34,833 nucleotides of DNA from Woeseiaceae bacterium (lineage in GTDB: Bacteria; Pseudomonadota; Gammaproteobacteria; Steroidobacterales; Woeseiaceae): positions 1 to 34,833 of the forward strand of contig JBFEXY010000001.1 in NCBI GenBank assembly GCA_041562415.1, given 5' to 3'. Shown piece after piece: positions 1 to 34,833 of the stretch. Both the position numbers and the translations under genes were made by a program. The notes beneath the pieces were generated by a model. The model saw only the letters and a program-made list of their open reading frames with translations. It had not been told where the DNA came from and searched no databases. How positions within the stretch are numbered: the first letter of the stretch is position 1; each line of letters starts with the position of its first letter.

Positions 1-1
1 A

Positions 2-691
2 ATCTATCGCTACGATCCGGATAGCGGCCAGAACCCGCGCATCGACACGTACGAGGTCGACCTGGACAGTTGCGGCCCCATGGTGCTGGACGCACTGATA
101 AAGATCAAAAACGAGATCGACCCGACGCTGACGTTCCGACGATCCTGCCGAGAGGGGATCTGTGGCTCCTGCGCCATGAATATCGACGGCGGGAATACGC
201 TGGCCTGTACTCGCGCAATCGATGCAGTGGGCGGCGACGTAAGAATTTACCCGTTGCCGCATATGCCGGTCGTAAAAGACCTCGTGCCGGACCTCACCAA
301 TTTCTATGCGCAGTACGCTTCTATCAAACCGTGGCTGCAGACGCGCACGCCGCCGCCCCCGGATCGTGAGCGACTGCAGAGCAAGGAAGACCAGGAACTC
401 ATCAACGAACCGGCCGCCTGCATTCTGTGTGCCTGTTGCTCGACGAGTTGCCCGAGCTACTGGTGGAACAGTGATCGATACCTCGGCCCGGCAGCACTGC
501 TGGCCGCTTACCGCTGGCTCGTCGATAGCCGTGACGAGGCAACCGGCGATCGCCTGGACCAGTTGGAAGATCCATTCCGCCTGTATCGCTGCCACACGAT
601 CATGAACTGCACGCAGACCTGCCCGAAAGAATTGAATCCGGCCAAGGCCATCGCGGAGACAAAGAAGATGCTCGCGGAGCGGCGGCACTAA
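2..691 (+). CDS. sdhB: Succinate dehydrogenase iron-sulfur subunit, 5' end lies outside the window
   Basis: The frame is open from the window edge ([20 protein letters not shown]...). Cys clusters [32 protein letters not shown] and [13 protein letters not shown] are typical of SdhB/FrdB Fe-S sites. Stop TAA at 689-691. Confidence 0.95.
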
Positions 692-751
692 TAGCAGCGG
701 GTTGCAAACCGCGATTCGAAGGAGCGCTTCCCGAAGCGCCAATGATGGTCA

Positions 752-1036
752 GTGAAACCAGGTAACGATCGACCGCCCGGCACATCCGGCTCGCAGGAGC
801 AATTCAAGAGGCTGCGCTGGCAGTGCCGGCGCGGCATGAAAGAGCTCGATCAGCTGTTGACTGGCTATCTGGAAAATAGCTACGCAGCGGCGTCTGACGA
901 CGATAAAGCCGCCTTCCACGCGCTTTTGGACCTTTCTGATCCGGAATTGGTGGGGTATCTGTTGCAACGAAAGAAACCAGGGTCGGAGATCGTTGCACGC
1001 GGAATCGACATCATACTCGGCCGAGATCGCGCCTGA
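752..1036 (+). CDS. sdhE: FAD assembly factor SdhE (YgfY/CptB, DUF339)
   Basis: Small protein directly after sdhB. CRRGMKELD matches the RGxxE motif of SdhE, and the size (~90 aa) fits. GTG start per the ORF track. Confidence 0.85.
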   Translation: MKPGNDRPPGTSGSQEQFKRLRWQCRRGMKELDQLLTGYLENSYAAASDDDKAAFHALLDLSDPELVGYLLQRKKPGSEIVARGIDIILGRDRA

Positions 1037-1436
1037 TCCGCGATTGCGCCGCATCGTGCTGGTGAGCGGCGCCGCGCTGTGGCTGGCCGGTCTGGGATTC
1101 GTGCCGCTCCTGCCTGTGTCTGTCACGCTCAAGACGTTCCTGGCCGCAACCTGGGTCGGCCTGTGCGGCTACCGATGGCAAGCGATGTGGCTGGGCTACG
1201 CCCGGAGTGGCTGCCTCCGTATCGCGGCGGATGGTCACGTCGAGCGGCAACGCGTTGACGGTGCCTGGGAGCCGGCCAGGCTGGGCGCGGGCAGCGTGGT
1301 TTTGCCGCGGTTTGCCTGGCTACGGATCGAGCCCCGCGGCATGCCGGCTTACGCCGAACTCGTGAGCGGTGAAATACGGATTAGTGATGACTGGCGCCGT
1401 CTCCAGGTGATCTGGCGGCACATTGGAGCAGCCTGA
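993..1436 (+). CDS. ygfX: YgfX/CptA-like two-TM inner-membrane protein; start uncertain (TTG 993, TTG 1044 or GTG 1056)
   Basis: Sits immediately after sdhE, as in the E. coli ygfY-ygfX pair. Two hydrophobic helices (VLVSGAALWLAGLGFVPLLPV, FLAATWVGLCGY) are followed by a soluble tail (LRIAADGHVE...WLRIEPRG...SDDWRRLQVIW) that resembles the YgfX C-terminus as I recall it. Confidence 0.6.
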   Translation: MHAESTSYSAEIAPDPRLRRIVLVSGAALWLAGLGFVPLLPVSVTLKTFLAATWVGLCGYRWQAMWLGYARSGCLRIAADGHVERQRVDGAWEPARLGAGSVVLPRFAWLRIEPRGMPAYAELVSGEIRISDDWRRLQVIWRHIGAA

Positions 1437-1546
1437 CGAAGCTGCTACCATGCCGTGGCTGTGGAATCGACGAGTAAAGACCGCCGGTGGCAGCGGACCG
1501 GCATCACATATTCGAATAAAGTCGCAAAATGACCGCTGAAATATCA

Positions 1547-1573
1547 GAACTTTTAAGGACCCTGCCGGTCTAT
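1547..1573 (+). promoter_or_regulatory. Putative sigma-E (RpoE/AlgU-type) autoregulated promoter upstream of rpoE
   Basis: GAACTT (1547-1552), a 16-nt spacer, then TCTAT (1569-1573). This matches the GAACTT-N16/17-TCTgA pattern of RpoE/AlgU-dependent promoters and lies ~47 nt upstream of the rpoE ATG. Confidence 0.5.
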
Positions 1574-1619
1574 CCGGACATCGAGCGGCTACGTGCCCAG
1601 ACCCGCAGGACACGACCGT

Positions 1620-2195
1620 ATGTCGAGTGAATCGACGGACGCCAAGCTGGTCAAGCGGGTCCAGAAAGGCGACAAAGGCGCGTTCGATCTGCTGGTCCTG
1701 AAGTACCAGCACAAGATTGTGAACCTGGTGATGCGGTATGTGCGTGATCCGGAGCAGGCGCTGGACATAACCCAGGAAGCCTTTATTAAGGCCTACCGGG
1801 CCCTGCCGCGGTTTCGCGGCGACAGCGCGTTTTATACCTGGCTTTACCGGATTGCCGTAAATACCGCCAAGAATCACCTGGCGGCGCAGCGCAGGCGGCC
1901 GATGGACGTCGAGCTCGATTTGCAGGATCCGGAACAGTACGACCTGCATGCGCGGCTGAAGGAAACAGACACTCCGGAGGGTGTCGCGCAGAGCCAGGAA
2001 CTGCAACGGGCTGTTGAGAAGGCCATTGCGGCGCTGCCGGATGATCTTCGAACAGCGATCATCCTGCGAGAACTGGATGGTATGAGTTATGAAGAAATCG
2101 CACAGACGATGGAATGTCCCGTCGGAACCGTGCGGTCGAGAATATTCAGGGCACGTGACGCTATTAGTAAAAAAGTTGGGTCCCTGATACGTTAA
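1620..2195 (+). CDS. rpoE: ECF RNA polymerase sigma factor sigma-E
   Basis: LVKRVQKGDKGAFDLLVLKYQHKIVNLV...FRGDSAFYTWLYRIAVNTAKNHL is a classic RpoE/AlgU region 2, and region 4 is LRELDGMSYEEIAQTMECPVGTVRSRIFRAR. I prefer ATG 1620 (AGGA 10 nt upstream) over the track's GTG 1593. Confidence 0.93.
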   Translation: MSSESTDAKLVKRVQKGDKGAFDLLVLKYQHKIVNLVMRYVRDPEQALDITQEAFIKAYRALPRFRGDSAFYTWLYRIAVNTAKNHLAAQRRRPMDVELDLQDPEQYDLHARLKETDTPEGVAQSQELQRAVEKAIAALPDDLRTAIILRELDGMSYEEIAQTMECPVGTVRSRIFRARDAISKKVGSLIR

Positions 2196-2225
2196 TGCGA
2201 GGGGTATTGCCCCGGCGGGTGGAAA

Positions 2226-2813
2226 ATGAACGAAGCAATAAGAATGCAGGTGTCGGCATTCGTCGACGGAGAACTGCCGGATAACGAGGCTGATCTGCTG
2301 GTGCGACGTCTTAGCCAGGACTCCGGCCTCCGCAAGCAGGTCTCGGAATACCTGGCTATTGGCCGCGCGATGCGCGGCGAATACGGCGTCCAGGGCAGCG
2401 ATGCGTTACGCGAGCGAATCGCGGCGGAGCTCGAGGAGAGGCCGTTGCAGGAACCGGCGGACGCCGTCGTGACTGATCGGCCGTCACGCTACGTTCGTCC
2501 TGTCGCAGGCGCCGCTATTGCCGCAACGGTCGCGCTGGTCGCAATTTTCGGCCTCGGCCAGGTAGCAGACCGCGACAATCCGGTCGCGGGTACTGTTGTA
2601 GCCGACGAGACCGTGTCCGAAACGGTCCCGACCATGAATGACGACGAGCTGCGCCAATACATGATTCTGCACGGATACGACTCCAACAGCTTTTCGACCC
2701 GCATGACGTCGCTTGAGATCCGCGCAGACGAACTCGAGGAGGAGGCAGACGCCGAGGATCCCGAGGCAGAGGACGCGGCTGATGACAACGAGCCGGTGAC
2801 CAGTCAGCCCTGA
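2226..2813 (+). CDS. rseA: Anti-sigma-E factor (RseA/MucA family)
   Basis: Position directly after rpoE. The N-terminus SAFVDGELPDNEADLL is typical of the RseA/MucA anti-sigma domain. There is a single central TM (VAGAAIAATVALVAIFGL) and an acidic C-terminal tail. Confidence 0.75.
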   Translation: MNEAIRMQVSAFVDGELPDNEADLLVRRLSQDSGLRKQVSEYLAIGRAMRGEYGVQGSDALRERIAAELEERPLQEPADAVVTDRPSRYVRPVAGAAIAATVALVAIFGLGQVADRDNPVAGTVVADETVSETVPTMNDDELRQYMILHGYDSNSFSTRMTSLEIRADELEEEADAEDPEAEDAADDNEPVTSQP

Positions 2814-3790
2814 TGTTCACTCACATGCACACAAACAAAGCCGCAGCATGCCTAGTATTCTGCGGCTTTTTCACTGTTTCCCAGGTTCTGGGTGATGACA
2901 CCGTATCGCCGCAGGACTGGATCGACCGGATGGGGAACGCAGTACAGGTGACGAACTACGAAGGCACGGTCGTCCGCGTTAGGGACGGCAAAGTCGATAC
3001 TTTCAAAGTCGTCCATACGGTCACGGATGGAGTCGTGCGGGAGAAGGTCGTTATCCAGGACGGCAACGGTCTGGAAATCATCCGCAACGGCAACGAGGTG
3101 CATTGCATCCTGCCGGACCGTGAGTCGGTGCTGGTCGAGGAGTGGAACAACCAGAGCACCCTGTTTTCGATGCTGCCGTCGAGCGATATTCGTTTTGGCA
3201 GTGAATACGATGTACTCATAAAGGATTTCGAGCGGGTTGCCGGCCGCAAGGCAGCAAAGTTGGCAATCCTCCCGCACGATAATTACCGCTATGGCTACCG
3301 AATCTGGCTCGACACCGAGACCGGGTTTCCGCTGCAGACCCAGCTGATCGGCGACGATAACAATCCGCTCGAACACGTCAAGTTCGCCGATATCAGCATT
3401 CAGCAGGATATTCTGTCCAGCGCCCTGGCTCCGTCTTACAGGACGGAGAACTGGAAGTGGTACACCGAACCTCGTCAGACCATGAAGCGCGAAGTGAATA
3501 GCGACTGGGTTGCGGAAGAGGTTCCTGCAGGATTCCGCGTGGTGTCAACACAGCAAAGGATCCTGCCGGATGCCTCGGACCCGCTTACTCACATCATCTA
3601 CAGCGACGGTCTGGTTACAGTTTCCGTATTCGTTGCACCGGTCATGGACAATAAGAAGACGGGGAGCTCAAGTGTCGGTGCATCGAACTCCTACAGCACG
3701 GTCATCGACGAATACCGCGTGACCGCGGTAGGGCAGGTACCGCAGATCACGGTAGAACAGATCGCAAAATCGATGCGGCGGAGCCAGTAG
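2813..3790 (+). CDS. rseB: Sigma-E regulatory protein RseB/MucB (periplasmic)
   Basis: The ATG overlaps the rseA stop (TGATG). It has a signal peptide, the size (~325 aa) fits, and the position is that of MucB/RseB in the rpoE operon. Confidence 0.85.
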   Translation: MFTHMHTNKAAACLVFCGFFTVSQVLGDDTVSPQDWIDRMGNAVQVTNYEGTVVRVRDGKVDTFKVVHTVTDGVVREKVVIQDGNGLEIIRNGNEVHCILPDRESVLVEEWNNQSTLFSMLPSSDIRFGSEYDVLIKDFERVAGRKAAKLAILPHDNYRYGYRIWLDTETGFPLQTQLIGDDNNPLEHVKFADISIQQDILSSALAPSYRTENWKWYTEPRQTMKREVNSDWVAEEVPAGFRVVSTQQRILPDASDPLTHIIYSDGLVTVSVFVAPVMDNKKTGSSSVGASNSYSTVIDEYRVTAVGQVPQITVEQIAKSMRRSQ

Positions 3791-3837
3791 GCGCGGCGAG
3801 TCGCCGCAACTTGGCTCGTTTGGGCCGGTAGCGCATC

Positions 3838-4290
3838 ATGAATGACCCGCAGGGCACCATTGTCGCAATCATCCGGACCGCCGGCGGCGTTCGTGCGATC
3901 GTTGACGTCGAAGCCGGAGTCGCGTGCGCGCGCTGCGCTTCCGGTCGCGGTTGTGGCGCAGGGGTCTTGTCCGGCCGTGCGCGTAACAGCCGGCTGGAAG
4001 TGCTTGTCGATCCGGATCTCGAACTCGCTGAAGGCGACGTCGTGGGCATCGAATTGCCGTCTCGGGACGTATTGGGTGCCGCGTTGACCGTCTATGGTCT
4101 GCCACTGGCCGGCGCGATCTTCGGAGCCGCGTTCGCATATTTGGCCACCCTCGGCGACGGCGGTTCGGCGGCGCTGGCAATTGGCGGGCTTTGCCTCGGT
4201 GTAATAATCAGCCGCCGCCGGCTGCGCGATGCTTCCTGCCTTGCCCGTTTTACTCCCACTGTCTCGCGTCGCGTTGGGCCGGATGTCTGA
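3838..4290 (+). CDS. rseC: RseC/MucC (SoxR-reducing system) family membrane protein
   Basis: N-terminal Cys cluster CARCASGRGCG followed by two TM helices, ~150 aa, fourth gene of the rpoE operon. Confidence 0.8.
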   Translation: MNDPQGTIVAIIRTAGGVRAIVDVEAGVACARCASGRGCGAGVLSGRARNSRLEVLVDPDLELAEGDVVGIELPSRDVLGAALTVYGLPLAGAIFGAAFAYLATLGDGGSAALAIGGLCLGVIISRRRLRDASCLARFTPTVSRRVGPDV

Positions 4291-4537
4291 TATCGAGACG
4301 CCCACTCTTTACGTCTATAGTAGACGCGGCTGCCATCTCTGCGATGTTCTCGTCGAGGAGTTATTGCCGTTGTTGCGGGGCCGCATCGAAGTCGAGGTGA
4401 GGGACATCGACAGCCGTGACGACTGGAGACAACGTTACGACGTGAGGATTCCTGTCGTGGAGTTCGAGGGCGAGGTCGTCTGCCAGTACCGGCTGGACAG
4501 GGCATCAATTGAAGCCATCGTGGCCCGCTACCGGTAA
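4283..4537 (+). CDS. Glutaredoxin-like thioredoxin-fold protein (DUF836-like), CxxC
   Basis: LYVYSRRGCHLCD carries a CxxC after the first beta strand, and RIPVVEF is the cis-Pro region. ATG 4283 overlaps the rseC stop by 8 nt (ATGTCTGA). The track start at 4229 is probably an over-extension. Confidence 0.7.
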   Translation: MSDIETPTLYVYSRRGCHLCDVLVEELLPLLRGRIEVEVRDIDSRDDWRQRYDVRIPVVEFEGEVVCQYRLDRASIEAIVARYR

Positions 4538-4585
4538 ACCGGTATACTTCGCCGGTTTACGCGGCGGCTGCGAAGTCAGCAACTC

Positions 4586-6376
4586 ATGGATCATATTCGA
4601 AACTTTTCAATCATTGCCCATATCGATCACGGCAAGTCGACGCTTGCGGACCGTTTTATCCAGATGTGTGGCGGGTTGACGGAACGTGAGATGGCGGAGC
4701 AGGTGCTCGATTCGATGGACCTCGAGCGGGAGCGGGGCATTACCATAAAGGCCCAGAGCGTCTCGCTCGACTACACGGCAGCCGACGGCGAGACCTATCA
4801 GCTGAATTTCATCGATACACCCGGGCACGTGGATTTCTCATACGAGGTTTCCCGCTCGCTCGCAGCATGCGAGGGCGCGCTGCTGGTTGTTGATGCCGCG
4901 CAGGGCGTGGAGGCGCAAAGCGTTGCAAATTGCGTGACCGCGATCGACCAGGGACTGGAGGTGCTGCCGGTGCTGAACAAGATCGACCTGCCGGCTGCGG
5001 AGCCTGATCGTGTGATGGCAGAGATCGAGGACATTATCGGTATCGACGCGCAGGACTCGGTTCGCACGAGCGCGAAGACCGGCGAGGGGGTTGCGGAGCT
5101 GCTGGAGGCTATTGTGCGGCAGATTCCTCCGCCTCAGGGAGACCCGGAGGCGCCGCTGCAGGCGTTGATCATCGACTCCTGGTTCGACAATTACGTCGGC
5201 GTCGTGTCGCTGGTGCGTGTTATGAACGGTACTCTCTCCAAAGGCGGCAAGATAACAGTGATGTCGACCGGTGTGTCCTACAATGCGGATCGCGTCGGCA
5301 GCTTCACTCCCAAGATGAAGGACAAGGAAGAACTACGGACGGGAGAGGTGGGCTTCGTCATCGCCGGCATCAAGGACATCTTTGGCGCGCCAGTGGGCGA
5401 TACACTGACGATGACACGAAACCCGTGTGACAAGCCGCTGCCGGGATTCAAGCAGGTGCAGCCACGCGTTTTTGCAGGGCTGTTCCCAATACAGTCAGAT
5501 GAGTACGAGAATTTCCGCGAGGCACTTCAAAAGCTGCGCCTCAATGATGCCGCCCTGCATTTCGAGCCGGAGACCTCTGCGGCCCTCGGCTTCGGGTTTC
5601 GTTGCGGGTTTCTCGGCATGCTGCACATGGAGATAGTGCAGGAGCGACTCGAGCGTGAGTACGACCTCGAATTGATTACGACTGCGCCGACCGTGGTTTT
5701 CGAAGTCGTTGATACGTCAGGCAGCGTGACAATGGTCGACAATCCGTCCAGGTTACCGCCGACGAACGAGATTGCCGAATTGCGCGAGCCTATCATTACG
5801 GCGAATATTCTTGTTCCTGACGAGTATGTAGGCTCGGTAATCAAGCTCTGTGTCGAGAAACGCGGCGTACAGAAGCATATCCGCTACCTGGGCAGCCAGG
5901 TGTCCATCGAATACCAGATGCCGCTCGCCGAGGTGGTTATGGATTTCTTTGACCGCCTGAAATCAGTGAGCCGTGGGTTTGCGTCTTTCGATTATCATTT
6001 CGAGCGATTCGAGGCGGCTCAACTCGTGCGTTTGGACGTTCTGATTAACAAGGAGCGTGTCGATGCGCTGTCGATAATTGTGCACCGCGACAAGGCGACG
6101 ACGCGGGGCCGTCAACTCGTCGAAAAGATGCGGGAACTTATTCCGCGGCAAATGTTCGACGTTGCTATACAGGCCGCCGTCGGCAGCCAGGTCATTGCGC
6201 GCAGCAACGTCAAAGCATTGCGCAAGAACGTGACGGCTAAATGCTACGGCGGCGACGTAACGCGCAAGCGCAAGTTGCTGGAGAAGCAAAAGGCCGGTAA
6301 AAGACGTATGAAACAGGTGGGCTCGGTGGAGATCCCCCAGGAAGCGTTTCTTGCAGTTCTTAAAGTAGAAAAGTAA
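4586..6376 (+). CDS. lepA: Elongation factor 4 (LepA)
   Basis: [20 protein letters not shown] (G1), DTPGHVDF (G3) and NKIDL (G4). Length is 596 aa, and the C-terminus has the LepA-specific [25 protein letters not shown]. Confidence 0.97.
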
Positions 6377-6388
6377 TCCGAGGTCCCA

Positions 6389-7144
6389 TTGAGCATTAAC
6401 CTGGCATTGATACTCACGTTGTTGACGGCGCTGACGGGCATCGTCTACCTGCTTGACGTCTTCCTCTGGCACGACTCGAAGCGTGGTAGCGAGGAGCCGC
6501 GAGGCGGCCGGCAGACGCTGGTCGAATACTCGCGCTCTTTCTTTCCGGTGCTACTCATCGTGCTGGTTATTCGCTCGTTCATATTCGAACCGTTTCGCAT
6601 TCCTTCGGGATCGATGATGCCGACGCTGCTGCAGGGCGACTTCATTTTTGTCAAGAAATTCGCGTACGGACTGCGTCTGCCAGTCACGGAAACCAAAATC
6701 CTGGAAACCGGTTCACCGGAGCGCGGCGACGTCGTCGTTTTCCGGCTGCCGCAGGATCCGAGCATCAATTACATCAAGCGCGTAGTCGGATTGCCCGGCG
6801 ACACCGTCGTGTACGAAGATCACCGCCTGACGATCAACGGCGAGTTGGTTGAACTCGAACAGAGCCCGACTGCGAATGCCGGAGAGCCTGTCTATATCGA
6901 AAACCTGGATGGCCGCAGGCACGAGATTCTGATAACGAATGCCTACTCCGTAAGAGACGATGTCTATACAGTCCCGGAGGACCACTACTTCGTCATGGGC
7001 GATAACCGCAACAATAGCAAAGATAGCCGTTTCATCGAGGCTATACCGGAATCCTATCTCGTCGGCGAAGCGGTCCGTGTCTGGATGCATATGGACGGTC
7101 TGAGCTGGCCCCGCTGGGACAGGATCGGTACAAAGATCCAATAA
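6389..7144 (+). CDS. lepB: Signal peptidase I
   Basis: IPSGSMMPTL (catalytic Ser box), YIKRVVGLPGD (catalytic Lys box) and GDNRNNSKDSR (box E). TTG start with GAGG upstream, immediately after lepA. Confidence 0.93.
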   Translation: MSINLALILTLLTALTGIVYLLDVFLWHDSKRGSEEPRGGRQTLVEYSRSFFPVLLIVLVIRSFIFEPFRIPSGSMMPTLLQGDFIFVKKFAYGLRLPVTETKILETGSPERGDVVVFRLPQDPSINYIKRVVGLPGDTVVYEDHRLTINGELVELEQSPTANAGEPVYIENLDGRRHEILITNAYSVRDDVYTVPEDHYFVMGDNRNNSKDSRFIEAIPESYLVGEAVRVWMHMDGLSWPRWDRIGTKIQ

Positions 7145-7252
7145 TGTGGTGCCAGTCACTGATTTGGCCGCTAGAATCGCGCTAGCCTTATGTAAATCGC
7201 GTAAATGCAGCGCGACCTGTTTGTTGGACCAGAAAACGTGGAGTTTGGGTAA

Positions 7253-7268
7253 TGTGCGCCAGTTCACA
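7253..7268. promoter_or_regulatory. CRP/Vfr-like palindromic site (TGTGC-N6-TCACA)
   Basis: TGTGCGCCAGTTCACA matches TGTGA-N6-TCACA at 9 of 10 core positions. It lies ~65 nt upstream of the DUF4845 ATG, in the lepB to rnc intergenic region. Confidence 0.3.
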
Positions 7269-7332
7269 CATTAGGGGCAGAAAGGGCTTAGGGCCCGCCA
7301 ACGGCCGATCAGCACTGCGGCGTGAGGGTGGC

Positions 7333-7677
7333 ATGACCACTCTCGGCCTGGCAATTCTCGTCGCGTTCATGGGTCTGTTCGCATTCGCCGGAATTCGCCT
7401 GACACCTGTTTACCTCAATTACATGAAGGTCCTTGGCGTGATCAATGGTGTGCACGACGAATTCGACGGCACGAACCCCACGCGAAGTGCAATTCGAAGT
7501 TCCATAACGCGTCGTTTCGACGTCGAAAGCGTGGGCGAGATTACCGCACGCGATGTATCCGTGACCACCGTGGACGGCGGCTTCGAGGTTCGTGCAAAGT
7601 ACAGCCACGTGGCCCCGTTCATTTCAAACGTCTCATTCTTCGTCGAGTTTGACAAAGCGGTGCTGGTGCGGCGATAA
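7333..7677 (+). CDS. DUF4845-like small membrane-anchored protein
   Basis: An N-terminal TM (LGLAILVAFMGLFAFAGIRLTPVYLNYMKV) is followed by a small soluble domain. The position between lepB and rnc is conserved in many gammaproteobacteria. ATG 7333 is preceded by GAGGG. Confidence 0.7.
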   Translation: MTTLGLAILVAFMGLFAFAGIRLTPVYLNYMKVLGVINGVHDEFDGTNPTRSAIRSSITRRFDVESVGEITARDVSVTTVDGGFEVRAKYSHVAPFISNVSFFVEFDKAVLVRR

Positions 7678-7718
7678 CAATAAGCCGTTGAGTACGGCAG
7701 GAAACGTCGCGTCATGAG

Positions 7719-8432
7719 GTGCCGCGACGATGCAGAGCGATAATCTTGGACAACGCCGAACGCTGGCTGAGCGAAACCCTGGGTTACAGTTTCAGAGACG
7801 GCGGCCTGTTGCGGCAGGCGCTGACGCACAGGAGTGCGCCCGGCCGAAGCAACGAACGCCTGGAGTTTCTTGGCGATGCGGTACTCGATATCGTGGTTTC
7901 CGAGGCACTGTTTCACTCGCTGCCCGATGCCCCCGAGGGTGATCTGAGCCGTCTGCGCGCATCGCTTGTGCGTGACACGTCGCTGGCCGGCATTGCCGCC
8001 GATCTGGGAATCGGCGAGCACCTGGTTCTCGGCAGCGGCGAACGCAAAACAGGCGGGCACCGGCGACAGTCCATACTCGCGGATGCCCTGGAAGCCCTGT
8101 TCGGAGCCGTATACCTGGACAGCGGTTTCGATTCCGCGGCGGAATTGATTCGCCACGTATTCGCCGAGAAGCTCGATGACCTTCCTCATGCCGACGAATT
8201 GCGCGATCCGAAGACAGGCCTGCAGGAATGGTTGCAGGCGCGCGGCGCGGCGCCCCCGGACTACGAGCTCGTCAAAGTCAGCGGCAAAGCCCACCAGCAA
8301 CGCTTCGAAGTGCGCTGTCTGGTTCCGGACCAGGAGCCGGCGCCGGGCGAAGGCCGCTCCCGGCGCGGCGCCGAGCAGCAAGCTGCCCGCCGCATGCTAA
8401 TGCGGCTGACCGAGGGCGAACAGCGTGACTGA
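7719..8432 (+). CDS. rnc: Ribonuclease III; start uncertain (GTG 7719 or TTG 7746)
   Basis: LGYSFRDGGLLRQALTHRS and the NERLEFLGDAVLD signature, with a C-terminal dsRBD (DPKTGLQEWLQ...). Confidence 0.93.
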   Translation: MPRRCRAIILDNAERWLSETLGYSFRDGGLLRQALTHRSAPGRSNERLEFLGDAVLDIVVSEALFHSLPDAPEGDLSRLRASLVRDTSLAGIAADLGIGEHLVLGSGERKTGGHRRQSILADALEALFGAVYLDSGFDSAAELIRHVFAEKLDDLPHADELRDPKTGLQEWLQARGAAPPDYELVKVSGKAHQQRFEVRCLVPDQEPAPGEGRSRRGAEQQAARRMLMRLTEGEQRD

Positions 8433-9324
8433 CAAGGCATATCGTTGCGGTTTCGTCGCTGTCGTGGGCAGGCCCAACGTCGGCAAGTCGACGCTTGTCA
8501 ATGCGATGATGGGCAGGAAGGTGAGTATCGTAAGCTCGAAACCGCAGACCACCCGTCACCGGATACTCGCGGTCCTCACGGGAGACGACGAGCAAATAAT
8601 TTTTGTCGATACGCCCGGCCTGCATCGCAACGCCGGACGCGCGATGAACCGGCTCATGAACCGGACTGCAGTAAGTGCCCTGGCAGACGCCGATCTCGCG
8701 TTGTTCGTCGTTGAGGCGACACGCTGGACCGAAGAGGACGAGGATGTTCTCGAACGCATACGATCGTCAGGGGTGCCGTGTATCGCCTTGCTCAACAAGA
8801 TCGATTCGGTGCATCCGAAGAAACGCCTGCTTGCAGCTATCGATGCAATGTCCAGGCGCCATGAATTCGTCGAGATCATCCCGGTGTCCGCGCGCAAGCG
8901 GGATAACCTGGACATCCTGGCTGCCAGTATCCGTGAACGTCTGCCGGAATCGCCTCCATTGTTCCCGGCTGAAATGCAGACCGATCGCAGTCCGGAATTC
9001 CACGCTGCAGAGGTGATACGTGAAAGGCTAACGGTCCATCTTCGCGAAGAACTGCCCTACGGCCTGACAGTGCAGGTAGAACAATATTCACGGGATCGCG
9101 ACCGGCTGACCATTCACGCCGTCATCTGGGTGGAGCGCGACAGCCAGAAGGGCATCGTGGTTGGCAAGGGTGGTCTGATGCTAAAGAAGATCGGGCAGGA
9201 GGCGCGTCTTGCACTCGCCAAGCAGCTGCATCAAGCCGTGCACCTGGAACTTTGGGTCAAGGTCAAGGACAACTGGGCGGACAGCGAACAGGACCTCATT
9301 AACCTCGGCTACGAATCACCGTGA
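8425..9324 (+). CDS. era: GTPase Era
   Basis: GRPNVGKSTL (G1), DTPG (G3), NKID (G4) and a C-terminal KH domain (VERDSQKGIVVGKGG). The GTG start overlaps the rnc stop by 8 nt. Confidence 0.95.
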   Translation: MTDKAYRCGFVAVVGRPNVGKSTLVNAMMGRKVSIVSSKPQTTRHRILAVLTGDDEQIIFVDTPGLHRNAGRAMNRLMNRTAVSALADADLALFVVEATRWTEEDEDVLERIRSSGVPCIALLNKIDSVHPKKRLLAAIDAMSRRHEFVEIIPVSARKRDNLDILAASIRERLPESPPLFPAEMQTDRSPEFHAAEVIRERLTVHLREELPYGLTVQVEQYSRDRDRLTIHAVIWVERDSQKGIVVGKGGLMLKKIGQEARLALAKQLHQAVHLELWVKVKDNWADSEQDLINLGYESP

Positions 9325-9328
9325 AACG

Positions 9329-10075
9329 ATGACAGCCACGCGTCGGGTTCAGCAACAGCCGGCATACATACTGCATCACCGGCCGTACCGAGATACCAGC
9401 CAGTTGCTCGACGTGCTCAGTCGCGAGTATGGCAAAGTCACGCTGGTTGCGCGGGGAAGCCGCTCGGCGAAATCGAGACTCCGCGGCATATTACGGCCGT
9501 TCCAGCCGCTGCGCCTGTCGTGGTTTGCCCGATCCGATCTCGGCACGCTGACGGGTGCCGAGACAGGCGCGGCACCGCTGTCGCTCGGTGGCGATGCCCT
9601 GATCTCCGCGTACTACGTCAACGAGCTCGTACTGACTTTCCTGCACCGACACGATCCACAACCGGAGATCTTCGATGCTTATGCGCAAGCCATTTCAGCG
9701 CTATCGCGGAGCAACGAGCTGGCCGCCAACCTGCGCGTCTTTGAAATGGAATTGCTGCGGCTGCTGGGCTACGCGCTGAATCTGGAATTTGACGCGAATC
9801 TGCACGAACCGATCGACGAGCAGCGGTTTTACGAATACCGGGTCGAACAGGGGCCTGTAAGCGTGACACGCAGCGAAGGACCCATGGTCTTCAAGGGAGC
9901 CCGTTTGCGCGGCATTGCCGGGGCAGTATTCGACGATCCCGCAGTCCTGCGCGACGCTGGCCGGTTGTTACGCGAAGTTATCCGGCATCATCTGGACGGC
10001 AGGGAGCTGAAGAGCCGCAAGGTGCTGCTGGATCTGCATCGCGCTAGAATGCCGGAAAGCAGTTCCCCGGAATAA
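9329..10075 (+). CDS. recO: DNA repair protein RecO
   Basis: QPAYILHHRPYRDTSQLLDVLSREYGKVTLVARGSRS is a typical RecO N-terminal OB fold. ATG 9329 lies just after the era stop; the track start at 9209 would overlap era by 116 nt. Confidence 0.9.
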   Translation: MTATRRVQQQPAYILHHRPYRDTSQLLDVLSREYGKVTLVARGSRSAKSRLRGILRPFQPLRLSWFARSDLGTLTGAETGAAPLSLGGDALISAYYVNELVLTFLHRHDPQPEIFDAYAQAISALSRSNELAANLRVFEMELLRLLGYALNLEFDANLHEPIDEQRFYEYRVEQGPVSVTRSEGPMVFKGARLRGIAGAVFDDPAVLRDAGRLLREVIRHHLDGRELKSRKVLLDLHRARMPESSSPE

Positions 10076-10081
10076 CGCTGA

Positions 10082-10822
10082 ATGCCAGAGACCAGGCCCG
10101 TTCACCTTGGTGTGAATATCGATCACGTCGCGACACTGAGACAGGCGCGCGGTACACCGTACCCGCGACCGGCCGACGCCGTCGTCATTGCCGAACGCGC
10201 AGGCGCGGACAGCATTACCGTGCATCTGCGCGAGGACCGTCGTCATATACAGGATGCCGACCTGCCCGAGATAGCGGCAGTGATGCAGACTCACATGAAC
10301 CTGGAACTGGCGGTCACGGACGAAATGCTCGGTATCGCGTGTGCGTTCGCGCCGAGCGATTGCTGCCTCGTCCCGGAGCGGCGCGAAGAACTGACCACCG
10401 AAGGCGGTCTGGACGTGGCCAGCCAGGTAGATCGCGTGCGAGAGGCCTGTGCCCGACTCGCGGGCGCGGGCATCAGGGTGTCACTCTTCATCGATCCCGA
10501 CGAGCGGCAACTCGAGGCGGCTGCAGCCTGTGGAGCACCCGTCGTCGAGCTCCATACCGGATCCTTTGCCGATGCCGGCGAGAGCCGGCGCATGGCCGAA
10601 CTGCAGAGAATCGTCGATGCAGCCGAGTTCGGCGAACGACTCGGCCTCGTGATCAACGCGGGGCACGGCCTGAACTATGACAACGTCGGTGAGATCGCGG
10701 CCATTCCACAGATTGTCGAACTCAATATCGGCCACGCGATCGTCTCCCGTGCCGTTTTCGATGGCCTCCAGGTTGCGGTCGCGGAGATGAAGCGGCTCAT
10801 GGCGGAGGCGCGCGGCGGGTGA
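10082..10822 (+). CDS. pdxJ: Pyridoxine 5'-phosphate synthase
   Basis: [16 protein letters not shown]...[12 protein letters not shown]...ELHTG...NAGHGLNY are PdxJ hallmarks. Follows recO as in E. coli. Confidence 0.93.
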
Positions 10823-11199
10823 TTTTCGGAGTGGGGACGGACGTCGTCGAGTTGTCGCGAATACAGGCCACTTACGATCGCTTCGGTGAGCATTTCGTCC
10901 GGCGCATCCTCATGGAGGAGGAACTCGCGCTGTTCCGCAAGACAAGATGGCCGGTCCGTTTTCTCGCGATGCGATTCGCGGGCAAGGAAGCTACGGTGAA
11001 GGCAATGGGCACTGGATTCGCCCATGGCGTATGGTTGCGGGACGTTGGCATAACCAATAACGACTGGGGACGGCCGCTCGTCGTCTGGTCAGAGCGCGGC
11101 CGGCGTGTGTGCGATCGCCTCGGTATCGGCGAAGGCCATGTCAGCCTGACTGACGATGCCGGTCTCGTAATCGCATTCGCCGTAGTAGAGAAGGCCTGA
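10819..11199 (+). CDS. acpS: Holo-[acyl-carrier-protein] synthase
   Basis: [14 protein letters not shown] and [10 protein letters not shown] motifs, 126 aa. The GTG start overlaps the pdxJ stop by 4 nt. Confidence 0.9.
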
Positions 11200-11200
11200 G

Positions 11201-11977
11201 ATGCACTGTTTTTCTTTCGATATAGAAACCGTCCCGGACGTGGAATTCGGGCGCCGAATGTGGGGGCTCGAGGGCCTTCCGGACGATGAAGTGGCTACCG
11301 CGATGACCTTCATGCGTCATCAACAGACCGGTAGTGACTTCCTGCCGCTGCACCAGCATCGCGTCGTCGCAATTTCGGTGGCCCTGCGCACGGGAGACAG
11401 TTTCAAGGTCTGGAGTCTCGGTGACGAGGAATCCGCAGAGGCCGAAATCGTCGGTCGGTTTTTCGACGGCATCGAACGTTACGCGCCAGATCTCGTTTCC
11501 TGGAACGGCAGCGGTTTCGACCTTCCGGTCTTGCACTATCGGGCGCTCAGGCACGGCATACAGGCGCCACGCTACTGGGAGGTGGGCGATGGCGATCGGG
11601 AGTACAAGTGGAATAACTACCTTGGCCGGTTTCACTGGCGTCACGTCGACCTGATGGACGTGCTGTCCGGCTACCAGCACCGGGGACGAGCGAGCCTGGA
11701 TCAGACCGCCGTGCTGCTGGGGTTTCCAGGAAAGCTGGGTATGAGCGGCGACAAGGTCTGGGAGAAGTGGCTTGCCGGCGGTATTCGCGAGATCCGCGAC
11801 TACTGCGAGACTGACGTTCTCAATACCTGGCTGATCTTCCTGCGGTTCGAATTCATGCGCGGCAATCTCGATGCCCCTGGACTCGAGCGCGAATTCGCGT
11901 TGGTTCGGGAAACCCTGAAAGGTATGGATGCGACGCACCTCGACGAATTCCTCGACGCGTGGCCGGAGTCCGGATAA
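11201..11977 (+). CDS. Stand-alone 3'-5' exonuclease related to the exonuclease domain of family-B DNA polymerases (COG3298-like)
   Basis: DEDDy-type motifs in order: FDIETVPD (Exo I), WNGSGFDLPVL (Exo II), DYCETDVLNTW (Exo III YxxxD). No polymerase domain. The ATG lies 1 nt after the acpS stop. Confidence 0.75.
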   Translation: MHCFSFDIETVPDVEFGRRMWGLEGLPDDEVATAMTFMRHQQTGSDFLPLHQHRVVAISVALRTGDSFKVWSLGDEESAEAEIVGRFFDGIERYAPDLVSWNGSGFDLPVLHYRALRHGIQAPRYWEVGDGDREYKWNNYLGRFHWRHVDLMDVLSGYQHRGRASLDQTAVLLGFPGKLGMSGDKVWEKWLAGGIREIRDYCETDVLNTWLIFLRFEFMRGNLDAPGLEREFALVRETLKGMDATHLDEFLDAWPESG

Positions 11978-11986
11978 GCCGCGGGG

Positions 11987-13303
11987 ATGGCACGAAGCAG
12001 ACGGCAGCCCGAGACGGCAACTATCTCGTCGGTTACGCACGACGGACGCGGCATTGCCGACACGAGCGGTAAAAAGGTTTTTGTCGCCGGGGCGCTCAGC
12101 GGCGAAGAAGTGCGTTTCGTGCGGCGCAAGTCACGGCGTAATTTCGACGAAGCCGAATTGCTCGAAGTTATCACTGCGTCGCCGGAGCGCGTGGAGGCGA
12201 AATGCGCCGTCTTCGGTCGCTGTGGCGGCTGTGCGCTGCAGCACGTTAGCAGCGCACAGCAACGCGCCATCAAATCCGACACCCTGAGAGACAACCTGGA
12301 ACGCATCGGCCGTATCGAACCCGGCCGCTGGCTGCAGCCGATCACCGGCCCGGAGTGGAACTACCGCCGGCGCGCGCGCCTCGCCGTAAAGGACGTCAGC
12401 GCCAAAGGCCGGGTGCTGGTGGGCTTTCGCGAGCGGCACGCACCATTCATTACCGACATGCATCGCTGCGAGGTGCTCGCCGCACCCGTTGATGATCTCA
12501 TCGATCCGTTGAGCGACCTGGTCGGGAAGCTATCGATACGGTCACGCATCCCGCAGATCGAAGTCGCAGTGGCGGACAATGCTACAGCCCTCGTTTTCCG
12601 GGTACTCGATGCGCCGACGGCGGACGATCTCGACGAGTTCCGCCGTTTCGGCCACGAGCATGGACTGCGTATATTTCTGCAGCCTGGGGGGCTGGACTCG
12701 ATCAGCCTGCTGTATCCGGAGGGTGAGCGCGAGCCGCTCTACTACACACTTCCGGAGTTCGATGTGCGCATCGAATTCGAACCGATCGATTTCGTGCAGG
12801 TCAACGCAGAGATAAACCGGACAATGATCAGCAGGGCGCTGGAATTGCTCGCGCCGGAGCAGCAGGACAGGGTGCTCGATCTGTTTTGCGGCATCGGCAA
12901 CTTCTCCCTGCCGCTCGCCCGGCGCTGTGGCGAAGTGCTTGGCGTCGAGGGCGAAGCAATGCTGGTACGCAGGGCGGTCGATAACGCGACTGCCAATGCG
13001 ATCACGAATGCGGAATTCCGCCAGGCTGACCTGGCCGCCATCGACGGTACGGAAAACTGGTTGCAGGGGCCGTGGGACCGGCTGCTCCTGGATCCGGCCC
13101 GCAGCGGGGCGGCGGACGTCGTAAGATGCATCGGGCGCCTGGAGCCGGCGCGAATCGTCTATGTATCGTGTCACCCCGGCACGCTCGCCCGCGATGCTGG
13201 CGTGCTGGTGAACGAGGCGGGATATACGCTCGACGCGGCGGGCATTATCGACATGTTTCCCCATACGGCGCATGTCGAGTCAATTGCTGTTTTCAATAAA
13301 TAG
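11987..13303 (+). CDS. rlmD: 23S rRNA (uracil1939-C5)-methyltransferase RlmD (RumA)
   Basis: N-terminal TRAM-like domain, Fe-S Cys motif CAVFGRCGGCALQH plus a downstream C, SAM motif VLDLFCGIGNFSLPLA, and catalytic region YVSCHPGTLARD. Confidence 0.9.
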   Translation: MARSRRQPETATISSVTHDGRGIADTSGKKVFVAGALSGEEVRFVRRKSRRNFDEAELLEVITASPERVEAKCAVFGRCGGCALQHVSSAQQRAIKSDTLRDNLERIGRIEPGRWLQPITGPEWNYRRRARLAVKDVSAKGRVLVGFRERHAPFITDMHRCEVLAAPVDDLIDPLSDLVGKLSIRSRIPQIEVAVADNATALVFRVLDAPTADDLDEFRRFGHEHGLRIFLQPGGLDSISLLYPEGEREPLYYTLPEFDVRIEFEPIDFVQVNAEINRTMISRALELLAPEQQDRVLDLFCGIGNFSLPLARRCGEVLGVEGEAMLVRRAVDNATANAITNAEFRQADLAAIDGTENWLQGPWDRLLLDPARSGAADVVRCIGRLEPARIVYVSCHPGTLARDAGVLVNEAGYTLDAAGIIDMFPHTAHVESIAVFNK

Positions 13304-13331
13304 TCAATAATCAAACAATAATTGGTTATTG
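13294..13331. repeat. AT-rich island with three CAATAA(A/T) direct repeats at exact 11-bp phasing plus an inverted copy
   Basis: CAATAA occurs at 13294, 13305 and 13316. The last copy forms CAATAA-TTGG-TTATTG (13316-13331). The island spans the rlmD stop and the nagZ 5' region. Confidence 0.6.
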
Positions 13332-13343
13332 GTGGAGCAGTGC

Positions 13344-14390
13344 ATGTCACTCGGACCGGTGATGCTGGACGTCGATGGTCTCAGCCTGACGCCGGCTGAT
13401 CGTGATCTATTACGGGAGCCTGCGGTTGGTGGACTGATTCTCTTCAGTCGCAATTACGTTTCGCCGCAACAGCTTACCGACCTGGTGGACGAGGTGCGCG
13501 CTCTCAGGAGCCCATCGCCAATCATTGCCGTGGACCATGAGGGTGGTCGTGTGCAGCGCTTTCGAGACGGATTCACGGCTGTCCCGCCGATGCGTGTCGT
13601 CGGGCGCCAGTATGGCACGGACCCGAAGGGCGCTCTGGCGCTTGCAAGACAGGCCGGCTGGCTGATCGCCGCAGAGCTCAGGTCATGTGGAATCGACCTG
13701 TGCTTCGCGCCCTGCGTGGATCTGGACTGGGGTGTAAGCGAGATCATCGGCGACCGTGCCTTTCACGCCAAGCCGGAGGTCGTCGCAGAGCTGGCAGCCG
13801 AATTCTCGCGCGGACTGCGCAGCGCCGGGATGGCCGCGGTTGCCAAGCATTTCCCGGGCCACGGTGCGGTCGTTGCCGATTCTCATGAACAGCTACCGGT
13901 CGACCGCCGGGAATACGGCGATCTGCTGGACGACATGCGGCCGTACGACAAATTGATCAGCAACGGGCTCGTCGCCGGCGTCATGATGGCGCACATCGTC
14001 TACCCCGAACTGGACCCGCTACCTGCCGGCTTTGCTCCGTTCTGGGTGCAGCGCGAACTTCGCTCCAGGTTGGGGTTCGACGGTGCGGTGTTGAGCGACG
14101 ATCTCAGCATGAAGGCAACCCGCGCGTATGGCAGTATGCCGGAGCGCGCGCGTCGGGCCCTGGATGCCGGCTGCGACATGGTACTGGTGTGCAATGACCG
14201 CGACGCCGCACAGGCGACGGTGAGGGCGCTGCGCGATTACTCGAACCCGCTTTCGCTGGTGCGGCTTGCGAGATTGCATGGAACAGGGCACGTTATGCGT
14301 GAATCACTGCTCGCCAGTGACCAGTGGGTGGAGGCGCACTCGCAATTGTCAAAATGGACCGAGCCGCCCGAACTCAAACTCGACGCTTGA
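13344..14390 (+). CDS. nagZ: Beta-N-acetylhexosaminidase NagZ (peptidoglycan recycling)
   Basis: GGLILFSRNY, VDHEGGRVQRF, IGDRAF and KHFPGHG are glycoside hydrolase family 3 NagZ motifs. I prefer ATG 13344 with GGAG 7 nt upstream. Confidence 0.92.
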   Translation: MSLGPVMLDVDGLSLTPADRDLLREPAVGGLILFSRNYVSPQQLTDLVDEVRALRSPSPIIAVDHEGGRVQRFRDGFTAVPPMRVVGRQYGTDPKGALALARQAGWLIAAELRSCGIDLCFAPCVDLDWGVSEIIGDRAFHAKPEVVAELAAEFSRGLRSAGMAAVAKHFPGHGAVVADSHEQLPVDRREYGDLLDDMRPYDKLISNGLVAGVMMAHIVYPELDPLPAGFAPFWVQRELRSRLGFDGAVLSDDLSMKATRAYGSMPERARRALDAGCDMVLVCNDRDAAQATVRALRDYSNPLSLVRLARLHGTGHVMRESLLASDQWVEAHSQLSKWTEPPELKLDA

Positions 14391-15278
14391 ATGATGGAAC
14401 CGGTCAACAGACGCATTCTCGAACAGGTGCTCGCGGAATCCGCGGAGCCCGTTGTGGTCGTGCGCGTCGATCATTCGGAGTGGCCGGTCGCGTTGAGTAA
14501 CCGGGCGTTTGCCGCTATCGGCGGCCAGAATTCCGACGGCAGACCGTTCGCCGACGTCATCGAGCAGATGGTTGGCCGCGAGCTGGCGCTCGAGATCAGT
14601 GAAGCCGTGCGTTCGAAGCAGGAGACGAGCTTTCCCGTGGAACAGGGCGGGCGCGAGTTTCTCCTCGTGCTCAAGCCTCTCGCATTGCCGGGTGAAGCCG
14701 GGGCCAGCTTTTACGCAGCGTTCTGGCGCGGCGGATCCGGTGGCGCCTCGACGGCAGGTTCTGAAGTGCAGCATGCGCTGCTCAAGGCAAAACGACGCAT
14801 CCGCGACCTGTCGCGCGACGATCCCGTGACCGGACTTCTGAACGGGCGGGCATTTCGCGAAGTGCTCGAGCACGATTGGGCGGTTGCGGCCCGCGAGAGG
14901 AGCGCGATTGCGGTCGTCGTATTCGTGCTCGACGACTTTGGTGCCTACGTCGACGTGTTTGGTCGGCACGCGTCAGACTCCTGTCTGCGGCGGGTCGGTC
15001 AGGCCATCCGGCGCTGCCTGCGGCGTGCGAGTGACGTGGTCGGGAGGCTGGACGGCGAGCGGCTGGCCGTGCTTTCACACGCCCCGGACGAGCATGCTGT
15101 ACAGGATTTCGCTGCAAGAATCTCGACGGCAGTGCGGGAGCTGGGACTCCACCACCCGCGCTCCAGGGCAGGCCGATTCGTCACCGTATCGTTCCGCGTC
15201 GGGCTGGTGCAGGCGGCGGAAGAATCGCGCGGCGCGGGGAAGTTTCTCGACGATCTACTGGCCGAGTTCTCCGACTAG
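14391..15278 (+). CDS. PAS-like sensor + degenerate GGDEF-domain protein (DGERL in place of GG[D/E]EF, RxxD I-site retained)
   Basis: DDPVTGLLNGRAF and FVLDDFGAYVDVFGRHASDSCL align to the GGDEF fold. The active-site motif reads RLDGERL (15051-15065), with RASD five residues upstream (15024-15035). Confidence 0.8.
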   Translation: MMEPVNRRILEQVLAESAEPVVVVRVDHSEWPVALSNRAFAAIGGQNSDGRPFADVIEQMVGRELALEISEAVRSKQETSFPVEQGGREFLLVLKPLALPGEAGASFYAAFWRGGSGGASTAGSEVQHALLKAKRRIRDLSRDDPVTGLLNGRAFREVLEHDWAVAARERSAIAVVVFVLDDFGAYVDVFGRHASDSCLRRVGQAIRRCLRRASDVVGRLDGERLAVLSHAPDEHAVQDFAARISTAVRELGLHHPRSRAGRFVTVSFRVGLVQAAEESRGAGKFLDDLLAEFSD

Positions 15279-16070
15279 CCCGGGCTCGGATTCCTCTTCC
15301 TCCGGTTCCTCGACCCGACTGACTTTCGCAAGCACACCGAATTTCGGGTGGTCGAAATAGCGCAGATCGCCGCTTTTGAAGATACGGTCCTCGGAGATAC
15401 GGAAGCGCAAGGGTGCCGGCAGCAACCCCTCATAGCTGTCACTAGCGCGGCTGTCGCCGTATACCGATACTGTCTCGTCGATGGCGACCGGGTCCGTTTG
15501 GGCGGCATTCGGCTCCAGGCTCAGATCGACCACGAGATGCAGGTAACGGCTCAGGTACAGCGTAAAACTGCCATCGAGTCCCTCGGCGGGTTCCGCCAGC
15601 GCTCGCAGCTCGATCGGCTGGGTTTCCTCTTCCGGACGGGTGACCTGGGTCCATGCAAAGTGCATGACGGGCCGGTAGACGTCCAGCTTCTCCAGCTTGC
15701 TGGCGATATCGGTCAAGGTGAACTCGTCCTCGACGTGCAGCACGAATTCGGGTTCGGTCGATTGGCCCTCCTGGCCGTCAACGCCCGTGCCAGAGTCCGC
15801 GTCGGGAGAAGGAACCGGTCGAGATTCGGCTATGGTTCCGGCATCCCCGAAGACGCGTTCGCCCTCGGCAGTTTCGCCGGCCTCAGTTAGCGGCGGCTCC
15901 TCCGGCAGGAATCGTTCAGTGCCGGCAGAGACGTCTTCCGCGTATTCGAAGATGATCACTTCCACGGTGTAACGCGGATAGTTGGTGACTTCGGGTTCGA
16001 CAACGGTCTGGGCCGCTGCTGTTGCCCATGCCAGTATCATCACGATGGTTGTCGTCACTCGGCGCATCAT
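15255..16070 (-). CDS. CsiV-like periplasmic (peptidoglycan-binding) protein
   Basis: Signal peptide MMRRVTTTIVMILAWATAAAQ, the TVEVIIFEY N-terminal motif and the C-terminal YFDHPKFGVLAKV motif as in the CsiV family. It lies immediately downstream of mfd, as in Vibrio. I prefer ATG 16070 (AGGTG upstream) over GTG 16082. Confidence 0.7.
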   Translation of the reverse strand: MMRRVTTTIVMILAWATAAAQTVVEPEVTNYPRYTVEVIIFEYAEDVSAGTERFLPEEPPLTEAGETAEGERVFGDAGTIAESRPVPSPDADSGTGVDGQEGQSTEPEFVLHVEDEFTLTDIASKLEKLDVYRPVMHFAWTQVTRPEEETQPIELRALAEPAEGLDGSFTLYLSRYLHLVVDLSLEPNAAQTDPVAIDETVSVYGDSRASDSYEGLLPAPLRFRISEDRIFKSGDLRYFDHPKFGVLAKVSRVEEPEEEESEPGLVGELGQ

Positions 16071-16092
16071 AAAGTCTTTCACCTATTGACCT

Positions 16093-19000
16093 TCAGCCCG
16101 TCTGTTCGCTGCCCTGTTTGGGGGCGAGCATCCCCATGAGGTCCTCGATCGCCCGGAAGCGTGCCTCGACATCCGTAAGATCGAGCCTGAAGCTAAGCCG
16201 GTGCGAGCCCTGCAGCCGGTAGCTGCGGCTGTCATTTTGCACTAATTGGACGAGCGCGACAGGGTCAATCCGGCTGTCATCGCCGAATACGAGGTAGCCG
16301 CCCGTGTCGGCCGCATCGATCTTCTCGATACCTAACGCCGCGGCGCGCTGTTTCAGCGCCGCGATTCGCATGAGGTTCTTCGTCGCATCCGGCAAAAGCC
16401 CGAATCGATCGATGAGCTCGACCTGCAATTCGCGCAGCTCCGCTGCCGTCTTTGTCCCGGAGATGCGTTTGTACAGCATGAGGCGCAGATGCACGTCGGG
16501 CACGTAGTCGTCGGGAAGCAGGGCGGCAACGTGCAGGTTGATATCGACGCCGGCGTCGAGCGGCTTGTCGAGGTCCGGCTCGCGACCCGAACGTAGCGAT
16601 TCGACGGCCCGTGCCAACAGCTCCGTGTAAAGGGAAAACCCGATTTCCTGGATCTGGCCGCTTTGTTCATCGCCGAGCAATTCGCCGGCACCGCGGATTT
16701 CCAGATCGTGAGTGGCAAGCGTAAAGCCGGAACCGAGATCCTCCAGCGAGTCGATCGCCTCGAGACGTTTAACGGCATCGGCGGTCATCGCCGCTTTTGG
16801 AGGTGCGACCAGGTAGGCATAGGCGCGATGGTGAGAGCGGCCGACCCGGCCACGCAGCTGGTGGAGCTGTGCGAGGCCGAAACGATCGGCCCGGTTGATA
16901 ATGATCGTATTTGCGGTGGGTACGTCGATGCCGCTCTCGATGATCGTCGTGCACAGCAACACGTTGAACCGGCGGTGATAGAAATCCAGCATTACCTGCT
17001 CGAGTTCGCGTTCCGGCATCTGCCCATGGCCGACTCGGAGGGTCGCCTCCGGTACGAGCTTTTCGAGGTGCTCGCCGATGCGGCCGATGTCCTCGACGCG
17101 ATTGTGTACGAAGTAGACCTGGCCGCCGCGCTTGATCTCGCGCAGGCAGGCTTCCCGTATAACGACGTCGTTCCATTCACCGACAAAAGTCTTGACGGAC
17201 AGCCTCTCCGCCGGCGGCGTCGTAATCAGCGACATGTCGCGGATTCCGCCCATCGCCATGTTCAGGGTGCGTGGAATCGGTGTGGCCGTGAGCGTCAGTA
17301 CGTCGACATCACTGCGTAGTGAGCGAATGGCTTCCTTGTTCCGCACGCCGAAGCGATGTTCTTCGTCGATGATGACGAGGCCGACGTCCTTGAAAGACTT
17401 CGTATGTTGCAACAGCTTGTGTGTACCGATTACGACGTCGACTGCGCCGGACTTCATGCCGTCTACGATCCCGCGCACCTGCTTCGGTGACTGAAAGCGC
17501 GACAGGACTTCGATACGAACCGGCCAGTCGGCGAAACGGTCGCGGAAATTCTGGCCGTGTTGCTGAGCGAGCAGCGTCGTAGGCACCAGGACTGCCACCT
17601 GTTTGCCGCCATGAACCACGGCGAACGTGGCGCGCAAGGCCACCTCTGTCTTGCCGAAGCCGACATCCCCGCAAACGATGCGGTCCATCGGTTCACCGGA
17701 TGCCAGGTCCTCGAGCACCTCGTCGATGGTCCGCGCCTGGTCGTCCGTGGGGTCGAACGGGAAACCGCTCTCGAACGCCCGGTAATCCGCTTCGGACCAG
17801 TGAAAGCGATATCCGGTACGCGCGGCCCGGCGCGCATATATGTCCAGGAGTTCGGCTGCCGCATCCCGGATCTTGCTTATGGCACGCTGTCGTGCTTTTT
17901 CCCACTGGTCGCTGCCCAGGCGATGCAGCGGGGCGTTCTCGGGCGACGTGCCGGTGTATCGGGATATCAATTCGAGCGCATGCACGGGCACGTATAGCTT
18001 GTCGCCATCCGCGTATTCGAGATGCAGGAATTCCCCCTGGATGCCGCCGACATCGAGTGTGATCAGGCCGATGTACCGGCCCACGCCGTACTCCGCATGT
18101 ACGACCGGGGATCCTTCCTCGAGATCGTCCAGCTGGCGGATGATCGCCTCCGGATCCCGTTCGGCCCGCCGGCGTCGCCGACTGGTGCGCACACGGTCGC
18201 CGAACAGCTGTTGCTCGCTGATGATCGCGAGCCGCGCATCGGGCAGGAGAACGCCGTTTTCCAGCGGCGCGATCGCAACGCCGATGCGGTGACTGCCTGC
18301 GGCAAACTCGGACCACTGATCCACGCGGACGAGGTCGAGGCTGCGACCTGACAGAAGTTCGTACACCTGTTCTCTGCGGCCGGCCGAGTCTGTCGTAAAC
18401 AGTACGCGGCCCTCGAAACTCTCGAGGAAATGCATCAAAGCGCCAGCCGGATCTTCGTAGCGAGCTTCCACCCTGAGCGCCGGCGGCATGCGCGTGGGCA
18501 GATTGCGTACGTCTGGATCCTCGGCAAGCGATTGTGCTGAATAGCGGACATTCCGGCGGCGTTCCAGTTGCGACGTGACGGTGTCGGCCGCTGCAAATGT
18601 TTCGCCGGGATCGAGCACGGGCCGCTCAGGATCGAGGCTGCACAGTTCGTGCCGTTCTTCGATTTCGGCCCATGTCCGCTCGAGCAGACCGGCCAGCCCG
18701 TCGGGCCTGATGACAATACAGTCCTCCGCCAGGTAATCGGCGAGGCCGGCGGTCTGCTCGAAGAACAACGGCAGGTAATATTCGATCCCGCCATGAGCGA
18801 TGCCTTCCGACACTTCCCGATACACGCGCGAACGGCTCGGCTGGCCTTCGAAACGCTCTCGATAACGCGAGCGAAACACCCGGATCGCGTCATCGTCCAG
18901 CGGTACCTCCCGCGCAGGAAGCAGTTCGATCGAGCTTATGGTGTCGCCCGAGATTTGCGACTCCGCCGAGAAATATCGTAACGACTCGATTTCGTCGTCG

Positions 19001-19563
19001 AAGAAGTCGATGCGCACGGGCGTCGCCGAGCCCATCGGAAATACGTCGATCAGCGAGCCACGGACTGCGAATTCACCGTGCTCGGTTACCTGCGGAACCC
19101 GCAGGTAACCTGCCGACGTCAACGATTCCGTGAAATCGTCGTGGGACAGTTGCTGGCCATTGCGCAACGACAGCGAGCGGGCGGCAACGTAGTCCAGTGG
19201 CGGCAGCCGCTGCAGCAGCGCTGACGCCGGAGCAACGATGACGCCGCGTCGCATCGATGGCAGTTTCGACAGGACGAGGAGGCGCTGCGAGACGATGTCC
19301 TGGTGAGGTGAAAAACTGTCCCAGGGCAGGGTTTCCCATTCGACGAAATGCAGTACCGGAAATGACCCGCCGGCGAAGAAGCGCAGTTCGGCCTCCAGTT
19401 GATCGGCGTGGCGCGGATCGTCGGCGAGTACCAGCAGGGGTGCGTCGGCCTGGCGTGCGAGTTCCGCGAATGCGAGAGAAGCGCTCGCCCCGACGAGGCT
19501 GCCCCAGCCGGCATTGCGGCGGGACGCCAGGGCTTCCGCTATCAGGAATTTGGTTTCGGACAC
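16093..19563 (-). CDS. mfd: Transcription-repair coupling factor Mfd
   Basis: WETLPWDSFSPHQDIVSQRL (UvrB-homology region), GDVGFGKTEVALRA (helicase motif I), DEEHRFG (motif II) and the TRG motif region. GTG 19563 gives 1156 aa and is the last in-frame start before the conserved N-terminus. The track's TTG at 19746 would read through an inverted-repeat element. Confidence 0.95.
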   Translation of the reverse strand: MSETKFLIAEALASRRNAGWGSLVGASASLAFAELARQADAPLLVLADDPRHADQLEAELRFFAGGSFPVLHFVEWETLPWDSFSPHQDIVSQRLLVLSKLPSMRRGVIVAPASALLQRLPPLDYVAARSLSLRNGQQLSHDDFTESLTSAGYLRVPQVTEHGEFAVRGSLIDVFPMGSATPVRIDFFDDEIESLRYFSAESQISGDTISSIELLPAREVPLDDDAIRVFRSRYRERFEGQPSRSRVYREVSEGIAHGGIEYYLPLFFEQTAGLADYLAEDCIVIRPDGLAGLLERTWAEIEERHELCSLDPERPVLDPGETFAAADTVTSQLERRRNVRYSAQSLAEDPDVRNLPTRMPPALRVEARYEDPAGALMHFLESFEGRVLFTTDSAGRREQVYELLSGRSLDLVRVDQWSEFAAGSHRIGVAIAPLENGVLLPDARLAIISEQQLFGDRVRTSRRRRRAERDPEAIIRQLDDLEEGSPVVHAEYGVGRYIGLITLDVGGIQGEFLHLEYADGDKLYVPVHALELISRYTGTSPENAPLHRLGSDQWEKARQRAISKIRDAAAELLDIYARRAARTGYRFHWSEADYRAFESGFPFDPTDDQARTIDEVLEDLASGEPMDRIVCGDVGFGKTEVALRATFAVVHGGKQVAVLVPTTLLAQQHGQNFRDRFADWPVRIEVLSRFQSPKQVRGIVDGMKSGAVDVVIGTHKLLQHTKSFKDVGLVIIDEEHRFGVRNKEAIRSLRSDVDVLTLTATPIPRTLNMAMGGIRDMSLITTPPAERLSVKTFVGEWNDVVIREACLREIKRGGQVYFVHNRVEDIGRIGEHLEKLVPEATLRVGHGQMPERELEQVMLDFYHRRFNVLLCTTIIESGIDVPTANTIIINRADRFGLAQLHQLRGRVGRSHHRAYAYLVAPPKAAMTADAVKRLEAIDSLEDLGSGFTLATHDLEIRGAGELLGDEQSGQIQEIGFSLYTELLARAVESLRSGREPDLDKPLDAGVDINLHVAALLPDDYVPDVHLRLMLYKRISGTKTAAELRELQVELIDRFGLLPDATKNLMRIAALKQRAAALGIEKIDAADTGGYLVFGDDSRIDPVALVQLVQNDSRSYRLQGSHRLSFRLDLTDVEARFRAIEDLMGMLAPKQGSEQTG

Positions 19564-19591
19564 GACGGGGGCAACCGGGAACGGGCCCGCG

Positions 19592-19620
19592 ATTATAGTC
19601 GCGCCGCCCGAGTCTCTCCA
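19592..19620 (-). promoter_or_regulatory. Possible sigma-70 promoter for mfd
   Basis: On the minus strand: TGGAGA (19620-19615), a 17-nt spacer, then a perfect TATAAT (19597-19592), which ends 28 nt upstream of GTG 19563. Confidence 0.3.
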
Positions 19621-19696
19621 CACGGTCTGTTCGACCAAACTGCGGCAGGGCTCCCCGACCCGCGATTTGTCGGAATGCAAGAAGCCCGGTCTGCGG

Positions 19697-19851
19697 CATT
19701 TGTCTCCCTCATGGCTCGCTGCGCTCGCTTTAGGCCTCGTCGACAAATGCCCCGAACCGGGTTTCGGGACGACCTGGCAGGCATCGAGGCGCCCGGGGCG
19801 TTTTTCGACCGAAGTAAACCGCAGCGAAGCGAGCCATGAGGGAGAGAAATG
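19697..19851. repeat. 155-bp intergenic element bounded by 24-bp near-perfect inverted repeats (MITE/REP-like or long hairpin)
   Basis: CATTTGTCTCCCTCATGGCTCGCT (19697-19720) against the reverse complement of 19828-19851 (CATTTCTCTCCCTCATGGCTCGCT): 23 of 24 identical. Further imperfect pairing extends inward (GCCTCG/CGAGGC, TTTA/TAAA). Confidence 0.6.
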
Positions 19852-19920
19852 ACCCGGGCGCCTGTAATGATCTCATTCAGGAGCGGGTCGGGCCCGGCTC
19901 CCGGGGGGGTGTTCGGGGGA

Positions 19921-19949
19921 AATGAAAACGCCCGGGCGGTGCCCGGGCG
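19921..19949 (-). terminator. Rho-independent terminator of the small secreted-protein gene
   Basis: Minus-strand RNA reads CGCCCGGGC-ACC-GCCCGGGCG followed by UUUUCAUUU. It starts ~27 nt after the TAG stop at 19976-19978. Confidence 0.75.
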
Positions 19950-19975
19950 CCGGAGTTCGCGGAGGAGAAATTCGC

Positions 19976-20251
19976 CTAGCGCTTGAGGACGGCGTGGATT
20001 ACGCGGTCGTATTCGAAATAGACCGTGAAACCCTGGTATTCCCAGCGAGAGATTGGCGGATCGCCCACCGCTGCCTTCTTCGACACCGGGCTGCCGTACT
20101 TCGATTCGACCTGGGCCTGGGTCGTGCCGCGCACGGGGCGCGAGCCGTCTTCGCCTGCGCTGATGCCCGAGGTCTTCAGCGTGTCCGCATTGGCGCTTGC
20201 CATCAGACCGAAGGCCAGACCGAGAATTGTGAGTAAACGCAGCTTCTGCAT
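19976..20251 (-). CDS. Small secreted protein of unknown function (signal peptide, 91 aa)
   Basis: MQKLRLLTILGLAFGLMASANA|DT is a Sec signal with an AxA cleavage site. The mature part has a conserved-looking PPISRWEYQGFTVYFEYDRVIHAV. The gene has its own terminator. Confidence 0.6.
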   Translation of the reverse strand: MQKLRLLTILGLAFGLMASANADTLKTSGISAGEDGSRPVRGTTQAQVESKYGSPVSKKAAVGDPPISRWEYQGFTVYFEYDRVIHAVLKR

Positions 20252-20426
20252 GATGCCTCTCCAAGTGCTTGCCGAAGCAATATAGCACCGGCGGCCGGGT
20301 CAAAAAACAGGATCGATGTCCGTTTGCAGCCCGAGACGGGTGCAAAACGCGCGTATTGAGAAGTGTGTCACAGTTTGGTCGGGCTGGAACAGCATGAACT
20401 GCCGCCCGTCCTTTGTGGTTTAATGC

Positions 20427-21674
20427 GTGTCGATGATCAATCCCGTTGAACTCTTTATCGGGCTTCGTTACCTGCGCGCGAAGCGCCGCACCCGATTCGT
20501 TTCATTCATCACGCTCATATCGCTGATTGGTATTGCGTTGGGCGTTGCCGCGCTGATCGTCATTCTTTCCGTGATGAACGGCTTCGAAGGCGAACTGCGC
20601 AGCAGGCTGCTGAGCATGTCGGCGCACGGTTTCGTAACGGGAAACCACGGCGTAACCAGTGACTGGCGGCAACTCGTCAGCGACGTGGAGGCAGAGGACG
20701 GAGTTGCTGCGGCGGCGCCGGTCGTCGAACTCGAAGGAATGATCCAGTCCGGTCGCGACCTGAGGGCCGTTATCGTGCACGGCATCGAGCCCGGGTACGA
20801 AGATCGCCTGTCCGGCGACGTCATCAACCTCGTCGAGGGTGAGTTGTCGAACCTGCAACCCGGCAGCCGCGGCATCATTCTTGGGCGGGTACTTGCCTAC
20901 GATCTCGGCGTGCGGATCGGCGACGGGGTCGTCTTGCTGGTTCCACGGCCTGTCGGCGACGGAACCATTGAACCGGTGCTCGAGCGCTTCGTCATGACGG
21001 GTGTCTTCGAGGCGGGTCTGCAGGATCACGACAGTATTCTCGCGCTTGTAAACGCATACGACGCCGCGGGGGTCCTGGATCTCGGAGATGAAGTCACTGC
21101 CGTTCGCTTTCGGGCTCATGATGTCATGGCTGCGCCGGCTATCTCGAAGAGGCTGGTGCAGCGACTCGACGGCGTGACGGCCAGCGACTGGACTGTCGAG
21201 AACGCAAGCTACTTTCGGGCGATCAAGCTCGAGAAGATGATGATGTCGCTGATTCTCTCGCTGATTATCGGTGTCGCAGCATTCAATATAGTCGCCAGCC
21301 TCGTAATGGTCGTAACCGACAAGACGAATGATATTGCCATCCTGCGAACCTTGGGTATGGGTCCCAACGGAGTGGTGCGTGTCTTCTTCGTACAAGGTGC
21401 GATGATTGGCTGGGCGGGCGTGCTCGTCGGTGTGTTGCTCGGCATCATTCTCGCTATCAATGTGCCCGTCATCGTGCCCGTACTCGAGCAGCTGTTCGGC
21501 TTCCAGATCATGCCCGGGGACGTCTATTACGTAACGCGCATCCCCTCGGAACTCGAGTGGCCAGACGTCGCAGTCATATCGATCGCCGCATTCCTGCTGA
21601 CCTCGCTGGCCACGCTGTATCCGGCGCGGCGTGCGGCCCTCGTCAATCCGGCTGCCGCCCTGAGGTACGAATAG
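20427..21674 (+). CDS. lolC: Lipoprotein-releasing system permease (LolC/LolE family), first copy
   Basis: LFIGLRYLRAKRR..FVSFITLISLIGIALGVAALIVILSVMNGFEGELRSRLL is a typical LolC/E N-terminus, and a FtsX-like C-terminal 3-TM domain is present. 415 aa. The start could be ATG 20433. Confidence 0.85.
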   Translation: MSMINPVELFIGLRYLRAKRRTRFVSFITLISLIGIALGVAALIVILSVMNGFEGELRSRLLSMSAHGFVTGNHGVTSDWRQLVSDVEAEDGVAAAAPVVELEGMIQSGRDLRAVIVHGIEPGYEDRLSGDVINLVEGELSNLQPGSRGIILGRVLAYDLGVRIGDGVVLLVPRPVGDGTIEPVLERFVMTGVFEAGLQDHDSILALVNAYDAAGVLDLGDEVTAVRFRAHDVMAAPAISKRLVQRLDGVTASDWTVENASYFRAIKLEKMMMSLILSLIIGVAAFNIVASLVMVVTDKTNDIAILRTLGMGPNGVVRVFFVQGAMIGWAGVLVGVLLGIILAINVPVIVPVLEQLFGFQIMPGDVYYVTRIPSELEWPDVAVISIAAFLLTSLATLYPARRAALVNPAAALRYE

Positions 21675-21679
21675 TCGTC

Positions 21680-22927
21680 GTGGCCAGGCGGTATGAAACG
21701 TGGATCGGCAGCCGGTACGTGCGCTCGCGCAGCGCCAATAGTTTCGTATCTCTCATATCGGCGATTTCGATGCTCGGCATTGCTATCGCGGTATCGGTAT
21801 TGATCATCGTGTTATCGGTAGTTAACGGTTTCGAGCGGGAGCTCAAGGATCGCCTGCTTGCAATGACCGCGCACGCAAGTATCGAGGGTGTCGAGGGCGA
21901 GCTCGAAGAATGGCAGGACCTGCAGGCCACCGCTGCCAGGAATCCCAGGGTTACTGCATCGGCGCCCTACGTGAGCGGCCAGGCGCTGATGGTCTTCGGC
22001 GAAAAGCTGAGCGGTGCGGAAATCCGCGGTATCGATCCGGCGCAGGAAGATGCGGTGTCGGGCGTAGCGCAGCTGATGCTCGAGGGCGAGCTGGCAAGCC
22101 TGGAGTCCGGAGAGTTCAACGCCGTGCTGGGCGTGGAACTGGCGAAAGAACTGCAGGTTGGTGTCGGTGACAAGGTGACAGTAACGCTTGCCGAGGGCAT
22201 CGTGACACCCGCCGGTGTCGTCCCCAGGACCAAGCGATTCACTGTGAGCGGTATTTATCGCGTCGGCATGTACGAATTCGACCGCCGCCTCGCCTTCATC
22301 AACATCGGCGACGCGCAGAAGCTGTATCGAAAGAGAGACACGGTGACGGGCGTCAGGCTGTCGGTTACGGAGATCTTCGACGCCAATGCGATAGTCCGCG
22401 AGGTCGCGCTCGAGCACGGTGCACTCGTGCTGATCAGCGACTGGACTCGCCGTCACGTAAATTTCTTTCGGTCTATCCAGATAACCAAGTCGATACTTTT
22501 CGTCATCCTGTTGCTGGTCGTGGCTGTTGCCGCGTTCAACATCGTTTCCACACTGGTGATGGTGGTAAAGGAGAAGCAGGCGGACATCGCCATACTTCGC
22601 ACGGTGGGTGCGCGACCCTCGAGTATCCTCAGGATCTTCGTGACGCAGGGCAGCGTGATCGGTATCGTCGGCACGCTGGCCGGCATATTCTTCGGCGTTC
22701 TGCTTGCGATCAACCTGGAGGCGGTGGTGACACAACTCGAAGCGCTATTCGGCATCAAGTTCCTGGCAGCGGAGGTGTATTTCATCAGCGACCTGCCGTC
22801 CGAGCTGCGCGTGGCTGATGTCGTAAAAATCGGATTGATCGCACTCGTACTGGCGCTGGTATCCACGCTTTACCCGGCATGGGTCGCTGCGCGGACGGCG
22901 CCGGCGGAGGCGTTGCGCTATGACTGA
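21680..22927 (+). CDS. lolE: Lipoprotein-releasing system permease (LolC/LolE family), second copy
   Basis: [52 protein letters not shown], paralogous to the preceding gene. GTG 21680 lies just after the lolC stop and also gives 415 aa. The C versus E assignment is tentative. Confidence 0.8.
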
Positions 22928-23612
22928 CAGCAATCGCAACGTGCTGGAATGCCGCGGCGTCGTGAGGCGATTCAGGGAGGGCGATTCGGTACTGGAGGTT
23001 CTCCGTGGCGTCGATCTGGAGGTGGCGCCAGCCGAGCGCGTCGCCATCATCGGCACGTCGGGCTCCGGCAAGACCACGCTTTTACAGATCATGGGTGGTC
23101 TTGACGATCCCGATGAAGGCGTCGTGCTGGTCGACGGCGTGGCGATGCACGGAGGCGACGAGAAGGCCAAAGGAGACCTGCGCAATCGATACATAGGTTT
23201 CGTGTACCAGTTTCACCACCTGTTGCCGGAGTTCACGGCCGAGGAAAACGTCGCGATGCCGTTGCTTATCCGTCGCGAGCACAGGCCTGACGCGCTCGCC
23301 AAAGCCCGCGACCTTCTCGGCCGCGTCGGACTCGGAGAGCGCCTCACACACAAGCCCGGCGAGTTGTCGGGAGGCGAGCGCCAGCGCGCAGCCGTGGCAC
23401 GCGCCCTGATAACGCGGCCGCAACTGGTACTTGCGGATGAGCCGACGGGCAATCTCGACGCGGGCAACGGCGAGCACGTCCTCAACCTAATGCTGGAACT
23501 GAACCGCGAGATGCGCACCAGTCTCGTCATCGTTACCCACGATCACTCGATCGCGAAACGAATGGACCGGGTCCTCGTCCTGGAAGACGGGCGACTGGTC
23601 GAGCAGCCTTAG
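22920..23612 (+). CDS. lolD: Lipoprotein-releasing system ATP-binding protein
   Basis: Walker [11 protein letters not shown], signature LSGGERQR, Walker [13 protein letters not shown]. The ATG overlaps the lolE stop by 8 nt. Confidence 0.92.
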
Positions 23613-23613
23613 G

Positions 23614-24141
23614 TCAGATTTCCCGGTCCCGCCGCTGTTTGCGCTTGCGGCTCTTGTACTGGCCCAGTGAACTTCGCCAGACGAGGTCGAGCGTAAGGTA
23701 AGCGAGGAGCGCTGCCGACGTGCCGAGCAGCACGCAGCCAAGCAGCATCGGCTGCCAGATGTTCACGAACGTGTGGGTAACCCAGTCGAAGGACATTTCA
23801 ATTTCAAACGGCTTCTGCTCTACGCCGAGTAGCAACACGCCGAGTTGGTACGCGAAGAAATACATTGGGCCCATGGTCAGCGGATTGCTGATAAACGTTG
23901 TCAGTGCCGCGATCGGGATATTCACGCGCAGTGCGAGTGCCGCGAACGTAGCCCAGAGCGGGTGTCCCGGAAAGGGCATGAATGCGAAGAACACTCCCAG
24001 CGCGACGGCAGGTACGACATTCTTGCGGCGTATGCTCCACAGGCGATGATCGTGCATCAGGTGACGGAACGGCGCGAGAAACCACTTGTCCCCGTAATCG
24101 TGGCGTTTGAATGCAAACTTCCTGAAAAAGCGTCTTGGCAT
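23614..24141 (-). CDS. DUF2062-family membrane protein
   Basis: MPRRFFRKFAF..., then HRLWSIRRKNVVPAVALGVFFAFMPFPGHPLWA and NPLTMGPMYFFAYQLG, typical of DUF2062. Divergent from comEC. I prefer ATG 24141 over the track start at 24216. Confidence 0.75.
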   Translation of the reverse strand: MPRRFFRKFAFKRHDYGDKWFLAPFRHLMHDHRLWSIRRKNVVPAVALGVFFAFMPFPGHPLWATFAALALRVNIPIAALTTFISNPLTMGPMYFFAYQLGVLLLGVEQKPFEIEMSFDWVTHTFVNIWQPMLLGCVLLGTSAALLAYLTLDLVWRSSLGQYKSRKRKQRRDREI

Positions 24142-24208
24142 TCGTCGTTGTTTCCGATTACCTGAGCAGGGCGATCCCTGAGTCTGCGGCCGATGCGACA
24201 GCCACGCG

Positions 24209-26494
24209 ATGATCAAATCCTGTTTGAGCCTGCTGGCAGGTGCTTACGCGCTGCACTTTACCAGCTTTGTCTCCAATTACGTTCTACTACCGGCGGCATT
24301 GTTCGGCGCCGTTTTCGCGTGGCTCGCCGGGGGACGCCGGGCGACCGCCTGGTTCACCGCCGGGTTTGGCGTTTTCATGTTGCATGGGGTGCATGTAGTC
24401 GACCTCCGGCTCCCGCCGAAGTTCGAGGGCGACAGCATGCTGACGGTGCTCCAGATCACCAGTTTCCCACGCCACAGTGGCGACACGATCAGCCTGGTCG
24501 CGCGGCCGGTCGACGATCCGCGAATTCCGCCGAGAGTGCGCCTGAGCTGGTATAAGGCCGCTGAACGTCCACAAATCGGCGACGTATGGCAGCTGGAAGT
24601 GAGGCTGCGGCGGCCGCGCGGAACGAGCAATCCCGGGGTGTTCGACTACGAGGCCTGGCTGTTCCGGGAGCGCGTCGGTGCGACGGGTTACGTCGTCGAC
24701 GGGCCGCGCAATCTGCGGCTGCAACGAGAAGCCGGCAGTTCGTTAGACCGCCTGCGGCAGCGGATCGTCCGGCGGCTGGGAACGGTCCTCGAGGACACAG
24801 ATACGGCGGCGGTCGTTGCGGCGATTTCCGTCGGCGCGCGGCACGGCATCTCGGCGGAGCGGTGGCTGCGATACTCGAAGTCCGGAACCAGCCACCTGAT
24901 GGCCATCTCGGGACTGCATGTTGGCCTCGCGGCAACGGCCGCCTGGTTTCTGATCGTTGTGGGCTGCGCCGCGATGCGTCTTGGCGGCAACCATTTGAAG
25001 ATCGCCTGGCTTGGCGCACTGGTCGTTGCGGCCGGTTATGCCTTCCTGTCAGGTTTCGCCGTGCCGGCTCGACGAGCAAGCCTGATGATGCTCCTGCTGG
25101 TAACCGCAATACTACGGTCACGAGAGCCGCGCCCGTTTGCAGTTCTTGCCGCTGTCTGTGTTCTGGTCGTTGCAGTCGACCCGCTCACCACGCTGGCACC
25201 CGGGTTTCAGCTTTCGTTTGCGGCCGTGTTCCTGCTGCTATGGTTCGCAAGGCGCCGGACCACAGTTCCGAATCGCCCCGGGATAGTGCGGCTCGTGGGC
25301 AGCGTGATTCAACTCGCGGCAGTGCAGGTATTCCTGCTGTTCGGGCTAATGCCGTTGACGGTGACGAATTTCGGCCGCGTGTCTTTTGTCGCGCCGCTGG
25401 TGAATTTTGTCGCCGTGCCGCTTTTCAGCATCGTGACCGTGCCGCTCGCACTTGCCGGTGTGGCACTCGACGGACCCCTCGCCATCGCCGGCGACGCAGC
25501 TCTGCGTGGGTCGGGCGCGAGTGTCGAATTACTGCAATGGCTCATCGACCTCGCAATATTAGTCCCGTACGGAGCGGTTGCCACGACGTCTATCGACGGC
25601 ATCAATGGCATCTGTCTCGCGTCTGTGATTGCCTGGGTTGCTCTGCCGACAGCCTGGCCCGGCCGCCACGTCGCGCTGCTGGCCGCACTCGTGCTTGCTG
25701 CAAACCGGGTGGAGGGCCCACCCGATGGCTGCGTCGACGTGCGCATGCTGGATGTAGGACATGGGCTCGCTGTCGTCGCACGTACCCGCCAGCGGACGCT
25801 GCTGTACGACACGGGCGCCGCGTATCCTGGCGGCGGTGACATGGCAAGCCGTGTGGTTTTGCCCTACCTGTCGGCCCAGGGCATCCGGAGAATCGACCGG
25901 CTTATCGTGTCGCACTCGGATATCGATCACTCCGGCGGCACAGCCTCCGTCCTCGCCAGTATCGATACAGAGTCGGTACTGGCAGGAGAGCCGGACTCGC
26001 TGGCTGCAGGACGGGGAACTGCCTGTCAGCGGGGCCAGGCATGGCGCTGGGACGGGGTCACATTCCGGGTATTGCATCCGCCTGCCGATGCAGGGCTCTC
26101 GGGCAACGATGCGTCCTGCGTCATTCTGGTCGCGGCCGGAGACGCACGCCTGCTGCTAACCGGTGATATCGAGCATGGTGCCGAACGGGCGCTAACAGAA
26201 TCCGGTGAGCCGGGCGGCGTCGATGCCGTCCTCGTACCGCATCACGGCAGCATCACGTCCTCGAGCGTCGACTTCGTGAGCGCCGTATCTGCGGAAGTTG
26301 CGCTCGTCTCAGCCGGGTACCGGAATCGCTGGAGTTTGCCGCGTCCTCAAGTCGTCAGGCGCTGGCAGGAGTCCGGTGCGACGGTGCTTGTTTCTGCGCG
26401 CGATGGCGCGATCGGACTCAGGCTCTGCGATCAGACCGGAATCGCCCGACTGACGCGGCATCGTCCGCATAGCCGCAGGCTGTGGCACGAGTAG
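24209..26494 (+). CDS. comEC: DNA internalization-related competence protein ComEC/Rec2
   Basis: Polytopic competence domain (SGTSHLMAISGLHVG) plus a C-terminal metallo-beta-lactamase domain (MLDVGHGLAVV, VSHSDIDHSGG, VPHHGS). 761 aa. Confidence 0.9.
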   Translation: MIKSCLSLLAGAYALHFTSFVSNYVLLPAALFGAVFAWLAGGRRATAWFTAGFGVFMLHGVHVVDLRLPPKFEGDSMLTVLQITSFPRHSGDTISLVARPVDDPRIPPRVRLSWYKAAERPQIGDVWQLEVRLRRPRGTSNPGVFDYEAWLFRERVGATGYVVDGPRNLRLQREAGSSLDRLRQRIVRRLGTVLEDTDTAAVVAAISVGARHGISAERWLRYSKSGTSHLMAISGLHVGLAATAAWFLIVVGCAAMRLGGNHLKIAWLGALVVAAGYAFLSGFAVPARRASLMMLLLVTAILRSREPRPFAVLAAVCVLVVAVDPLTTLAPGFQLSFAAVFLLLWFARRRTTVPNRPGIVRLVGSVIQLAAVQVFLLFGLMPLTVTNFGRVSFVAPLVNFVAVPLFSIVTVPLALAGVALDGPLAIAGDAALRGSGASVELLQWLIDLAILVPYGAVATTSIDGINGICLASVIAWVALPTAWPGRHVALLAALVLAANRVEGPPDGCVDVRMLDVGHGLAVVARTRQRTLLYDTGAAYPGGGDMASRVVLPYLSAQGIRRIDRLIVSHSDIDHSGGTASVLASIDTESVLAGEPDSLAAGRGTACQRGQAWRWDGVTFRVLHPPADAGLSGNDASCVILVAAGDARLLLTGDIEHGAERALTESGEPGGVDAVLVPHHGSITSSSVDFVSAVSAEVALVSAGYRNRWSLPRPQVVRRWQESGATVLVSARDGAIGLRLCDQTGIARLTRHRPHSRRLWHE

Positions 26495-26565
26495 CCGGTT
26501 CGATGAGCGGGGAGAATTTTCGATCCCGGCGCTGTATATTTCATTTTTCCCCCGAGTCCGATCGT

Positions 26566-27186
26566 ATGGTTGAAATCGTCAAATCCGGTGGCTGGCTGAT
26601 GGCGCCGATCATCCTTTGCGCCATCATCGCCATGGGTATCATCCTGGAGCGCTTCTGGACGCTACAGCAAAAGCGCGTGATTCCGGAAGATCTGACCAGC
26701 AAGGTCTGGGGCTGGGTAAAGAAAGACCAGCTAGACCAGAAGCAGATCCAGAGCCTGCACCAGGGTTCGCCACTGGGACAGATTCTTGCGGCGGGGCTCA
26801 TCAATCGCGACCGTGAGCGGGCGGTCATGAAAGACAGCATCGAAGACACCGGGCGACACGTTGTGCACGAGCTCGAGCGCTACCTCGAAACGCTTGGCAC
26901 GGTGGCGGCCATTTCGCCTCTGCTGGGACTGTTGGGCACGGTCATCGGCATGGTGAAAGTATTCACCGCTATTACCACGCACGGGGTTGGCAATCCCACC
27001 GCGCTCGCCGGCGGCATTGCCGAAGCACTGATCACGACCGCCGCCGGACTGACTGTCGCGATACCGGCGCTTATCGGCTATCGCTACTACCGAAATCGTG
27101 TCGACACGCTGGTCGTGAACATGGAGAAAGAAGCGATCAAGCTGGTCGAGGCGCTGCACCGTCGGCAGCAGAAGGGCGGCGAATGA
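26566..27186 (+). CDS. exbB: MotA/TolQ/ExbB-family proton channel protein
   Basis: SPLLGLLGTVIGMVKVF and AGGIAEALITTAAGLTVAIPALIGY motifs. I prefer ATG 26566; the track start at 26482 overlaps comEC. Confidence 0.88.
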   Translation: MVEIVKSGGWLMAPIILCAIIAMGIILERFWTLQQKRVIPEDLTSKVWGWVKKDQLDQKQIQSLHQGSPLGQILAAGLINRDRERAVMKDSIEDTGRHVVHELERYLETLGTVAAISPLLGLLGTVIGMVKVFTAITTHGVGNPTALAGGIAEALITTAAGLTVAIPALIGYRYYRNRVDTLVVNMEKEAIKLVEALHRRQQKGGE

Positions 27187-27608
27187 GACTCAGTGTTCGG
27201 CCGAAATCGCAGCCCGAGGTCAACCTGACCTCGCTGATAGATGTCGTGTTGCTGCTGCTGATCTTCTTCATGGTATCCACGAGTTTCGTGAAGCAATCGC
27301 AGATCCAGCTGCGTCTTCCCGAGGCGGACAGTCCCGCGATTGTCGAGGAGACACCGGACCAGATCGACATCATGATTACCGAGGTTGGTACCTACTTCGT
27401 GAATGGCCGCGAACTCATCAATACCCGGCCCGAGACTATCCGCAATGCGCTGCAGAAGATATCCGGCGGCAACAACCAGCTGCCGCTGACGATTAGCGCG
27501 GACGCCAATGCCAAGCACCAGTATGTCGTCACGGCCATGGATGTGGCCGGTCGTCTCGGCTTTACCCAGATCAACATCGCAACCGTCAACGATACGGCCG
27601 ACGACTAG
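27183..27608 (+). CDS. exbD: ExbD/TolR-family biopolymer transport protein
   Basis: EVNLTSLIDVVLLLLIFFMV carries the conserved TM Asp. 141 aa. ATGA overlap with exbB. Confidence 0.88.
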   Translation: MRLSVRPKSQPEVNLTSLIDVVLLLLIFFMVSTSFVKQSQIQLRLPEADSPAIVEETPDQIDIMITEVGTYFVNGRELINTRPETIRNALQKISGGNNQLPLTISADANAKHQYVVTAMDVAGRLGFTQINIATVNDTADD

Positions 27609-27628
27609 GCGCAAACGGGAGACCACCC

Positions 27629-29386
27629 ATCGCCGCAAGTACGCCAACTGACCGTGATACCGCCGATATTTACAAACGGCTGTGGCGCTATGTATTGCCG
27701 CACAAGGGAATCGGGATCATTGCCGTTATTGGCATGGCCGCAACTGCACTGATCGAAGCGAGCCTCGTCTACTTGCTGGAACCGTTGATGGATGAGGCGC
27801 TCGTCGCAAGGAATCTCGAAACGGCAAAGTGGTTGCCGATCGCTTTCATCGGGATTTTTATTGCCCGCGGTATCGCCGGTTTTGCCACGGAGGCATCGCT
27901 GGGCTGGATCGGCCGTAGCGTAATCAGCTCGTTGCGGCGGGAAGTCTTCAATAAGTTTCTTACCCTGCCATCCCGGTTCTTCGATGATCGATCGACCGGG
28001 CCACTGTTGTCACGCATGACCTACAACGTCGAGATGGTCGCAGAATCCGTGACGAGCGTGGTTACGATCGCCATTCGCGACGTATTGACAGTATTTGCCG
28101 CATTCGGCGTGATGCTGATCCAGAGCCCAAGGCTAACGGTGTTCGTAGTCATTCTCTTTCCCGTCATAGCGCTGCTCATCAGGGTTCTGGGGGTCGCCTT
28201 CAGGCGTTACAGCAATCGCATCCAGGACTCCGTGGGTGAAGTCACGCAGGTGACGGAAGAAATCGTCCGCGGCAACTGGGTAGTCAAGATGTTCGGTGGC
28301 TATAACTATGAGCGTGATCGTCTTGCCGAGGTCGACGAGAGGAATCGCAAACAGAATCTCAAGTTGATTCGCGTCAGGTCGATGGGAGTGGCCGTCACGC
28401 AGACGATATTCGGTTTCGGGGTGGCCCTGGTTATCTATATGGCCAGCCGGGAGTCGCTCGAAGGTCACCTCACCGCCGGACAGTTCATCTCCTTTTTCAG
28501 CGCCATGATGCTGATGCTGCAACCGGTCCGGCGCATCACCAACGTGAATGCCACACTGCAACGCGGTGTCGCTGGAGCGGACAGCCTGTTCTCGATCATG
28601 GACGAGCCCGACGAGATCGACACGGGTTCGATCGAGAAGAATGACGTTCGCGGGGACATAGAGTTCTGCAACGTCAGCTTCGGTTATGGTGAAGAGGATG
28701 GCGCGGTGCTGAGCGATGTCTCCGTGTCGATTGGCGCAGGGCAGACGCTCGCTATCGTCGGCCATTCCGGGAGTGGTAAATCCACGCTCGTAAGTCTGCT
28801 GCCGCGCTTTTACGAAGTGAGCGCCGGCGACATACTGTTGGACGGCGTATCGATCCGCGACTACAAGCTGTCCAACCTGCGTGACAACATCAGCCTGGTC
28901 AGCCAGGATGTGGTCCTGTTCGACGACACGATTGCGAATAATCTCGCGTATGGGGAACTCCGCGTGCATTCGCGGGAAGAACTACTCAGGGCAGCCGAGG
29001 CCGCCCATGTCCTCGACTTCGCAAATGAGCTGCCGAAGGGCCTCGAGACCAGGGTCGGTGATCGCGGTGCGTTGCTGTCCGGTGGGCAGAAGCAGCGCGT
29101 CGCTATCGGCAGGGCGCTACTGAAGGACGCACCGGTACTCATCCTGGACGAGGCTACGTCTGCACTGGACTCGAAGTCCGAACGTCACATCCAGGAGGGT
29201 CTCGCGGAACTCATGAAGAATCGGACGACGCTCGTAATAGCGCACCGGCTTTCGACAGTTGAAAACGCCGACCGCATAATCGTCCTGGATGCGGGCAGGA
29301 TCGTCGAGTCCGGGACGCATGCCGAATTGCTCGCGGCCGGCGGCCACTACGCGGTGCTGTATCGGATGCAGTTCAGCGAGCAATGA
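27629..29386 (+). CDS. msbA: Lipid A export ABC transporter MsbA (permease-ATPase fusion); probable non-canonical ATC start
   Basis: Six-TM domain plus an NBD with GHSGSGKSTL, LSGGQKQRVAIGRAL and ILILDEATSALD. The conserved N-terminal DIYKRLWRYVLPHKG is encoded upstream of the only listed start (TTG 27695). In that stretch no ATG, GTG or TTG is in frame. GGGAG (27617-27621), 7 nt, then ATC 27629. Confidence 0.85.
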   Translation: MAASTPTDRDTADIYKRLWRYVLPHKGIGIIAVIGMAATALIEASLVYLLEPLMDEALVARNLETAKWLPIAFIGIFIARGIAGFATEASLGWIGRSVISSLRREVFNKFLTLPSRFFDDRSTGPLLSRMTYNVEMVAESVTSVVTIAIRDVLTVFAAFGVMLIQSPRLTVFVVILFPVIALLIRVLGVAFRRYSNRIQDSVGEVTQVTEEIVRGNWVVKMFGGYNYERDRLAEVDERNRKQNLKLIRVRSMGVAVTQTIFGFGVALVIYMASRESLEGHLTAGQFISFFSAMMLMLQPVRRITNVNATLQRGVAGADSLFSIMDEPDEIDTGSIEKNDVRGDIEFCNVSFGYGEEDGAVLSDVSVSIGAGQTLAIVGHSGSGKSTLVSLLPRFYEVSAGDILLDGVSIRDYKLSNLRDNISLVSQDVVLFDDTIANNLAYGELRVHSREELLRAAEAAHVLDFANELPKGLETRVGDRGALLSGGQKQRVAIGRALLKDAPVLILDEATSALDSKSERHIQEGLAELMKNRTTLVIAHRLSTVENADRIIVLDAGRIVESGTHAELLAAGGHYAVLYRMQFSEQ

Positions 29387-29396
29387 TTCTTTTGCG

Positions 29397-30437
29397 GTGA
29401 AGGACACGGCTCACACCTGGTTCCATCGTGCCTGGTACGGCGGGCACGGCTGGTACCGCGTGTTGCTGCCGCTGTCGGGTGTCTACTCGCTGCTATCCGC
29501 GGGCAGGCGCTTCCTGTATCGCGCAGGTCTGATGCGCACACGGCGTGCGAAAGTTCCAGTCATTGTCATTGGCAATGTCACGGCAGGGGGCACGGGCAAG
29601 ACCCCGGTGACCGTATGGCTGGCCGGTTCGCTGGCAGAGCGTGGCTTCTCACCAGGAGTCGTCAGCCGTGGTTATGGCGGCAGCAAATCGGGCACGTCCA
29701 TGCGCGTCGATGCCCGTAGCGATCCGGCCGTGGTTGGCGACGAACCGGTGCTCATCGCAATGCGGACCGGCCGTCCGGTCGTCGTAGATGCCGATCGTGC
29801 GCGCGGCGCGGCGATGCTGGTCCAGGATGGCGCCGACATCGTTATTGCGGATGACGGCCTGCAGCATTATGCGCTGGCCAGGGATTACGAGATTTGTGTT
29901 GTTGATGGCGCCAGGGGGCTCGGGAACGGGAAGTTGCTTCCTGCCGGACCGCTGCGCGAGCCGGTCAGCCGCATCGGGGAGGTGGATCAGGTTCTGATCA
30001 ATGGCCGACTGCGCGAACGAAGCGGAGACATGCCGACCGGGATGCAGAATGCGATCGAATTTCGGCTTGTCGCCACCGATGCTCGCAGGCTGAACGGCTC
30101 GCTGACCCGCTCGCTTGATCGCTTCGCTGGCACGACGGTGCACGCCGTGGCTGCGATAGGAAATCCCGGTCGCTTCTTCGATACCTTACGCGGACACGGC
30201 GTGCAGGTAATCGAGCACGCATATCCCGATCATGCGCCGCTGGACCCCGGCGAACTCGACTTCGGTGACAGCTTCGATATCCTGATGACAGAAAAAGACG
30301 CTGTTAAGTTTCCACGTCAGGTAGCAGACCGCTTCTGGTATGTACCGGTGGATGTCGAGATCGACCCAGTAATCGCCGCGCCCTGGCTGGAGCAGATTGA
30401 ATCGCGCATGCGAAACGAGCAGGCAGACAATGATTGA
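29397..30437 (+). CDS. lpxK: Tetraacyldisaccharide 4'-kinase
   Basis: VPVIVIGNVTAGGTGKTPV P-loop, VVSRGYGG and GDEPVL. GTG 29397 lies 10 nt after the msbA stop; the track start at 29289 overlaps msbA. Confidence 0.9.
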   Translation: MKDTAHTWFHRAWYGGHGWYRVLLPLSGVYSLLSAGRRFLYRAGLMRTRRAKVPVIVIGNVTAGGTGKTPVTVWLAGSLAERGFSPGVVSRGYGGSKSGTSMRVDARSDPAVVGDEPVLIAMRTGRPVVVDADRARGAAMLVQDGADIVIADDGLQHYALARDYEICVVDGARGLGNGKLLPAGPLREPVSRIGEVDQVLINGRLRERSGDMPTGMQNAIEFRLVATDARRLNGSLTRSLDRFAGTTVHAVAAIGNPGRFFDTLRGHGVQVIEHAYPDHAPLDPGELDFGDSFDILMTEKDAVKFPRQVADRFWYVPVDVEIDPVIAAPWLEQIESRMRNEQADND

Positions 30438-31182
30438 TTTTGTGGTCGTCATTCCGGCGCGCTACGCGTCGACGCGCTTGCCCGGCAAGCCGTTGCGGGA
30501 GATCAACGGCAAAACCATGATCGAGCACGTATACCGACGCGGCTCCGAGAGCGGTGCGCGGGACGTTGTAATTGCGACAGACGATGAGCGCATCGCAGAA
30601 GTCGCCGAGAGCTTCGGTTCAACCGTATGTATGACAGGCGATCATCATCGCTCCGGCACAGAGCGCATCGCGGAAGTGGCCGATCTGATGGACTGGCACG
30701 ACGAGACCATCGTTATCAACCTGCAGGGCGACGAACCGGCGATGCCGCCCGAATTGATCGACCAATGTGCGATCTTGCTGGACGAGTCGTCGGCCGACCT
30801 CGCCACGCTGGCATCGCCGATCCGGTCGGATGAAGACTTCAGCAACCCGAACGTCGTTAAGGTCATACTCGACAACGACGGCTTCGCGATCTACTTCAGT
30901 CGCGCAATGATTCCATTCCCGCGGGATGCGGCACGACTTTCGGACGCGAGGGCAGCGGCACTGCACCACCACGGCATATATGCGTATCGCTGCGGGATAC
31001 TGCGCAGGCTGGTGGCATCCGAGCCGTCGGCGATCGAGCTTGCAGAGCATCTCGAACAGTTACGCGCACTGTCGCTCGGCATGACGATCAGGGTCGGCGT
31101 CCCCGACGTACGGCCCGGTGCAGGCGTCGACACGGAGGAAGACCTGGCGGCTGCGGCACGCGAACTTGGGAGGCGCTCATGA
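30430..31182 (+). CDS. kdsB: 3-deoxy-manno-octulosonate cytidylyltransferase (CMP-KDO synthetase)
   Basis: VVVIPARYASTRLPGKPL, NLQGDEP and HHGIYAYR motifs. ATG 30430 overlaps the lpxK stop by 8 nt. Confidence 0.92.
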   Translation: MIDFVVVIPARYASTRLPGKPLREINGKTMIEHVYRRGSESGARDVVIATDDERIAEVAESFGSTVCMTGDHHRSGTERIAEVADLMDWHDETIVINLQGDEPAMPPELIDQCAILLDESSADLATLASPIRSDEDFSNPNVVKVILDNDGFAIYFSRAMIPFPRDAARLSDARAAALHHHGIYAYRCGILRRLVASEPSAIELAEHLEQLRALSLGMTIRVGVPDVRPGAGVDTEEDLAAAARELGRRS

Positions 31183-31952
31183 AGGGTTTCAGCGCCGCCT
31201 GCCGCGAGATTTACTATGGCCTGTCGCCGCGAGCGTTGCGCGCACAGTATCTGTTCCTTGTATTCGATCTGCTGGTGATCAGCTATTTCGTGGTGACGAC
31301 GTTCCTCGATCCCTACGGCTGGATCGTCACGGTCGACATGATCATCGGCGTAATCCTGGTCATCGATTTTCTTTGCAGGCTTGCAGCCCAGAGAGATCGC
31401 GGGGCTTTCCTCGTCAAGCCGATGACCGTCATCGATTTCGTCGTAATCGCCTCGCTGTTCGTGCCTGCATTGATCGGCAACTTCGCGTTTCTGCGTCTCG
31501 TCCGGTCGCTGCGCCTGTTGCGTTCATACGTCGTCGTGCGTGAACTCCGCAAGCATTTCCGCGTCTTCACCAAGAACGAGGAGGTGATTTTCAGCGCGAT
31601 GAACCTGATCGTCTTCATCTTTCTCGTCACGGCAACCGTTTACGAGTTCCAGGTGCCGGTCAACGACTCGATCAACAACTACATCGATGCGCTGTACTTC
31701 ACGATCACCACACTGACGACGACGGGATTCGGTGACGTTATTTTGGTTGGCAGCACCGGCAGGCTGCTGGCCGTGGTCATCATGATCGTCGGCGTGGCGC
31801 TATTCCTGCGGCTGGTACAGACCATCTTCCGTCCCACCAAGGTGAAGTATGAGTGCCCCGATTGCGGGCTGTCTCGTCACGAACTGGATGCCATTCACTG
31901 TAAGCATTGCGGCCGCCAGTTGCGTATACGTACAGAAGGGCTGCCGGGATAA
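31179..31952 (+). CDS. Compact 6-TM voltage-sensor-type K+ channel with a C-terminal CxxC-x11-CxxC zinc ribbon
   Basis: S4-like FLRLVRSLRLLR has Arg at every third residue. The pore is YFTITTLTTTGFGDV (GFGD selectivity-filter variant). The tail is CPDCGLSRHELDAIHCKHCG. ATGA overlap with kdsB, with GGGAGG 5 nt upstream. Confidence 0.8.
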   Translation: MKGFSAACREIYYGLSPRALRAQYLFLVFDLLVISYFVVTTFLDPYGWIVTVDMIIGVILVIDFLCRLAAQRDRGAFLVKPMTVIDFVVIASLFVPALIGNFAFLRLVRSLRLLRSYVVVRELRKHFRVFTKNEEVIFSAMNLIVFIFLVTATVYEFQVPVNDSINNYIDALYFTITTLTTTGFGDVILVGSTGRLLAVVIMIVGVALFLRLVQTIFRPTKVKYECPDCGLSRHELDAIHCKHCGRQLRIRTEGLPG

Positions 31953-31994
31953 CGGTGGCGAATGCGGCGCCCGGGTCGCGTCCTTAAGTGCGGG

Positions 31995-32048
31995 TTGTCG
32001 ATGACATCTTGTCTAAGTATTGTCTAACAAATATTCCGACACTATACT
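31995..32048 (+). promoter_or_regulatory. Promoter of the MerR-family gene with tandem TTGTCTAA repeats overlapping the -35
   Basis: TTGTCTAA at 32009-32016 and 32020-32027 (11-bp phasing), with an extra TTGTC at 31995. TTGTCT (32020-32025), a 17-nt spacer, then TATACT (32043-32048). Confidence 0.55.
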
Positions 32049-32109
32049 TGCGCCTGATTCCCAGCCGATGCGGCCGAGCGTTTAGCCTCGGACCCTTCAG
32101 GAGACGACT

Positions 32110-33087
32110 ATGTCTGAAAATACCGCCGATACCCTGCTCTACGGCATCGGAGCCGTCGCCAAGCTCACGGGCCTTACCGACCACACTATCCGCGTCTGGG
32201 AGCGCCGCTATGCCGCGGTAGTAACCACCAGGGCGCCCAACGGCCGCCGACAGTACACGGAATCCGATGTGGAGAAGCTCGGACTGCTGAAATCCTTGAC
32301 GGACCGGGGCATTTCCATAAGCCGCATTGCGGGTGATTCCGTCGACGCACTCAAGGCCAGGGCACACAGTTTGCGGGATCTTGCGCCTGGACCGGGCCCC
32401 GATACGATCACGGTCGCACTGCTTGGCGACTTCCTGCCTCGCCAGCTAAGCGAGGAACAACACGGCAAGGCGCCGCTTGATATCCGCGTGGCCGATTCCA
32501 GCCGCGAGCGATTCAAAGCAGACCTGGGGCAACAACCGGTCGATGTCGTCGTGCTGGAAAGACCGGTTCTGGACACAGAGACCGTGGCGGAAATGCAGGA
32601 GTACCTGTCGGAAGGCAACGCCAGCCGCGGCGTCATTGTCTACTCTTTCGGACGGTCACAAGACATTGAATTTGCAAGAAAAGAAGGCATCGAAGCTGTG
32701 CGCGCGCCGATCGGCGCAGAGGAATTACACGCGGCCGCCACGCGCAGCCGACTAGAGGTCCATGGTGCGATGACCGAATCGCGGCCAGTCGAGGATGCCG
32801 CGACCGATTGGGATTTCACCGGCCCGGTTGCCGTTCGCCGCTTCAGCCCGCAACAGCTTGCAAACCTCGCGTCTGTCGAAAGCAATGTCGATTGCGAGTG
32901 TCCAAAACATCTTGCACAACTGGTTTCCGACCTGAGTGCGTTCGAGATTTACAGTGACCGGTGCGCTAACAAGGGCGACGAGGATGCTGCACTGCACCGC
33001 TACCTGCATCGGGCGACCGCCGGGGCGCGAGTACTTGTCGAGAAGGCGCTGCAGAAGCTCGCGGACGCCGAAGGGCTGAGCTTCTGA
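32110..33087 (+). CDS. MerR-family transcriptional regulator, LitR/CarH-like architecture but without a B12-binding His motif; Cys/His-rich C-terminal domain
   Basis: N-terminal MerR HTH is YGIGAVAKLTGLTDHTIRVWERRY...RRQYTESDVEKLGLLKSL. A central flavodoxin-like segment follows (ITVALLGDF..., VDVVVLERP..., RGVIVYSFG..., GIEAVRAPIGAEEL). The C-terminus is VDCECPKHLAQLVSDLSAFEIYSDRCANKGDEDAALHRYLH. AGGAG lies 6 nt before the ATG. Confidence 0.85.
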   Translation: MSENTADTLLYGIGAVAKLTGLTDHTIRVWERRYAAVVTTRAPNGRRQYTESDVEKLGLLKSLTDRGISISRIAGDSVDALKARAHSLRDLAPGPGPDTITVALLGDFLPRQLSEEQHGKAPLDIRVADSSRERFKADLGQQPVDVVVLERPVLDTETVAEMQEYLSEGNASRGVIVYSFGRSQDIEFARKEGIEAVRAPIGAEELHAAATRSRLEVHGAMTESRPVEDAATDWDFTGPVAVRRFSPQQLANLASVESNVDCECPKHLAQLVSDLSAFEIYSDRCANKGDEDAALHRYLHRATAGARVLVEKALQKLADAEGLSF

Positions 33088-33112
33088 CGGCCCGTGAAGC
33101 ACCGTGATTATG

Positions 33113-33139
33113 TTTTGTCTATAAAATAAATAGACAAAA
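33113..33139. promoter_or_regulatory. Perfect 10-bp-arm palindrome (putative operator) sharing the TTGTCTA half-site with the merR-family promoter
   Basis: TTTTGTCTAT-AAAATAA-ATAGACAAAA. It ends 2 nt before a consensus -35 TTGACA. Confidence 0.55.
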
Positions 33140-33141
33140 GG

Positions 33142-33169
33142 TTGACAATAATTTATTTCCAGGTATTCT
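33142..33169 (+). promoter_or_regulatory. Strong sigma-70-type promoter
   Basis: TTGACA (33142-33147), a 16-nt AT-rich spacer, then TATTCT (33164-33169). Confidence 0.55.
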
Positions 33170-33174
33170 GAGGT

Positions 33175-33278
33175 TTCGGTCACAGCACAAATGTGCAACC
33201 GCTTAGAGACAGTCTTCACCTCCCCCGAACCCGCTGTCTCTGCTCTAGGTGGCCGACGCTCGCGTCGGCCACTTTTTT
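33175..33278 (+). ncRNA. Candidate ~100-nt sRNA or 5' leader: hairpin with anti-SD-like loop plus intrinsic terminator (5' end predicted, not observed)
   Basis: Hairpin 33204-33212 / 33234-33242 (8 Watson-Crick pairs + 1 GU) with the loop UCUUCACCUCCCCCGAACCCG. The terminator follows at 33249-33278. No SD-led ORF fits inside. Confidence 0.45.
33249..33278 (+). terminator. Rho-independent terminator
   Basis: GTGGCCGACG-CTCG-CGTCGGCCAC (10-bp GC-rich stem, 4-nt loop) followed directly by TTTTTT. Confidence 0.85.
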
Positions 33279-33343
33279 GACCAGAGATATGGCCACGGTC
33301 CGGACCGAAACATGCGGATCGGCTTTTGGAAAGGGGAGCGCCC

Positions 33344-33424
33344 GTGGCAGGCACGCCGCCGTCGCGAGGATCAGGTGAGCAGAGTTACGTCTCCGTAGCG
33401 GCTAACTGCAGGGAGTCTCGGTGA
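33344..33424 (+). CDS. Hypothetical 26-codon upstream micro-ORF (speculative)
   Basis: GGGGAG (33333-33338), 5 nt, then GTG 33344. Peptide VAGTPPSRGSGEQSYVSVAANCRESR. Stop TGA 33422-33424 overlaps the next start (GTGATG). Confidence 0.2.
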   Translation: MAGTPPSRGSGEQSYVSVAANCRESR

Positions 33425-33567
33425 TGCTCATGTTCGGCTTCTTCATGTCTGTTCTCGCGGTGATGCTTTTCGTCGAATGGCAGTACTCGGTGATGCGTCG
33501 ACGCATACAGGTACGCTCGGAAGACCGCCCACGGTCACGATCTCTAACGCAAGAAAGGCGCTACTGA
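33424..33567 (+). CDS. Hypothetical 47-aa single-pass membrane micro-protein (below the ORF-track length cutoff)
   Basis: AGGGAG (33410-33415) lies 8 nt before ATG 33424, and GTG 33421 is also possible. Peptide MLMFGFFMSVLAVMLFVEWQYSVMRRRIQVRSEDRPRSRSLTQERRY: a hydrophobic helix followed by a basic tail. The stop lies 10 nt before the photolyase-like gene. Confidence 0.4.
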   Translation: MLMFGFFMSVLAVMLFVEWQYSVMRRRIQVRSEDRPRSRSLTQERRY

Positions 33568-33577
33568 GTCGCCAGCC

Positions 33578-34833
33578 GTGGTCGAGAAGCCATTTCGGAG
33601 GTCAAGTCGCCGGGTCGCCCTCGAGGCGCTCCACGACTTCATGCCCCGCGCCGGTGCAGACTATACGTCGCGCCGCAATTTCGACCACGGTCCAGCAAAG
33701 CACGACCACGTGTCGATGTTATCGCCATATATTCGACACCGGGTGATTCATGACGCGGAAGTACTCGACGCGACGCTCGACGTTCACGGCGCTTCCGGCG
33801 CGTCAAAATTTATCGAAGAAATTTTCTGGCGGTCCTACTTCAAAGGATGGCTTGAACAGCACCCGACCGTATGGTCCGACTACCGGGCAACAGTCAGCGG
33901 GTTGATCGAGTCGTTGGATTCGAATGGCGACCTGCGCAGTCGCTACGAGGCGGCGACCGGAGCCTCTACCGGGATAGACTGTTTCGACGCCTGGGTGTCA
34001 GAACTTGTCTCTACCGGTTACCTGCACAATCACGCGCGAATGTGGTTTGCGAGCATCTGGGTGTATACGCTTCGGCTACCCTGGCAGCTCGGTGCAGATT
34101 TCTTCTATCGACATCTCGTGGACGGAGATCCTGCAAGCAACACCTTGAGCTGGCGTTGGGTCTGCGGTCTGCACACAAAGGGCAAGACCTACCTGGCTCG
34201 GGTTTCCAACATAGTCAGCTACACGGGCGGACGCTTTGATCCCGGTGGGCAACTCGCGCACGAAGCGCCACCGCTCCGAGAGGCGCGAATACATTCGCGT
34301 CGTCCGCTTCCAGCGACAGAAAAGATTCCGGCGCGTGCATCCTTCGGATTGCTCATAACAGAAGAGAACTGCTCGCTCGAAACAGTAGAAATGGACCGGC
34401 CGCCGATCGCCGTGATGGGGGCCGTAACAACCAATTCGCGGTCGCCGTTGCCGGTTGGCTTTCCGGCACGCGAGTTCGCAATGGGAGCCGTTGCCGACGC
34501 CGTGGATCGGGCAGCGCGAAAATACGGTATCCCCGCGCAGGGCGTGCGCAGCGAAGACTGGGAAGCCGCACTGGTTGCCTGGGCACGCTCAAACGGTCTG
34601 GATACGATCGTAACGGCATATGCTCCGGTAGGGCCGGTGGCCGAACGGCTCGCACGGGCTCGGCACTCACTGGCGGGGCACGGCGTTGAATTAGTTCAGG
34701 TCATGCAAAGCTACGATACCTGTGTCTGGCCTCACGCGGCCGGGGGCTTTTTCAAACTGAAATCCCGCATCCCTGAATTGCTCCGCGAACTCGGACTCGT
34801 CGGGGCGGACGACAAATCGCGGCGCATTGCCGG
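33578..34833 (+). CDS. Photolyase/cryptochrome-family FAD-binding protein with the helical FAD domain at the N-terminus; 3' end lies outside the window
   Basis: I translated this frame codon by codon; it is open from 33548 to the window end, and because it has no stop in the window it is absent from the ORF track. Motifs: RRVALEALHDFMPRAGADYTSRRNF, MLSPYIRHR, TGIDCFDAWVSELVSTGYLHNHARMWFASIW and LVDGDPASNTLSWRWVCG, all photolyase FAD_binding_7-type. GTG 33578 is the first start after an in-frame TAA at 33545. Confidence 0.85.
   Translation, partial: MVEKPFRRSSRRVALEALHDFMPRAGADYTSRRNFDHGPAKHDHVSMLSPYIRHRVIHDAEVLDATLDVHGASGASKFIEEIFWRSYFKGWLEQHPTVWSDYRATVSGLIESLDSNGDLRSRYEAATGASTGIDCFDAWVSELVSTGYLHNHARMWFASIWVYTLRLPWQLGADFFYRHLVDGDPASNTLSWRWVCGLHTKGKTYLARVSNIVSYTGGRFDPGGQLAHEAPPLREARIHSRRPLPATEKIPARASFGLLITEENCSLETVEMDRPPIAVMGAVTTNSRSPLPVGFPAREFAMGAVADAVDRAARKYGIPAQGVRSEDWEAALVAWARSNGLDTIVTAYAPVGPVAERLARARHSLAGHGVELVQVMQSYDTCVWPHAAGGFFKLKSRIPELLRELGLVGADDKSRRIA

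Follow-up and report, generated by a model that had tools for sequence, protein, structure and literature searches.

Introduction

Classical activators of the MerR family (MerR, CueR, SoxR) bind an operator palindrome lying within an over-long -35/-10 spacer of 19-20 bp. For the light-responsive LitR branch of the family, Sumi et al. in 2018 reportedly defined classes III-V by phylogeny, each of which is said to have its own type of C-terminal domain. In class I LitR/CarH regulators the C-terminal B12 module combines a four-helix bundle with a Rossmann domain carrying a His ligand, while class II members (Pseudomonas PplR/PmlR) retain the B12-binding_2 four-helix bundle, recognize the operator TGTACA-N12-TGTACA and act as repressors through half-sites placed over the -35 element; known members of the LitR regulon include folE (PMC9758184).

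Two further systems are relevant here. The NewPHL class of photolyases (Emmerich et al., 2020, NAR, PMC7736829) uses light to repair CPD lesions in single-stranded DNA, and is characterized by an N-terminal FAD domain with conserved CPD active-site residues, the lack of an antenna domain and, at the C-terminus, a Z-domain of about 150-190 aa that carries a conserved Trp and a G(F/Y)F motif. The class has been characterized in biochemical terms only: its regulation goes unmentioned in the defining paper, where the terms "MerR", "LitR" and "operon" each have zero occurrences (PMC7736829). Among small RNAs, pairing of C-rich loops with ribosome-binding sites is an established theme, exemplified by the CcsR/cuckoo RNAs and Staphylococcus RNAIII (PMC4615179, PMC8034643). 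The CcsR/cuckoo RNAs consist of two to four adjacent hairpins, each exposing CCUCCUCCC in its loop (PMC4615179).

Here we analyze a locus at the end of a 34,833-nucleotide stretch of DNA (hereafter referred to as the window) from a metagenome contig of Woeseiaceae (Gammaproteobacteria), in which a MerR-family regulator, a structured leader RNA and a photolyase gene are juxtaposed.

Results

A conserved same-strand unit

The locus comprises, in order on the + strand, a MerR-family regulator gene, a promoter preceding a leader RNA that ends in a terminator, a gene for a small protein and a NewPHL photolyase gene (Table 1). The same gene order is seen again in about 40 related loci, every one of them from an uncultured metagenome bin. 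In the search anchored on the regulator, NewPHL lies downstream in 35 of the roughly 40 loci with enough downstream sequence, and in the search anchored on the RNA all 13 metagenome loci place the RNA between the regulator and genes for HiPIP, the microprotein or NewPHL. In two loci (L041, L051) operator and promoter are present but the RNA is missing, and in a third (L032) the regulator gene is joined directly to the NewPHL gene as a fusion. The preliminary description of this DNA, made from the sequence of the window, had proposed that five adjacent same-strand elements form one linked unit, and this synteny bears it out: sequence elements, conservation, covariation and strict gene order establish the module as a conserved unit.

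Table 1. Coordinates of the features of the locus, counted from the first nucleotide of the window.
Feature	Position	Strand	Basis
Regulator-promoter operator: direct repeat TGTCTA-N5-TGTCTA (32010-32026), then inverted degenerate half-site CGACA to 32041	32010-32041	+	Conserved in orthologous loci
Regulator-gene sigma-70-like promoter, TTGTCT-17-TATACT	32020-32048	+	Promoter scan; conserved -10 region in relatives
MerR-family regulator, 325 aa	32110-33087	+	HTH, pseudo-receiver and C-terminal helical domain
Leader-RNA promoter operator: palindrome TGTCTA-N9-TAGACA (33116-33136), with -35 TTGACA as third half-site 11 bp on	33113-33147		Conserved in relatives
Leader-RNA sigma-70 promoter, near-consensus, TTGACA-16-TATTCT	33142-33169	+	Conserved in about 40 loci
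Conserved leader/small RNA, about 105 nt, three hairpins	~33176-33280	+	Fold, covariance model, alignment of 40 loci
Micro-ORF 1, GTG start, 26 aa, stop overlapping next ATG	33345-33424	+	Not conserved; no gene called in source contigs
Conserved microprotein, 47 aa	33424-33567	+	Called as gene in source contigs; tblastn matches in relatives
NewPHL-class photolyase, 419 aa; last codon and stop beyond the window	33578-34833	+	Pfam, alignment, active-site motifs

A MerR-family regulator with a pseudo-receiver and a Cys3His domain

The HTH domain of the regulator (residues 1-75) has 5c8d (CarH) and 3whp (LitR) as its best PDB sequence matches (E about 2e-8 over residues 7-68), and a Foldseek search with the full regulator model placed TtCarH on top (E about 1e-6), at TM-scores of only 0.22-0.27. 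It is followed by a CheY-like pseudo-receiver (about residues 100-212) and by a C-terminal three-helix domain in which C262, C264, C285 and H296 (Cys3His) are invariant. The model of this sensor module (pLDDT 89.9) resembles receiver domains. Structure search of the module against the PDB gave no match at E<=1e-3; CarH was absent from the best 50 structural matches, and B12-binding photocobilins appeared only at E>=1e-2. No B12-binding Pfam domain, including B12-binding_2, matched the regulator at E<=0.1, no Pfam or NCBIfam model covers the sensor module, and the loop after beta-1 reads GDFLP, without a His. Nor does the module show a LOV domain or any other known photosensory module. Given the absence of a B12 Pfam domain and the receiver-like sensor model, a B12/CarH-type sensor was rejected. 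The earlier designation of the protein as LitR/CarH-type therefore stands for the HTH and fails for the sensor: as far as its sequence can tell, the regulator resembles LitR/CarH in the DNA-binding domain only.

The sensor-module family is large, encompassing more than 900 clusters at 50% identity (E<=1e-10). The expectation that orthologues of the regulator would be linked to photolyase-like genes holds for the related loci described above, but not for distant members of the sensor family, which adjoin a sigma-70 gene or flagellar genes instead.

Operators at two promoters

Both promoters of the locus are associated with TGTCTA half-sites, arranged in the same three-half-site layout on opposite strands. 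At the regulator promoter, the 11-bp-phased repeats pointed out previously correspond to the direct repeat in Table 1, which is retained in nearly all of the approximately 40 orthologous loci; its second copy overlaps the -35 hexamer, and the -10 region of relatives reads CACTATACT or CAATATATG. Two matches to the TGTCTA repeat were observed per window, against 0.03 expected by chance. The perfect palindrome reported to abut a -35 element downstream of the regulator gene is likewise conserved, next to the TTGACA at 33142, with a predicted transcription start at about 33176. Conservation of the shared motif in related genomes was confirmed as well, the operators being kept among orthologues of 47-70% identity and the half-site being confined to the two promoters of each locus. 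A search for the operator upstream of GSHPx or Fpg found none.

Whereas classical MerR-type activators act on over-long spacers, the spacers here measure 16 and 17 bp and the half-sites overlap or flank the -35 element rather than lying within the spacer. Because the half-sites overlap the -35 elements of promoters with normal spacing, the regulator most likely represses by occlusion, by analogy with LitR/CarH, and autoregulates.

A structured leader RNA with a conserved C-rich loop

The transcript predicted from the second promoter folds with a minimum free energy of -47.1 kcal/mol (z = -6.2) into a 5' hairpin with a tetraloop (P1, 33177-33201), a second hairpin (P2, 33205-33241) whose C-rich loop (33214-33232) has the sequence CUUCACCUCCCCCGAACCC, and an intrinsic terminator (P3, 33247-33274) with a 10-12-bp GC stem and a U6 tract (33273-33278). 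P3 was overlooked by a simple terminator scan and is evident in the fold. A covariance model found a single strong match per locus (48-93 bits); additional matches in L016 (1280-1393) and L027 (11309-11424) represent the usual terminators at gene ends rather than paralogues. In the alignment of 40 loci, 95% of cells pair and compensatory changes occur in 11 of 18 pairs, values reached by none of 500 shuffles. Among orthologues whose proteins share 47-70% identity, the stems covary, whereas the P2 loop keeps its sequence. No credible Rfam family was found in a gathering-threshold scan of the whole window or in a permissive E-value scan of 33090-33600. The hairpin RNA with a 16S-like anti-SD loop and terminator, which the preliminary description had not recognized as described, is thus supported by its fold, its covariation in related genomes and the lack of an Rfam match, and we regard it as a candidate new Rfam family, a putative structured RNA not described previously. 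The U-tract is degenerate in five loci (L034, L036, L038, L039, L053), so P3 may not always terminate.

Possible modes of action of the leader RNA

The layout fits that of an attenuator: in 34 of the 40 loci the first start codon follows the RNA by 9-36 nt, so that an intrinsic terminator lies directly upstream of an ORF and leaves no room for a promoter in between, and in L012-14 and L029 that ORF is NewPHL itself. In the window, the promoter scan detected no promoter-like site between terminator and genes (33281-33423). Given the short distance to the next start codon in most relatives, the operon must be transcribed through the terminator.

This arrangement would also suit a purely cis-acting attenuator or riboswitch-like leader, in which P1 and P2 respond to some factor, such as a metabolite or protein, and gate P3 without any function in trans, as would the presence of one RNA copy per locus at an unvarying position and the high conservation of the UCCCCC(G)A core of the loop as well as of the sequence of the P3 stem. 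We nevertheless consider it a rather unlikely account: inspection of the 40 RNA copies revealed no mutually exclusive antiterminator pairing, the RNA offers two simple hairpins without a multi-helix junction and has no Rfam match, and L041 and L051 manage without it. Leader-peptide attenuation was rejected, since any ATG at all is present in only 17 of the 40 copies and there is hence no conserved leader ORF.

The anti-SD loop and complementary SDs of the preliminary description suggest instead that P2 might act in cis, sequestering the ribosome-binding site of whichever gene comes first downstream. In the window clade the loop does hold CACCUCC, the same sequence as the anti-SD core of the 16S RNA, and GGGGAG and GGGAG sequences lie downstream of it. 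The core conserved across the family is, however, UCCCCC(G)A and not CACCUCC, and the first downstream gene varies among HiPIP, microprotein and NewPHL, all with ordinary SDs. In three loci with gene calls, the energies of duplexes between the loop and the initiation regions of these genes ranked in the middle or at the bottom among 14-20 neighboring genes. Specific loop-SD pairing was therefore rejected, the complementarity noted earlier between the loop and the SDs of the micro-ORFs being generic, and sequestration in cis appears very improbable. Little likelihood also attaches to the hairpins being only the terminator or 3' UTR of the regulator gene plus a stabilizing 5' hairpin of the operon mRNA, with no regulatory role: P3 is the first terminator past the regulator gene, so that regulator transcripts would also end there, and the RNA is absent in some lineages, but directly ahead of the RNA lies a conserved, near-consensus promoter under operator control, and a mere terminator or spacer would not be expected to show a conserved loop on covarying stems.

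Genes downstream of the RNA

Only one of the two micro-ORFs proposed for this region withstands comparison. The 47-aa microprotein, which has a transmembrane helix at its N-terminus, an Arg-rich tail behind it and no match in Pfam, is conserved in 29 of 38 loci (29 orthologues aligned). Micro-ORF 1 is probably not a gene; it falls in the spacer (33281-33423) that corresponds to the place of the HiPIP gene in relatives. Searches of this spacer for a HiPIP remnant with tblastn and blastn gave no significant similarity (best, RPWQARRR versus RPTMTRRR, E=0.5), and the idea of a remnant derives from position only, L008 and L009 representing visible intermediate states of decay.

The photolyase has its FAD domain at the N-terminus (Pfam FAD_binding_7 at residues 78-226; in two-domain photolyases, the counterpart of residues 10-246 lies at positions about 205-457). 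No Pfam match to DNA_photolyase (PF00875) was obtained, indicating the lack of an antenna domain at the N-terminus. Alignment pairs EEIFWRSYF, HNHARMWFAS and DGDPASNTLSWRW with the active-site motifs of 4u63, 1tez and 1dnp, and all three are invariant among orthologues. The C-terminal Z-domain contains WPHAAGGFF within the stretch CVWPHAAGGFFKLKS; across 26 orthologues W384, P385, G390 and F392 do not vary, and F or Y occupies position 391. The unusual domain order noticed at the outset is thus real, but it is that of the published NewPHL class, to which this protein belongs on the strength of its sequence; it is not a new enzyme.

The wider neighborhood also codes for a second photolyase, of the FeS-BCP type, along with glutathione peroxidase, Fpg, SOD, FolB/FolE, an amine oxidase and a CMAS-like methyltransferase. 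The FeS-BCP photolyase sits in a divergent operon that shares the operator region. This gene content fits a UV/photo-oxidative repair regulon, and it is from this content that a dependence of the module on light or ROS is suggested.

Discussion

We consider it reasonably probable that the locus is a repressor-controlled UV/photo-oxidative repair module, with a leader doubling as an attenuator and as a C-rich-loop small RNA. The regulator would bind TGTCTA half-sites at its own promoter and at the promoter just downstream of its gene until a signal (probably oxidative stress caused by light, or a partner photoreceptor) is sensed via the pseudo-receiver and Cys3His domain, whereupon repression is relieved and the leader-RNA promoter fires. 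Most transcripts would then stop at P3, yielding a stable small RNA with a C-rich loop, while a fraction would read through to express the microprotein and the NewPHL single-stranded DNA photolyase, HiPIP in relatives and, in the window genome, probably also glutathione peroxidase and Fpg. What we infer here is that the regulator represses, which signal induces, that read-through is partial and that the RNA may have a role in trans.

Much more tentatively, the leader might represent a new RNA class, at once a conditional terminator gating the photolyase operon and a light- or ROS-induced C-rich-loop sRNA, with the regulator as a new MerR sensor of photo-oxidative stress that uses a pseudo-receiver and a Cys3His metal/redox center without B12 or a LOV partner. 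If true, NewPHL photolyases would gain their first described regulatory circuit, one that functionally replaces the sigmaE-ChrR singlet-oxygen switch in a lineage abundant in sediments. In coastal and deep-sea sediments, Woeseiaceae are reported to rank with the most abundant bacteria. The locus offers a concrete, testable NewPHL circuit in which a single regulator and a single leader RNA are combined with two operators, and assigning a signal to the sensor family, with its invariant Cys3His, would annotate many genomes.

Compared with known systems, the new parts are the RNA and the sensor domain. The window photolyase shares the N-terminal FAD domain, Z-domain, CPD active-site motifs and length (~420 aa) of the NewPHL class and shows no difference from it at the sequence level; what is new is the context of MerR regulator, leader RNA, microprotein and HiPIP.

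With LitR/CarH the regulator shares its most similar HTH (TtCarH/LitR), repeated half-sites over the -35 element and likely autoregulation. As in LitR/CarH and in the Vibrio cholerae operon of the MerR-like VCA0056 and phr (PMC5241685), its gene adjoins photolyase genes, and folE and CFA-synthase-like genes lie nearby too. The TGTCTA half-site is similar to the PplR1/PmlR2 site TGTACA (PMC9758184), but the half-sites are spaced by N5 (direct) and N9 (inverted) rather than by the N12 of class II, B12-binding_2 is absent, and the four-helix-bundle/Rossmann B12 module of class I is replaced by the CheY-like pseudo-receiver and Cys3His helical domain.

The leader RNA has in common with CcsR/cuckoo RNAs and the UCCC hairpins of RNAIII loops of 9-27 nt, a C-rich anti-SD-like motif, a link to photo-oxidative or other stress regulons (a probable one in the window), co-transcription with a small-protein gene (predicted for the window) and a terminator hairpin at its end. 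In contrast, its motif is UCCCCC(G)A (CACCUCCCCC in the window) instead of CCUCCUCCC, it has one main motif hairpin instead of 2-4 tandem modules, and it occurs as a single copy fixed as the 5' leader of a photolyase operon. Whereas CcsR/cuckoo RNAs belong to Alphaproteobacteria, the host here is gammaproteobacterial, with no DUF1127 neighbor and no Rfam match for the RNA. Attenuator- or leader-derived sRNAs, and operons expressed by read-through of an sRNA terminator, are exemplified by rnTrpL of Sinorhizobium and sgrS-setA of Escherichia coli. These share with the present locus a short terminated transcript immediately upstream of co-directional genes that lack a promoter of their own; here, however, there is no leader peptide, inspection of the copies showed no recognizable antiterminator, and the promoter is under a dedicated, adjacent MerR-type regulator.

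Locus Organization and Genomic Context

All coding features between positions 31179 and 34833 lie on the forward strand, and on longer source contigs the gene series continues beyond the window with glutathione peroxidase, an Fpg/Nei glycosylase, two c-type cytochromes and a low-molecular-weight phosphatase, followed by RNase E on the opposite strand. Several metagenome and MAG contigs of 23-45 kb encode an identical copy of the MerR-family regulator found here. In a species-level genome collection, 47 loci carry a clear orthologue of it, every one in an uncultured MAG of Woeseiaceae or of close gammaproteobacterial relatives. The preliminary description had read the neighboring elements as a linked light- or photo-oxidative-stress module. 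As an observation this was largely confirmed, well above chance; its interpretation is partly supported. The module fits UV/photo-oxidative repair; a specific anti-SD model acting in cis is not supported.

Features of the regulator-photolyase region; L numbers denote related loci, other positions refer to the window
Feature	Position	Strand	Remark
K+ channel gene	31179-31952	+	upstream of regulator
Direct repeat TGTCTA-N5-TGTCTA	32010-32026		at regulator's promoter
Sigma-70-like promoter TTGTCT-17-TATACT	32020-32048	+	regulator gene's own promoter
MerR-family regulator gene	32110-33087	+	325 aa
Perfect palindrome TGTCTA-N9-TAGACA	33116-33136
Sigma-70-like promoter TTGACA-16-TATTCT	33142-33169	+	downstream of regulator gene
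P1			5' hairpin of RNA
P2			hairpin with 19-nt loop CUUCACCUCCCCCGAACCC
P3	33247-33274		GC-rich hairpin, then U6
Spacer	33281-33423		corresponds to relatives' HiPIP position
Microprotein ORF	33424-33567	+	47 aa; called as gene on source contigs
Photolyase-family gene	33578 to one codon past window end	+	419 aa
HiPIP genes, examples	L007 7192-7536; L055 9217-9567		high-potential iron-sulfur protein
Divergent operon	L055 4267-7904	-	starts next to regulator's TGTCTA operator
Divergent operon	L057 3724-7372		starts next to regulator's TGTCTA operator

The upstream K+ channel is of the voltage-gated type, and its C-terminal tail resembles a zinc ribbon (CPDC...CKHC, with weak Pfam zinc-ribbon matches); its gene also precedes the regulator in the closest relatives, and other genes take this place in more distant clades. 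Some related loci vary in content: a canonical two-domain photolyase (DNA_photolyase and FAD_binding_7) lies between the RNA and the photolyase-family gene in L050 (~3825-5400), and in L043 (6956-8927) genes of pterin and photolyase-antenna cofactor synthesis, for FolB, GTP cyclohydrolase I (FolE) and an SDR, come after a regulator orthologue with 52% identity and replace both RNA and photolyase-family gene. Within the 89-nt gap that separates the photolyase-family gene from glutathione peroxidase, seen in a locus reaching past the window end (L001 12729-12816), there is a GGATGC...GCATCC hairpin and, after it, a weak T-run; no TGTCTA operator was found in this gap.

The Photolyase, the Microprotein and the HiPIP Gene

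In alignments, residues 10-246 of the flavoprotein correspond to the catalytic domain that two-domain photolyases have at their C-terminus, and the active-site motifs are intact. A WPHAxxG(F/Y)F signature in the C-terminal 170 residues does not vary among 26 orthologues. The unusual domain order noted earlier is thus a correct observation but one already described: by sequence, the protein matches the NewPHL class, whose members have an inverted topology, carry a single conserved Trp and a GFF motif in their Z-domain, and repair CPDs in ssDNA (PMC7736829).

Only one of the two micro-ORFs proposed in the interval before this gene stood up to comparison. The 47-aa ORF is conserved in 29 of 38 loci, and usually ends less than 50 nt from the NewPHL start; its product has a transmembrane helix and, beyond this, an Arg-rich tail. 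Conservation is lacking for the other candidate (33345-33424), and most relatives have at its position, in the RNA-microprotein interval, a Tat-signal HiPIP gene that is predicted to be co-transcribed with the photolyase. One locus (L008) retains a 16-codon in-frame HiPIP remnant and another (L009) a decayed copy; the window spacer has no significant similarity to HiPIP, and the gene appears to have been lost there.

The Regulator and Its Sensor Module

Matches of the regulator to known models were confined to its HTH; among solved structures, TtCarH and LitR are closest to this domain. The AlphaFold model of the whole protein (pLDDT 73) matched full-length CarH with E ~1e-6, at TM-scores of only 0.22-0.27. 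Modeling of the sensor part (residues 96-325) from 66 diverse homologues was confident (pLDDT 89.9, pTM 0.84), revealing a five-stranded CheY-like domain followed by a three-helix C-terminal domain. Foldseek related the CheY-like part to receiver domains such as CpaE, Spo0F and DctD, and returned no match reaching E<=1e-3 for the sensor model overall. Among its 50 best matches CarH was absent and the B12-binding proteins were photocobilins only, with weak scores (E>=1e-2). The designation as LitR-like applies to the HTH, but not to the sensor.

From the alignment and general knowledge of receiver domains, we take Glu150 to occupy the canonical phospho-acceptor position and R198-x-P200 to represent the K-P motif, so the CheY-like domain is probably a pseudo-receiver. 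In the C-terminal domain, C262, C264, C285 and H296, together with F278, E279 and Y281, are invariant among homologues down to ~28-30% identity, and P265 and H267 nearly so, which suggests a metal or redox centre.

An exhaustive HMMER search recovered 1172 clusters (50% identity) of the sensor-module family at E<=1e-3 and 923 at E<=1e-10; among the 150 best of the 1172, full-length members span ~300-360 aa with the module placed alike, and shorter ones look like fragments. One homologue carries the JGI annotation 'light-induced transcriptional regulator'. Two distant members (30-32% identity; L179 7001-8008 and L180 7001-7987) are not photolyase neighbors: one lies after a sigma-70-family gene, the other after a flagellar cluster (fliF-fliK). 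With more than 900 clusters and such neighbors, the family as a whole is not demonstrably light-related and probably serves several regulons; the photolyase link, examined through orthologue neighborhoods, holds for the Woeseiaceae-type regulators.

Operators and Promoters

The phased repeats reported at the regulator's promoter, and the perfect palindrome of the same half-site beside the downstream -35 element, are both present and conserved in orthologous loci. With one mismatch allowed, the window contains two matches to TGTCTA-N5-TGTCTA where 0.03 would be expected; the second lies on the minus strand, at the -35 region of the downstream promoter. A two-mismatch version of the palindrome (32021-32041) follows the direct repeat. 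Both promoters, the only sigma-70-like ones found within 31800-34833, thus have a common layout of three half-sites, two in 11-bp phase and one inverted, with a half-site on the -35, and these arrangements are kept in orthologous loci. In 12 loci scanned, TGTCTA-type sites were found at two places only, in the region of the regulator's own promoter and at the promoter that directly follows its gene; L032, one of the 12, had none. Many relatives have two extra (G/A)(T/A)TACA repeats upstream of the palindrome, degenerate in the window. The normal spacers, taken with the overlap of the -35, point to occlusion as the probable mode of repression and away from the spacer distortion of MerR-type proteins; the analogy is with class II LitR, which acts as a repressor and whose sites cover the -35 (PMC9758184).

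A Conserved Three-Hairpin RNA

The proposed ~100-nt hairpin RNA ending at a terminator is borne out by a three-hairpin fold at ~33176-33280 (-47.1 kcal/mol, z = -6.2), predicted separately for all 39 non-identical sequences from orthologous loci. RNAalifold and a covariance model gave one strong match per locus (48-93 bits) at constant position; weak extra matches were rejected as ordinary terminators. In the model-based alignment, which is fitted to the structure but yields the same pair counts as a plain MAFFT alignment, 95% of cells pair and double changes are seen at 11 of 18 pairs (7 of the 9 in P2); neither shuffles nor slid registers came near these values. P1 cannot be aligned between clades, yet is present almost everywhere (mean z -1.56, negative in 37 of 40 copies), and its loop is also C-rich in many clades. 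The family-wide single-stranded core consists of UCCCCC(G)A and a second C-tract, the exact 16S-like CACCUCC being limited to the window's clade. The P3 stem, GCCGGCG/CGCCGGC, is almost invariant in 40 loci, beyond terminator needs.

No Rfam family matched the RNA. A protein-independent DNA-pattern scan of metagenomes yielded at least 13 genuine copies among the 80 loci listed, all 13 flanked by a regulator orthologue on one side and by HiPIP, microprotein or NewPHL genes on the other. Three loci offer natural 'deletion variants' useful for comparison: L041 and L051 (6950-7110) keep operator and promoter and have a short 5' UTR before HiPIP in place of the RNA, and in L032 (a Lysobacterales bin; 6948-6954) the regulator stop lies 6 nt from the NewPHL start, with neither RNA nor promoter between.

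Leader, Attenuator or Small RNA

Pairing of the P2 loop with SD sequences of its own operon, as originally envisaged, is unsupported as a specific cis mechanism, complementarity to the operon's initiation regions being no greater than to those of neighboring genes. The first start codon lies 9-36 nt past the RNA in 34 of 40 loci, the gene directly after it being NewPHL in four (L012-14 and L029), and no promoter-like site separates terminator and genes in the window; transcription of the operon therefore has to pass through P3. Inspection of the RNA copies found no conserved antiterminator, and there is no leader peptide, any ATG occurring in only 17 of 40 copies. The best reading is a dual-role leader, in which transcripts would partly stop at P3, giving a small RNA, and partial read-through would provide operon expression; its main rival is a pure attenuator. 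Five loci (L034, L036, L038, L039 and L053) keep the P3 hairpin with a degenerate U-tract, and P3 may do more than terminate, in a way that depends on its sequence.

Comparison With Known Systems

In more distant clades the regulator's operator region is common to a divergent operon encoding DUF4149, EamA, a CMAS-like methyltransferase and an FeS-BCP-type photolyase; one TGTCTA operator may control two different photolyases. Amine oxidase, DUF3429, GSHPx, Fpg and SOD genes lie nearby, and in one locus (L018) GSHPx follows. The Pseudomonas LitR regulon includes folE, photolyase and CFA-synthase-type genes (PMC9758184), and in V. cholerae a MerR-like protein beside phr mediates the blue-light response (PMC5241685). 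Together with the neighborhood genes, these parallels support a putative function of the module in UV/photo-oxidative repair. Pairing of C-rich loops with ribosome-binding sites is a signature known from small RNAs, and the CcsR/cuckoo family, involved in photo-oxidative stress, is the closest thematic parallel to the RNA, although that family's defining features are absent from it (PMC4615179, PMC8034643). The enzyme is already known and the regulator-photolyase theme known in kind; what is new are variants, namely the leader RNA, the sensor architecture and the microprotein, and these merit experimental follow-up.

Follow-up and report, generated by a model that had tools for sequence, protein, structure and literature searches.

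Positions 33176–33278 of the 34,833-nt stretch of Woeseiaceae DNA analysed here (the window) are predicted to encode a conserved RNA of ~103 nt, the window's member of a new family that appears confined to Woeseiaceae-like gammaproteobacteria. The RNA most likely serves both as the terminated leader of the operon that follows it and as a small regulatory RNA (sRNA). Taken jointly, the proposal of a new family whose members are terminated leaders doubling as sRNAs, with a C-rich seed loop working, by analogy, like those of sX13 or CcsR, has in our judgement about an even chance of being correct. On the comparative evidence, the promoter, hairpins and terminator are real and make up one previously undescribed, structurally conserved RNA; with 49 distinct sequences carrying compensatory changes, the family is well supported and ready for Rfam submission. 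The Woeseiaceae (JTB255 group) are among the most abundant marine-sediment bacteria, and their post-transcriptional regulation is almost undescribed.

Conservation and covariation of the RNA family

A single copy of the RNA per locus was found in 33 genome loci and 21 metagenome loci with covariance model R1 (47–95 bits), and these 54 copies comprised 49 distinct sequences. The hosts identified in the homologue search were Woeseiaceae and other Gammaproteobacteria; Woeseia oceani did not appear among the matches. The metagenome scan was blind to context, its pattern having been drawn only from inside the RNA, and recovered the 21 true copies; no orphan copies appeared among its matches, in the loci or in the window, and model R1 detected no second copy in the 390 kb of loci or the 34.8-kb window. 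The RNA was 100–125 nt long, and each of the 33 homologues, folded singly, adopted the same three-hairpin shape despite differing stem sequences. In the window, the predicted RNA (33176–33280) folded at −43.2 kcal/mol, compared with −26.4 ± 3.5 kcal/mol for shuffled sequences (z = −4.9), and none of 200 shuffles folded as well.

In a plain MAFFT alignment, hairpin 2 of the distant clades was misaligned, and of its 10 pairs RNAalifold found only 5. Because of this misregistration a covariance-model alignment was adopted, which is biased towards the modelled structure, a bias offset by a control with slid partners and by the independent single-sequence folds. In this alignment of 49 sequences, 92.8% of the paired cells were complementary, compared with 34–50% when the partners were slid. 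Changes on both sides were observed in 12 of 19 base pairs, and the observed values were reached by 0 of 500 shuffles. Hairpin 2 had compensatory changes in 8 of its 10 pairs (89% of cells paired) together with a conserved loop, so that the covariation check suggested with the original prediction for homologous intergenic regions came out in its favour. For the terminator, 96.8% of cells were paired and double changes were found in 4 of 9 pairs. Since the hairpin 2 stem covaries while its sequence changes, the constraint appears to act on the RNA rather than on protein–DNA contacts. The strongest case against chance is this comparative one, conservation and covariation across the 49 distinct homologous sequences.

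No Rfam 15 family reached its gathering threshold anywhere in the window (0 matches), in agreement with the original remark that it was not recognised as a known Rfam family. A sub-threshold scan of the plus strand of the window gave nothing meaningful, and permissive scans of the window and two distant homologues gave only sub-threshold matches at chance level. Weak matches to Xoo2, suhB and SorY were rejected for covering mainly the terminator, and a minus-strand match to RT-6 at 33106–33197 (23.5 bits; gathering score 46.7) was judged spurious, as it corresponds to the AT-rich operator palindrome described below. A literature search for Woeseiaceae sRNA, LitR-linked sRNA and PhrR found nothing relevant.

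Architecture of the RNA

Promoter, hairpins and terminator were located within 1–2 nt of where they had been predicted. Hairpin 1, the 5′ hairpin (33177–33201, plus strand), consisted in the single-sequence fold of an outer helix (33177–33180 with 33198–33201) and an inner GCAC/GUGC helix (33185–33188 with 33193–33196) closed by a tetraloop. It was predicted independently in all 33 homologues. Its loop is often of the GNRA or UUCG type in the window's clade and C/U-rich in deeper clades; CCCC occurred in the 5′ region containing this hairpin in only 9 of 49 sequences.

Hairpin 2 (33204–33242, plus strand; 39 nt in all) has a 10-bp stem and a 19-nt apical loop. Its arms at 33205–33212 and 33234–33241 form 8 perfect pairs, or 10 counting terminal G-U pairs, and the loop reads UCUUCACCUCCCCCGAACCCG, with a conserved core, UCCCCCGA, at 33221–33228 and a C5 run at 33222–33226. 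The C-run was the most conserved element outside the terminator: CCCC was present in the loop of 49/49 sequences, CCCCC in 46/49 and CCCCCGA in 38/49, the family-wide core being CCCC(C)GA. The C-rich loop hairpin of the original prediction is thus functionally constrained. Of the 33 single-sequence folds, 31 had a run of at least four Cs in the innermost loop, and roughly half of those 31 also had a short extra helix predicted within the 19–21-nt loop; the C-run was unpaired in the single-sequence folds, also with 40–60 nt of downstream mRNA added. The heptamer CACCUCC, which had first drawn attention to the loop by its identity to the 16S anti-Shine-Dalgarno (SD) sequence, is present at 33217–33223, but it is a feature of one clade (22 of 49 sequences) rather than the family core. 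CUCC or CCUCC was found in the loop of 35 of 49 sequences, and CCUCC was absent altogether from clades with the loop GUUCCCCCGACU.

The single-stranded linker from hairpin 2 to the terminator (33243–33248, plus strand) is U-rich across the family (~50% U, mean length 6.8 nt, 49 sequences); a U-rich stretch before the terminator is common to many sRNA 3′ modules. The intrinsic terminator, GUGGCCGACG-CUCG-CGUCGGCCAC plus U6 (33249–33278, plus strand), was identified by its fold and covariation. Its arms (33249–33259 and 33262–33272) are 100% complementary and its U6 tract occupies 33273–33278. Across the family a 10–12-bp all-GC stem is followed by U5–8, with at least 5 U in the 8 nt after the stem in 43 of 49 sequences, and termination at such a stem and U-tract should be efficient. 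The stem core GCCGGC is invariant (49/49), which exceeds the needs of termination and hints at an unrecognised constraint. A simple terminator scanner with a loop rule of 3–8 nt did not list the window's terminator, likely because the maximal stem leaves a 2-nt loop.

Promoter, operator and the regulator gene upstream

The motif scan identified a sigma-70-type promoter (33142–33169, plus strand) with a −35 hexamer TTGACA at 33142–33147, a 16-nt spacer and a −10 hexamer TATTCT at 33164–33169, matching 10 of 12 consensus positions, from which we infer a transcription start near 33176. A 2.8-kb promoter scan gave 2 promoter-like sites against 0.9 ± 0.9 expected. All 33 genome loci had TTGACA, and nearly all kept the 16-nt spacer together with a −10 of the form TAnnnT. 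Abutting the −35 hexamer is a palindrome, TTTTGTCTAT-N7-ATAGACAAAA (33113–33139, no strand assigned), which occurs once in the window against 0 expected and has the core TGTCTA-N9-TAGACA at 33116–33136. With one mismatch allowed per half-site, the distance from the start of this core to the −35 was exactly 26 bp in all but one of the 33 loci, the exception (L027) being more degenerate, and promoter and operator aligned gap-free in the 33 loci as TGTCTA-N9-TAGACA-N5-TTGACA-16-TAnnnT. The operator TAGACA and the −35 TTGACA are 11 bp apart; the conserved putative operator is thus made of TnnACA repeats and includes the −35 hexamer itself as one of them. CarH binds tandem 11-bp TnnACA direct repeats that include the −35 (PMC9304148).

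Every RNA copy was located just downstream of a MerR regulator gene with a CarH-like DNA-binding domain, the end of which lay 84–95 nt upstream of the RNA in all 21 metagenome copies. In the window, this gene (32110–33087, plus strand) encodes a 325-aa MerR-family regulator (Pfam MerR_1), and its AlphaFold2 model (pLDDT 71) comprised a CarH/LitR-like HTH, a receiver-like (or Rossmann-like) alpha/beta domain and, at the C-terminal end, a helical domain with conserved CxC..H..C residues. The best NCBIfam match was CarH (E 2.5e-9, HTH only), a PDB profile search placed 5c8d and 3whp on top, again for the HTH only, and the top Foldseek matches were Thermus CarH 5c8f, 5c8e and 5c8d (E ~1e-6, TM ~0.2). 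Neither a Pfam B12-binding match nor an obvious B12-binding histidine motif was found in the regulator, for which 744 homologues were retrieved. Its gene has a promoter (32010–32048, plus strand) in which tandem TGTCTA repeats (TAGACA on the other strand; 32010–32015 and 32021–32026, 11 bp apart) lie over a TTGTCT −35, followed by 17 nt and a −10 TATACT at 32043–32048, and related loci conserve this arrangement ahead of their regulator genes. No terminator of the regulator gene's own was found before that of the RNA, and the regulator transcripts probably end at the RNA's terminator as well.

Synteny and the downstream operon

The RNA had originally been proposed to be an orphan; it instead belongs to a strictly syntenic Woeseiaceae family, all 54 copies of which lie at the same position. 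An operon encoding HiPIP, a 47-aa membrane protein and a photolyase-like protein follows in every locus extending far enough, and the first downstream gene varies by locus (HiPIP, 47-aa gene, photolyase-like gene or true photolyase), each carrying an ordinary SD. The distance from the U-tract to the first start codon had a median of 20 nt and was at most 30 nt (12–30 nt) in 36 of 49 loci; in loci without the HiPIP or 47-aa gene, the next gene began 12–15 nt after the terminator. Such a short gap leaves no room for a promoter, so the operon can be transcribed only by read-through of the terminator, and its start 12–30 nt after the U-tract in most loci is direct evidence for a leader role. One-copy synteny at a fixed position would be expected equally of an element acting purely in cis and of one with both functions.

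In the window, the terminator and the next ORF are 145 nt apart, an interval that represents a gene remnant: alignment with HiPIP-less and HiPIP-containing relatives identified a decayed HiPIP gene at 33281–33420 (plus strand), HiPIP itself having been recognised by Pfam PF01355 in locus L001. The 2.8-kb promoter scan found no promoter-like site at 33279–33420. The remnant holds GGGGAG (33333–33338) and the micro-ORF at 33344, neither of them conserved, and an otherwise identical strain-level contig diverges in this region, which speaks against the original suggestion that these two were regulated sites. The first intact cistron after the RNA encodes a conserved 47-aa single-pass membrane protein (33424–33567, plus strand), detected by tblastn in many loci and called as a gene in public assemblies, with no Pfam or NCBIfam match. 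It is followed by the gene for a photolyase-related protein (33578–34833, plus strand; ~419 aa, running off the window end) that has a FAD_binding_7 domain at its N-terminal end, without the usual photolyase N-terminal domain; its start at 33578 matches public gene calls.

The locus has the anatomy of an attenuator, a GC-rich hairpin and U-tract between promoter and first cistron. No conserved alternative (antiterminator) pairing was found across the homologues, hairpin 2 and the terminator persisting in every fold, and no candidate gene for an RNA-binding antiterminator travels with the locus. By inspection, no conserved −10-like element that could bypass termination was seen in the linker or terminator. 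An antiterminator candidate, a 5-nt pairing of loop CACCU with AGGUG before the terminator, was likewise found by inspection not to be conserved in relatives. A 29-aa ORF (33191–33280) was rejected as a leader peptide, as it lacks a start codon in relatives such as L001 and is not conserved. Of the original alternatives of an sRNA or a leader, a discrete promoter-to-terminator RNA is borne out and the leader anatomy is directly visible, but no antiterminator or leader peptide goes with it; the trans-acting sRNA and leader roles both remain live.

Possible pairing partners of the loop

Pairing of the loop was predicted to average −9.5 kcal/mol with a locus's own downstream ribosome site, −9.4 kcal/mol with those of other loci and −9.1 kcal/mol with shuffled sites. 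The two SD sequences singled out by the original prediction as complementary to the loop, GGGGAG (33333–33338) and GGGAG (33411–33415), are both present, but these energies give no support to a specific pairing with them. No conserved complement of the loop was found within −1.5 to +3 kb in any locus, nor was there consistent pairing with the regulator gene's own ribosome site. Predicted targets inside the window were at chance level; the best non-self target, 19901–19930 (UUCGGGGGA), was rejected, as such a 9-mer match is expected ~3 times by chance. This site is flanked by two minus-strand genes and closely follows a terminator.

Proposed mechanism and alternatives

We propose that the RNA is made from a strong sigma-70-type promoter whose −35 is one TnnACA operator unit. 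The protein most likely to bind this operator is the CarH/LitR-like MerR repressor, whose gene immediately precedes the RNA, and the promoter is therefore probably on under light or photo-oxidative stress; light control is suggested, by analogy, by the CarH-like regulator and the photolyase-family cargo. Most transcripts would stop at the GC-rich terminator and yield a stable three-hairpin sRNA, hairpin 2 of which would present the C-rich apical loop (UCCCCCGA; CACCUCCCCCGA in the window's clade). A minority would pass the terminator and become operon mRNA, the terminator setting the ratio of sRNA to mRNA, and since read-through is the operon's only route to transcription, the RNA would also be the operon's 5′ leader. 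The released sRNA most likely acts in trans, pairing its loop with G-rich or SD regions of mRNAs encoded elsewhere, which would repress translation as with sX13, CcsR and RsaE. Such a design would be compact, one promoter giving abundant sRNA together with a little photolyase-family mRNA by terminator leakage. To our knowledge, this would be the first case of a CarH/LitR-type, presumably light-controlled promoter with a small structured RNA as its primary product; we know of no report of a LitR/CarH regulon whose first product is an sRNA or a terminated leader, and a literature search found none starting in this way.

The element might instead be a purely cis-acting regulated attenuator, in which a protein or G-rich RNA recognises the C-rich loop or the invariant terminator stem and adds a second signal to the CarH-like repressor, the short terminated RNA being a by-product without trans function. 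The absolute single-copy synteny (54/54), the first start codon of the operon 12–30 nt past the U-tract and the conservation of loop and terminator core beyond structural need would all fit such an arrangement, and a terminator of this strength implies that some means of passing it is needed. We nevertheless regard it as unlikely: there is no conserved, mutually exclusive antiterminator, as hairpin 2 and terminator do not overlap, no candidate antiterminator-protein gene accompanies the locus, and we know of no bacterial attenuation system that reads a poly-C apical loop. Decidedly unlikely, too, is a locus of two signals that founds a new class of factor-dependent attenuator while releasing the same transcript as a trans-acting regulator. 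If so, a protein or G-rich RNA would read the poly-C loop and/or the GCCGGC stem and gate polymerase, with light acting at the promoter through the CarH-like repressor and a second signal, such as redox state or DNA damage, acting at the terminator. The loop could also pair in cis, within read-through transcripts, with the SD of the next cistron and mask it. CUCC or CCUCC in 35 of 49 loops is consistent with such masking, as is the complementarity of the window's CUCCCC to GGGAG (33411–33415) just before the 47-aa ORF, and the contact would be a pseudoknot, beyond what folding tools can model. The equal predicted energies for own, other and shuffled sites, the differing first downstream genes, each with an ordinary SD, the clades with GUUCCCCCGACU loops that lack CCUCC and the location of GGGGAG (33333) in a non-conserved pseudogene remnant make this improbable.

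The self-complete layout of the RNA (strong promoter, structured body, U-rich linker, strong terminator) and the 145 nt between terminator and next ORF in the window would also suit a trans-acting sRNA gene that is independent of the operon and simply precedes it, the operon having its own promoter. We assign this reading a low probability, as those 145 nt are a gene remnant with no promoter-like site at 33279–33420, a gap of 12–30 nt in 36 of 49 loci fits an SD and not a promoter, and no RNA copy was found away from the locus. Because the leader is conserved and structured and its terminator immediately precedes a flavoprotein operon, a riboswitch or other ligand-sensing leader also comes to mind, for example one for a flavin or the antenna cofactor of the photolyase-like protein. 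This is very improbable given the lack of an Rfam match and the layout of three independent hairpins, with no junction, conserved internal loops or competing antiterminator and with the poly-C run of the apical loop as the sole conserved unpaired nucleotides. Least credible is a non-functional RNA, that is, the terminator of the regulator gene combined with a DNA palindrome and a chance promoter-like site: although the regulator gene lacks its own terminator and its transcripts probably end here, hairpin 2 keeps its pairing through covarying changes in the stem, its loop sequence is conserved, TTGACA is invariant and promoter spacing is kept in nearly all 33 loci.

Comparison with known systems

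As a dual-function leader and sRNA, the Woeseiaceae RNA invites comparison with several known RNAs. The analogy to CcsR drawn at the outset is fair, and the resemblance to sX13 of Xanthomonas is at least as close. sX13 of Xanthomonadaceae (RF02232; Schmidtke et al. 2013, PMC3771888) is ~115 nt long with three stable stem-loops, like the Woeseiaceae RNA, and its C-rich apical loops have G-rich targets at or near ribosome sites; it represses mRNAs with such motifs and does so independently of Hfq. Both RNAs have runs of 4–5 Cs in apical loops, which in sX13 act as seeds, and both belong to a GC-rich gammaproteobacterial lineage. The sX13 model gave full-length matches below its gathering score of 50 to L013 (21.0 bits, E 0.025) and L009 (11.3 bits), and none to the window's copy at E ≤ 10. 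However, the 4C/5C motif is found in all three loops of sX13, whereas the terminator loop of the Woeseiaceae RNA is generally not C-rich and in the window's clade a single loop carries the C-run. sX13 is a free-standing gene in a 437-bp intergenic region by polA; the Woeseiaceae RNA in contrast lies between a CarH-like regulator gene and the operon it leads, and no polA-sized ORF was found near it in the window.

The CcsR/cuckoo RNAs of Alphaproteobacteria are built of 24–50-nt hairpin modules with 9–27-nt loops and a C/U-rich anti-SD motif, and are induced by stress, photo-oxidative stress included; a conserved neighbour gene supplies the UTR from which they are made, the 3′ UTR in Rhodobacter and the 5′ UTR in Sinorhizobium, so that they are UTR-embedded sRNAs (PMC8034643, PMC4615179). 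Hairpin 2, with 39 nt and a 19–21-nt loop, falls within the cuckoo size range for hairpin and loop (PMC4615179). The cuckoo family has CCUCCUCCC in each of 2–4 adjacent hairpins, whereas the motif of the Woeseiaceae RNA is CCCC(C)GA, with CACCUCCCCCGA in the window's loop; of 49 sequences, one had CCUCCUCCC in the hairpin 2 loop and none had it in the 5′ region containing hairpin 1. The Woeseiaceae RNA also differs in having one C-rich module rather than 2–4, one copy rather than tandem paralogues, a MerR/CarH-like regulator as neighbour rather than a DUF1127 protein (CIN1), and a gammaproteobacterial lineage. No Rfam match to ar14 or related models was obtained for the window and two distant homologues. 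The Woeseiaceae RNA is not a member of sX13, CcsR or any Rfam family.

In rnTrpL (Sinorhizobium) and SreA/SreB (Listeria), a prematurely terminated leader is released and can act in trans, while read-through expresses the operon. These leaders sense through a leader peptide or riboswitch with alternative structures, none of which is detectable in the Woeseiaceae RNA. In RsaE/RoxS, S. aureus RNAIII and other Firmicutes UCCC-loop sRNAs, C-rich apical loops pair with the SD and block translation initiation. RsaE/RoxS and RNAIII have no sequence relationship to the Woeseiaceae RNA, belong to another phylum with other regulators and are not operon leaders. Firmicutes UCCC-loop sRNAs are also discussed in PMC3771888 and PMC4615179. 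Pairing of a C-rich loop with G-rich ribosome sites, a theme of sX13, CcsR and RsaE, would by the proposed mechanism extend to a further lineage.

CarH/LitR light-inducible promoters (PMC9304148, PMC9758184) resemble the Woeseiaceae locus in the MerR-type repressor with a CarH-like HTH, in the TnnACA units 11 bp apart of which one is the −35 (here a putative operator with fixed spacing in 32 of 33 loci), in the autoregulation of the regulator gene, indicated here by the repeats at its own −35, and in the photolyase-family cargo. The Woeseiaceae half-site TGTCTA/TAGACA with its N9 palindrome differs from the Pseudomonas class II consensus TGTACA-N12-TGTACA, and the sensor part of the regulator differs in not being a recognisable B12-binding module at the sequence level. 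Next to the RNA, the locus also points to a regulator family of more than 700 members whose sensor domain is uncharacterised.

A conserved structured RNA between regulator and operon

Every element listed in the original prediction was found on reading positions 32400–34833. The promoter on the + strand (TTGACA, 33142–33147; 16-nt spacer; TATTCT, 33164–33169) matched 10 of 12 consensus positions in a promoter scan. The predicted RNA (33176–33280) folded into three + strand hairpins (–43.2 kcal/mol; z = –4.9 relative to dinucleotide shuffles): hairpin 1 (33177–33201), hairpin 2 with the loop UCUUCACCUCCCCCGAACCCG (33204–33242), and, 3' of a U-rich linker, a terminator (33249–33272) followed by U6. 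Hairpin 1 of the window's clade is plain (4–6 bp, often with a GNRA or UUCG tetraloop) and looks like a 5' stabiliser. The RNA had not been recognised as an Rfam family, and an Rfam search of the window likewise gave nothing alike.

Close homologues of the MerR-family regulator encoded upstream of the RNA numbered 744, and a scan with one genome per species yielded 39 loci, almost all from Woeseiaceae genome bins. In 33 of the 39, the regulator stop codon is followed by the operator, TTGACA, a –10 element, two hairpins, and the GGCCGGCG terminator with its U-tract. When these RNAs were folded singly, the same three-hairpin shape was obtained for all 33 despite differing stem sequences (hairpin 2 stems, for example, of AGAGACAG/CUGUCUCU, GCAGAGAAC/GUUCUCUGC, CAAAGGG/CCCUUUG and CAGCGGC/GCCGCUG). 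With hairpin 2 and the terminator as its basis, a covariance model detected a single copy per genome locus (47–92 bits); it found no further copies in the loci or the window, its other matches being minus-strand hits to the palindromic terminator. Metagenomes were scanned blind to context with a pattern taken from inside the RNA alone (TCCCCCGA, gap, TCTCTG, gap, GGCCGGCG), and 21 of the 69 matches were true by the covariance model (58–95 bits). In all 21 copies a regulator homologue ends 84–95 nt upstream of the RNA, and the operon lies downstream in every metagenome locus that reaches far enough. No free-standing or second copy was present among the metagenome hits, the loci or the window.

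The covariation analysis called for in the original prediction was run on a model-based alignment of 54 copies (49 distinct sequences), and also in a 33-sequence version. Standard pairs occupied 92.8% of the alignment cells, compared with 34–50% when the 3' partners were slid by 1–3 columns, both sides had changed in a compensatory manner in 12 of 19 pairs (hairpin 2, 8/10; terminator, 4/9), and none of 500 shuffles reached the observed covariation values; these figures are inflated by the fitting of the alignment to the structure, of which the single-sequence folds are independent. We have little doubt that the RNA is real, conserved and structured, and it is a new family.

Conservation outside the terminator is highest in the C-run of the hairpin 2 loop and the GA that follows it (CCCC, 49/49; CCCCC, 46/49; CCCCCGA, 38/49; UCCCCCGA, 34/49). 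The original prediction had pointed out CACCUCC in the loop, the heptamer of the 16S anti-Shine–Dalgarno (SD) sequence; it occurs in just 22 of the 49 sequences, all from the window's clade. Where the hairpin 2 loop lacks CUCC (reading GUUCCCCCGACU), UCUCCU or UUCCCC is usually found in the hairpin 1 loop instead. A motif of the CUCC or UCCU type is present in 44 of 49 sequences, either in the hairpin 2 loop or in the 5' portion that includes hairpin 1. Within the terminator stem, the core GCCGGC/GCCGGC (33249–33272 in the window) is invariant (49/49), while the hairpin 2 stem covaries freely; this is a tighter constraint on sequence than termination ought to require.

The RNA as a probable operon leader

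The operon set downstream comprises genes for a Tat-exported HiPIP (PF01355), a 47-aa membrane protein, a 419-aa photolyase-like protein, a glutathione peroxidase and an Fpg/Nei glycosylase. In one locus (L036) the first operon gene encodes a canonical photolyase. The last two genes of the set lie at 7071–8576 of locus L001 and at equivalent positions elsewhere, followed in several loci by a cytochrome c'-like gene; with the periplasmic HiPIP, these genes make up a photo-oxidative damage cluster. In the window, 141 nt downstream of the RNA hold no conserved gene; next is the ORF for the 47-aa protein (33424–33567), a conserved single-pass membrane protein (MLMF..VMLFVEWQYSVMRRR...) that could be assigned to no family. 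This ORF stops 10 nt ahead of the GTG start (33578) of the photolyase-related gene, which runs off the window end (34833); public gene calls on identical contigs give the same coordinates for both. A domain search of the 419-aa product detected an FAD-binding domain only. This helical domain comes first, residues 11–225 aligning to photolyase 205–414; the customary N-terminal alpha/beta domain is missing, and ~190 residues of no recognised type make up the C-terminal part. Such a domain arrangement is unusual and may be that of a truncated or permuted cryptochrome/photolyase.

First start codons lie a median of 20 nt beyond the end of the U-tract, and in 36 of 49 loci this spacing is ≤30 nt; in loci without the HiPIP and 47-aa genes, the photolyase-like start lies 12–15 nt past the U-tract. 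A gap of 12–30 nt accommodates an SD sequence and not a promoter, and the anatomy therefore argues strongly that the operon is transcribed from the RNA's own promoter by read-through of the terminator. The RNA is thus very likely an operon 5' leader with obligatory read-through.

The window, with a gap of 145 nt, is one of the exceptions. Alignment identified 33281–33420 as the remnant of a HiPIP gene, intact in most relatives, after deletion and decay; in four loci (L002, L042, L072 and L086) the HiPIP SD, ATG and first codons are kept, fused to the HiPIP 3' end. Two proposed targets of the RNA, GGGGAG (33333–33338) and a micro-ORF at 33344, fall inside this remnant and are not conserved. A strain-level contig (L116, Logan SRR36271513) matches the window exactly through the RNA and for ~25 nt beyond the terminator, after which 37 of ~120 positions differ (equivalent to window 33304–33424; ~220 nt past the regulator stop, from locus position ~2145 onwards). 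This divergence at the remnant edge may mark either a recombination breakpoint or a chimeric assembly.

The regulator and its probable control of the promoter

The regulator (325 aa, 32110–33087), identified by domain search, has an HTH nearest to CarH/LitR in a profile search; no Pfam domain beyond the HTH and no B12-binding domain was detectable by sequence. Its AlphaFold2 model (pLDDT 71) has the HTH, a receiver-like alpha/beta domain (~residues 100–212) and, C-terminally, a helical domain; in Foldseek, Thermus CarH was the best match over the full length (E ~ 1e-6, TM just ~0.2). C262, C264, H267 and C285 are invariant. The protein may represent an uncharacterised LitR/CarH class of >700 homologues with unknown sensing chemistry.

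A perfect palindrome, TTTTGTCTAT-N7-ATAGACAAAA (33113–33139), abuts the –35 of the RNA promoter. Around this promoter 104 nt align without gaps over 33 loci, with the consensus G.TACA (–46), GTTACA (–36), TGTCTA (–26), N9, TAGACA (–11), N5, TTGACA (0), 16 nt, TAnnnT; TAGACA and the –35 TTGACA both fit TnnACA, at a spacing of 11 bp. CarH repressor operators consist of tandem 11-bp TnnACA repeats including the –35 (PMC9304148), and class II LitR operators of TGTACA-N12-TGTACA overlapping the –35 (PMC9758184). We infer that the RNA promoter is probably under the CarH-like regulator; light or photo-oxidative control would be plausible. The regulator's own promoter (32010–32048) has two TGTCTA 11 bp apart (32010–32026) over a TTGTCT –35, then a TATACT –10. 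This layout, kept in relatives, suggests autoregulation via an operator motif common to both promoters.

Regulator homologues outside the family, in the non-Woeseiaceae loci L026 (Lysobacterales) and L032, occur without the RNA, and the promoter-RNA-terminator unit therefore has the look of an insertion, specific to one lineage, into a more ancient pairing of regulator and photolyase-like genes. In L026 these two genes abut directly, leaving no intergenic region; in L032 the regulator sits elsewhere.

Action in cis or in trans

As a leader, the RNA might control the operon by regulated read-through or by masking of the downstream SD by the loop. Single-sequence folds and models of the read-through transcript gave no alternative pairing that competes with the terminator, and no conserved leader peptide was found; active regulation of read-through seems unlikely. 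Masking in cis had been one reading of the CACCUCC loop. Pairing of the loop with its own downstream ribosome site showed no advantage over pairing with foreign or shuffled ones, and the loop stayed unpaired in the read-through models; this reading is weakened, and only weakened, since such models cannot represent loop-to-SD pseudoknots. Nor does a conserved complement of the hairpin 2 loop occur within several kb of the locus. An exposed, conserved poly-C seed on a stable hairpin, followed by a U-rich linker and a strong terminator, is how sRNAs with C-rich seed loops are built. The chances are about even that the terminated product acts in trans via its C-loop.

Among analogues with experimental characterisation, sX13 has three stem-loops with 4C/5C in the apical loops, and its G-rich targets lie at ribosome sites (PMC3771888); the CcsR/cuckoo RNAs have anti-SD loops and form part of the 5' or 3' UTR of a constant neighbouring gene (PMC8034643, PMC4615179). 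The sX13 model gave full-length, far sub-threshold matches to distant members of the new RNA family, a likeness that could reflect remote homology or convergence. By membership criteria, assignment to either family was rejected.

One candidate loop target in the window, 19901–19933, carries on the + strand a perfect 9-nt complement (UUCGGGGGA) and was rejected as chance-level. The – strand of this segment is loop-like and C-rich, a weak covariance-model match (E = 0.055). The segment is flanked by mfd and a gene for a 91-aa lipoprotein-like product (both on the – strand) and comes just after the terminator of the latter.
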